Source: an uncultured Bacilli bacterium (GTDB lineage: Bacteria > Bacillota_I > Bacilli_A > RF39 > UBA660). Taken from it: a stretch of 46,742 nt of DNA. Both the position numbers and the translations under genes were made by a program. The notes below the pieces were generated by a model, which was given only the letters and a program-made list of their open reading frames with translations, had not been told where the DNA came from and made no database searches. The DNA lies in assembly GCA_947631205.1 (NCBI GenBank), contig CANRKL010000002.1, forward strand, positions 1 through 46,742, given 5' to 3'. Below are positions 1 to 46,742 of the stretch, in pieces (positions within the stretch are counted from its first letter, which is position 1; each line of letters starts with the position of its first letter).

Positions 1-151
1 AGTCTTATTTGCAAATTAAAGAGTAACCTATTTAAAAGTTACTCGTTTTGAAGTGTTTTAAGTCTGAGTAGTTACAAATAATTTTTAAAGACTATTTTTT
101 ATAATTGAAAAGTTTTTTTAAAATATATATAATTAAATAGAGGTTAGTAGT

Positions 152-880
152 ATGAGTAAGAGAAAAAAGAAAAATAATAATGGTTATTTATTTCAAATAT
201 TAGTTGTTATATTTTTAATATCTCAAATTATTATATATTATAAAAAAGAAGATATTGAAAAAATGTTTGAAAGCCTTGTCCCACAAGTATCATATTCTTT
301 AGAAAATATCCCAAAATATGAGGGTAAATCATCAGTTATAATTAATAATAATGAACCTAATTTTAATATAGAAGATTATGAGATAAAAGCCTTTGAAAGT
401 TATAGTAAGTTAGATAATTTAGGAAGATGTGGAGTTGCAGTTGCAATAGTGGGACTAGAAACTATGCCAAAAGAAGAACGAGGAAGCATTGGAATGATTA
501 AGCCAAGTGGTTGGCATACTGTAAAATATGATATTGTAGATGGAAAATATTTATATAATCGTTGTCATTTAATTGGGTATCAATTAACTGGAGAAAATGC
601 TAATCCTCAAAATCTTATAACTTGTACTAGAAGTACTAATACAGTTGGAATGTTAGAATATGAAAATATGGTTGCTAAATATGTTAAAGAAACACATAAT
701 CATGTTCTATACCGAGTAACTCCTATCTTTGAGGGAACAAATTTAGTTGCCAGTGGTATTCAAATGGAAGCTTATTCTATGGAAGATAATGGCATGGGTA
801 TTAAGTTTAATGTTTATGTATACAATGTAGAAGAAGGTATTTCCATTAATTATCAAGATGGAACTAGTTCTTTAGAATAA
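152..880 (+). CDS. membrane-anchored/secreted DNA/RNA non-specific endonuclease
   Basis: 242-aa ORF. Lys-rich N-terminus followed by one hydrophobic helix (YLFQILVVIFLISQIIIYY). The C-terminal block RCHLIGYQLTGENANPQNLITCTRSTN resembles the His/Asn catalytic block of secreted Firmicute non-specific nucleases. SD-like agagg lies upstream of the ATG. Confidence 0.72.
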   Translation: MSKRKKKNNNGYLFQILVVIFLISQIIIYYKKEDIEKMFESLVPQVSYSLENIPKYEGKSSVIINNNEPNFNIEDYEIKAFESYSKLDNLGRCGVAVAIVGLETMPKEERGSIGMIKPSGWHTVKYDIVDGKYLYNRCHLIGYQLTGENANPQNLITCTRSTNTVGMLEYENMVAKYVKETHNHVLYRVTPIFEGTNLVASGIQMEAYSMEDNGMGIKFNVYVYNVEEGISINYQDGTSSLE

Positions 881-936
881 AAAATTTTTCTACTATAAAG
901 TTTTTTAGTGTATAATAGTTAGTAAGGTGAGTAGTA

Positions 937-1869
937 ATGATTAAAATATATAAAAATTCAGATATTAATGAAAATTTAAAAGAATTTAAAACAATTGAAC
1001 AAGATTGCTGGATTAATTTAGTAAATCCAACTTTTGAAGAAATAAAACAAGTATCATCAAATGTTAAAATAAGTCCTAGAATGCTTAAAGAAGTTTTAGT
1101 AGAAAAAGATTTACCAAGAATTAAAAAAACAGAAGACGCTACTTTGGTTGTTATAGATATTCCATATAAAGATAATGGGAAGTATAATACATATCCTTTA
1201 GGAATAATTATATGCAATGATTTACATATAATTACTGTTTCCCTAAAAGAAAGTAAAATATTAAATAGATTCATAAAAAATGAAATAAGTAATTTTTATA
1301 CAGCTAAAAAGAGTAGATTTTGTATTCAAATATTTGAAGAAGCTTCTAAAGAGTATTTAAATTCATTAAATAAAATTGAAGATTTTATTGAAAAAAAAGA
1401 AGAAGGATTATTTGAATCAACTAGTAATAAGCAATTAATTGATTTACTAAATGTTGAAAAATCACTAGTTTATTTTATAACTTCTCTAAAATATAACAAT
1501 ACTGTTTTAGAAAAAATAAGTAAAGAATACATTATAGATATATATGAAGAAGATTTAGAATTTTTAGAAGATACAATTATTGATAATAAACAATGTATTG
1601 AAATGTGTACAACATATCGTGAAATATTATCATCAACAACTCAAACTTATGGAACAATTATCTCTAATAACTTAAATGAAGCTATGCGTTTTTTAGCTGG
1701 TATAACAATTGTTTTTTCTATTCCTACGATGGTCGCGTCTTTTTTAGGAATGAATGTTCCTCTAGGCTTTTTAGGAACCAATGATTTTGCCTTTTTAATT
1801 ATTTTTGGTCTTTCAATTATAATTGCTATCATAATCGCTATTTGGCTTAAAAAGAAAAAAATGTTTTAA
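937..1869 (+). CDS. corA: CorA-family divalent cation (Mg2+/Co2+) transporter
   Basis: 310 aa. Soluble N-domain, then two C-terminal TM helices flanking the GMN signature (FLGMNVP), and a Lys-rich tail. Confidence 0.85.
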   Translation: MIKIYKNSDINENLKEFKTIEQDCWINLVNPTFEEIKQVSSNVKISPRMLKEVLVEKDLPRIKKTEDATLVVIDIPYKDNGKYNTYPLGIIICNDLHIITVSLKESKILNRFIKNEISNFYTAKKSRFCIQIFEEASKEYLNSLNKIEDFIEKKEEGLFESTSNKQLIDLLNVEKSLVYFITSLKYNNTVLEKISKEYIIDIYEEDLEFLEDTIIDNKQCIEMCTTYREILSSTTQTYGTIISNNLNEAMRFLAGITIVFSIPTMVASFLGMNVPLGFLGTNDFAFLIIFGLSIIIAIIIAIWLKKKKMF

Positions 1870-1871
1870 TT

Positions 1872-2759
1872 ATGATTTTATTTGTAAGTGGTAGAACAGA
1901 TATTATAGCATATTATTCTAAGTGGTTTATTAATCGTTTAGAGGCAGGATATATAGACGTTAGAAATCCTTTTTATCCAAAGTTAGTTAGTCGAATAATG
2001 GTTGATAAAATAGATGCTTTTCTTTTTTGTACTAAAAATCCCCATCCAATTATTGATTATTTACCGCATATTAAAAAGCCAATAGTTTTTCATGTTACTT
2101 TAACTCCTTATTTAAAAGATATTGAGCCGAATGTTCCTGATAAAAAACAAATAATTGACGATATAAAAGTAATATCTAAAATAATTGGTAAAGAGTTTGT
2201 AGTAGTTCGTTATGACCCCATTTTAATAAATCATAAATATACTTTAGATTATCATTTAAAAGCATTTAAAAAATTATGTGAATCTTTAGATGGTTATATT
2301 GAAAGGATAATTATTTCTTTTGTAGATGATTATAAAAATGTTAGAAAAAATAGTAATATCTTAAATATAAGAGAACTAACTGATGAGGATTTAGAGATTA
2401 TTGGTAAAAATTTTAGTATGATGGCTCATAATCATCACATTAAAGTGCAAACTTGTTTTGAAAAAAGAGATTTAACAGAATTTGGATTTATTAAGGGAGA
2501 ATGTATGTCTAAAGAGTTAGCATATAAACTAACAAATAAAAAGTTTGCAAAAGGAAAATTACGCAAAGGGAATCTTTGCAATTGTGTCTCAATGGTTGAT
2601 ATAGGTTCTTATAATAGTTGTCTAAATAAATGCAAATATTGCTATGCTAATTATGAGGAAGATAAAATTTATCAAAATTATCAATTACATGATGATAATT
2701 CTTCTTTATTAATTGGAACTTTAAAGGAAGATGATATTATTAAAGAAAGAGAGGGATAA
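1872..2759 (+). CDS. DUF1848-family Cys-rich protein
   Basis: 295 aa. N-terminus MILFVSGRTDIIAYYSKWFINRL is typical of DUF1848. C-terminal cluster CNCVSMVDIGSYNSCLNKCKYCYAN contains CxxxCxxC. The start is 3 nt after the corA stop. Confidence 0.65.
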   Translation: MILFVSGRTDIIAYYSKWFINRLEAGYIDVRNPFYPKLVSRIMVDKIDAFLFCTKNPHPIIDYLPHIKKPIVFHVTLTPYLKDIEPNVPDKKQIIDDIKVISKIIGKEFVVVRYDPILINHKYTLDYHLKAFKKLCESLDGYIERIIISFVDDYKNVRKNSNILNIRELTDEDLEIIGKNFSMMAHNHHIKVQTCFEKRDLTEFGFIKGECMSKELAYKLTNKKFAKGKLRKGNLCNCVSMVDIGSYNSCLNKCKYCYANYEEDKIYQNYQLHDDNSSLLIGTLKEDDIIKEREG

Positions 2760-2765
2760 AGTAAA

Positions 2766-5066
2766 TTGGCAAAACTTTATATAACAAATGACCAAAATAA
2801 AAAATATTTAATAAGTTATTTAATTAAACAAAATATTTTAAATATTAAAGTTATGGGGTATCAAGAATTTATTAAAAAGTATTATTTTGATTACAATGAA
2901 CAAACACTGTACTACTTAATGACGCATTATAATTTACGAAGAGATATAGCTAAATTTTATGTAGATAATATGTATTACTTAGAAGATAATGTAAAGAGCC
3001 CTAGAATTGATTTTTTAAAAAAGTTGTATCAAGAATTAAAAGACAATGATTTACTAATTTTTAATCCTTATTTTTCTTCTTGGTTAAAAAACTATGAAGT
3101 TACTTTTTATCATATTAATATTAAAGATTCGTTTTATCTAAAAACTAAAGATAGTATATCTTTAATTACCACTGTTTTAGAAGAAGATACTCCAAATAAA
3201 AATTATCAAGTAGTTACTTATAAAAAAGAAAGTATTGATGAAGAAGTAGCTTTTGTTTGTGATAAAATAGTTTCTTTAATCAAAAAAGGTATTTCTCCTA
3301 ATGATATTTATTTAACAAATTTAAATGAAAATTATCGATTACTTTTTCAAAAATATGGAGAAATATTTCATTTACAATTTAATTTTAACGTATCAAAAAA
3401 TGTTTATTCAACTCATTTAATTCAAGACTTTTTAACTCATCTTGATGATGACTTAGAAGAATATTTAACTAAAGTTTCTCTTAATTTAAAAAATGAAGAA
3501 GACAAGAAAATATATGAAGCTTTAATTAATGAATTAAATAATTTACCTAGTCTTAAAATGGATAATAACTTAAAAAAATATATTCAAGAAAAAATTAAAA
3601 ATTTAACAGTTAAGCCTCGGATATATCAAAATTGTATAAATGAATTGGCACTTTTAGATAGTGAAATAGATGAGAATTCCTATATCTTTTTAGTTGGGGC
3701 AAATGATAGTGAGTTTCCAAAAACTTATGAAGAAAAATATTTTAATAAAGAAGAAAGATGGAAGTTAGGGTTAGATAGTAAAATTACTATGGATAAAAAA
3801 ATATATGAAGAAACTTCTAAAAGAGTTTTTTCTTATCCTAATTTATATGTTACATATACCAAAGATTTATCGAAAGTTTTTCAAAATAACTCTCTTAGTT
3901 TAGATGAATCATTTACTTATTTAAATTCTCATTTGTTTAATAAAATTATTTATGGTAGGGAATATGATGTTTATCGAAAAAGTTTTTTTATCTCACCAAT
4001 TATTCAGAAATTATATGGAACTTATAATAAAGAAATGACAAAATTTGATAATTCATATCATTTAGTTAATATAAAAAATATTAATACAAAATTATCTTAT
4101 AGTTCTATAATTTTATATCAAAAGTGTCCTTATCGATTTTATTTAGCAAACATATTAAAAGTAAGAGCAAAAAGTGATACTTTAGCAATATATATTGGTA
4201 ATTTGTATCATGAAGTATTAGAAAATTATTATCAAGATAATTTTGATTATGCAAGTATTATTCAAAAATATCAAAAGAATAGTCAATTAAAAACATTTCA
4301 AGAAAAATATTTTTTTCAAAAATTAATTACTAATTTAGAAGATTTTTTGAAAGTTTTAAAAAGTCAAGAAGAAAATCTAAATTATGAAAAAGTATTATGT
4401 GAAGAAAAAATAAAAGTATCCTTAAAAGATGATTTTTATCTTGAAGGAATAATTGATAAAATGTATGTGTTAGATAAAAATATTGCAATTGTTGATTATA
4501 AAACAGGTTCATTTGATACTGATATGAGTTTAGTTTTAAATGGCTTAAATTTACAATTACCAATTTATATTTATCTTTTAAAAAATAGTCAATATCATGA
4601 TTATTCTTTAATGGGTTTTTATTATCAAAAAGTGGGACCTGTACTTCTAAAAGATAAGTCTACTGATAAAGAGTTAATTAATAATTTTAAATTAGATGGT
4701 TATAGTATAAATAGTGAAGAAGTTATTTCTTCTTTTGATAAAAGTTATCAGGATAGTAAAGTTATTAAAAGTATGAAAGTTAGTGAGAAAGGATTTTATT
4801 ATTATACTAAGATTTATAATGAAGATGAACTTTTAAATTTAATAGATATTGTTCAAGATATTTTAAATAAAACAGTAGATAATATTTTAAATAACCATTT
4901 TCCAATAGCTCCTAAAAAAGTTGGAGAAGATTTATTAGGGTGTAAGTTTTGTCCTTATAAAAATATATGTTATTTAAAAGAAGAAGATATAGTTTATTTA
5001 CCTAAACATTCTAAAGAGGCTATCTTTGGTAAAAATAAAGAAGAAAAAGAGATGATTAAATTATGA
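2766..5066 (+). CDS. addB: helicase-nuclease AddAB subunit B (short form, nuclease/Fe-S domain retained)
   Basis: 766 aa with TTG start. C-terminal PD-(D/E)XK block (IAIVDYKTG). Four Cys in the AddB Fe-S pattern (QKCPYRFY ... CKFCPYKNIC = C..CxxCxxxxxC). No N-terminal Walker A visible. Overlaps addA by ATGA. Confidence 0.8.
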   Translation: MAKLYITNDQNKKYLISYLIKQNILNIKVMGYQEFIKKYYFDYNEQTLYYLMTHYNLRRDIAKFYVDNMYYLEDNVKSPRIDFLKKLYQELKDNDLLIFNPYFSSWLKNYEVTFYHINIKDSFYLKTKDSISLITTVLEEDTPNKNYQVVTYKKESIDEEVAFVCDKIVSLIKKGISPNDIYLTNLNENYRLLFQKYGEIFHLQFNFNVSKNVYSTHLIQDFLTHLDDDLEEYLTKVSLNLKNEEDKKIYEALINELNNLPSLKMDNNLKKYIQEKIKNLTVKPRIYQNCINELALLDSEIDENSYIFLVGANDSEFPKTYEEKYFNKEERWKLGLDSKITMDKKIYEETSKRVFSYPNLYVTYTKDLSKVFQNNSLSLDESFTYLNSHLFNKIIYGREYDVYRKSFFISPIIQKLYGTYNKEMTKFDNSYHLVNIKNINTKLSYSSIILYQKCPYRFYLANILKVRAKSDTLAIYIGNLYHEVLENYYQDNFDYASIIQKYQKNSQLKTFQEKYFFQKLITNLEDFLKVLKSQEENLNYEKVLCEEKIKVSLKDDFYLEGIIDKMYVLDKNIAIVDYKTGSFDTDMSLVLNGLNLQLPIYIYLLKNSQYHDYSLMGFYYQKVGPVLLKDKSTDKELINNFKLDGYSINSEEVISSFDKSYQDSKVIKSMKVSEKGFYYYTKIYNEDELLNLIDIVQDILNKTVDNILNNHFPIAPKKVGEDLLGCKFCPYKNICYLKEEDIVYLPKHSKEAIFGKNKEEKEMIKL

Positions 5067-8000
5067 ATTGGAACAAAGAACAAGAATTAGCTATAAAAAC
5101 TACAGGAACAAACATGATAATAAGTGCCGGAGCCGGTTCTGGGAAAACGGCCGTTTTAACATCTCGTGTTATAAATCATCTTAAAAATGGCATTCACTTA
5201 AACGAATTATTAATACTTACATTTACTAATGAAGCTGCTCATGAAATGAAAAAAAGAATTGAAGACTTACTAAAAAAAGATGAAACGTTACAAGAAGAAT
5301 TAGATTATTTATATGAAAGCGAGATTACAACTTTTGACGCTTTTGCTTTAAAGTTAGTTAAAAAATATTATTACTTATTAAATATTCCTGAGAAAATTGA
5401 TATAACTGATGATTCTTTAATTTTTTTATTAAAAAAAGAAGTTTTGAATAATGTTTTAGAAAAATATTATCAAGAAAAAAATCCTTATTTTTGTTTATTA
5501 ATTGATAATTTGTGTTTAAAAGATGATAAGAATTTTGAAAATGATTTATTAAGAATTATTAATCATTTAGAATTAAAAAAAGATGCTTTATATTATTTAG
5601 ATAATTATATAGATAATTTTTATAATGATACTTTTATTGATAATATTTTACAAGTATATGAAAATATTATTTTAAAGAAAAAAGAAGAATTAAAAGAAAA
5701 ATATGAACAAGTTATAGAATATAGTAGTAAAGATTATCAAGATAAATTAGATATGGCTTTTAGTAATTGGTGGAACTCTAATACTTATGATGATTTAAGT
5801 GCCTTAACTAGCATTAAAATACCTTCTTTACCTAAAAACTCTAGTGATGAATTAAAATTAGCTAAAGAAAGTCTTAATGATACTTGGAAAACTTTAAAAG
5901 AATTATTACAAGTTAAAAGTAAGGAAGAATTAAAAAATATTTATTTAGAAACAAAAGAAACAACCAAAGTAATTATTCAAATTTTAAAAGATTTTTGGAT
6001 TATCTATACTAAAGAAAAACAAGAGAAAAATTATTTTGATTTTAGCTTAATTGCTAATTTATCTTTAAAAATATTAGAAGATTATCCAGATATTTTAGAA
6101 GAAACTAAGAAACGTTTTAAAGAAATTTTAATTGATGAATATCAAGATACTAATGATTTACAAGAAGATTTTATTAAAAAGATAGCTAATAATAATGTTT
6201 ATATGGTAGGAGATATTAAACAAAGTATTTATCGTTTTAGAAATGCTAATCCCTATTTATTTCAACAGAAATATGATGATTATAGTCAAAATAAAGGGGG
6301 AATGAAAATTGATTTAATAACTAATTATCGTTCTAAATATGCGGTTATAAATAATATTAATTTAATTTTTAATTCTTTGATGGACCATGATTTAGGAGGT
6401 GCTTCTTATGAGTCTCAACATCAAATGGTTTGCGGTATTGAAAATAGGGTGGAAAAAAACAATGAAATGGAAATATTAAATTATTCTAAAATAGATGAAT
6501 TTACGGAGGAAGAAATAGAAATATTTTTAATAGCTAAGGATATTCAAAAAAGAATTGATAGTAAAGCCTTAATTTATGATAAAAAAATAAATGATAAACG
6601 TAATTTAGCATATCAAGATTTTTGTATTTTATTAGATAGAAGTACTAGTTTTAATGATTATCAAAAAATATTTAACTACTTAAATATTCCCTTAAATATC
6701 TATCAAGATGAAACATTATCTAGTAATATTCATTTTCTTACTATAAAAAATATTTTTGTTCTTTTAAAGAAAATGTTTTTAAAAGAATATGATGATGATT
6801 ATATTTATTCTTTAGTATCTATTTCTAGGAATTTTTTGTTTAATTTAACCGATGAAGAAATATATAATTATAAAATTAATAATAATTGGTATCAAAGTAC
6901 TCCTTATAAAACTTTAACAAGTATTTTAGATAATGGTTGGAATTTAAATTTAATAGAAATTTATAATTTAATAATTGAAAAAACAAATTATTATGAAAAA
7001 ATGCTTAGTTTAGGTGATGTCTTAGCAAGTCAAGTTGTTTTAGATAAAATAAAAGAAATAATTAATTCTTATCAAAAATATGGTTATGATTTTATTAAGT
7101 TTTCTTCTTCAATAGATGATATTTTAAATGAAAATTTGCAAATTAAATATAAAAAAGATAATAATGGAATAGATGGAGTATCTTTAATGACAATTCATAA
7201 AAGTAAAGGCTTAGAGTTTCCTTATGTTTACTATGCTTCTTTATCTAAGAAATTTAATAAAAGAGAATTAAATGAAAAAATATTATTTTCTAATAAATAT
7301 GGAATTATTAGTCCTATATTTCAAGAAGGATTACAAGAAACTTTTTTAAAAACTATCTTAAAATATGAAGAAAATGAAGAAGAAATATCTGAGAAAATAA
7401 GATTATTTTATGTAGCTTTAACAAGAGCTAAAGAAAAAATGATTTTTGTAACATCTAATAAAAAACGTTTAGAAAGTCAAACTAATAAATTAATAATACC
7501 ATATATAGATAGATTAAAATGTACAAGTTTTAAAGATTTTTTAGATTTAATGGCTAATAATTTAAGGATTTATCAAAAAGAAGTTGATATAACCTCTCTT
7601 AATTTAACTAAAAATTATTTATACTATCAAGAAAATACTTTAGATGATTTACCAAATACTCCACTAGATGTTATAGAAATAAATTTATTAAATAAAGAAG
7701 AAAGTCCTAAAAAAATATCTAAAACAATCAAAAAATTATTGACTAAAGAAGAAAAAGAAAATATTAATTTAGGATTAGAATTCCATGAAGCTTTAGAATA
7801 TTTAGATTTTAAAAATCCTAATTATGATTTAATAAAAAATAAGTTTATATCTAAAAAAATTGAAGTGTTTTTAAATCAAGAATTAATTAAAGAAAATCTT
7901 GATGGAGAAATATATCATGAATATGAATATAACTATCAAGGACAAACAGGAATTATTGATTTATTAATTATTAAAGATGATAAAGCTATTATTATTGATT

Positions 8001-8143
8001 ATAAATTGAATAATGTTTTAGATGAAGCTTATATTAATCAATTAAAAAGCTATAAAGAGTTTATTTTAAATACTTTTCATAAAGAAGTTGATACTTATTT
8101 ATATTCTTTGATAGAAAGTAAGTTTACAAATACCTTAATATAG
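5063..8143 (+). CDS. addA: helicase-nuclease AddAB subunit A (UvrD/PcrA-type helicase plus C-terminal nuclease)
   Basis: 1026 aa. Walker A GAGSGKT, DEYQDTN, QSIYRFRNA, TIHKSKGLEF and YVALTRAKE helicase motifs. C-terminal nuclease block IIDLLI...IIIDYKLN. Confidence 0.9.
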   Translation: MNWNKEQELAIKTTGTNMIISAGAGSGKTAVLTSRVINHLKNGIHLNELLILTFTNEAAHEMKKRIEDLLKKDETLQEELDYLYESEITTFDAFALKLVKKYYYLLNIPEKIDITDDSLIFLLKKEVLNNVLEKYYQEKNPYFCLLIDNLCLKDDKNFENDLLRIINHLELKKDALYYLDNYIDNFYNDTFIDNILQVYENIILKKKEELKEKYEQVIEYSSKDYQDKLDMAFSNWWNSNTYDDLSALTSIKIPSLPKNSSDELKLAKESLNDTWKTLKELLQVKSKEELKNIYLETKETTKVIIQILKDFWIIYTKEKQEKNYFDFSLIANLSLKILEDYPDILEETKKRFKEILIDEYQDTNDLQEDFIKKIANNNVYMVGDIKQSIYRFRNANPYLFQQKYDDYSQNKGGMKIDLITNYRSKYAVINNINLIFNSLMDHDLGGASYESQHQMVCGIENRVEKNNEMEILNYSKIDEFTEEEIEIFLIAKDIQKRIDSKALIYDKKINDKRNLAYQDFCILLDRSTSFNDYQKIFNYLNIPLNIYQDETLSSNIHFLTIKNIFVLLKKMFLKEYDDDYIYSLVSISRNFLFNLTDEEIYNYKINNNWYQSTPYKTLTSILDNGWNLNLIEIYNLIIEKTNYYEKMLSLGDVLASQVVLDKIKEIINSYQKYGYDFIKFSSSIDDILNENLQIKYKKDNNGIDGVSLMTIHKSKGLEFPYVYYASLSKKFNKRELNEKILFSNKYGIISPIFQEGLQETFLKTILKYEENEEEISEKIRLFYVALTRAKEKMIFVTSNKKRLESQTNKLIIPYIDRLKCTSFKDFLDLMANNLRIYQKEVDITSLNLTKNYLYYQENTLDDLPNTPLDVIEINLLNKEESPKKISKTIKKLLTKEEKENINLGLEFHEALEYLDFKNPNYDLIKNKFISKKIEVFLNQELIKENLDGEIYHEYEYNYQGQTGIIDLLIIKDDKAIIIDYKLNNVLDEAYINQLKSYKEFILNTFHKEVDTYLYSLIESKFTNTLI

Positions 8144-8171
8144 GTTAAAATAGTAACCAATTAAAGAGGGG

Positions 8172-8870
8172 TTGATGAAAATGCCTTATATATTAATAAC
8201 TGGAGGAAGTAGAGGATTAGGAAGTTTTTTAGCTAAATATTTAGCAAAATATAATTATGGAATTATAATAAATTATAAAGAAAATATAAATGAGGCTATA
8301 AAAACTAAAGAAGAAATAGCTAAAATATCAAATATTCCTCCTTATATTTATCAAGCAGATATTACTAAAGAAAATGATGTTTTAAAAATGTTAGAATTTA
8401 TTAAAGAAAAAGAAATAAATTTAGAAGTAGTTATATTAAATGCGGGAATTGATATATACTTAGAAATGCCAGATAAAAATTATGAAACATTTAAAAAAAT
8501 ATTAGATGTTAATATTTTAGGAAATTTTAATGTAACTAAGATTTTTGGTGATTTTTTAGAAGAAAAGAAAAAGGGTAGTTTAATATATATTAATTCTGAT
8601 AATGCTATAGATAGAAATGATTATATATCTCTTGAGTATGATGTTTCTAAATCAGGATTACTTATGTTAGCTAAAGATTATTCTAAATATTTTAAGTGGG
8701 TAAAGGTTCATACTATTGCACCTGGTTGGTTAGATACTAGGATGAATAATTTTCCAGAATGGGTTAAAAAACAAATTAAATTTACAGATTTAAATTTAGT
8801 TGGGGAAGTAGTTTTAAAAGAAATAAAGTCAAAAGAAACAGGGAATGTGGTGATTGTAAGAGATGAATAA
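8172..8870 (+). CDS. short-chain dehydrogenase/reductase (SDR)
   Basis: TGGSRGLG cofactor motif and YDVSKSG (YxxxK) catalytic motif. The true start is probably ATG 8181 (MPYILITGG), 9 nt after SD gagggg. Confidence 0.8.
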   Translation: MMKMPYILITGGSRGLGSFLAKYLAKYNYGIIINYKENINEAIKTKEEIAKISNIPPYIYQADITKENDVLKMLEFIKEKEINLEVVILNAGIDIYLEMPDKNYETFKKILDVNILGNFNVTKIFGDFLEEKKKGSLIYINSDNAIDRNDYISLEYDVSKSGLLMLAKDYSKYFKWVKVHTIAPGWLDTRMNNFPEWVKKQIKFTDLNLVGEVVLKEIKSKETGNVVIVRDE

Positions 8871-10113
8871 TTTATTAAATATTAGTGAAAAAACATGGAA
8901 TACTTATCAAAAAGTATTACCTAAAATAAAGCCTTATTTGGATAAAGTTGATGAGGTATGTGAATATAATACTGCTAAAGTAATGCAAGCTTTTTGGGAG
9001 GCTAAAATTAGTGAAAGTCATTTTAATGAAACAACCGGTTATGGATATAATGATATAGGAAGAGATGCCATTGAAAAAGTTTATAGTTATCTATTTAAAG
9101 CTGAAAAATCTTTAGTTAGAACTCAATTTGTATCAGGAAGTCATGCTTTAGCTAAAACATTATTTGCCTTACTAAGACCTAATGATATCCTACTAAGTAT
9201 TACGGGACTACCTTATGATACTTTACATGAAGTAATAGGTATTAGAAAAAACTCTAGTTCTTTAATATCTTATGGAGTAAAATATGAACAAATAGATTTA
9301 ATAAATAATGATTTTGCGTATGAAGAGGTTAGAGATTCTTTACAAAAAAAAGATATTAAAGTAGTAACGATTCAAAGAAGTAAAGGATATGAAGATAGAA
9401 AAAGTATAGATATAACAAAGTTAGAAAAAGTAATTAAATTAATTAAAGAGGTAAGTCCTAAAACAATTGTGATGGTTGATAATTGTTATTGTGAATTAGT
9501 TAGTAAAAAAGAACCAATTGAAGTAGGAGCTGATTTAGTTGTTGGTTCTCTTATTAAAAATTTAGGTGGGGGAATATCTTCTAATGGAGGATATGTAGTA
9601 GGTTCATCTTCTTTAGTAGATAAAGTAGCTGAATCTTTATATTTACCAGGTGAGGGGATTCTTGTAGGACCAAGTTTAGGAGCTAATAAATTATTTTTAC
9701 AAGGACTTTATTTTGCCCCTTCTGTAGTATCAAGTGCTTTAAAAACATCTATTTTAACAAGTGCTATGTTAGAAGAATTAGGTTATAAAGTAAGTCCTAG
9801 ATATGATGAAGATAGAGTAGATATTGTTACTAATATTTATTTAAAAAATGAAAAAAATTTAATAAAATATTGTGAGGGAATTCAAAGTGGTTCAGCTATT
9901 GATGCTTTTGTAAGTCCTATTCCTAGTGATATGCCAGGATATGATGATAAAATTATTATGGCTAGTGGTTCTTTTACGCAAGGCTCTAGTATTGAACTTT
10001 CTTGTGATGGACCAATAAGAGAACCTTATATTGCTTTTCAACAAGGTGGACTTACATATGAAAGTGGTAAAATTGGGATTTTAAAAGCTATAGATAATTT
10101 AATAAAGGAATAG
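8863..10113 (+). CDS. YnbB-like PLP-dependent Cys/Met-metabolism family protein (aluminium-resistance family)
   Basis: 416 aa. Overall pattern (GYGYNDIGRD, VSGSHA, SLIKNLGGG with the putative PLP lysine) recalls the Met_gamma_lyase/YnbB family. Overlaps the SDR stop by 8 nt. Confidence 0.65.
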   Translation: MNNLLNISEKTWNTYQKVLPKIKPYLDKVDEVCEYNTAKVMQAFWEAKISESHFNETTGYGYNDIGRDAIEKVYSYLFKAEKSLVRTQFVSGSHALAKTLFALLRPNDILLSITGLPYDTLHEVIGIRKNSSSLISYGVKYEQIDLINNDFAYEEVRDSLQKKDIKVVTIQRSKGYEDRKSIDITKLEKVIKLIKEVSPKTIVMVDNCYCELVSKKEPIEVGADLVVGSLIKNLGGGISSNGGYVVGSSSLVDKVAESLYLPGEGILVGPSLGANKLFLQGLYFAPSVVSSALKTSILTSAMLEELGYKVSPRYDEDRVDIVTNIYLKNEKNLIKYCEGIQSGSAIDAFVSPIPSDMPGYDDKIIMASGSFTQGSSIELSCDGPIREPYIAFQQGGLTYESGKIGILKAIDNLIKE

Positions 10114-10115
10114 TT

Positions 10116-10808
10116 ATGAAAAAGAAATTAGATATATTATATGAAGATAAAAATTTATTAATTGTAAATAAAAGGGCTAATGTTTTAACAGTGGGGACTT
10201 TAAAAGAAAAAGAACATACCTTATACTATGAAGCAAGTGCTTATGTAAAAAAACAATATCCTAAAAATAAAGTATTTATTATTAATCGTTTAGATAAAGA
10301 AACATCAGGAATAGTTGTATTTGCTAAAAATATAGAAACTAAAAAATTATATCAAGATAATTGGAATAATTATGCCCTTGTAAGAGAATATTTAGCGATT
10401 GTTTGTGGAGTAGTTCCTAATAAAAAAGGTAGTTTAAAATCTTATTTGGCCGAGAATAAACGGTTAGAAGTTTACAAAACTAGTGATAAATATGGCAAAT
10501 TAGCTATAACTAATTATGAAGTATTAGGAAAAAATAAAAGTTATACATTATTAAAAATAAATATATTAACAGGAAGAAAAAATCAAATAAGATACCAATT
10601 AAGTGATTTTGGATATAAAATTGTTGGTGATAAAAAATATAAAGCTTTAAAAAATCCCATAAATAGATTAGGACTTCATGCTTCATTATTAAAATTAAAA
10701 ATAAAAAATCAAGATGTAATAATTACTTCTAAAATACCTAAAGAATTTAAATTAATGTTTGCAAAGGAGATAGAAGATTATGGAAAGAATTCAAAAAGTA
10801 ATTGCTAG
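10116..10808 (+). CDS. RluA-family pseudouridine synthase
   Basis: 230 aa. Catalytic motif NRLDKETSGIVVFAK (HRLD..TSG type). No S4 domain. Confidence 0.85.
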   Translation: MKKKLDILYEDKNLLIVNKRANVLTVGTLKEKEHTLYYEASAYVKKQYPKNKVFIINRLDKETSGIVVFAKNIETKKLYQDNWNNYALVREYLAIVCGVVPNKKGSLKSYLAENKRLEVYKTSDKYGKLAITNYEVLGKNKSYTLLKINILTGRKNQIRYQLSDFGYKIVGDKKYKALKNPINRLGLHASLLKLKIKNQDVIITSKIPKEFKLMFAKEIEDYGKNSKSNC

Positions 10809-11493
10809 TTGTGGTTATTGTAGTAGAAGAAAAGCAGAAGAATTATTAAAAGAAGGGAAAATAAAAGTAAATGGCAAGATAGTTACTGATTTAGGATTTA
10901 AAGTAAATTATAATGATGAAATAATAATAAATGGAGAAGTATTAGATGCCAAAGAAGATAAAGTCTATTATTTATTATATAAGCCAAGTAAAGTAGTATC
11001 ATCTGTTAAAGATGATAAACAAAGAGCAACTGTAGTTGATATGATAGATACTAAAAAAAGAATTTATCCAGTTGGCAGATTAGATTATGACACAACAGGA
11101 TTATTACTTTTAACCAATGATGGTATTTTAACAAATAGACTTACTCATCCATCAAATGAAGTAGAAAAGATGTATTTAGCTAAAATAAAAGGGATACTTT
11201 CTTATCAAGAAGTTAAAGAATTAAAAAAAGGAATAGTAATTGAAGATAGAAAAGTAATACCTACTTATTTAAAAGTTAAAAGTATTAATAAAAATAGTAA
11301 TACAACCAATGTTTTAATTGGAATAGTAGAGGGACGTAATCACATAATAAAAAAGATATTTTCAGCAATAAATCACCCAGTATTAAAATTAAAAAGAGAA
11401 ACTTATGCTTTCTTAAATTTAGATAATTTAAAAGTAGGAGAGTATAGAGAGTTGACAGTAAAAGAAGTAAAAAAATTATATTCTTTAAAATAG
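10780..11493 (+). CDS. rluB: RsuA/RluB-family pseudouridine synthase with N-terminal S4 domain
   Basis: 237 aa. S4-like N-terminus (MERIQKVIASCGYCSRRKAEELLKEGKIKVNG). Catalytic GRLDYDTTGLLLLTNDG. AAGGAG SD. 29-nt overlap with the upstream gene. Confidence 0.85.
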   Translation: MERIQKVIASCGYCSRRKAEELLKEGKIKVNGKIVTDLGFKVNYNDEIIINGEVLDAKEDKVYYLLYKPSKVVSSVKDDKQRATVVDMIDTKKRIYPVGRLDYDTTGLLLLTNDGILTNRLTHPSNEVEKMYLAKIKGILSYQEVKELKKGIVIEDRKVIPTYLKVKSINKNSNTTNVLIGIVEGRNHIIKKIFSAINHPVLKLKRETYAFLNLDNLKVGEYRELTVKEVKKLYSLK

Positions 11494-11660
11494 GAAACAA
11501 TAGGTGTAAATTTAGATGAAAAGAGTAATTTACTATAAAAAGAAAACTTTATGAAATAAAATGATAAAAAAATTCCATAAAAGTTTTTTCTCATAAATTA
11601 AGGTATGCTAAAAAAGGAAGGTAATTTATAAAAATATTCAACTGTGTATTTTAATAAATT

Positions 11661-11689
11661 TTGACAAAATTCAAATAATTTTATATAAT
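11661..11689 (+). promoter_or_regulatory. sigma-A type promoter (TTGACA-17-TATAAT) for the alarmone synthetase gene
   Basis: Perfect TTGACA at 11661-11666, a 17-nt spacer, and perfect TATAAT at 11684-11689. Confidence 0.6.
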
Positions 11690-11748
11690 ACAATTCATAG
11701 AAGTAATGCTTATATTGTGTTGCTTCTTTTTTGGAGGTAAATTTATTA

Positions 11749-12354
11749 ATGAATGAAGAAATATATTTAAAATATCAATATGCTTTAAAAATGCTTAATA
11801 CAGAAATTGAAATATTAATTGATAATTTTGTATTTCATAATGGTTATAATCCTGTTGAGCATATTAAATCAAGAATTAAAACAGAAGATAGTATTAGAAA
11901 AAAATTGGAGAAAAAAGGTTTAGAATATAATGAAAAAAATATTTTATTAAATATACCTGATGTAGTAGGAATAAGGATTGTAGTATCTTTTTTAAGTGAT
12001 GTTTATGATATAGTATCTATGATTAATAGGTCTAATAATTTAATCATAAAAAAAAGAAAAGATTATATATCTCATCCTAAAGAATCAGGGTATACATCTT
12101 ATCATTTAATTGTTTTAGTGCCAATATATTTAGAAAATCATGTAGAATATATTGAATCAGAGATTCAAATTAGGACAATTGCTATGGATTTTTGGGCTTC
12201 TTTAGACCATAAAATTAGATATAAGTTTCCTAATGAAATTCCCGCTCCTGTATCAGAAGCTATTGAAAATTATGCTTTAGATATAAAAGAATTAGACCAA
12301 AAGATGTATAAATTAAATCAAATTGTAGATAAATATCAAAATAAATCAACTTAG
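11749..12354 (+). CDS. small alarmone synthetase (RelQ/RelP-type GTP pyrophosphokinase)
   Basis: RelA/SpoT synthetase-only core (VVGIRIVVSFLSDV, SGYTSYHLIV, EIQIRTIAMDFWASLDHKIRYK). Start trimmed from TTG 11731 to ATG 11749, which follows SD GGAGG at 11733-11737. Confidence 0.85.
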   Translation: MNEEIYLKYQYALKMLNTEIEILIDNFVFHNGYNPVEHIKSRIKTEDSIRKKLEKKGLEYNEKNILLNIPDVVGIRIVVSFLSDVYDIVSMINRSNNLIIKKRKDYISHPKESGYTSYHLIVLVPIYLENHVEYIESEIQIRTIAMDFWASLDHKIRYKFPNEIPAPVSEAIENYALDIKELDQKMYKLNQIVDKYQNKST

Positions 12355-13587
12355 ATATTCTATAATAGAGTAGGCTGCAACTCTTCCACTTTTAGAAGCA
12401 TTGCTAACTGTATTTATTTCATTTGCAACATCTCCTCCAGCGAAGACATTGGAAATAGATGTTGCTTTTTTTTCATCTACTTTAATGGTTCCATTATCAT
12501 TAGTTATTATATTTAAAGAAGATATTAATTTGGAATTAGGTGTAGAGCCAATTGTAAAAACAACATAATCAACTTTAATATTTTTTTCAGTATTATAAAT
12601 ATTTTTTAGATTACCATCTATTTCTTCAGTTTTAACTATAGTTATTTTTTCTACATTATTTTTTCCAATAATTTGTGAAACATTAGTATTGAAAAGAAAC
12701 TTAATACCTTCTTTTTTAGCATTTTTAAGTTCTTTTTGGTCAGCTTTCATATCTTTTGGACTTCTTCGGTAAATTATAATAACATTTTTAGCACCCAGTC
12801 TTTTTATTGTTCTAGCTGTGTCCATCGCGACATTTCCACCACCAACAATAGCAACATTTTTATCTAAATAATTTGGATGTTTTTGATTTTCTAAAAGTTC
12901 ATTTCCACCATATACACCATTTAAATCAGTTCCTTTTATATCCATAAATTTAGATTGATTAGTGCCAATTCCTAAAAATATTGCATTATAATCTTTTTGT
13001 AAATCTTCTAAAAAAATATTTTTTCCTAATTCTTTGTTATATTCTACTTTAATATCTAAATCTAAGATTCTTTTAATAGTCATATCTAAAGCTTTTCTAT
13101 TAAGACGGAATTCTGGAATACCATGTCTTAAAAGACCACCTAAGTAATCATGTTTTTCATAAATAGTTACAGAAATATTATTTCTAGCTAAAAAAGCCGC
13201 ACAAGAAAGTCCGGCAGGTCCTCCACCAATAACGCAAACTTTTTTTTGATGTAATTTTTCATTTTTTGTGTGTTTAATAGGCCAGTTGTTTAGATTAGCT
13301 AAATCACCAATATAAGCTTCTAATGCTCCAATTTTAATAGAACGGTCAGTGTAGTGTTTAATACATTTACCTTGACATAATTTTTCATGAGGACAAATAC
13401 GACCACATATTGATGGTAAGACTGTTGTTTCATCTAAAACATGATAAGCTTCTTCAAAGTTTTTTTCTTTAATTAATCTAATAAATTCTGTAATATGATT
13501 TTCTAAGGGACAACCTTTTTGACATGGACTATGTAGACAACCCTCACAGTAATTTGCTTCATCATTTAATTTTTTTAATTCTTTCAT
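12346..13587 (-). CDS. GltD-like NAD(P)H-dependent FAD oxidoreductase with N-terminal Fe-S cysteines
   Basis: 413 aa. N-terminal Cys clusters (CEGCLHSPCQKGCP, CGRICPHEKLCQGKC). Two Rossmann motifs (VCVIGGGPAGLSCA and VAIVGGGNVAMD). C-terminal GGDV. Confidence 0.75.
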   Translation of the reverse strand: MKELKKLNDEANYCEGCLHSPCQKGCPLENHITEFIRLIKEKNFEEAYHVLDETTVLPSICGRICPHEKLCQGKCIKHYTDRSIKIGALEAYIGDLANLNNWPIKHTKNEKLHQKKVCVIGGGPAGLSCAAFLARNNISVTIYEKHDYLGGLLRHGIPEFRLNRKALDMTIKRILDLDIKVEYNKELGKNIFLEDLQKDYNAIFLGIGTNQSKFMDIKGTDLNGVYGGNELLENQKHPNYLDKNVAIVGGGNVAMDTARTIKRLGAKNVIIIYRRSPKDMKADQKELKNAKKEGIKFLFNTNVSQIIGKNNVEKITIVKTEEIDGNLKNIYNTEKNIKVDYVVFTIGSTPNSKLISSLNIITNDNGTIKVDEKKATSISNVFAGGDVANEINTVSNASKSGRVAAYSIIEYLS

Positions 13588-13640
13588 ATCAATCCCTCTA
13601 TCATAATTATTATAATATATTTTAAGAGATTTTTATAGAA

Positions 13641-14318
13641 TTAATTTTGTTTAATAATAGTTACTTTATTACTTGTATCTAATGTTAAAAGAGCAATATT
13701 TTCAATAGATATGTTTTCTTTTTTTAAGGTTGTTTTTAACCAATTTTTATTTTTTTTAGCTCTTTTTAGTTCTTCTTCATCTAAAGTTCCATCAACAATA
13801 ATTAAGTAGTTCATTGATTGTTTAGAACTATTTTTTTGAATGTTTTCTTTAATATCTTTACTAGTTAAAGGTTGAGAATTACCTTTTAATAAAATAGAAA
13901 TATCACCAGATGGTTCTTGGATAGCGCATTCTAAATCATTAATATCAAAACAACCTTTTAATCGACAATTTTCTAAAACTTTAGCAACACTTAATTTACA
14001 TTTATGTAAGTTTTCATAAATAAATTGATTATTTTCAAATAAGACTAATGGTTCACCATCAATTAATTCAGCAGTTTTATGACTTTGATAAGTTATATAA
14101 GAAGATATATAACCAATAATTCCAAAGATAACTAGCGCAATAACGCCATCTAAAAGTGGGGTATTAAAGTCAATTATGCTATCACCTGCAATAGAACCTA
14201 TAGTAATTCCAATAATATAATCATATAAGGTTAATTGTTTAATTTGTTTTTTTCCTAAAAATTTCATAATAATAAATAAAACAATAAAAATTATTATTGA
14301 ACGATATACAACTTCCAT
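13641..14318 (-). CDS. DUF421/YetF-family membrane protein
   Basis: 225 aa. Three N-terminal TM helices, then a soluble C-domain. The layout and the KKQIKQLTLYDYI motif are typical of the YetF/YdfS family of spore formers. Confidence 0.7.
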   Translation of the reverse strand: MEVVYRSIIIFIVLFIIMKFLGKKQIKQLTLYDYIIGITIGSIAGDSIIDFNTPLLDGVIALVIFGIIGYISSYITYQSHKTAELIDGEPLVLFENNQFIYENLHKCKLSVAKVLENCRLKGCFDINDLECAIQEPSGDISILLKGNSQPLTSKDIKENIQKNSSKQSMNYLIIVDGTLDEEELKRAKKNKNWLKTTLKKENISIENIALLTLDTSNKVTIIKQN

Positions 14319-14350
14319 TTAAATCACCTAATATTATTATGGGTTAGGGT

Positions 14351-14383
14351 AAAAAAAATATAACTTAAAAGTATTTAAGTTAT
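14351..14383 (-). terminator. rho-independent terminator of the collagen-like gene
   Basis: Perfect 10-bp stem (14360-14369 / 14374-14383) with a 4-nt loop. On the minus strand it is followed by A then T8 (14351-14358). The stem overlaps the stop codon. Confidence 0.75.
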
Positions 14384-15366
14384 TCTATTTCATCAAGTTT
14401 TTTGATACTTAGGGAAGCAGTAATTCCAGAATTAAAGGTAATAGTTACATTATCTTCGGTAGCAGATAAGACCATATCTAAGGTATCCCCTGCTTTAAGT
14501 TCTATTATGGTGTTACAAAAAAAGCTAATTGTTCCATTGACATTGGTTTTTTTAGAGATAACAGTAGTTGGAATCATTTCTAAATTTTCTCTAATCATGA
14601 CTGTTATAACAGATATTTTATTAACATCAATATTAAGAGTATAGTTTACTTCATAGATGCCATCTTGTTCTAAAGTAATGGAATTTGTGGGAGTATTAAT
14701 GACATTGATATTAGACATTTCTTCTATTAGAGGTATTTGTATCCAAAAGCCTGCTCCACCAGTATCTAATACGTTGGTTAAATTATTATATTTTCCGCCA
14801 TAAGCACTTAAAAGTGCACTTCCAGCAGGTCCTGTTGGGCCTTGTAATCCTCTTTCTCCTGGAGGTCCTTGGATACCTTGCAAGCCTTGAATTCCTTGGG
14901 GTCCTTGTATTCCTGGTGGACCTTGAATGCCTTGGGGTCCCGTTGGTCCTATATCGCCTTCTGGACCTCTAATTCTTCCAACATTTATCCATTTATTATC
15001 ATTGGTAGACCAAATGTAAAGGTCATTTCCTACTAAATAACTGTCACTTTTATTACCGTTTGGATGTTCTTGCTCTAATTCATTTAAATTATCATATGAA
15101 CCCATTATAGTTACACTTGTTCCAGCAGGTCCTGTTGGACCTATATTACCAGTTGGACCTATAGGGCCTATTGGTCCCGTAGGACCAATTATACCTTGTA
15201 AGCCTTGAATGCCTTGAGGACCAGTGGGACCAATTTTACCATCAGCTCCAGTGGGGCCAGTAGGACCTAAAAGATTAGAATTAACAATTTGATAACAACA
15301 AAATGAATTGTATTTTTCCTTAGCACATTTAACTTTTTCTAAGGCTTTTTTATAATTATCATTCAT
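14380..15366 (-). CDS. collagen-like (G-X-Y) repeat protein with BclA/C1q-like C-terminal domain
   Basis: 328 aa. Two uninterrupted runs of 16 G-X-Y triplets (aa 34-82 and 134-182, both ending GPTGPAG) separated by a 51-aa non-collagen insert. The C-terminal ~145 aa is beta-rich ([12 protein letters not shown]..., AGDTLDMVL) like BclA-type exosporium/TNF-like heads. Confidence 0.85.
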
Positions 15367-15423
15367 ATTTATTCATCCTTCTATTATAAAATATGTGAAA
15401 GTAGGGGATTGGTTAAAAATTGC

Positions 15424-15452
15424 TTGCAATTTTCATGATAATTTGCTATATT
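15424..15452 (+). promoter_or_regulatory. candidate sigma-A promoter for tRNA-Gly (TTGCAA-17-TATATT)
   Basis: TTGCAA at 15424-15429, a 17-nt spacer, and TATATT at 15447-15452, about 10 nt before the tRNA 5' end. Confidence 0.5.
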
Positions 15453-15462
15453 ATATTTGCTT

Positions 15463-15537
15463 GCAGGTGTGGTTCAACGGCTAGAATGCAACCTTGCCAA
15501 GGTTGAGACGGGGTTTCGACTACCCTCACTTGCTCCA
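15463..15537 (+). tRNA. tRNA-Gly (anticodon GCC), CCA encoded
   Basis: Hand-folded cloverleaf of 75 nt. Acceptor GCAGGTG/CACTTGC, D-arm GTTC-AACGGCTA-GAAT, anticodon arm CAACC-TTGCCAA-GGTTG, variable AGAC, T-arm GGGGT-TTCGACT-ACCCT, discriminator T plus CCA. Confidence 0.9.
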
Positions 15538-15550
15538 ATGTGATTAATTA

Positions 15551-15578
15551 CTTACACTTTTGGTGTGAGTTTTCTTTT
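15551..15578 (+). terminator. rho-independent terminator after tRNA-Gly
   Basis: Stem CTTACAC/GTGTGAG (7 bp with one G-U), loop TTTTG, followed by TTTTCTTTT. Confidence 0.6.
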
Positions 15579-15723
15579 GACTTAAAATCATTATTTTAAA
15601 TTAGTATTTTTGTCAAAAATAAAAATACACTTACAAATTAGCATAGTATATTTTAATAATTTTTATTATTATTTAAAGTGATTTTCATTTATTAAATGGT
15701 CCAATATCTTAGTTTATAAATAT

Positions 15724-16095
15724 TTATATTTGTTTTGAATTTTTCTCTAGTCTTTTTTCTATCTCTTCAATGCTTGGTAAAGTATTTTCTAAGAATTCAG
15801 GTATTTCAGATAATATTTTATATTCACTTACACCAATAGGTTTATTTATATCTTTTAAAGCTAATTCTGCTGTTACTTTCTTTTTATCTTTGCAAATTAA
15901 TATTCCAAACGTTATTTGCAGCATGATGTTGCAAAATTATCCTGGAACCATGAAGCACATTTTTTTGATATTTTGATTTGAGTAATAAGCATAATTAAAT
16001 CCACCTAAATTATAATAATTAACAGGTTTTTCTTTATTAAAATCTTTAGGGTATAGTGTTAAATATTTTTTGAAATAAAAAAAGTTAGTTATGAT
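15724..16095 (-). pseudogene. 3' remnant of a YhcG/DUF1016-type PD-(D/E)XK nuclease gene, interrupted by an in-frame stop
   Basis: The 66-aa ORF reads ITFGILICKDKKKVTAELALKDINKPIGVSEYKILSEIPEFLENTLPSIEEIEKRL. This is the characteristic C-terminus of DUF1016 proteins (..IGLILCK.KN..V.EYAL....PIGV.EY.L...LP..L...LPSIEEIE..L). The same frame continues upstream through TAA (15937-15939) as ...NLGGFNYAYYSNQNIKKMCFMVPG. The N-terminal two-thirds of the gene is absent. Confidence 0.6.
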
Positions 16096-17045
16096 TTATT
16101 AATTTTATTTTTAATAGATTTAACTAACTTTATGTTTGATTTTATTTCTTCTTCTTTATATCCTGTAAACAGAGATATTTTTTTTATGTCACTATTAGAA
16201 GAAAGACTATATCTTCCGGCATAAATAATTTTACTAATTGCTATTAATGTCTCATTTTGATTTTCGGTATTTGATATTTTTTCTCTTACACTTTCTCCAA
16301 CAATTTTAATTATTCTTTTAGCTTCTTCAGCTAATTTTATATTATTTTCATTATCATTTATTTCTCCTAAAGGGTATAACTTATTAACTCTTTGATATAA
16401 AGCTAGCGATAAGGGCATTTTAGTTTCTTTATATAAACTAAATCCATCATCTATTGAAATACCAAACTCTGCTAAAATAGACATCATTGTTTGAATTTTT
16501 ATATTAATATCTTTATTACTAAAATCAGGATTTTCATTATAAAATAATTTATATATTGTTATTAATGCTTTATCATCATCAGTTAAAATTACTTTTTTAG
16601 TGTCATTTAAATTATAAATTTGCTCTATCATTTTATTTATTCCTTTAGATATTAAATTAATATCTGAATAGTTTTTTATGTTAGTTTCATGATTATTATA
16701 AGTTAATGATATTCCACTTGTAGGTTCATATTTAATTTGGAATTCTTTTATTTCATTATTATTTTTTTCATATTCTTTTAAAAGATAATTTTCATATTTT
16801 ACTAGTTCTGAACCATTTTTATCTTGATAAGAAACGATTAATAATTTTTCTTCACATTCTTTCATTATTGTTCTTATAATAGTAATATTTTCTATCATAG
16901 AATTATGTTTATGATTATTTAGAAAATTTTCTAATAAAAGTTTTATTTTATCTAAATTAATGTTATCATTTGCTATACCATTATATTTTATTTTTATACT
17001 ATCATTTTCATAATTTAATGTTTTATCAATATTTATTGATTTCAT
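16089..17045 (-). CDS. hypothetical protein (orphan, Asn/Lys/Ile-rich, no TM segment seen)
   Basis: 318-aa ORF with strong SD GAGGAGG 7 nt before the ATG. Lies 54 nt downstream of the second sigma gene on the same strand. I do not recognise a family. Confidence 0.6.
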   Translation of the reverse strand: MKSINIDKTLNYENDSIKIKYNGIANDNINLDKIKLLLENFLNNHKHNSMIENITIIRTIMKECEEKLLIVSYQDKNGSELVKYENYLLKEYEKNNNEIKEFQIKYEPTSGISLTYNNHETNIKNYSDINLISKGINKMIEQIYNLNDTKKVILTDDDKALITIYKLFYNENPDFSNKDINIKIQTMMSILAEFGISIDDGFSLYKETKMPLSLALYQRVNKLYPLGEINDNENNIKLAEEAKRIIKIVGESVREKISNTENQNETLIAISKIIYAGRYSLSSNSDIKKISLFTGYKEEEIKSNIKLVKSIKNKINKS

Positions 17046-17099
17046 TTCTGTAACCTCCTCAGTGTAATTTATATTAAAAGTATAACATACAAAATTAGT

Positions 17100-18335
17100 T
17101 TATTTTAATTTTTTATTTTTTAAAGTTAAAGATAAATTTTCATTTGCAGATGTTAAGTCAATGTTATAAATATTAATTCCATATTGATTTAAAATGTTAT
17201 CTTTAAATGTAGAATAAAGATTAGAATCTTTGTTAGCTATTTTTTCTTTTAATGATTGGTTTAAATTATTTAATTTTGAAATATCTATACCTAATTTATT
17301 TGCTAAGTCACTTTGGGTATAAGTATATTTATCTAAATATAGTAGATAATATAATTTTTGTTCTAAAAGATTTAATTCATTTTTCATGTATAAAAATAGA
17401 ACAATATGATGAGGATTTAATGGTGTTTTTTTTAAGCAATATAAATGAGCTTGTTCATTTTTAATGATATGTAATAATTTATTTCTTATTGAGTTATTGC
17501 CTAAAATATTTTTACATTTTATTTTAGCTTTTCTTTCAATGGTTCTGATTCCTTCGCCTGACATATTAAAATAAGGAACTAGTTCTTTTAAAGTTAGAGG
17601 ATTTTCAATTAATAAGTGATAGTACATAATAAAATATTCATCAGGTCTTAATAATTCTTTTAAAGCTATATAAAAAAGGTTATTGTCGATATTTTTGTCG
17701 ATATTATCAAAATCAAATTTATCATCAGCAATATATTCTTCCATTTCTTTATCATCATCTAATATTTTTTGATTTATACTTATTATGTTTTGATTAAGGG
17801 CTTTTTTTAGGGAATCTAAAGTTTGAGGAGCTATTTGTAGTTTATCTTTAATAATATCATCCGTAAGTAGCATTCTATTGTCATCAAAAGTTTTTTTAAG
17901 TTTGTAATATCTATTCATCATATCAACCATTGGGATAGGTTTTCTTATTTCATTTTCTTCTACATAGATACTTCTTAAAATTTGTTTTTTAATTTTATAA
18001 TAAGAATGAGTAGAGAAGGCTCCTAAATCAGGATTATAATCTTTTAAAGCATCAATAAGTCCCATATTTCCTTCTTGAATTAAATCTAAAATTTGTAAAT
18101 GGTTAACTTTTTTACGATAGGAAAAAGCAATATTAACAACTAAATGCAAGTTACTATTTATTAAAGCTTCTTTAGCTAATTCATCTTTATCTTCTATATA
18201 TTTTTTATAAAGATTTTTTTGCTCTTCCATGGATAATACAGGAAACTTGGATATTTCATTTATATATTGTTTTAGACTTTTATTACTAGATTGACTTAAT
18301 AATTCATCACTAGTTTCAATATTTTGATTACTCAT
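17100..18335 (-). CDS. sigma-70 family factor, SigA-like regions 1.2-4 plus ~120-aa C-terminal extension (paralog 2)
   Basis: 411 aa. YINEISKFPVLSMEEQKNLYKKY (1.2/2.1), LDLIQEGNMGLIDALKDY..FSTHSYYKIKKQILRSI (2.2-2.4), IRKPIPMVDMMNRY (3.0), RPDEYFIMYYHL..GIRTIERKAKIKCKN (region 4). A second HTH-like block follows: LEQKLYYLLYLDKYTYTQSDLANKLGIDISKLNNLNQSLKEKI. The ATG overlaps the upstream stop (ATGA). Confidence 0.8.
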   Translation of the reverse strand: MSNQNIETSDELLSQSSNKSLKQYINEISKFPVLSMEEQKNLYKKYIEDKDELAKEALINSNLHLVVNIAFSYRKKVNHLQILDLIQEGNMGLIDALKDYNPDLGAFSTHSYYKIKKQILRSIYVEENEIRKPIPMVDMMNRYYKLKKTFDDNRMLLTDDIIKDKLQIAPQTLDSLKKALNQNIISINQKILDDDKEMEEYIADDKFDFDNIDKNIDNNLFYIALKELLRPDEYFIMYYHLLIENPLTLKELVPYFNMSGEGIRTIERKAKIKCKNILGNNSIRNKLLHIIKNEQAHLYCLKKTPLNPHHIVLFLYMKNELNLLEQKLYYLLYLDKYTYTQSDLANKLGIDISKLNNLNQSLKEKIANKDSNLYSTFKDNILNQYGINIYNIDLTSANENLSLTLKNKKLK

Positions 18336-19531
18336 AAGTTCCTCCTTAAACTGTTATTTTCTTGACCTAATAGGTTTATGTTATAGATGTTTGTTTTATA
18401 TTTTTTGATAGTTTGATTATAGAAAAGTTCATAGTCATCTGTATTAGAAAAACTAGTTACTAATTTTTCTCTTAAAGATATAAGGCTATTTTGAACTTCT
18501 TCTTGTGGAATATTATACAATGTAGAATATTCTTCTATAGTATATTTAAAATCACCAAAAAGGATTTGATAATATAATTCTTTTTCAAGATTATTTAATG
18601 AATCTTTTACATATAAAAAATTTATAATGTCTGTTGGTGAGATAGGTTCATAATGAAGATTATTAGTATTTGGATAAGGTAAATTATGGCTAGTGATATT
18701 TTGATAAATTTTTTTTAATTTAAGCATAATTTTATTTTCAAGATGTCTTATTTTGTTAGTGTTAGATTTAAAGGTAGAGGCAAGGTATCTTGAGGTTACA
18801 AATTCATTTTTTAATAAACGATTATATAGTATAAAATATTCTAAAGGAGTTAGACTCTTTTTTAAAGAAAATAAAATATATTTATCATTTAAATCATTTA
18901 TAATGTTTTCAATTGGGGAAGAAGTACTTGGAATAAAATCTTGTAATTCACTAGTGTTTTCTTCTCCAACGCTTTGATTCATGCTAATAAAAGTTTGATT
19001 ATAAGTTCTTTTAACAAGTCCTAACATATATGGAGTGATACTTAACATAATGCAAATAATTTCATCATTGACATTTTTGTATTCTTCAATAATTTTTTTA
19101 TATTTATTAACTAATTCAATAGTTTTACTTGGTTTTCTAATTTGACAATCTAAATTAGAAATACATTTTAAAATTTTATTTTTTATCCAAAATTCAGAAT
19201 AAGTAGTAAAAGCTCCAAGACTTGGTTCATATTTTTCAATGGCATAAATAAGACCAATATTACCTTCTTGAATTATATCTAATATTTGTAAATTTTTAAT
19301 TACTTGTTTGTATTGAAAAGCAATTTTAACGACAAAACGAAGATTACATTTTATTAAAGTTTCTTTAGCTAATTCATCCTTATCTTCATGATATTTTCTA
19401 GCTAATTCTTTTTGCTCTTCAATTGATAAAATAGGATATTTTGATATTTCATCAATGTATGCCTTATAACTATCATCATTAAAAAAATCACTAAATTTTT
19501 CATTAAATATCTTGTTATTTTTTTCACACAT
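18332..19531 (-). CDS. sigma-70 family factor, SigA-like regions 1.2-4 plus C-terminal extension (paralog 1)
   Basis: Start trimmed to ATG 19531, 5 nt after AGGTGA; the track's GTG 19540 lies inside the SD. YIDEISKYPILSIEEQKELARKY, LDIIQEGNIGLIYAIEKY..FTTYSEFWIKNKILKCI, IRKPSKTIELVNKY, TPLEYFILYNRL..IRHLENKIMLKLKK, then LEKELYYQILFGDFKYTIEEYSTLYNIPQEEVQNSLISLREKL. TGTTATAAT extended -10 on the minus strand at 19550-19558. Confidence 0.8.
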   Translation of the reverse strand: MCEKNNKIFNEKFSDFFNDDSYKAYIDEISKYPILSIEEQKELARKYHEDKDELAKETLIKCNLRFVVKIAFQYKQVIKNLQILDIIQEGNIGLIYAIEKYEPSLGAFTTYSEFWIKNKILKCISNLDCQIRKPSKTIELVNKYKKIIEEYKNVNDEIICIMLSITPYMLGLVKRTYNQTFISMNQSVGEENTSELQDFIPSTSSPIENIINDLNDKYILFSLKKSLTPLEYFILYNRLLKNEFVTSRYLASTFKSNTNKIRHLENKIMLKLKKIYQNITSHNLPYPNTNNLHYEPISPTDIINFLYVKDSLNNLEKELYYQILFGDFKYTIEEYSTLYNIPQEEVQNSLISLREKLVTSFSNTDDYELFYNQTIKKYKTNIYNINLLGQENNSLRRNL

Positions 19532-19637
19532 AAAAATCACCTAGCGTATATTATAACAGAAAAATAAAAAAAAGCTACTTAAAATTCAAACGATTGTTTA
19601 TGTAGAGAAAAAAACTCAAAAAAATTTGAAAAAAAAG

Positions 19638-19666
19638 TTGACAAACAAAAGTGAATCGTTTAATAT
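19638..19666 (+). promoter_or_regulatory. sigma-A type promoter (TTGACA-17-TAATAT) driving a short non-coding transcript
   Basis: Perfect TTGACA at 19638-19643, a 17-nt spacer, and TAATAT at 19661-19666. It is divergent from the sigma-operon promoter. Confidence 0.55.
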
Positions 19667-19671
19667 ATGAG

Positions 19672-19771
19672 CTACCAATTCACTTAAAGGCGAATTGGTG
19701 CTAGTATCACACTAGTCAACCCCTTTTTATTCTTTTTAGTAGTTACCTTAATTGGTAACTACGCTTTTTTT
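19672..19771 (+). ncRNA. candidate ~100-nt small RNA (promoter-to-terminator unit without an ORF)
   Basis: Hairpin 19674-19681/19692-19699 (8 bp), hairpin CTAGT-ATCAC-ACTAG (19701-19715), single-stranded UCAACCCCUUUUUAUUC, then a perfect 9-bp terminator stem (19739-19747/19754-19762) followed by T7. recG appears to have its own TATAAT at 19799-19804. Confidence 0.35.
19739..19771 (+). terminator. rho-independent terminator upstream of recG
   Basis: GTAGTTACC / GGTAACTAC perfect 9-bp stem, 6-nt loop, GC then T7. Confidence 0.8.
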
Positions 19772-19824
19772 ATTATTTGTTTTTTTTAAAAAAATTTGTA
19801 TAATTAAAATGTCAAGGTGGTAAT

Positions 19825-21807
19825 ATGGATTTACAAAATATTAAAGGGATAGGAGAGAAGACTATTCTTTCATTATATGATTCTAAGATTTATAATATTG
19901 ATGATTTAATTAATTTTTTTCCTTATCGTTATGAGATTTTAAAACCTGATATTTTAACTAATACAAATGATGGTGAAAAAGTATGCGTAAATGCTTTAGT
20001 ATCAAGTGAGGTCAAAGTAAGTTTTATTAAAAAAAATTTAAATTCGTTGCGTTTTAAAGCTTTAGTAAATGGTAATCTTGTATGGGTTACGATATTTAAT
20101 CGAGCTTTTTTGAAACAACATTTAAAAATAGGTAAAGAAATAATTATAATGGGAAAATATCTTGCTAAAAATAGAAGTTTTGTAGCTAGTAATATAAAAT
20201 TAGGTAAGTTAGAGAATAAAGAAATTATACCGGTATATCATAATGTAAAAGATATTAAAAGTTCTAAGATAAGTTCTTTTATAGATGAGGCTTTAGCTAA
20301 TTATGAGGCCTTAGAATATATACCTTTAGAATATCAAAAAAAATATCAGTTTATTAAAAAAAATGAGGCTTTAAGAAATATTCATTTTCCTAAAAGTGAA
20401 GAATTATTAAATGAAGCTAAGAGAATGCTTATATATGAAGAATTATTTGTTTTTTTATTTAGAGTACATTATTTAAAGTCTTTAAAAGATAGTGAACTAG
20501 GAATAAGTAAAAATGTTGATTATCAAAAATTAGTAGATTTTCTTAAATCATTACCATTTAGTTTAACTAGTGACCAGAAAAAAGTAATTAAAGAGGGATT
20601 AGAGGACTTTCAATCTAAGAAAAGAATGAATAGATTAGTTTTAGGTGATGTAGGAAGTGGTAAAACAATTGTTGCAACAGCTTTAATGTATTTAAATACT
20701 TTAGCAGGATATCAAAGTGCTTTTTTAGCTCCAACTGAAATATTGGCAACTCAACATTTTTATTCAATTTATAAATTATTAAAAAATTATGGAGTAAATA
20801 TTGAATTATTAATAGGAAGTATGAGTAAAAAAGAAAAGAAAAGTGTAATAAAAAGAGTAAATGATGGTGAGATAGATATTTTAATTGGAACTCACGCTAT
20901 GCTAAACGAAGAACTTACTTTTAATAAATTAGGATTAGTTATAACTGATGAGCAACATCGTTTTGGGGTTAAACAAAGAAAAGATTTACAAGAAAAAGGA
21001 ATTAAGCCTGATGTTTTATTTATGAGTGCTACACCAATTCCTAGAACTTATGCTTTAACAATTTATGGTGATATGGATGTGTCTTTTATTAAAGAAAAGC
21101 CTCAGGGAAGAAAAGAAATAATTACTCAAGTAAAAAAAGAAAGTGATTTAAGAAGTGTATTGTTAAAAGTATTAGAAGAGATTAAAAATAATCATCAAAT
21201 TTATGTGGTTGCTCCAAGACAATTAGAAAGTGATAATAGTGAATTAAAAACTGTTAATTTATTAAAAGAAAAATTTAATATAGCTTTTAATGGGAAAGTG
21301 CCTATAGATGTATTACATGGTAAGTTAAAAGGCAATATAAAAGAAGATATTATGAATAATTTTAAAAATGGAATTACTAAAATACTTATAGCGACCACAG
21401 TTATTGAAGTTGGAGTTAATGTTCCAAATGCAACAACTATGATAATTTTTGATGCTGACCGTTATGGACTTGCAACTTTGCATCAGCTTCGGGGAAGAGT
21501 GGGAAGAAGTGATGTACAAAGTTATTGTTTTTTAATATGTAATAAAGAATTAGAACGGTTAAAAGTTTTAGAAGAAAGTAACGATGGCTTTTATATTAGT
21601 GAAAAAGATTTTGAATTTAGAGGTGAAGGAGATATTTTTGGACAAAGGCAAAGTGGAGATATGACTTTTAAAATAGCAGACTTAAGAAAAAATTATGATG
21701 TTTTTTTACAAGTAAAAGAAGATGTTTTACATTGGTTAGACACTAAAGAGTATTTAAAAATGCCAAGTTATCAAAAAATTATCGAAGAATTAGAATTTAA
21801 TAATTGA
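19825..21807 (+). CDS. recG: ATP-dependent DNA helicase RecG
   Basis: 660 aa. N-terminal wedge/OB region. Walker A GDVGSGKT, DEQHRFG, SATPIPRT, TVIEVGVNVPNAT, HQLRGRVGRS. C-terminal TRG-like RGEGDIFGQRQSG. Confidence 0.93.
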   Translation: MDLQNIKGIGEKTILSLYDSKIYNIDDLINFFPYRYEILKPDILTNTNDGEKVCVNALVSSEVKVSFIKKNLNSLRFKALVNGNLVWVTIFNRAFLKQHLKIGKEIIIMGKYLAKNRSFVASNIKLGKLENKEIIPVYHNVKDIKSSKISSFIDEALANYEALEYIPLEYQKKYQFIKKNEALRNIHFPKSEELLNEAKRMLIYEELFVFLFRVHYLKSLKDSELGISKNVDYQKLVDFLKSLPFSLTSDQKKVIKEGLEDFQSKKRMNRLVLGDVGSGKTIVATALMYLNTLAGYQSAFLAPTEILATQHFYSIYKLLKNYGVNIELLIGSMSKKEKKSVIKRVNDGEIDILIGTHAMLNEELTFNKLGLVITDEQHRFGVKQRKDLQEKGIKPDVLFMSATPIPRTYALTIYGDMDVSFIKEKPQGRKEIITQVKKESDLRSVLLKVLEEIKNNHQIYVVAPRQLESDNSELKTVNLLKEKFNIAFNGKVPIDVLHGKLKGNIKEDIMNNFKNGITKILIATTVIEVGVNVPNATTMIIFDADRYGLATLHQLRGRVGRSDVQSYCFLICNKELERLKVLEESNDGFYISEKDFEFRGEGDIFGQRQSGDMTFKIADLRKNYDVFLQVKEDVLHWLDTKEYLKMPSYQKIIEELEFNN

Positions 21808-21911
21808 CAAAATTTAAAGATTATATTAAGCTGTATATAGCGTAGCTATAAACGCTACGCCGATTCATAATCACGACTTTTAAATGAGAGTGAATCAACA
21901 AACCCCCTGAA

Positions 21912-21939
21912 GGAGCCTTTTTGTGGCTCCATTTTTTTT
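21912..21939 (+). terminator. rho-independent terminator after recG
   Basis: GGAGCC-TTTTTGT-GGCTCC followed by A and T8. Confidence 0.8.
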
Positions 21940-22040
21940 AATCTTAATTTATAATAGTTTATAAAAAAAATAATTTTGATAGTTTGAATCAAGACCTAAT
22001 TACCACACTCGATTGATTATTGTGGTAGATTACGTCAAAT

Positions 22041-22073
22041 TTAAGCAAGAATTAAGTAAGAATTAAGCAAGAT
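22041..22073. repeat. three tandem 11-bp repeats (TTAAGCAAGAA / TTAAGTAAGAA / TTAAGCAAGAT) upstream of the Fic gene promoter
   Basis: Read directly from the sequence. One helical turn per unit. They end 4 nt before the candidate -35 (TTGAGT 22077-22082). Confidence 0.8.
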
Positions 22074-22076
22074 ATA

Positions 22077-22105
22077 TTGAGTTTGAATAAGAATAATAGT
22101 ATAAT
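22077..22105 (+). promoter_or_regulatory. candidate promoter of the Fic gene (TTGAGT-17-TATAAT)
   Basis: TTGAGT at 22077-22082, a 17-nt spacer, and TATAAT at 22100-22105. Confidence 0.45.
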
Positions 22106-22133
22106 AAATATACAAGATTCTGAGGTGAATTTA

Positions 22134-23129
22134 ATGAAAAATTATATACCACCATTTACAATAACGAGTAAAATGATTGATTATGTATCTAGTATTATGG
22201 AAAAAATAGGAAAATTAGATAATTATGCTAATTTTAATAAAATGCCAACATTAAGAAAAAACAATAGAATTCGTTCAATTCATTCTTCTTTAGCAATAGA
22301 AGCAAATTCTTTATCAATTAATCAAGTCAAAGATTTAATTTTGGGCAAAACTGTTATTGGACCCCAAAAAGAAATTCAAGAAGTTAAAAATGCGTATAAG
22401 GCTTATGAAATGATAAATGATGTAAATCCGTATTCTATTAAAGATTTAAAAAAAATACATGAAACTATGACTTATTTAATTGTAAATAATCCTGGAGAAT
22501 TTAGAAAAGGAAATGAAGGAGTATTTGATGAAAATGGTAATTGCATTCATATGTGCCCTTTTCCAGAGCAAGTAAATACATTAATGAATCAATTGTTTGA
22601 TTGGATGAAAAAAAGAAAAAATGACATACATCCATTAATATTATCATCTATTTTTCATTATGAATTTTTATTTATTCATCCTTTTGAAGATGGAAATGGT
22701 AGAACAGCTAGGTTATGGCAAAATATTATTCTTTATAATTGGAAAGAAATATTTGGATATTTACCTATAGAATCAGAATTAAAGAAATATCAAGATGGAT
22801 ATTACAAGGCAATTGCAGACTGCAACAAAAATGGGGATTCTACAATATTTATTGAGTTTATGTTAAAAATGATTGATGAAGTTTTGGAAGAATTAGTTAT
22901 TACTGCTAGCGTGCCTATTACAGAAAAAACAATTAATATTAGAAAATTATTACAGGTAATGGATTATAATGTTCCAATGACGGCAAATGATATTATGAAT
23001 AAATTAGGAATTAAATCAAAAGAAACTTTAAGAAAAACTTATTTAGAACCAGCTATAAATGAGGGACTAGTGGCTCTTACTATTTCCGATAAACCAACTA
23101 GTAAAAATCAAATGTATTATAAAATTTAA
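22134..23129 (+). CDS. Fic-family protein (AMPylase-type Fic domain with C-terminal winged-helix-like region)
   Basis: Canonical Fic motif HPFEDGNGRTARL. Start trimmed from TTG 22077 to ATG 22134, preceded by GAGGTG. N-terminal helix SSLAIEAN resembles the [ST]xxxE[GN] auto-inhibition motif, with Ala at the last position. Confidence 0.85.
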   Translation: MKNYIPPFTITSKMIDYVSSIMEKIGKLDNYANFNKMPTLRKNNRIRSIHSSLAIEANSLSINQVKDLILGKTVIGPQKEIQEVKNAYKAYEMINDVNPYSIKDLKKIHETMTYLIVNNPGEFRKGNEGVFDENGNCIHMCPFPEQVNTLMNQLFDWMKKRKNDIHPLILSSIFHYEFLFIHPFEDGNGRTARLWQNIILYNWKEIFGYLPIESELKKYQDGYYKAIADCNKNGDSTIFIEFMLKMIDEVLEELVITASVPITEKTINIRKLLQVMDYNVPMTANDIMNKLGIKSKETLRKTYLEPAINEGLVALTISDKPTSKNQMYYKI

Positions 23130-23357
23130 ATATAAAAGGTAGTTAAGAAATAAATCTTCGCTACCTTTTTAACTAACAAAATTCCTTTGATTTTAAAAAG
23201 TAAATGAAACTTAGGTGAATAGACAATAAAATTTTAACATGCCTAAAGTAAAATTATAAATCTAATTAACCTTTCGGGATTTTTATTCTTAAAAACTTTC
23301 AATTGTAATTACCTGTTTTGTTTTGTATAATAAAAATGTTGAAAGAAAGTGATTGAA

Positions 23358-24002
23358 ATGAAAAAAAATTTAAAAATAGTTGGTAGTTTTTTAATTTTGT
23401 TTACAACTTTATTATTAATAACAGGTTGTGAAGAAAAAGATTTAACGAAAGGAACGATTGAAAATATGGAATATAGTGAAACAGAAGATGTTACAAATTA
23501 TGTTAAAATTGTTACAAATAAAGATAAAGTAATTATTTTAGAATTATATCCTGAAGTTGCTCCAAAAACAGTTGATAATTTTCAAAAATTAGTTAAAGAA
23601 CATTTTTATGATGGATTAATTTTTCACCGTGTTATAGAAGATTTTATGATACAAGGTGGTGACCCTCTTGGAACAGGAATAGGGGGAAGTGATGAAACAA
23701 TTAAGGGTGAATTTAAAAATAATGGAGTAGAAAATAATTTAAAACATGAAAAAGGTGTAGTTTCCATGGCTCGTAGTCAAGATATGGATTCAGCTTCTAG
23801 TCAATTCTTTATTTGTACAGGAGATAATTTGTCTTATTTAGATGGAGATTATGCAGCCTTTGGGCGTGTTATTGCGGGATATGACACAGTAGAAGACATA
23901 TCTAAAGTAAATACTGATAATAATGATAAGCCTTTAAAAAAACAAAGTATGAAAACAGTTCGTTTTGTAAATATAACAAAGGGAGATGAAGAAGATGAAT
24001 AA
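23358..24002 (+). CDS. cyclophilin-type peptidyl-prolyl isomerase, lipoprotein
   Basis: Signal peptide with lipobox LITGC. Cyclophilin core FHRVIEDFMIQGGDP, MARS..DSASSQFFI. ATG 23358 is preferred over GTG 23349. Confidence 0.88.
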   Translation: MKKNLKIVGSFLILFTTLLLITGCEEKDLTKGTIENMEYSETEDVTNYVKIVTNKDKVIILELYPEVAPKTVDNFQKLVKEHFYDGLIFHRVIEDFMIQGGDPLGTGIGGSDETIKGEFKNNGVENNLKHEKGVVSMARSQDMDSASSQFFICTGDNLSYLDGDYAAFGRVIAGYDTVEDISKVNTDNNDKPLKKQSMKTVRFVNITKGDEEDE

Positions 24003-25638
24003 AGATTTAGTAGAAAGATTACTACCAGGTCTAACTCATGATGTAAGTTATTTTGAAGCCTTATATCCTAAAAGAGATTTAGATGATAATGCTATTGTTA
24101 CAAGATATGCTCCAAGTCCTACTGGTTTTGTTCATTTAGGTAATTTATTTCAATTAGCAATATCTCGCAAGATGGCTTTACAAACTAAAGGGGTTTTATT
24201 TTTAAGAATTGAAGATACAGACCAAGAAAGATATGTGGAAAATGGAATAACTAAAATAATTGAAGCTGTTAAACAGTTTGGATTTACATTTGATGAAGGA
24301 CCAATAAATGAAGATGAACAAATTGGTAAATATGGTCCTTATATTCAAAGTATGAGAAAAGAAATATATCAAACATATGCTAAAGATTTACTTTTAAAAG
24401 GTCTTGCTTATCCTGATTTTACTACTAAAGAAGAATTAGATATTTTAAGAAGTGAACAAGAAAAAAGTAAGAAAAGAATTGGTTATTATGGAAAATGGGC
24501 GAGAAGTAGATTTTTAAGTGAAGAAGAAATTATTAAAAAATTAGATGAAAAAGTTCCTTATATAATTCGATTAAGAAATAATGGCGATTTTAACCGAAAG
24601 GTAACAGTTATAGATGCCATTAGAGGTAAGTTAGAGTTTCCAGAAGATGATATAGACCAAGTTCTTATTAAAAATGATGGACTTCCAACTTATCATTTTG
24701 CTCACGTAATTGATGACCATTTAATGCACACTACTCATGTTATTAGAGGAGATGAATGGTTAAGCAGTCTACCTATACATCTTAACTTATTTAAAATATT
24801 AGGATTTACACCACCAGTCTATGCTCATATTCCACCATTAAGTAAAAAAGAAGGAAATACAATTAGAAAACTATCTAAAAGAAAAGACCCTGAACTTGCG
24901 GTAAGTTATTATCATGAAATGGGAATACCTAATGAAGCTGTTATGCTATATTTAACAACTATTGCTAATTCTAATTTTGAAGAATGGTATTTAAGTCATG
25001 AAGATGAAGATATAGATAATTTTGAAATGAGTTTTAATAAAGTAGGAGTAACTGGAGCTTTATTTGATATGGAAAAATTATTAAATATTTCTAAAAATAT
25101 TTTAAGTAAAATTACAGCTTTAGAAATGTATGATAAAACTCTTTTGTGGGCTAATAATTATGATGAAGACTTTGCGCGTATTTTAAAAGAAAATAAAGAT
25201 ATTGCTGTAAAAACATTTGATATAGAAAGAAATACAGAGAAAAGAAGAAAAGATTTTGCCATGTTTAGTGAAGTTAAAAATAATATCTTTTATATGTTTG
25301 ATGAGTTATTTGTAGCTGATAATTATGAATGGCAAAAAATAAATGATATAGAAGAGATTAAAACAATTTTAACAACTTATATTAATGATTATTATGATAC
25401 TTTAGATGATGAAGAAAGTTGGTTTAATAAAATGAAAGATATGTGTGATAAATTAGGGTATGCTTCTAATATGAAAGAGTACAAAAAAAATCCTGATATT
25501 TATAAGGGAAGTGTAGCAGATTTATCAACAGTTATAAGAGTTGCTTTAACAACAAAAGCTAAGACTCCTAATTTATATGATATAATGCAAATTTTAGGAA
25601 AAGATAAAATAAAAGAACGTTTTAATAGAGTAAAATAA
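23995..25638 (+). CDS. gltX: glutamate--tRNA ligase
   Basis: Class I signature YAPSPTGFVHLGN (HIGH-type) and KLSKRK (KMSKS-type). ATG 23995 sits 8 nt after GGGAGA and overlaps the PPIase stop; it is preferred over ATG 23986. Confidence 0.85.
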   Translation: MNKDLVERLLPGLTHDVSYFEALYPKRDLDDNAIVTRYAPSPTGFVHLGNLFQLAISRKMALQTKGVLFLRIEDTDQERYVENGITKIIEAVKQFGFTFDEGPINEDEQIGKYGPYIQSMRKEIYQTYAKDLLLKGLAYPDFTTKEELDILRSEQEKSKKRIGYYGKWARSRFLSEEEIIKKLDEKVPYIIRLRNNGDFNRKVTVIDAIRGKLEFPEDDIDQVLIKNDGLPTYHFAHVIDDHLMHTTHVIRGDEWLSSLPIHLNLFKILGFTPPVYAHIPPLSKKEGNTIRKLSKRKDPELAVSYYHEMGIPNEAVMLYLTTIANSNFEEWYLSHEDEDIDNFEMSFNKVGVTGALFDMEKLLNISKNILSKITALEMYDKTLLWANNYDEDFARILKENKDIAVKTFDIERNTEKRRKDFAMFSEVKNNIFYMFDELFVADNYEWQKINDIEEIKTILTTYINDYYDTLDDEESWFNKMKDMCDKLGYASNMKEYKKNPDIYKGSVADLSTVIRVALTTKAKTPNLYDIMQILGKDKIKERFNRVK

Positions 25639-26015
25639 TGAAAAAAGAACAATTAGAAAGAATGTTAGAAAAATTAGCTTGCTCTAAATTCCGTTCTTCT
25701 TTTCATTTAAAAGAAAAAGATATATTATACTTAGAAAAAAAGGGATATCAAGAAATAAAAAGACATGCTTATCAATTTATTAAAGAACGACTTGCTCCTA
25801 AAAATCCTATAAATGATGGAAAACAAACACCAATGAGGGGACACCCAGTATTCATATCAGAACATGCAACAGCGACTTGTTGTAGAAGTTGCCTATATAA
25901 ATGGCATCATATAAGTAAAAATAAAGAATTAAGTGAAAATGAAATAAATTATATTGTAAGTATAATAATGTTATGGATTACTAAAGAATATCAAAAAAAT
26001 AAAAATAGTAAATAA
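25638..26015 (+). CDS. DUF4186-family protein
   Basis: 125 aa. CSKFRSSFHL ... NDGKQTPMRGHPVFISEHATATCCRSCLYKWH matches my memory of the DUF4186 core. Start overlaps the gltX stop (TAATG). Confidence 0.65.
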   Translation: MKKEQLERMLEKLACSKFRSSFHLKEKDILYLEKKGYQEIKRHAYQFIKERLAPKNPINDGKQTPMRGHPVFISEHATATCCRSCLYKWHHISKNKELSENEINYIVSIIMLWITKEYQKNKNSK

Positions 26016-26059
26016 TTGTTAAATTATAGTAAAGTTATAATAGAAATGGATAGATAAAT

Positions 26060-27457
26060 ATGAAAAATAAAAAATTTGCGGAAGGATTTTGTTTCAAAAA
26101 ACTATTTATCTTTTTTGTAATAGGTTGCTTATTTGGAACATATTATGAAGAAATATTATGGTTTATTAATAATGGAATTTGGACTAATAGACAAGGAATG
26201 ATTTATGGGCCTTTTAGTCCTATATATGGATTAGGTGTCTTTTTGTTTATAGTTCTATTAGGAAAAAATAATGATAAAAGAAATCTTTTAAAAACATTTA
26301 TTTTTTCTTGTTTAATAGGAGGATTTTCAGAATATTTAACTAGTTTTATTGCTGATAGAGTTTTTGGGGTTGAGTTTTGGGATTACAGTAATTTATTTTT
26401 AAATATTAATGGAAGAACAACTATACCATACATTTTAGCATGGGGATTAATGGGTTCTATTTTAATGAAATTAATTTATCCTTTTATCTCTAAATATATA
26501 GAAAAAATTCCTTTGAAAATAGGGAATATTCTTTATTATATATTATTTGTTTTTATTGTATTAGATTTAGTTATAACTTATAGTGCATTTGGAAGAATGG
26601 CTTTAAGAAATAATGGAGTAGAACCTTTTACAATCATAGGAAAATTATATGATAAATATTATAATAATGAATTTATGTATAAAAAGTTTCCTATCATGCG
26701 TCCTAATGATTTACATAATGGAACAGATAAAGCTTCAAACTTTAATTGGGAGGGAAGTAAAATTATTGGTCATGCTTTTTTCAATATAGATGGAGAAGCT
26801 TATACTAATTCTAAAGAAGCATTTTTAAACGGTTATAATTTAGGTGTTAGAACATTTGAAGTCGATATGGAATTATCAAAAGATAATAAACTTGTGTTAA
26901 TTCATAATTGGGAAAATGATAATATTTTAACAGAAGAAGAATTTTTAAAGACTAAAATAAAAGGAAAATATACTCCTTTAGCATTTACGGATTTATTAGA
27001 TTTTCTAGCCTCTTATCCTGATATTTGGATAGTTACTGATACAAAATATATTAAAGAAGAACTAGTAAAAAAAGAATTTGAAGAAATGGTTAGGATAGCT
27101 AAAGAAACAAGTAGAACAGAATTATTAAATAAATTAGTTATTCAAATATATAACGAAGAAATGTATGATACAGTAAAAAATATTTATCCTTTTAATAATA
27201 TAATATTTACTTTATATCAAAGATGGGACGGTAGTGATATAAATGAATTTGAAAAAATTTGCAAATGGAGTAGTGAACATAATATAAAAGCTGTTACGAT
27301 GTGGACAAATATTTTACGAAAAGAAGTCAAAGACTTAGCTGATAAATATAACTTAGATATTTATGTTTATACGGAAAATGATATAAATTTTGCTAAAGAA
27401 CATATCCTTAATGGGGCAAAAGGAATATATACTGATACTATATATAAATTGGAGTAA
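26060..27457 (+). CDS. fusion of a polytopic membrane domain (PF06541 'ABC-transporter type IV'-like) with a GDPD/PI-PLC-like phosphodiesterase domain
   Basis: The N-terminal ~180 aa carries multiple TM helices and the GPFSPIYGLG motif. The C-terminal ~240 aa has GHAF..TNSKEAF..GVRTFEVDMELSKDNKLVLIHNW (GDPD-like E-x-D and H blocks). Confidence 0.55.
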   Translation: MKNKKFAEGFCFKKLFIFFVIGCLFGTYYEEILWFINNGIWTNRQGMIYGPFSPIYGLGVFLFIVLLGKNNDKRNLLKTFIFSCLIGGFSEYLTSFIADRVFGVEFWDYSNLFLNINGRTTIPYILAWGLMGSILMKLIYPFISKYIEKIPLKIGNILYYILFVFIVLDLVITYSAFGRMALRNNGVEPFTIIGKLYDKYYNNEFMYKKFPIMRPNDLHNGTDKASNFNWEGSKIIGHAFFNIDGEAYTNSKEAFLNGYNLGVRTFEVDMELSKDNKLVLIHNWENDNILTEEEFLKTKIKGKYTPLAFTDLLDFLASYPDIWIVTDTKYIKEELVKKEFEEMVRIAKETSRTELLNKLVIQIYNEEMYDTVKNIYPFNNIIFTLYQRWDGSDINEFEKICKWSSEHNIKAVTMWTNILRKEVKDLADKYNLDIYVYTENDINFAKEHILNGAKGIYTDTIYKLE

Positions 27458-27460
27458 AAA

Positions 27461-28174
27461 ATGAATTTAGAATTAATAGAATGGACTGAAAAAGACTATT
27501 TAGAATTAGAAGAATATTTATTAAGTTATCAAAATCTTTCTTATGCTTTATTTACTCAAAAAATTACTCCAACTAAATATCCTATTATAGGAATAAATTT
27601 GCCATTACAAAGTAAGATAAGTGATAAAATAAGTAAAGGGTATTCTACTAAATTTATTGATAATTTAAAAATAAAATACTTGGAAGAATTAAATATAAAA
27701 GGATTTGTTTTAACTAAATTAGAAGAAAAAGAGTTAGATAAAAGATTAGATAAGTATGTTTATCAAATAGATAATTGGTCAACTTGTGATTCTTTTTGTG
27801 CAAGATTAAAAATAGTTAAACAAAATCAAGAAAAATATTTACTTAAAATAAAAAAATATCTTAAAAGTGAAGAAGAATTTGTGATAAGAGTAGGTTTAGT
27901 ATTATTATTAAATTACTATGTTGAAGAAAAATATATTAAAGAAATATTATTAGAAGTAAGTAAAATAAAAAGTGATAAATATTATGTTAATATGGCAATG
28001 GCTTGGTTAGTTGCAGAATGTTATATTAAAGAAAAAAATTTGGTGTTACCATTTATTCAAAATAATTCTTTAAATACTTTTACTAGAAAGAAAATTATTA
28101 GTAAACTTTGTGATTCATACCGTATTAGTGACTATGAAAAAGTAATGTTAAAAAATTTATATAGAGACAAATAG
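27461..28174 (+). CDS. DNA alkylation repair (AlkD-like HEAT-repeat) family protein
   Basis: 237 aa, helical-repeat character. The IDNWSTCDSFC motif resembles the D-x-W-x-x-x-D core of the DNA_alkylation family. Confidence 0.55.
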   Translation: MNLELIEWTEKDYLELEEYLLSYQNLSYALFTQKITPTKYPIIGINLPLQSKISDKISKGYSTKFIDNLKIKYLEELNIKGFVLTKLEEKELDKRLDKYVYQIDNWSTCDSFCARLKIVKQNQEKYLLKIKKYLKSEEEFVIRVGLVLLLNYYVEEKYIKEILLEVSKIKSDKYYVNMAMAWLVAECYIKEKNLVLPFIQNNSLNTFTRKKIISKLCDSYRISDYEKVMLKNLYRDK

Positions 28175-28210
28175 TTGTAATTTAAATCTCTTTACAATTA
28201 GAGAAAAGAT

Positions 28211-30024
<1,814 letters not shown>

Positions 30025-30028
<4 letters not shown>

Positions 30029-30270
30029 AAAAAGAAGAAATATATGAAAGATTAAATAATGTATTTAGAGATATTTTTGATGATGAAAGTATTGTTGTAA
30101 ATGAAAATACTACAGCTAATGATATTGAAGATTGGGATTCTTTAGAACATATTAATTTAATAGTTGCAGTAGAGCAAGAATTTGGTATGAAGTTTAATAT
30201 GAATGAAGTTACTTCAATGAAAAATGTTGGAGAAATGGCATCTATTATTTTAGAAAGAGCTACAAAATAA
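30025..30270 (+). CDS. acyl/peptidyl carrier protein (DltC-like size)
   Basis: 81 aa. Phosphopantetheine attachment context EDWDSLEHINL (DSL). ATGA overlap with the upstream gene. Confidence 0.8.
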
Positions 30271-30299
30271 ATTTAAATTAAGTAGTGGGTGATAAAGTA

Positions 30300-31829
30300 A
30301 TGGGTTTGATTTCTATAAATTTTTTGCTTTTAGCAGTTATAACAATAGTTTTATATTTTATAATTCCTAAAAAGGTAAGTTGGGTAGTTCTTTTAGTTGC
30401 TAGTTTAATTTTTCTTTTTTATGATAATTTTAATATTAAAAGAGTTTTAGAAGCTTTAATAGTTTTTGGAACGTCTTATTCTTGTGGAATATTAATAGAT
30501 AAATATCATGATAGTAAAAAAGCTAAAGTATTTTTAGTTTTGGGGATTGCTATTATAATTGGTTTATTATCTTATTTGAAATATAGCAATTTATTTATTA
30601 ATACAGTAAATCATATGTTAAGTATAATTAATTTACCTTATAGTTTTAAATTAGTTAAGCATAGTTCTTTAATTGGTCTTAGTTATTATTCTCTTATTAT
30701 GATAAGTTATTTAGTAGATATTTATAGAGGAACTAATAAAAGTGAGAAAAATCCTTTTAAATTAGCTTTATTTATGAGTTATTTTCCTATTTTAACATCA
30801 GGTCCTTTTATTAAATATAATGAAATGAAAGAACACTTATATAATGGGCATAAGTTTGATTATGATAGAATGTGTAGAGGTTTACTTAGAATTGCTTGGG
30901 GATTATTTAAAATATTAGTTATATCTTTAAGAATAGGTATTTTTGTTGATAAAGTTTATGGGGATATAAATACTTTTAATGGGGTATATATAATTATTGC
31001 TATGCTGTTATATACAACTCAATTATATACTAATTTTTCTGGTTCAATTGATATTATTATGGGTGTTTCAGAAATTATGGGAATACCTTTACCAGAAAAT
31101 TTTACAGCGCCATTTTTTTCTAGGACGATTACGGAATTATGGCGTAATTGGCATATAACACTTGGTGGTTGGTTAAGAGATTATATATTTTATCCTTTAT
31201 TAAAATCTAATGTAATGCAAAAGTTAAATAAAGTTTGTAAAGAAAAATTTGGTAAAAAGATTGGTAAAAAAATACCTTTGTATTTATCAATGTTAATTAT
31301 GTGGATATTAATAGGAATATGGCACAGTGGAGCTTATTCAATGATTATTGGTTCAGGATTATTACAATTTGTATATATGTTTTTTGAAGATAATCTAAGT
31401 CCTCTTGCTAAGAAAGTAAATAAAAAATTAAAGATTGATAGTGATAGTAAATCTTATCATATATATCAGACTATTAGGACTTATGTGTTATTTAGTTTTT
31501 CAATGATATTTTTTAGAGCTTTAAGTGTTAAAAGAGCTTTAAAAACTATTAAAAATATTTTTGTATGGAATCCTTGGGTATTATTTGACAATAAATCTAT
31601 TTATGAAGCTGGACTTGATATACTTGATTTTCGAGTATTAATTATTGCTTTAATTGTATTATTTGTTGTAGAGAAAATATCACGTAAGGAAGATGTTAGA
31701 GATAAATTATTTAAATGTAATATATTTTTACGTTGGACTCTTTTATATGCTTTGATATTTGCAATTATTATCTTTGGATGTTATGGGGTAGGATATGACC
31801 CAGCTAAGTTTATCTATCAACAATTTTAG
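30300..31829 (+). CDS. MBOAT-family membrane O-acyltransferase (DltB/AlgI-like)
   Basis: Polytopic membrane protein. Signature WRNWHITLGGWLRDYIFYPL with the conserved His, and a later GIWHSG. ATG 30300 is preferred over GTG 30285. Confidence 0.85.
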   Translation: MGLISINFLLLAVITIVLYFIIPKKVSWVVLLVASLIFLFYDNFNIKRVLEALIVFGTSYSCGILIDKYHDSKKAKVFLVLGIAIIIGLLSYLKYSNLFINTVNHMLSIINLPYSFKLVKHSSLIGLSYYSLIMISYLVDIYRGTNKSEKNPFKLALFMSYFPILTSGPFIKYNEMKEHLYNGHKFDYDRMCRGLLRIAWGLFKILVISLRIGIFVDKVYGDINTFNGVYIIIAMLLYTTQLYTNFSGSIDIIMGVSEIMGIPLPENFTAPFFSRTITELWRNWHITLGGWLRDYIFYPLLKSNVMQKLNKVCKEKFGKKIGKKIPLYLSMLIMWILIGIWHSGAYSMIIGSGLLQFVYMFFEDNLSPLAKKVNKKLKIDSDSKSYHIYQTIRTYVLFSFSMIFFRALSVKRALKTIKNIFVWNPWVLFDNKSIYEAGLDILDFRVLIIALIVLFVVEKISRKEDVRDKLFKCNIFLRWTLLYALIFAIIIFGCYGVGYDPAKFIYQQF

Positions 31830-31842
31830 GAGGGGGGGTATT

Positions 31843-32784
31843 GTGAAAAAATTATTAAGATGTTTTATCTTTTTAACAATTTTTATGGTTTTGTTTGTTA
31901 ATGTTTTTAAAGTTTTATGGATGGATAATTCACCTTTATCTCATTTTTATAGGGAACCTAAAAATTCTATAGATATTGCTTATATTGGAGCAAGTAATGT
32001 TTATGTTCATTTTAATAGTACTTTAGCATTTCAATTATATGGATTTTCTACTGGTCTTTTATCTGGGGGTTCTCAACCTTTTTTAGGAGTTAAATATTTA
32101 TTAAAAGACGCTAAGAAATTACAAAATCCTAAATTATATATTATAGATTTAGCGAAATCTGGTTCATCAAGTTTTTCAGAAAGTGGGTTTAGAGGAATAA
32201 CTGATTCGATGCCTTTTTCAAAAAATAGAAGTGAATTAATAGATGAGGGACTAAAATATTTAGATGTAAAAAAAGAAGATTATTATACATATTACTTTAG
32301 TCATTTTATATATCATAATCGTTGGAAAGATTTAGGGAAAGCTAATTTTTCTTTAGAAGATAATTTTTATAAGGGATTCTTTTTAGGAAATTCATCAGTT
32401 ACTACTAAACATTTTTCTAGTAGATATATTTGGCCTTCTAAAAGTATCCCTATAGATGATAAAGCTAAAGAGATTTTATTTAGTTTAATTAATTATATCA
32501 AAGATAATAATTTAAATACATTATTTGTTATACCTATAAGATTTTATGGTAATGAAGAAGCCCAAAGAATAAATACTGTTGTATCTATTTTAGAAGAAAA
32601 TAATTTTGATGTTATTAATTTTAATAAGGTGAGTGGACTACATATTAATTTTGAAAATAATTTATATAATAATGACCACTTAAATATATATGGTTCTACT
32701 AAATATACTCTATATTTTGCTAAATATTTAAAAGAACATTATGATTTACCTGACCATCGTGATGATAAGAATTATGCTTCTTGA
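31843..32784 (+). CDS. membrane-anchored extracytoplasmic DltD/AlgJ-like protein, paralog 1 (ends at an in-frame TGA where paralog 2 has Trp)
   Basis: GTG start 9 nt after AGGAGG. One N-terminal TM helix. YIGASNV and NNDHLNIYGSTKYT blocks. Clear paralog of 32880-33914. The family assignment is an inference from context and motif flavour. Confidence 0.5.
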   Translation: MKKLLRCFIFLTIFMVLFVNVFKVLWMDNSPLSHFYREPKNSIDIAYIGASNVYVHFNSTLAFQLYGFSTGLLSGGSQPFLGVKYLLKDAKKLQNPKLYIIDLAKSGSSSFSESGFRGITDSMPFSKNRSELIDEGLKYLDVKKEDYYTYYFSHFIYHNRWKDLGKANFSLEDNFYKGFFLGNSSVTTKHFSSRYIWPSKSIPIDDKAKEILFSLINYIKDNNLNTLFVIPIRFYGNEEAQRINTVVSILEENNFDVINFNKVSGLHINFENNLYNNDHLNIYGSTKYTLYFAKYLKEHYDLPDHRDDKNYAS

Positions 32785-32879
32785 AATAAAGAATATGAAA
32801 GATTGAAAACAGATTTTAATAAGCTAACAAAGAAAAATTATGATGATATATTAAATGAATATTCGAGTTTATTTTAAGG

Positions 32880-33914
32880 GTGTTTAAATTGAAAAAATTA
32901 ATAAGAGCTGTTTTCTTTGTTGTTATTTTTATAATTTTGTTTAATGGGGTTTTTAAAGTTTTATGGTTAGATAAAAATTCAATTGGTTATTTTTATGATG
33001 AACCTAAGAATTCTTTAGATATTGTATATATAGGAGCTAGTAATGTTCATTATCATTTTAATTCTCTTTTAGCGTATAATTTGTATGGTTATACAACTGG
33101 TTTAATGTCTAGTGGTGGTCAAAGTTTTTTAGGGACCCTAAATTTAATAAAAGAGGCAGAGAGACTACAAAATCCAGAATTATATATTATAGATTTAACA
33201 AATGCTTATCATTTTAATTTTTATGAAGGTGATGTTAGGAAATTAATTGATTCTATACCTTTTTCTTCTAATCGGACAATGTTAGTTTCTAATATATTAC
33301 AGCATAGTGGAGTTAAAAAAGAAGATTATATTAATTATTATTTTAGTTATTTGGTATATCATAATCGTTGGAAAGATATAAGTAAAATAAATTTTGTGGG
33401 AGATAGTAAGATATATAAAGGGTTTTATTTGAATCCTTTATCAGTTAGTACAGAAAGTTTTTCATCTTCATTTCTGTGGGATAATTCTAAAGAAAAAATA
33501 AGTGATGATGTGAAGAGGGTTTTAGATGATTTAATTACCTATATTAAAGAGAATAATTTGAATGTTTTATTTGTTGTTCCTATTAGGTTTAATAGTGGAA
33601 TGATAAAACTTAATACTGTTATATCTTTATTAGAAGAAAATGATTTTTTAGTTATTAATTTTAATAAGGTAAAAGAATTAAATATTGATTATCAAAATGA
33701 TTTTTATAATAAAGAACATTTAAATGTTTATGGTTCTACTAAGTATACTTTGTATTTTGCTAAATATTTAAAAGAACATTATGATTTATTAGACCATAGG
33801 GATGATAAAAAATATGTTTCTTGGAATAAAGAATATGAAAGATTTAAGAATGATTTTAATCTACTTACTAAGAAAGATTATGATAGTCTTTTATTAGAAT
33901 ATCAAAATATTTAA
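32880..33914 (+). CDS. membrane-anchored extracytoplasmic DltD/AlgJ-like protein, paralog 2 (full length)
   Basis: 344 aa. Same architecture as paralog 1 (YIGASNVHYHFNS, NKEHLNVYGSTKYTLYFAKYLKEHYDL). The start may be TTG 32889 (MKKLIRAV), which parallels paralog 1. Confidence 0.5.
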   Translation: MFKLKKLIRAVFFVVIFIILFNGVFKVLWLDKNSIGYFYDEPKNSLDIVYIGASNVHYHFNSLLAYNLYGYTTGLMSSGGQSFLGTLNLIKEAERLQNPELYIIDLTNAYHFNFYEGDVRKLIDSIPFSSNRTMLVSNILQHSGVKKEDYINYYFSYLVYHNRWKDISKINFVGDSKIYKGFYLNPLSVSTESFSSSFLWDNSKEKISDDVKRVLDDLITYIKENNLNVLFVVPIRFNSGMIKLNTVISLLEENDFLVINFNKVKELNIDYQNDFYNKEHLNVYGSTKYTLYFAKYLKEHYDLLDHRDDKKYVSWNKEYERFKNDFNLLTKKDYDSLLLEYQNI

Positions 33915-33959
33915 TAGACAATTATTTTACTTGATGCTAAACTTTTATTAGGAGGTAGT

Positions 33960-34841
33960 ATGAAAGGTATAATTTTAGCTGGGGGAAGTGGTACTAGATT
34001 ATATCCAATTACGGAGGGTATTAGTAAGCAGTTAATGCCAATTTATGATAAGCCAATGATTTATTATCCTTTATGGACTTTAATGATGGCTGAGGTTAAA
34101 GATATTTTGATTATAACTACTAGAGAAGACCAAAAAAATTTTCAAAGATTACTTAAAAAGGGAGAAGATTTGGGAATTAATATAGAGTATCTTATTCAAG
34201 AGAAACCAGAGGGTTTAGCACAGAGTTTTATTATTGGAGAGAAGTTTATTGGAAATGATTCTTGTGTGATGATTTTAGGAGATAATATATTTTATGGGTC
34301 TAATTTTAAAGAATTATTAATTATGGCTAGAGATAATGCTATTAGAGGGTATGCTACGATATTTGGAAGTAAAGTAAGGGACCCTCAAAGATTTGGTATA
34401 ATGGAAGTAGATAAGAATGAAAATATTATAAGTGTTGAAGAAAAGCCAATTTATCCTAAATCAAATTACGCTATAACAGGGTTATATTTTTATCCAAGAG
34501 GGGTTTCAGAGAAAGCTTCTCAAATTACAAAATCTTTAAGAGGAGAATATGAAATTACTGCATTAAATAATCTTTATTTACAAGATAATCGATTAAAAGC
34601 CAAAGTTTTAGGGAATGATTTTACATGGTTTGATACAGGAACTTTTGATAGTCAATTAGAGGCTTCTAATATGATTAGAGCTTTAGAAAATAACAAAGAT
34701 AGAGTTATATGTTGTCCGGAAGAAATATCTTTTAGAAATGGCTGGATAAATGAAGAAAAAGTTTTAAAAAGAGCTAAGTTATTAGAAAAAAATAGTTATG
34801 GAAGATATTTAAGTAAGATGGTTATGGAGAGAGAAAAATGA
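33960..34841 (+). CDS. rfbA: glucose-1-phosphate thymidylyltransferase
   Basis: MKGIILAGGSGTRLYPIT, QEKPEGLAQSF, ILGDNIFYG and EKP..PKSNYAITGLYFY are textbook RmlA motifs. Confidence 0.93.
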   Translation: MKGIILAGGSGTRLYPITEGISKQLMPIYDKPMIYYPLWTLMMAEVKDILIITTREDQKNFQRLLKKGEDLGINIEYLIQEKPEGLAQSFIIGEKFIGNDSCVMILGDNIFYGSNFKELLIMARDNAIRGYATIFGSKVRDPQRFGIMEVDKNENIISVEEKPIYPKSNYAITGLYFYPRGVSEKASQITKSLRGEYEITALNNLYLQDNRLKAKVLGNDFTWFDTGTFDSQLEASNMIRALENNKDRVICCPEEISFRNGWINEEKVLKRAKLLEKNSYGRYLSKMVMEREK

Positions 34842-35749
34842 AGTATTTAGTTACGGGTGTGACAGGGCAATTAGGTTATGATGTTGTAAAAGAATTATTA
34901 AAAGAAGGCAGGGAAGTAATAGCAACAGGTAGGAAAGACAATACTACCCTATGTTCTTCTTATGTAAAATTAGATATTAATAATTATCAAGAAGTAAAAA
35001 AAGTTATTAAAGATATTAAGCCTGCTGTTGTTATTCATTGTGCAGCTTGGACTAATGTTGATGGGGCAGAAGATAATATAGAAGAAGTATTTAAGACTAA
35101 TTATGGGGGAACTAAAAATATTGCTTTAGGTTGTAAAGAGGTTGGAGCTAAAATGATTTATATTTCAACTGATTATGTTTTTAATGGAAAGGGTGTAAAA
35201 CCTTTTAGGGAAGATGATAAAAAAGAACCTTTAAATGTATATGGGCTTTCTAAATCAGTAAGTGAAGATTTGGTTATGAATTTATTAGATAAATACTATA
35301 TTGTGAGAATATCATGGGTATTTGGAATTAATGGTAAAAATTTTGTTAAAACAATGATTAGATTAGCTAATTCTCATGATAAAGTAAATGTTATAAGTGA
35401 CCAAGTAGGAAGACCTACATATACTAAAGATTTAGCTAAGTTATTAATAGAAATGTCTTTGAAAGATAAGTATGGTGTTTATCATGTTTCTAATGAAGGG
35501 GAATATATTTCTTGGTATCAGTTTACAAAAGAAATATATAAATTAATGGGAATAAATACTTTTGTAAATCCGGTTACTACAGAAGAATATGAGTTATCTA
35601 AAGCTCAAAGGCCTTTTAATAGTCGTTTAGATACATCTAAATTAGAAGAAAAGGGATTTAATAAATTACCTGATTGGAGATTAGCTTTAAAAGATTATTT
35701 GGAAGAATTAAAAAAGAGTGATTCTTTAATATTAAAAAGAAAAAGATAG
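34838..35749 (+). CDS. rfbD: dTDP-4-dehydrorhamnose reductase
   Basis: LVTGVTGQLG Rossmann motif, STDYVF, YGLSK (YxxxK), RISWVFG. ATGA overlap with rfbA. Confidence 0.88.
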   Translation: MKYLVTGVTGQLGYDVVKELLKEGREVIATGRKDNTTLCSSYVKLDINNYQEVKKVIKDIKPAVVIHCAAWTNVDGAEDNIEEVFKTNYGGTKNIALGCKEVGAKMIYISTDYVFNGKGVKPFREDDKKEPLNVYGLSKSVSEDLVMNLLDKYYIVRISWVFGINGKNFVKTMIRLANSHDKVNVISDQVGRPTYTKDLAKLLIEMSLKDKYGVYHVSNEGEYISWYQFTKEIYKLMGINTFVNPVTTEEYELSKAQRPFNSRLDTSKLEEKGFNKLPDWRLALKDYLEELKKSDSLILKRKR

Positions 35750-35981
35750 AATAAATTATAGCAAAGAAAAAACAGAGTCACTGTTAACAAAGAATATGAA
35801 AAAAATAGAATATATTTATATTGAAGCAGCTTACCTAATTGAATATGTCTATTTAAAGCTTTTTAAAGAAATAGAAAATTTTAGTCTTTATTGTAGCTTT
35901 AAAAATATATTAGATAAAATTGTTATTAGTATGATATAATTAAGTAAGTGATAAATATGTCGCTTATTTTTTAAGGAAAAG

Positions 35982-36854
35982 GTGATTAATTTGGCAAATA
36001 AAAATAATATAAAAAATGTAAGCAATAAAAAATTAAGCAAAAGAAAATTACATTTTAAAAAATGGATATGGTTAATTTTAGCTATAATTTGTTTTGGTTT
36101 TGTTGTTTATTCTTTTATTAAAATCTTTTCTTGGAATTTAGATAATAAAGCTATTGAAGCTCAAACTGATGAAATAGAAGAGATAACGAAAGTTGAAGAA
36201 GTTCCACCAAGTGAAGAAGATGTTGTTGTAAATCCTCCAGAAGATACTCATACAGGACCATATTGGGAATATATTAATTTACCTTTAATAAGTGTAGATT
36301 TTAATGAATTAATTCAAAAAAATAGTGATACCGTAGCTTTTTTACGAGTTAATAATACTAACATTAATTATCCCGTTGTGCAAACTTCAGATAATGATTT
36401 TTACTTAACTCATGCTTATGATAAAAGTAGTAATGATGCTGGTTGGGTATTTATGGATTATCGAAATAATTTAACTGATTTAGATGATAATACTATCATT
36501 TATGCTCATAGTCGTCTTGATAAATCAATGTTTGGAACTTTGAAAAACATTTTTAAAAATGATTGGTATAATAATACTGATAATAGGGTTGTTTATTTAT
36601 CAACACCAACAGAAAATACTTTATGGCAAGTTTTTTCTGTATATACGATTCCGACAGAAACTTATTATTTAACTTCTAATTTTAAATCAGAAGAAGAATT
36701 TCAAAAATTTATTGATACAATGTTAGATAGAAGTAGATATAATTTTAATGCTGATGTAAATACAAAAGATAAAATTTTAACATTATCAACTTGCTATGAT
36801 GACTATAATAAAACAGTTTTACATGCCAAACTTATAAAGAGTCAAAAACGTTAG
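35982..36854 (+). CDS. srtB: class B sortase
   Basis: N-terminal TM anchor. VAFLRVNNTNINYPVVQ, IIYAHS (catalytic His region), TLSTCY (TLxTC catalytic Cys), and a late LHAKL Arg/Lys region. Confidence 0.85.
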   Translation: MINLANKNNIKNVSNKKLSKRKLHFKKWIWLILAIICFGFVVYSFIKIFSWNLDNKAIEAQTDEIEEITKVEEVPPSEEDVVVNPPEDTHTGPYWEYINLPLISVDFNELIQKNSDTVAFLRVNNTNINYPVVQTSDNDFYLTHAYDKSSNDAGWVFMDYRNNLTDLDDNTIIYAHSRLDKSMFGTLKNIFKNDWYNNTDNRVVYLSTPTENTLWQVFSVYTIPTETYYLTSNFKSEEEFQKFIDTMLDRSRYNFNADVNTKDKILTLSTCYDDYNKTVLHAKLIKSQKR

Positions 36855-36864
36855 GAGACCAACT

Positions 36865-37791
36865 ATGAAAAAATTTTTAAGAATTTTTGCAAGTATAATA
36901 TTAAGTTTAAGTTTATTTGTTCTTTTATTTTTCTTAACACTTACATTTGTCTTACGTATTTCTTTAAATCCTAAAACTATTTCTCAAGTTGTTTTAGATA
37001 CGGATTTAAGTAGTATTTATAATAATATGGATATTGCTAATCAAGAGGTTACTAAAAATATTTATGATGCCTTAAATGCCATAGGTATTCCTAAAACAAC
37101 AATTGATGAAGTAATTAACTCTTCAGGTACTAAGAATTTTGTTGCTAAATATTTAACAGATACTGTTAGTTATTTAATACTAGGAAAAGATGAAAGTCCT
37201 ATAAGTGAAGATGATTTAATCCATCTTTTTGAGGATAACTATGAAATTATAAGTGAATCACTTGTTAAAAATAATGTTACTTTATTAGATGAATATAAAG
37301 ATGTTATGAATTCTTATGTTGTAAATAATGCTGATACTTTAATCTCTTTTTTTCCAACTCCTAAAGAACTTTTAGGAAAGATTAAAAAAGAAGATATAAT
37401 GATTATTAATAATATATCTTTAGAAGATATAACAAATACTTTAGCTTTTTTAATCAGTAATAAATTTTTAATATTTTTAATAGTTATGTTAATTGGAGTA
37501 ATGTTTCTTTTATATTTATTAAATCATCGTAAATCATATCAATATCGTTATTATGCTGTAACATTTACAACTTATGCTTTTTTACTAACGGGAGTTCTTA
37601 TCTTTTTATTAACGGTATTTAAGAGTGAATTTATTGATAAATTACCTAACTTAATTGAACTTGCTAATTACTTAGTTAATACATTAAGTAAAATAATTAG
37701 TATTGAAATAGTTTTAGTTATTATAATGGCTATAATATTTTCAAGTATTTATCACAAAAAGAAAAGAGGTTTCTCATGCGTGATTATTTAA
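36865..37791 (+). CDS. hypothetical membrane protein
   Basis: 308 aa. N-terminal TM helix, a ~170-aa extracytoplasmic-looking middle, and three C-terminal TM helices. No family recognised. Confidence 0.5.
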   Translation: MKKFLRIFASIILSLSLFVLLFFLTLTFVLRISLNPKTISQVVLDTDLSSIYNNMDIANQEVTKNIYDALNAIGIPKTTIDEVINSSGTKNFVAKYLTDTVSYLILGKDESPISEDDLIHLFEDNYEIISESLVKNNVTLLDEYKDVMNSYVVNNADTLISFFPTPKELLGKIKKEDIMIINNISLEDITNTLAFLISNKFLIFLIVMLIGVMFLLYLLNHRKSYQYRYYAVTFTTYAFLLTGVLIFLLTVFKSEFIDKLPNLIELANYLVNTLSKIISIEIVLVIIMAIIFSSIYHKKKRGFSCVII

Positions 37792-38105
37792 AGGCTTATA
37801 TTAAAGAGATAGAAGCTAATTTAAAAAAAGAAAAAGAATTTAGTAAAGATGATTTAGAAAAATTTAAAACTAAAATAATGTTTTTTCAACATGAAAGACT
37901 TATTCATTTATTAGTAACATTATTTTATAGTTTATTTGCCCTTATATTTATGATTTTAGGAATAATATCTTTATATTTTTTAATTATTTTTGGGATTCTT
38001 CTTCTTTTTGTGTTATTCTATATTAGACATTATTTCTTTTTAGAAAAAAATGTTCAATATTTATATCATTTATATGATACAATGATAGAGAAAGTGGTGA
38101 GATAA
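37776..38105 (+). CDS. hypothetical small membrane protein
   Basis: 109 aa. Charged N-terminus and two TM helices. Overlaps the upstream gene by 16 nt and shares one nt with the tyrS start (TAATG). Confidence 0.45.
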   Translation: MRDYLKAYIKEIEANLKKEKEFSKDDLEKFKTKIMFFQHERLIHLLVTLFYSLFALIFMILGIISLYFLIIFGILLLFVLFYIRHYFFLEKNVQYLYHLYDTMIEKVVR

Positions 38106-39331
38106 TGACTTTATGGGAAGATTTTGAATATCGTGGTTTAATAAAAGATATTTCTAGTCCTAATTTAAAAGATATATTAAATAATGAAAAAATAACTTTT
38201 TATTGGGGAACTGACCCATCTGCAGATAGTTTGCATTTGGGACATTATAGTTCTTTAGTAACAGCTAAGAGATTAGCTAGTTATGGACATAAGCCTATTT
38301 TATTGGTTGGAGGTTCAACAGGACTAATTGGGGACCCAAGACCAACAGCTGAAAGAGAAATAATCTCTTATGAAACTTTGAATCATAATTTAGAGGGAAT
38401 AAGAAAACAAATAGAAAAAATATTTGATAATAAAGCTTTAGTAGTTAATAATTATGAATGGACTAAAGATATTAGTTTTTTAGATTTTTTAAGAGATTAT
38501 GGAAAATATATTAATGTTAATTATATGTTAGATAAAGATATAATTAGAAGAAGATTAGAAACAGGTATCACTTATGCGGAGTTTTCTTATACATTGCTCC
38601 AAGGTTATGATTTTCTTCATTTATTTCAAAATAATAATTGTATATTACAAGTTGAGGGTTCTGACCAATGGGGAAATATTACAACGGGAATTGAATTAAT
38701 TAAGAAAATTTTAGGAAAAGAAGCATATGGTTTTACTATGCCTTTAATATTAGATTCTAATGGTAAAAAGTTTGGTAAAAGTGAGGGTAATGCTTTATGG
38801 TTAGACCTTAATAAAACATCTTCTTATGCTTTATATCAATATTTAATTAATACTGATGATAAAATGGTTATTGATTATTTAAAAGTGTTTACTTTTTTAA
38901 CAAAAGAAGAAATAGAATCTATTAAAGAAGAACATGAAAAATATCCTGAAAAAAGACTTGCTCAAGAAACATTAGCCAGAGAAATAATTACAGATATTCA
39001 TGGAAAAGAAGAATATCTTCATGCTTCATCTTTATCCAAAGTTTTATTTACAGGAGAAGTTAATAATTTAACTGATGAAGAAATAGAAATGATTTTTAAA
39101 GGAGTTCCAACGTTTACGATAGAAGAAGATAAGTCTTTATTAGATACTTTAGTAGATTTTAAAATAGCTTCATCTAAAAGAGAAGCTAGAGAATTTTTAG
39201 CTAATAATGCAATTAGTTTAAATGGAAATACTATTAATGATGGAGATTATCTTTTGACTAATAAAAGAACTTATCATATTATTAGAAGAGGAAAGAAAAA
39301 ATATTTTCTTGTAAAAACAGCTAGAGATTAG
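38105..39331 (+). CDS. tyrS: tyrosine--tRNA ligase
   Basis: HIGH-type motif SLHLGH, KMSKS-type KFGKS, GSDQWGNI, and a C-terminal S4-like domain. Confidence 0.93.
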   Translation: MTLWEDFEYRGLIKDISSPNLKDILNNEKITFYWGTDPSADSLHLGHYSSLVTAKRLASYGHKPILLVGGSTGLIGDPRPTAEREIISYETLNHNLEGIRKQIEKIFDNKALVVNNYEWTKDISFLDFLRDYGKYINVNYMLDKDIIRRRLETGITYAEFSYTLLQGYDFLHLFQNNNCILQVEGSDQWGNITTGIELIKKILGKEAYGFTMPLILDSNGKKFGKSEGNALWLDLNKTSSYALYQYLINTDDKMVIDYLKVFTFLTKEEIESIKEEHEKYPEKRLAQETLAREIITDIHGKEEYLHASSLSKVLFTGEVNNLTDEEIEMIFKGVPTFTIEEDKSLLDTLVDFKIASSKREAREFLANNAISLNGNTINDGDYLLTNKRTYHIIRRGKKKYFLVKTARD

Positions 39332-39360
39332 TTGTTTTTTTTGTGTGAATTCGATATAAT
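39332..39360 (+). promoter_or_regulatory. candidate sigma-A promoter for ftsA (TTGTTT-17-TATAAT)
   Basis: TTGTTT at 39332-39337, a 17-nt spacer, and TATAAT at 39355-39360. Confidence 0.45.
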
Positions 39361-39386
39361 GTTATTTAAGAAAATAAGGTGGCTAT

Positions 39387-40628
39387 ATGAGAAAAATTTT
39401 TGCTTGTTTAGATTTAGGTAGTGATATGTTAAAATTAGTAGTTGGAGAAAGTTTTAAAGGAAAGATTAATATTTTAGCTTCAGTTTCTAATGAATCAAAG
39501 GGAATCAAAGAGGGATTTATTGATGATGCCCAAGTCTTAATGCCTAAAATCAAAGAATTATTTAAAAAAGCCGAAGAAATTCTTGGCATATCTATAACCA
39601 AAGTGATTTTAAGTATACCATCTTTAAATGTTAAGTTTCATATGAATGAAGGTTATTCAACAATTTATAAAGAAGAAACAACAATAAGTAATGAAGATTT
39701 AATAAGAGCAATGCAAGCATCTTCATATAATCAAATAGATGATAATGAAGAGTTAGCATCGATTATGCCAATATCTTTTAAAGTTGATGAAGAAGTAGTT
39801 TCTTATCCTGTTGGTAAGGTCGGAAAAAAGTGTAGTGTCAAAACAATATTTACAACTGTTCCTAAAAAAAATGTTATTCCTTTTATTAAAGTTTTACAAA
39901 AATTAGGAATTGAAGTTATTGATACAACTTTTGGAGCAATTGGTGATTATTATGAATTAAAATCTAAGAAAAATGATGAAGAAGTAGGGGCTATTATAAA
40001 TATTGGATATGATATAACTGAGGTTTCCATCTTTAATAAAGGGGTTTTAACTAATATAAAGCCTTTAAATATTGGAGCTAAAGATATTGAACATGATTTG
40101 TGTTATATTTATAAAATTACTAATCGTGAAGCAAGAAATTTACGAATGAATTTTTGTTTAGCTCATGGTAGAGGTTCTAGTACTACTTTGAAAAGAACAT
40201 TTACTAATAAATTAGGAGAAGAACTTAGTTTGAGTGAGTATGAAGTAACATCAGTTGCCTCATCAAGACTTTCTGAAATACTTAAATTAGCAAAAAAAGA
40301 AATAAATCACTTAACAAAAAAGGAAATTCATTATATAATAATCACAGGTGGAGTAAGCGAAATGACGAATTTTAACTATTTAGTTGAAGAAGTCTTTGGT
40401 CATTTAGCTAAAATTGGTGTAACCAAAGAAATAGGGGTACGCGACAATATGTATTCTGCCACGGTAGGACTTATAAAGTATTACTTAGATAAATTAAAAT
40501 TAAGAAATCAAGAATATTCAATATTAAGTGATGAAGATTTAGAAGATTTAAGTGGAATTGGCCGAAAGATTAGTATTAATGAAAATTCATTATTAGGAAA
40601 ATTATTTGGTTATTTCTTTGATAATTAA
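39387..40628 (+). CDS. ftsA: cell division protein FtsA
   Basis: 413 aa. Actin-fold motifs ([38 protein letters not shown]). C-terminal amphipathic [10 protein letters not shown]. Lies directly upstream of ftsZ. Confidence 0.9.
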
Positions 40629-40639
40629 GGAGGATAAAG

Positions 40640-41701
40640 ATGGAAAATTTAAAAATCGACCCGATTGCAAAAATTAAGGTTTTTGGTGTTGGTGGTGGCG
40701 GCAACAATGCTGTAAATAGAATGATTGAAGAAGGAGTCCAAGGTGTTGAATTTTATGTTTTGAATACTGATTTACAAGTATTAAATGCTTCGAAAGCTAA
40801 AAATAAGATTCAAATTGGTAAAACAATTACTAATGGACGTGGAGCAGGTTCTAATCCAGAAGTAGGAAGAGAATCAGCTTTAGAAAGTAAAAAAGAAATA
40901 GAAGAAGCTGTTAAGGGTGCAGATATGGTATTTGTAGCTGCTGGATTAGGTGGCGGGACAGGTACAGGGGCTGCTCCAATTATTGCTGAAATAGCTCAAG
41001 CTTCTGGGGCTTTAACAGTTGGTATTGTAACTAAACCTTTCCGTTTTGAAGGAAAAAGAAGAATGGAATATGCTTTAGTAGGTTTAGAAGAATTAAAAAA
41101 ACATGTGGACACTTTAATTGTTATTCCTAATGACAGATTAAGAGATATTATAGATAAACAAACAACATTTGAAGAAGCATTTAAAGAAGTAGATAATGTT
41201 TTACACCGTGGTGTTCAATCTATTTCTGATTTAATTGCTGTTACAGGAATTGTAAACTTAGACTTTGCTGATATTAAAACTGTTATGGAAAAATCAGGAA
41301 CAGCTTTAATTGGTATTGGAATGGGTGTAGGAGATAATAGAGCTGTAGAAGCTGCTCGTCAAGCCGTATCAAGTGCTTTACTTGAAACAACAATTGATGG
41401 TGCGACTGATGCGATTATCAATATTACTGGTGGTGACTCACTAACCTTATTTGAAATAGAAGATGCTGTAGAAACAGTTAGAGAAGCCGCGAATTCTGAT
41501 ATAAATATTATATTTGGAGCAATTCCTAATAGTAACTTAACTGATGAAGTAATTGTTACTGTTATTGCTACAGGATTTGATGGTAAAAATAAAGAATTAG
41601 AAGAAGATGAAGATGATGGGGATTTACCAAAAAGAAGAGTAATAGATGATGTTGATAATGATTATGATATTCCATCTTTTCTAAGAAGTAAAGATTATTA
41701 A
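40640..41701 (+). CDS. ftsZ: cell division GTPase FtsZ
   Basis: [13 protein letters not shown], tubulin signature [18 protein letters not shown], and C-terminal DIPSFLR. Confidence 0.97.
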
Positions 41702-41715
41702 ATTTAGGGTGCAGT

Positions 41716-42558
41716 ATGGAAAAAGAAAAAAAGAATAATTTAGTGGTTATTTTATTAGTAATTTTTGTAATGATATCAACTTTATTAGCAGGATATATTC
41801 TATATGATAAATTTTTAGATAAAGATAAACAAGAAAATTTAAATAATAATCCTACTACTAATCCTAATGAAAATATGGATACTAATGAAAGTGAAGTTCA
41901 AGAAAATAAAATGGTTTCTAAAATAAATGATAATAAATATTGGGTTTATCAAGCTAATTATCCTAAAGATGTTAAAGCAGATTATTATATTTTAGGGACT
42001 AATGTTTATTATGCTAAGGATATAAAAGCTCCTTATATAAACGTTAATTCTAATTATGCTAAAGAAGCTAATGATGAAATAAAAAAGGCTTATGATGAAG
42101 CTCTTCAAGTATATAACCAAGGTGTTGAAAATAAAACTGATTTTGTTGAAATTTGTGATTATGAAACTTTTATTGATAATGATATTCTATCTTTAGCTTA
42201 TGAACTTAAATTTGGAGCAACTGCTGTTACGAATCCCGATTATTATACTTATAATATTGATTTAAAAACAGGAAATAAACTATCTTATAAAGATATATAT
42301 ACAAAACTTGGTTTTACGGAAAATACTATAAATACTAAAGCTAAGGAAAAAATAAAAGAAGAATTAGATGAAATGTATCAAGATGCTCATTTTGATTCAT
42401 TTGATTCTTATTATAATGAAAGTGTTAAAAACTATGAAGAAAGTGTTGCTAATAATACAATAAAATATTTTATTGATGAAGGTGAATTAGAAGTAGTAGT
42501 TACAATTTTTGCTCCGTTTGAAATGCAATATTTTATTAGAACTATTGAAATAGATTAG
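41716..42558 (+). CDS. membrane-anchored protein, DUF3298/DUF4163-like (RsiV/PdaC-type) ectodomain
   Basis: 280 aa. One N-terminal TM helix and an Asn/Pro-rich linker. The block YTYNIDLKTGNKLSYKDIY resembles the DUF3298 core. Confidence 0.45.
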   Translation: MEKEKKNNLVVILLVIFVMISTLLAGYILYDKFLDKDKQENLNNNPTTNPNENMDTNESEVQENKMVSKINDNKYWVYQANYPKDVKADYYILGTNVYYAKDIKAPYINVNSNYAKEANDEIKKAYDEALQVYNQGVENKTDFVEICDYETFIDNDILSLAYELKFGATAVTNPDYYTYNIDLKTGNKLSYKDIYTKLGFTENTINTKAKEKIKEELDEMYQDAHFDSFDSYYNESVKNYEESVANNTIKYFIDEGELEVVVTIFAPFEMQYFIRTIEID

Positions 42559-42580
42559 ACTTTGTAAGTCTTTTTTATTT
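42557..42580 (+). terminator. rho-independent terminator after the ftsAZ-DUF3298 unit
   Basis: AGACTT-TGT-AAGTCT stem-loop followed by a T-rich run. The stem overlaps the TAG stop. Confidence 0.65.
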
Positions 42581-42600
42581 TTTTTAACTTTTTTTTATAA

Positions 42601-42634
42601 TTCGACAAAATAAGAAGATAAAATGTTGTATATT
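42601..42634 (+). promoter_or_regulatory. candidate Spo0A-dependent spoIIG-type promoter (0A box TTCGACA, 21-nt spacer, TATATT)
   Basis: TTCGACA (42601-42607) is the exact complement of the 0A-box consensus TGTCGAA and doubles as a -35-like TCGACA. TATATT lies at 42629-42634. The over-long spacer mirrors the B. subtilis spoIIG promoter. Confidence 0.5.
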
Positions 42635-42650
42635 TTAAAAGGGTGAAGAA

Positions 42651-43442
42651 ATGACTATATATTTAGATGCCCTTTTTTTTCTTAATTTCTATTTCGACTT
42701 TCTTTTATTATTGACTTTAAGTGTTACCTTAAAAAGGAACGCTAGAATTACTCGCATTACTCTCAGTAGTTTAATCGGGTCTCTATCAATATTAGTCTTA
42801 TTCTTCCCCCTTAATAATTTTTGGTTATTTATTTTTAAAATTGTCTTAGCCATTATTATGAATATTGTAGCTTTTGGTCTTAAAGATAAAAAATATACAA
42901 TAGAAAACATTAGTTATTTTTATATGATAAGTACCATTTTAGGAGGATTTTTATATTACCTTAACTTAAGTATGAATGAACAATTTAATGGATTTGTTTT
43001 TGTCTATGAAGATTTTTCATACAACTATGCTTTTTTACTTATTCTATCCCCACTTATTTTACTTTTATATATCAAACAAAGAAAAACATTTAGAGAATAT
43101 CAAAATATTATTCCTCTTGAAATAAAGTTTAAAAGTGGAGAAATTATTAAGATTAATGGATTTTTAGATACAGGTAATAGATTAATTGACCCAGTTAGTA
43201 AAAAGAAAATAATTTTAATAAATAAAAAAAAGATAGAGCATATTAAAGATAAAAAATATTTATATGTACCATATAATTCTTTAAATCATCATGGATTAAT
43301 AGAATGCTTAAGAATTGAATATATTATTATTAAAGATGTAAAGTGTAAAAATTATTTAATTGGGATAAGTACGGATAATTTACTTAAAAATGGAATAGAT
43401 TGTGTTTTAAATGCTTATTGTTTGGAGGAGATAAAATGTTAA
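42651..43442 (+). CDS. spoIIGA: sigma-E processing peptidase SpoIIGA
   Basis: 263 aa. Five N-terminal TM helices. C-terminal aspartic-protease motif GFLDTGNRLIDPVS. Immediately upstream of sigE. Confidence 0.88.
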   Translation: MTIYLDALFFLNFYFDFLLLLTLSVTLKRNARITRITLSSLIGSLSILVLFFPLNNFWLFIFKIVLAIIMNIVAFGLKDKKYTIENISYFYMISTILGGFLYYLNLSMNEQFNGFVFVYEDFSYNYAFLLILSPLILLLYIKQRKTFREYQNIIPLEIKFKSGEIIKINGFLDTGNRLIDPVSKKKIILINKKKIEHIKDKKYLYVPYNSLNHHGLIECLRIEYIIIKDVKCKNYLIGISTDNLLKNGIDCVLNAYCLEEIKC

Positions 43443-44122
43443 AAAAGATTATTAATTGGTTAAAAGCTAAGTATAATGAATGTTTTTTTATAGGTAGTAC
43501 CGATAAATTACCACCACCTTTACCTAAAGAAGAAGAATTATCACTACTAATTGAATCTAAAAAAGGGAATATGGAAGCAAAAAATAAACTTATTGAACAT
43601 AATTTAAGATTAGTGGTTTTTTTAGCTAAAAAATATGAAAGTACTGGTTATGAATTAGAAGATTTAGTAAGTATTGGGTCTATTGGCTTAATTAAAGGAA
43701 TAGAAACATATAAGATTGATAAAAATATTAAATTAGCAACTTATGCTTCAAGATGTATTGCTAATGAAATATTAATGTTTTTAAGAAAAAATAAAAAAAG
43801 AAAGAAAGAAATATCTTTAGAAGACAGTTTAAATTATGATGCTGAGGGAAATGAACTTCGGCTAGAAGATGTCATTGGAACTGATATAGATTTAGTAAGC
43901 GATGCTTTTGAAAGTAAACAAGAAAAAAAATTTATAGCTAGTGAATTAAATAAGTTAAATCCACGAGAAAAACAAATAATGATTTTAAGATATGGCTTAA
44001 ATAATACAGAATCTTATACTCAAAAAGAAGTAGCTGATATGTTAGGAATAAGTCAATCTTATATATCAAGAATTGAAAAAAAAGTAATTAAAAATTTAAA
44101 AGAGTTAGTGGAAATGGATTGA
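43436..44122 (+). CDS. sigE: sporulation sigma factor SigE (pro-sigma-E)
   Basis: ATG 43436 follows GGAGGAG. Pro-sequence then FIGSTDKLPPPLPKEEE. NLRLVVFLAKKY, DLVSIGSIGLIKGIETY, KLATYASRCIANEILMFLRK. Region 4 TQKEVADMLGISQSYISRIEKK. Confidence 0.93.
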   Translation: MLKKIINWLKAKYNECFFIGSTDKLPPPLPKEEELSLLIESKKGNMEAKNKLIEHNLRLVVFLAKKYESTGYELEDLVSIGSIGLIKGIETYKIDKNIKLATYASRCIANEILMFLRKNKKRKKEISLEDSLNYDAEGNELRLEDVIGTDIDLVSDAFESKQEKKFIASELNKLNPREKQIMILRYGLNNTESYTQKEVADMLGISQSYISRIEKKVIKNLKELVEMD

Positions 44123-44158
44123 AAAATAAAGTATTATTTCGTAAAATGGTAAAAGGAA

Positions 44159-44863
44159 GTGGTAAATTTGCAAAAAGACCGTTTTATGTTAATAATGCTT
44201 TTATTTATTTTATTTATAATTGGTGGAATTATGCTTATTAGTTTTATTAAAGTAGAAAAAAAAGAGATTACTAAGAGTGATTCAATTAAAATCAAAGAAA
44301 GTTTTGAAAAATTAAATAATCAAACTAATGAAGCTAATAATCGAATTTATCCTTATGTATCCTTAGAAAATAATAATCCCTATATTTATTTAAATGATGA
44401 AGATGTTTCCAGGGAACTTCAAAAAGAAAATATAATAATTTTACTAGGTGATGAAAGTGATGCTTATACTAGAAGTTTAATGCCTATTTTAACTGATGTT
44501 TTAAATAGTTTAAATATTAGTGAAGTATATTATTTAAATGTTAATTATATTAGAGAAGAATTAGGATTTGATGACCAAGATAATGTTATTGTAAAAAAAG
44601 AAGGTAGTAGAGGCTACTATGCTATTTTAAATGATTTAGAAGATTTTTTAGAACCATATTATGTCAAAAACAATGAAGGTAAATTAGAAGATACTAAACA
44701 TAAAATTATTAAATCTCCAACTTTAATTGTTAAGAAAAATAATAATTATTTTTTACATATTGGAACTATTAATACGCAATTGTCAGGTTATGATAAACTA
44801 ACAACTAGAGAAATCGAAAAAATAACAGAAAACTTAACAAATATATTAAGTGGAATAAATTAG
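44159..44863 (+). CDS. hypothetical membrane-anchored protein, possibly thioredoxin-fold without CxxC
   Basis: 234 aa with one N-terminal TM helix. IIILLGDESDAYTRSLMP sits where a WCxxC would be, and SPTLIVKKNNNYF resembles the cis-Pro/beta region of thioredoxin-like proteins. Weak call. Confidence 0.35.
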   Translation: MVNLQKDRFMLIMLLFILFIIGGIMLISFIKVEKKEITKSDSIKIKESFEKLNNQTNEANNRIYPYVSLENNNPYIYLNDEDVSRELQKENIIILLGDESDAYTRSLMPILTDVLNSLNISEVYYLNVNYIREELGFDDQDNVIVKKEGSRGYYAILNDLEDFLEPYYVKNNEGKLEDTKHKIIKSPTLIVKKNNNYFLHIGTINTQLSGYDKLTTREIEKITENLTNILSGIN

Positions 44864-44887
44864 AAGATTTGATACTCATAAAATTAT

Positions 44888-44916
44888 TTGACAAAAGTCT
44901 TTAGAACTGTTAATAT
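44888..44916 (+). promoter_or_regulatory. sigma-A type promoter for gpsB (TTGACA-17-TAATAT)
   Basis: Perfect TTGACA at 44888-44893, a 17-nt spacer, and TAATAT at 44911-44916. Confidence 0.55.
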
Positions 44917-44936
44917 TTTAATGAGGATGTGATTGT

Positions 44937-45257
44937 GTGATAAATGAAAGAATTGTTTTAACTCCAGAAGATATCTATGAAAAAGAGTTTAAAATTGATG
45001 CTAGAGGTTATCGACCTCAAGAAGTAGATAATTTTCTTGATTTAGTTATCAAAGATTATGGTGAATTTATTAAAATAATTCATGCTTATGAAAAAGAATA
45101 TCAAACAATAACTAAAGAAAATAGAGAATTAAAGTCACAGTTGCGTCAATTAGAAAATAAGTTAGAAGAAGAATCATCTTCTAGTAGTGGAAGTAATAAT
45201 GTTGACATCTTAAGAAGATTAAGTCAATTAGAAAAAATAGTTTATAGTAGAGAATAA
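44937..45257 (+). CDS. gpsB: DivIVA-domain cell-cycle protein GpsB
   Basis: 106 aa, GTG start after GAGGATG. N-terminal LTPEDIYEKEFKIDARGYRPQEVDNFLDLVIKDY (DivIVA/GpsB lipid-binding domain), a coiled coil, and C-terminal DILRRLSQLEK. Confidence 0.85.
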   Translation: MINERIVLTPEDIYEKEFKIDARGYRPQEVDNFLDLVIKDYGEFIKIIHAYEKEYQTITKENRELKSQLRQLENKLEEESSSSSGSNNVDILRRLSQLEKIVYSRE

Positions 45258-45612
45258 TAACTGGACAAATGCTGCGTGCTAGTCACGTTGAGGAAAGTCC
45301 TTGCTCGCACAGCCTGAGATGGTTGTAGTGTTTGTGCATAGGGAAAAAATAACCTATGGGTCTTTTTTAAGATACGGATTTGAAATAACCTGTCAAATGG
45401 TTAAAGTAGATATAAAAGTGCCAAAGTGACGAACAAAAGGGAAACCTTGGAAGTGGAACGTGGTAAACCCCACAAGCGAGAAACCCAAATTATGGTAGGG
45501 GAGCTATTATTTTGGAATCAAACAAAATAATGGACCTTTTTGTAATAAAAAGGTAGATAAATATTTGTCGCGTATTAATACGTACAGAACAAGGCTTATA
45601 AGTTATTATTTT
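45253..45612 (+). ncRNA. rnpB: RNase P RNA (type B, Bacillota)
   Basis: Universal GAGGAAAGTCC at 45290-45300. The blocks TGCTCGCAC..CTGAGATG..GTAGTGT, AAAGTGCCAAAGTGACGAA and GGAACGTGGTAAACCCCACAAGCGAGAAACCCAAAT..GGTAGGGGA align to the B. subtilis rnpB sequence as I remember it. ACAGAACAAGGCTTA lies near the 3' end. P1 helix 45253-45262 / 45601-45610 is 10 perfect bp. Ends are good to about 10 nt. Confidence 0.9.
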
Positions 45613-45635
45613 TATTAAAATAAGGAGTGATATGC

Positions 45636-46067
45636 TTGTTTAGTATAGGTAGAGATTTACAAGAAGCTAGAGCCTCAAGTGGTCTTTCAATAGAAGAAGT
45701 CTCCCACGATTTAAATATTAAAGATGTTGTTTTAGAAAACATTGAAGCTGGAAATATTGGTGGATTTAAAGATATATTTGAATTAAAAGCTTGGATTTTA
45801 TCCTATGCCAAATATTTAGGATTAAATGAACAACATATTATTGATAAATTTAATGAATATATGTTTGAATATACTTCAAAAATTCCTGTTAAAGAGATTG
45901 AAAAAAAAGTAATGGAACATAACAAAGAAAAAACTGTAGAAAAAGTAGTTTCTCCATATACTAATCCTACTGTGAAAAGTTTTCCTAAAAGTTATATTTT
46001 AATTTATGTTCTATTAATATTAGTGGTTATTATAATTATAATATGGAGTATCAATCAAGTTGCATAG
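45636..46067 (+). CDS. rodZ: RodZ-like cytoskeleton/HTH membrane protein (short form)
   Basis: N-terminal XRE-type HTH (IGRDLQEARASSGLSIEEVSHDLNIKDVVLENIE) and a C-terminal TM helix. Position upstream of pgsA matches B. subtilis ymfM-pgsA. TTG 45636, 8 nt after AAGGAG, is preferred over GTG 45627, which overlaps the SD. Confidence 0.7.
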   Translation: MFSIGRDLQEARASSGLSIEEVSHDLNIKDVVLENIEAGNIGGFKDIFELKAWILSYAKYLGLNEQHIIDKFNEYMFEYTSKIPVKEIEKKVMEHNKEKTVEKVVSPYTNPTVKSFPKSYILIYVLLILVVIIIIIWSINQVA

Positions 46068-46070
46068 GAG

Positions 46071-46670
46071 GTGCTTATGAATACAGCAAATAAACTAACA
46101 ATTACTAGAATAGTTATGGCTATTTTTATCATGATTTTTTTAATGATACCTTGGGAACAATTTGGTCTTTCTTTTCCAACATTTATTATGTCAGGAAAAA
46201 TATTAATTGATACAAGATATTTAGCTGTTGGTGCAATATTTTTAATAGCTTGTATAACTGACTTTTTAGATGGCTATATTGCTAGAAAAGAAAAGAGTGT
46301 AAGTGATTTTGGAGCTTGTTTGGATGCCATAGCAGATAAATTATTAGTAAATGGCTTATTAGTTATCTTAGCTTATAATGGATTTATTTCAGTAGTTGTA
46401 CCAGTAATAATTATAACTAGAGATATAGTTGTTGATGCTTTAAGAATGTTAAGTGCTAAAGAAGGAGTAATAGTTAAAGCTAATAATTTAGGAAAAGTTA
46501 AAACTATTTTAATGATGGTTGGATTAACGTTGTTACTATTTTATAATGTACCTTTTGAGTTATGGAATATAAAATTAGATATTATTTTGATATATTTAGC
46601 AACTATGATGTCAGTTGTATCAGGAACTGTTTATTATTTTGAAATATCTAAGAAAATAAGTATTAAATAG
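46071..46670 (+). CDS. pgsA: CDP-diacylglycerol--glycerol-3-phosphate 3-phosphatidyltransferase
   Basis: CDP-alcohol phosphatidyltransferase motif DFLDGYIARK...G..LDAIADK. Several TM helices. Confidence 0.9.
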   Translation: MLMNTANKLTITRIVMAIFIMIFLMIPWEQFGLSFPTFIMSGKILIDTRYLAVGAIFLIACITDFLDGYIARKEKSVSDFGACLDAIADKLLVNGLLVILAYNGFISVVVPVIIITRDIVVDALRMLSAKEGVIVKANNLGKVKTILMMVGLTLLLFYNVPFELWNIKLDIILIYLATMMSVVSGTVYYFEISKKISIK

Positions 46671-46696
46671 GTGAAGAAAATTCACTTATTTTTTTA

Positions 46697-46710
46697 TTCG
46701 ACAAAATAAG
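46697..46710 (+). promoter_or_regulatory. second perfect 0A-box-containing 14-mer (TTCGACAAAATAAG), identical to 42601-42614
   Basis: Exact 14-nt identity with the spoIIGA upstream element. In both places it is preceded by a T-run ending ...TTTTTTAT. The downstream gene lies outside the window. Confidence 0.35.
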
Positions 46711-46742
46711 CTAAAATATACCTCTTGTCTAATATCAAAACT

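Follow-up and report, generated by a model that had tools for sequence, protein, structure and literature searches.

Tandem sigma-70-type factors with a C-terminal extension predicted to derive from region 4 in an uncultured Bacilli bacterium

In B. subtilis SigO-RsoA and in SPO1 gp33-gp34, the two partners each contribute a portion of a sigma, while PhyR is a response regulator whose degenerate ECF-like sigma2-sigma4 part acts as a protein-binding decoy. ECF sigma factors with a fused C-terminal regulatory extension have also been described, an example being SigG1 (PMC7730460). In this study, a locus encoding two adjacent sigma-70-family proteins, here termed sigma1 and sigma2 (as distinct from the sigma2, sigma3 and sigma4 domains), was analysed in a window of 46,742 nucleotides, i.e. 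the whole stretch of DNA under analysis, from an uncultured Bacilli bacterium; the window makes up its entire contig. The explanation that we favour, and consider probable, is that the pair arose long ago by tandem duplication of an alternative sigma-70 factor belonging to an unnamed family, in which a C-terminal extension has a regulatory or protein-contact role, and that the adjoining ORF318 is an unrelated neighbour.

The two genes form a translationally coupled minus-strand pair, as had been proposed in an earlier reading made from the DNA letters (hereafter the sequence-only reading), and the ORF coordinates bear out the four shared bases (ATGA) at their junction (Table 1). The ATG of sigma2 is located 5 nt downstream of AAGGAGG. 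The mechanically called ORF of sigma1 begins with a GTG at 19540 (18332..19540, minus strand; 402 aa), and the ATG at 19531, positioned 5 nt after AGGTGA, is its likely start. ORF318 follows sigma2 after a gap of 54 nt and is preceded, as had been reported, by a GAGGAGG ribosome-binding site (17054-17060); the tRNA and decayed nuclease genes noted nearby were located as tRNA-Gly(GCC) and a 66-aa YhcG_C fragment, respectively. Upstream of recG, on the chromosome, the pair forms part of a variable block on the opposite strand; the bacterium carries sporulation genes.

Table 1. Coordinates of the features discussed in the text (positions within the window).
Feature	Coordinates	Strand	Description or evidence
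sigma1	18332..19531	-	Sigma-70-family protein, 399 aa
sigma1 sigma module, regions 1.2-4 (about residues 20-276)	18704..19474	-	NCBIfam RpoD/RpoS/RpoH alignments, Pfam r1_2 and r2
sigma1 C-terminal extension (residues 277-399)	18335..18703	-	Family-defining, predicted pseudo-sigma4 domain; profile search E 1.7e-45
sigma2	17100..18335	-	Sigma-70-family paralogue of sigma1, 411 aa
sigma2 sigma module, regions 1.2-4 (residues 18-280)	17496..18284	-	phmmer to SigA 8x6f/7ckq; Foldseek to SigA/RpoS/sigma32
sigma2 C-terminal extension (residues 281-411)	17103..17495	-	Profile search and AlphaFold
sigma4-like core of sigma2 extension (residues 309-369)	17229..17411	-	hhalign to family region 4
sigma1/sigma2 junction	18332..18347	-	AAGGAGG 18341-18347, then ATGA start/stop overlap 18332-18335
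ORF318	16089..17045	-	318 aa, separate widespread uncharacterised family; adjoins sigma2
Decayed gene	15724..15924	-	66-aa YhcG_C fragment, YhcG/DUF1016-type nuclease C-terminus
tRNA-Gly(GCC)	15463..15537	+	
sigE	43400-44122		310 bits versus cutoff 339

Profile and structure comparisons indicate that sigma1 and sigma2 are complete sigma-70-family factors, extending from region 1.2 to region 4 and lacking region 1.1. Pfam Sigma70_r2 was matched above its gathering score by both proteins (E 1e-12 for sigma1 and 1.5e-9 for sigma2), and Sigma70_r1_2 was matched by sigma1 (E 8e-7) and sub-threshold for sigma2, as were regions 3 and 4 for both. Residues 18-275 or 18-276 of sigma2 align continuously to solved SigA (phmmer; 8x6f, E 4e-21, and 7ckq), and the NCBIfam RpoD, RpoS and RpoH models align up to about residue 280 (22-280 of the 402-aa ORF of sigma1) with an E value of about 1e-30; the RpoD/RpoS model and SigA structure alignments extend through region 4.2. 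The best Foldseek matches for sigma2 were SigA, RpoS and sigma32 in holoenzyme structures, and in its AlphaFold model the sigma4 helices span residues 209-279. The sigma-70 regions originally read by eye are supported by agreement between the Pfam, NCBIfam and SigA-structure alignments, and the same applies to the absence of region 1.1, as region 1.2 begins after only some 20 residues and Sigma70_r1_1 gave no Pfam match. In the family alignment, the QEG of the core-binding motif D[LI]IQEGNxGL is invariant or nearly so, while the sigma4 consensus G-V-T-K/R-Q-R-I-R-Q-I-E-K-K-A-L-K-K (mean net charge +3.5) represents a basic recognition helix. Since each protein thus presents a complete sigma (region 1.2, a sigma2 domain with DLIQEGNxGL, sigma3 and a sigma4 with a basic helix), sigma1 and sigma2 should, by homology, each bind core RNA polymerase and direct their own set of promoters.

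The suggestion that the proteins fit no curated class of Bacillota sigma factor was upheld, as all class models failed and the superfamily-level TIGR02937 was the only NCBIfam model passed by sigma1 and sigma2. SigE encoded in the same window is recognisable (310 bits versus 339), indicating that the class models work in this genome. A sporulation sigma identity (SigE/K/F/G) was rejected because the SigK and SigF models gave 38-48 bits against cutoffs of 252-299, whereas the in-window sigE came close to its own cutoff. An ECF (group 4) identity was dismissed given that region 1.2 is significant in Pfam (sigma1) and that region 3 aligns to RpoD/SigA. MzaA was similarly discarded: the two proteins reach 82 and 90 bits where the MzaA cutoff is 800, only profile positions of about 430-700 are matched, and the neighbours are recG, ORF318 and a tRNA.

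Neither protein could be assigned to group 1 (SigA/RpoD), given the lack of region 1.1, the failure of the RpoD equivalog models (NF006666, 113 and 95 bits versus a cutoff of 572; TIGR02393, 117 and 108 bits versus 354, while SigE nearly reaches its own) and the lack of highly conserved orthologues. The best non-self full-length sigma homologue displays about 36-41% identity, whereas FtsZ from the same contig has thousands of homologues at 75-91%. These observations bear directly on the idea that one of the two proteins is a very divergent form of the primary (housekeeping) sigma of the organism, for which it may be argued that RpoD/SigA-type sigmas comprising regions 1.2-4 head the HMM and structure matches and that the JGI automatic annotation labels one family member 'primary sigma factor'. 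However, the gene is duplicated here and single or triple elsewhere, at differing chromosomal sites, relatives have no such gene upstream of recG, and the context is not that of dnaG, which leaves a primary sigma as the least probable of the explanations considered.

The C-terminal extension of about 115-120 aa is, on the basis of profile comparison and structural modelling, a diverged copy of sigma4. This domain falls outside all Pfam and NCBIfam models. Among family members, the Pfam hints seen most often, Sigma70_r4 and GerE, are sub-threshold but point to the same origin, and the core of the domain is homologous to region 4 of the family itself (hhalign probability 95.9%, E 5e-9, 61 columns). 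The AlphaFold model of the sigma2 extension is confident (block-mean pLDDT >90 over about residues 300-390 and about 80 over 280-299) and contains helices at residues 282-300, 308-320, 323-334, 341-348, 352-367 and 371-391, of which the pattern at 308-367 mirrors that of sigma4, the sigma4-derived core being bordered by two additional conserved helices. The second region-4-like module perceived in the sequence-only reading is therefore confirmed with regard to its fold; however, the DNA binding that was attributed to this extra helix-turn-helix (HTH) is doubtful because the contact residues of its recognition helix have been replaced by acidic or neutral ones. Alignment across the family shows that the would-be recognition helix is stripped of basic DNA-contact residues: where sigma4 carries the -35-contacting K/R-Q-R-V-R-Q, the extension reads x-E-E-Y, and its HTH has a mean net charge of -0.2 as opposed to the +3.5 of genuine sigma4 (-3 in sigma1 and +2 in sigma2).

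Given this loss of basic residues, the most likely role of the extension is not a second reading of the -35 element but regulation or protein contact from within the sigma itself, which we propose with a confidence that is low to moderate; as a mimic of sigma4, it could dock on RNA polymerase, on domains of the same sigma or on a partner. The opposing explanation is that the extension constitutes a second DNA reading head, which would bind an extra upstream promoter element and make the sigma its own activator, with the long forms of the family (see below) reading arrays of sites. The homology of the HTH fold to sigma4 agrees with such a function, as do the mildly basic HTH of the sigma2 extension and its weak ParB-HTH-like matches; moreover, later modules of the long forms clear the Pfam Sigma70_r4, r4_2 and HTH thresholds, an argument for DNA binding by at least a subset of the family's modules. 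Nevertheless, in view of the family-wide E-E-Y and the charge difference, we regard a second reading head as unlikely, although it is the alternative to which we give most weight.

Among 1.84 billion representatives, an exhaustive profile search detected the extension with E<=1e-3 in 154 protein clusters and with E<=1e-10 in 76, the window proteins being recovered at E 5e-51 (sigma2) and 1.7e-45 (sigma1). Across the 154 clusters it occupies about residues 280-400, almost always straight after the sigma module. Approximately one third of the clusters have a length of roughly 400 aa and another third roughly 1,200 aa, and the long forms contain two to seven detectable sigma4/HTH-like modules, some of them over Pfam thresholds. 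This family of at least 154 clusters, with its multi-HTH forms of roughly 1,200 aa, was not recognised in the sequence-only reading, and none of 20 clusters for which names were looked up had one beyond generic sigma-70 or an automatic name. The family is unnamed and diverges fast, and the members seen to date come from uncultured gut Bacilli of low GC content.

Sigma1 and sigma2 share 39% of their residues over a 384-column alignment that takes in the extension (E 1e-68); at the DNA level, identity is 70% over 300 nt. They are sisters in a neighbour-joining tree, which is star-like with long branches. Family genes occur as one to three tandem copies per locus and at chromosomal positions that differ between genomes; three are present at one locus (L018) and one at a syntenic locus (L022). 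Copy number, position and length all change fast in this family. A further explanation holds that sigma1 and sigma2 are decaying duplicates without function, in line with their extreme divergence, the partial replacement of the melting-region aromatics (FW and YK where SigA has WW) and the decayed gene nearby. It is very improbable, as neither ORF is disrupted, each is preceded by a strong ribosome-binding site and their ATGA junction is coupled. In addition, 46 aligned family members retain the core-binding motif and the sigma4 recognition helix, and the extension is conserved in 154 clusters with a high-confidence fold.

ORF318 is an unrelated neighbour and no part of the sigma system. It had been described as an orphan gene and as the dedicated partner in a self-contained transcription switch; neither description holds, since ORF318 has more than 200 homologues forming a separate family that is widespread in gut metagenomes, the surroundings of two such homologues were inspected and contained no sigma gene, and no ORF318 homologue is present at the seven other family-sigma loci examined (at L025, the sigma is followed by a 354-aa gene with no relationship to ORF318). 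The sigma-sigma-ORF318 trio is restricted to contigs of the same organism, an outcome that the sequence-only reading itself had named as speaking against a conserved unit.

The locus is accessory, as had been supposed, in that it is not conserved in relatives: neither a family sigma nor ORF318 was present within 8 kb of recG at any of 80 recG loci, and at the closest of these the gene immediately preceding recG encodes a pseudouridine synthase or YetF. The impression that it is more AT-rich than its surroundings holds marginally for overall GC content (21.2% versus a window mean of 24.3%, with 7.8% of same-size windows equally low) but not for third-codon-position GC (GC3), which equals that of housekeeping genes. 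It had also been suggested that the two sigmas and ORF318 form a joint module for taking over transcription, derived from a mobile element or phage. The adjoining tRNA and decayed nuclease genes and the absence of the locus from relatives are consistent with this, as are the TraG-like and reverse-transcriptase neighbours of one family member (L024) and the defence or mobile islands in which ORF318 homologues can sit. Against such a module stand the GC3 value, the absence of ORF318 beside any other family sigma examined and the plainly chromosomal setting of other family loci, the neighbours of which include EF-Tu, uvrA, uvrB, tsaD and pgsA. Furthermore, no integrase or att-like repeat of the tRNA end was detected at the locus, no viral contig carried the extension, no phage or plasmid record covered >=80% of sigma2, and ORF318 had no phage matches. 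A takeover module is consequently quite improbable, the locus displaying neither a phage or plasmid link nor a compositional signature.

Compared with the described systems, the locus resembles SigO-RsoA and gp33-gp34 in having two adjacent sigma-related genes that are presumably co-transcribed; however, sigma1 and sigma2 each possess a complete sigma2-sigma3-sigma4 set, and their relatives have one or three copies. The likeness to PhyR is one of principle, namely that a sigma-derived fold without DNA-contact residues could serve protein-protein contacts, whereas PhyR is not a sigma and no anti-sigma partner is evident at the present locus. MzaA, the sigma-70 protein of the MZA anti-phage system, is similar insofar as its PADLOC and NCBIfam models match the sigma module, but in MzaA this module is at the C-terminus of a protein of roughly 700 aa and only the sigma part aligns; no other Mza genes were found near sigma1 and sigma2. 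The ECF41, ECF42 and ECF56 types offer an analogy of principle in their in-cis C-terminal domain, which may regulate their own sigma, although ECFs have only the sigma2 and sigma4 domains whereas the present proteins also have regions 1.2 and 3, and the extensions of these ECFs are SnoaL-like or TPR domains rather than a putative sigma4 copy. With the group 2/3 alternative sigma-70 factors (RpoS, RpoH and the SigB/F/G type), the proteins agree in domain order over roughly their first 280 residues, but they are far under every curated cutoff, some members of their family reach about 1,200 aa, and none of the group 2/3 factors has a sigma4-derived domain of roughly 115 aa after sigma4; we regard sigma1 and sigma2 as alternative sigma factors of a new architectural type.

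Inspection of the window by ORF scanning, together with examination of the gene junctions and ribosome-binding sites, confirmed the coordinates and motifs on which the sequence-only reading had been based. For sigma1, the upstream of the two sigma-70-family genes, an ATG at position 19531, with AGGTGA 5 nt ahead of it, yields a protein of 399 aa, and the same start is called on independent assemblies. This gene shares bases 18332-18335 (ATGA) with that of its paralogue sigma2, the ATG of which is preceded at 5 nt by AAGGAGG, and the start of ORF318, the next gene on the same strand, is located 54 nt past the sigma2 stop codon behind GAGGAGG. The sigma1 and sigma2 genes are intact, translationally coupled and paralogous. 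Over their full length the two proteins share 39% identity, their genes still share 70% across 300 nt of region 2, and a neighbour-joining tree, albeit weak and star-like, groups the proteins as sisters, which points to an old tandem duplication.

Both proteins had been read as complete sigma-70-type factors without region 1.1, a description borne out by Pfam, NCBIfam, phmmer and Foldseek analyses. Sigma70_r2 was found in both and Sigma70_r1_2 exceeded the Pfam threshold in sigma1, while regions 3 and 4 remained sub-threshold in both and region 1.1 was absent from both. The RpoD, RpoS and RpoH models of NCBIfam align without interruption from region 1.2 through the whole of region 4 (residues ~20-280, E ~1e-30), and residues 18-275 of sigma2 align to SigA of S. 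aureus (E 4e-21) and B. subtilis (E 8e-21) in a phmmer search of the PDB. Furthermore, an AlphaFold model of sigma2 derived from a 46-sequence family alignment (mean pLDDT 83.8) matched, when searched whole with Foldseek, only ordinary sigma factors in holoenzyme structures, namely SigA, RpoS and sigma32.

Despite this overall resemblance, every curated equivalog or subfamily sigma model in NCBIfam and PADLOC was missed by a wide margin, in line with the earlier view that no named Bacillota sigma class could be recognised. The RpoD models gave 95-117 bits against cutoffs of 354-572 and the SigK and SigF models 38-48 bits against 252-299, and the superfamily model TIGR02937 was the only one passed. 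A lead to MzaA from PADLOC and NCBIfam (82-90 bits, cutoff 800) was rejected, as the match is confined to the sigma domain. A general failure of such models in a very AT-rich genome is ruled out, since SigE encoded in the same window reaches 310 bits where the cutoff is 339 (NF006158). Judged by these models, sigma1 and sigma2 are not members of the known sigma classes. A housekeeping role appears unlikely, since for FtsZ of the same contig thousands of homologues exist at 75-91% identity (those with a name being labelled 'Bacilli bacterium'), whereas a search of 5.8 billion proteins returned a single other full-length homologue of sigma2, the 36% identical family protein P0002 of a rabbit-gut MAG ('uncultured Bacilli bacterium Lapin-030 bin6'). 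A canonical sigA is presumably present elsewhere in the same genome. Regions 2.4 and 4.2 are unlike between sigma1 and sigma2, and each protein would be expected to bind core polymerase and to direct a distinct promoter set.

The feature that sets these proteins apart is an extension of ~115-120 aa directly after region 4 (sigma4), which had been interpreted as a second region-4-like module. In Pfam, isolated extensions, whether taken one at a time or across 28 members, yielded no more than sub-threshold hints of HTH, Sigma70_r4 and GerE, and a profile search of the PDB with the extension alignment found nothing significant. Profile-profile comparison with the family's own region 4, however, gave a probability of 95.9% (E 5e-9, 61 columns), pairing residues 309-369 of sigma2 with region-4 residues 217-277. 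Additionally, AlphaFold is confident across ~residues 300-390 of sigma2 (block-mean pLDDT >90), where four helices (308-320, 323-334, 341-348 and 352-367) reproduce the arrangement of sigma4; a linker helix (282-300) precedes them, and a C-terminal helix (371-391), closing with a conserved Y..IY motif, follows. The profile match and the modelled helices together support the interpretation of the extension as a second region-4-like module. A search of genome contigs with a three-sequence extension alignment recovered only the known relative and a ParB HTH in a Syntrophorhabdaceae MAG (L017 5738-5860, 34% identical over 41 residues); the latter is a chance HTH resemblance, in line with a weak Pfam HTH_ParB match of sigma2.

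The extension has nonetheless lost the signature of DNA contact. Across the family the recognition helix of the true sigma4 is basic, with the consensus K/R-Q-R-I/V-R-Q-I-E-K-K-A-L-K-K and a mean net charge of +3.5, whereas its counterpart in the extension is x-E-E-Y-x-x-L-x-x-S-L-K-x-K-I, with a mean net charge of -0.2. The replacement of these basic residues argues for a pseudo-sigma4 that would serve protein contacts or regulation in cis rather than a second reader of the -35 element. The charge of this helix is -3 in sigma1 and +2 in sigma2, and DNA binding by the extension, especially by that of sigma2, retains some probability. The pseudo-sigma4 would then represent a built-in regulatory or contact module.

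An exhaustive search of 1.84 billion cluster representatives with a profile of three extensions identified 154 clusters at E<=1e-3 (76 at E<=1e-10). Almost always the extension occupies ~residues 280-400 and follows immediately on a sigma module at the N-terminus; entries without this module look N-terminally truncated. By length, the 149 representatives form two main classes, 46 of 350-450 aa, part of the 'short' entries being truncated by contig ends, and 53 of 1,100-1,300 aa. Long forms open with the same sigma-plus-extension unit and continue with further sigma4- or HTH-like modules (2-7 can be detected in each protein); some of these exceed the Pfam thresholds for Sigma70_r4, r4_2 or HTH. 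In intermediate proteins of ~625-672 aa the extension is present twice. In the tree, long forms are intermixed with short ones. Among 20 clusters looked up, no name went beyond the generic 'sigma-70 family RNA polymerase sigma factor [Bacilli bacterium]' or the automatic 'primary sigma factor'; no specific NCBIfam model exists for the long forms, and a literature search turned up no account of giant sigma factors or of any in which region 4 is repeated. By its sequence, the extension thus defines a family without a specific name or curated model, so far confined to uncultured gut Bacilli, that represents a new architectural variant among regulators of a well-known kind.

Features of the window and of related loci (L-numbers) on other metagenome contigs
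Feature	Position	Strand	Remarks
sigma1 ORF	18332-19540	-	402 aa from GTG; ORF scan
sigma2 ORF	17100-18335	-	411 aa; ORF scan
ORF318	16089-17045	-	318 aa; ORF scan
YhcG_C fragment	15724-15924		66 aa; after ORF318
BclA-like collagen protein	14380-15366		sporulation-type gene
YetF/DUF421	13641-14318		sporulation-type gene
Minus-strand block	12346-19540	-	pyridine-nucleotide oxidoreductase, YetF, BclA-like, YhcG fragment, ORF318, sigma2, sigma1
Candidate small RNA or recG leader	19638-19775	+	between sigma1 start and recG start
Sporulation cluster	42651-44122	+	spoIIGA and sigE after ftsA-ftsZ
RNase P RNA, class B	45257-45603	+	262.9 bits
L001			one family gene (P0002) between femAB-like and zip
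L019			one family gene (1,216 aa) between pgsA-like and U32 peptidase
L022	3678-5555		one family gene (625 aa) between tsaD and uvrA
L018	6800-13365		three family genes in tandem (1,052, 672 and 449 aa; last two overlap by 4 nt) in syntenic slot before uvrA
L025			one family gene, two genes ahead of uvrB
L024			one family gene among TraG-like and reverse-transcriptase genes
L013-15			ORF318 homologue; greA-ORF-DUF1016 fragment-clpB
L010-12			ORF318 homologue; variable island with SMODS, HNH, DUF6602 and Mob_Pre genes

ORF318 had been regarded as an orphan and as the dedicated partner of the two sigma factors. It is no orphan: more than 200 homologues were found, mainly in human-gut assemblies (43-64% identical, ~327 aa, no Pfam domain). 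No sigma gene occurs near them in the two contexts inspected, and no ORF318 homologue was found at the other family-sigma loci examined; a 354-aa gene downstream of the L025 sigma gene was rejected as a distant relative (hhalign probability 0.5%). ORF318 itself had no Pfam, NCBIfam, PADLOC or significant PHROG match and no phage match, and its confident AlphaFold model (pLDDT 88.7, pTM 0.85), in which an N-terminal portion of beta-sheet is followed by a helical C-terminal portion, had no structural match in the PDB or BFVD. A DUF1016/YhcG nuclease fragment follows the ORF318-family gene in two of three contexts, the window and L013-15, where it is a 124-aa DUF1016_N. As a dedicated partner is unsupported, so is the self-contained switch: the three-gene unit does not exist as such, and the hypothesis built on it is only partly correct.

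The other family members are chromosomal and located at differing sites. Tandem arrays recur and copy number is fluid, as illustrated by the triple array of L018 against the single gene of other loci. The slot upstream of uvrA is the same in L018 and L022, which derive from two different MAGs (that of L018 from rabbit gut), and the 672-aa and 625-aa proteins encoded there each carry two extension copies. Family sigma genes were also observed near DNA-repair genes, namely uvrA (L018, L022), uvrB (L025), recG (window) and recU (L019), an association that may be due to chance. In the window, the pair sits in a minus-strand block (12.3-19.6 kb) of reversed or flat GC skew inside an otherwise plus-strand region of positive skew. 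No family sigma gene, extension or ORF318 was present within 8 kb in 80 metagenomic recG loci. The pseudouridine synthase gene, which in the window ends 9.0 kb ahead of the recG start, lies directly upstream of recG in the closest relative (L027, RecG 58% identical), indicating that most of the block was inserted or rearranged; in other recG loci yetF is directly upstream. The sigma locus is, therefore, accessory and variable. A mobile or phage-derived takeover, as had been suggested, found no support: the locus has neither an integrase nor a direct repeat of the tRNA end marking an island boundary, its GC content (21.2% versus 24.3% for the window) is inside the window's spread, and its GC3 is identical to that of housekeeping genes. 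Furthermore, the extension was not found on viral contigs, and no phage or plasmid record covered >=80% of sigma2.

Between the sigma1 and recG starts, a promoter-like TTGACA-17-TAATAT precedes a ~100-nt stretch that folds into three hairpins (MFE -31.2 kcal/mol, z = -5.4 versus shuffles; no Rfam match at E<=1), the last being a terminator-like stem with a T-run (19739-19772). A promoter scan is of no help in DNA this AT-rich (42 found against 41.7 expected). The spoIIGA-sigE cluster (spoIIGA: TIGR02854, E 4e-34, below cutoff), together with the BclA-like protein and YetF/DUF421, suggests that the host is a low-GC member of the Bacilli that forms spores or once did so. A 234-aa ORF (44159-44863) in the place expected for sigG had no NCBIfam match. 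The class B RNase P RNA fits a chromosome of Bacillota.

Few bacterial regulators are as well classified as sigma factors, in which new domain architectures seldom turn up. The window locus, an accessory pair of alternative sigma factors, is the more modest outcome; the family, of at least 154 clusters defined from sequence by a sigma4-derived C-terminal domain and with giant multi-HTH members, is moderately interesting, its ~1,200-aa members more so, and it may help to explain lineage-specific regulation in gut organisms that cannot yet be grown. A bolder reading, possible but rather doubtful, is that of an undescribed sigma class in which a full sigma factor is joined to one or more (2-7 detectable) sigma4-derived modules, the first a non-DNA-binding mimic acting in cis or on RNA polymerase or partners, the ~1,200-aa forms combining a sigma factor with a multi-site DNA-binding activator, and the whole duplicating rapidly in gut Bacilli. 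This would constitute a new way of wiring promoter recognition. Should the pseudo-sigma4 regulate in cis or contact RNA polymerase, it would provide a new mode of sigma control, and in the long forms sigma factor and activator would no longer be sharply distinct. Such control, if real, would be comparable in principle to the C-terminal extensions of ECF sigma factors and to sigma mimicry.
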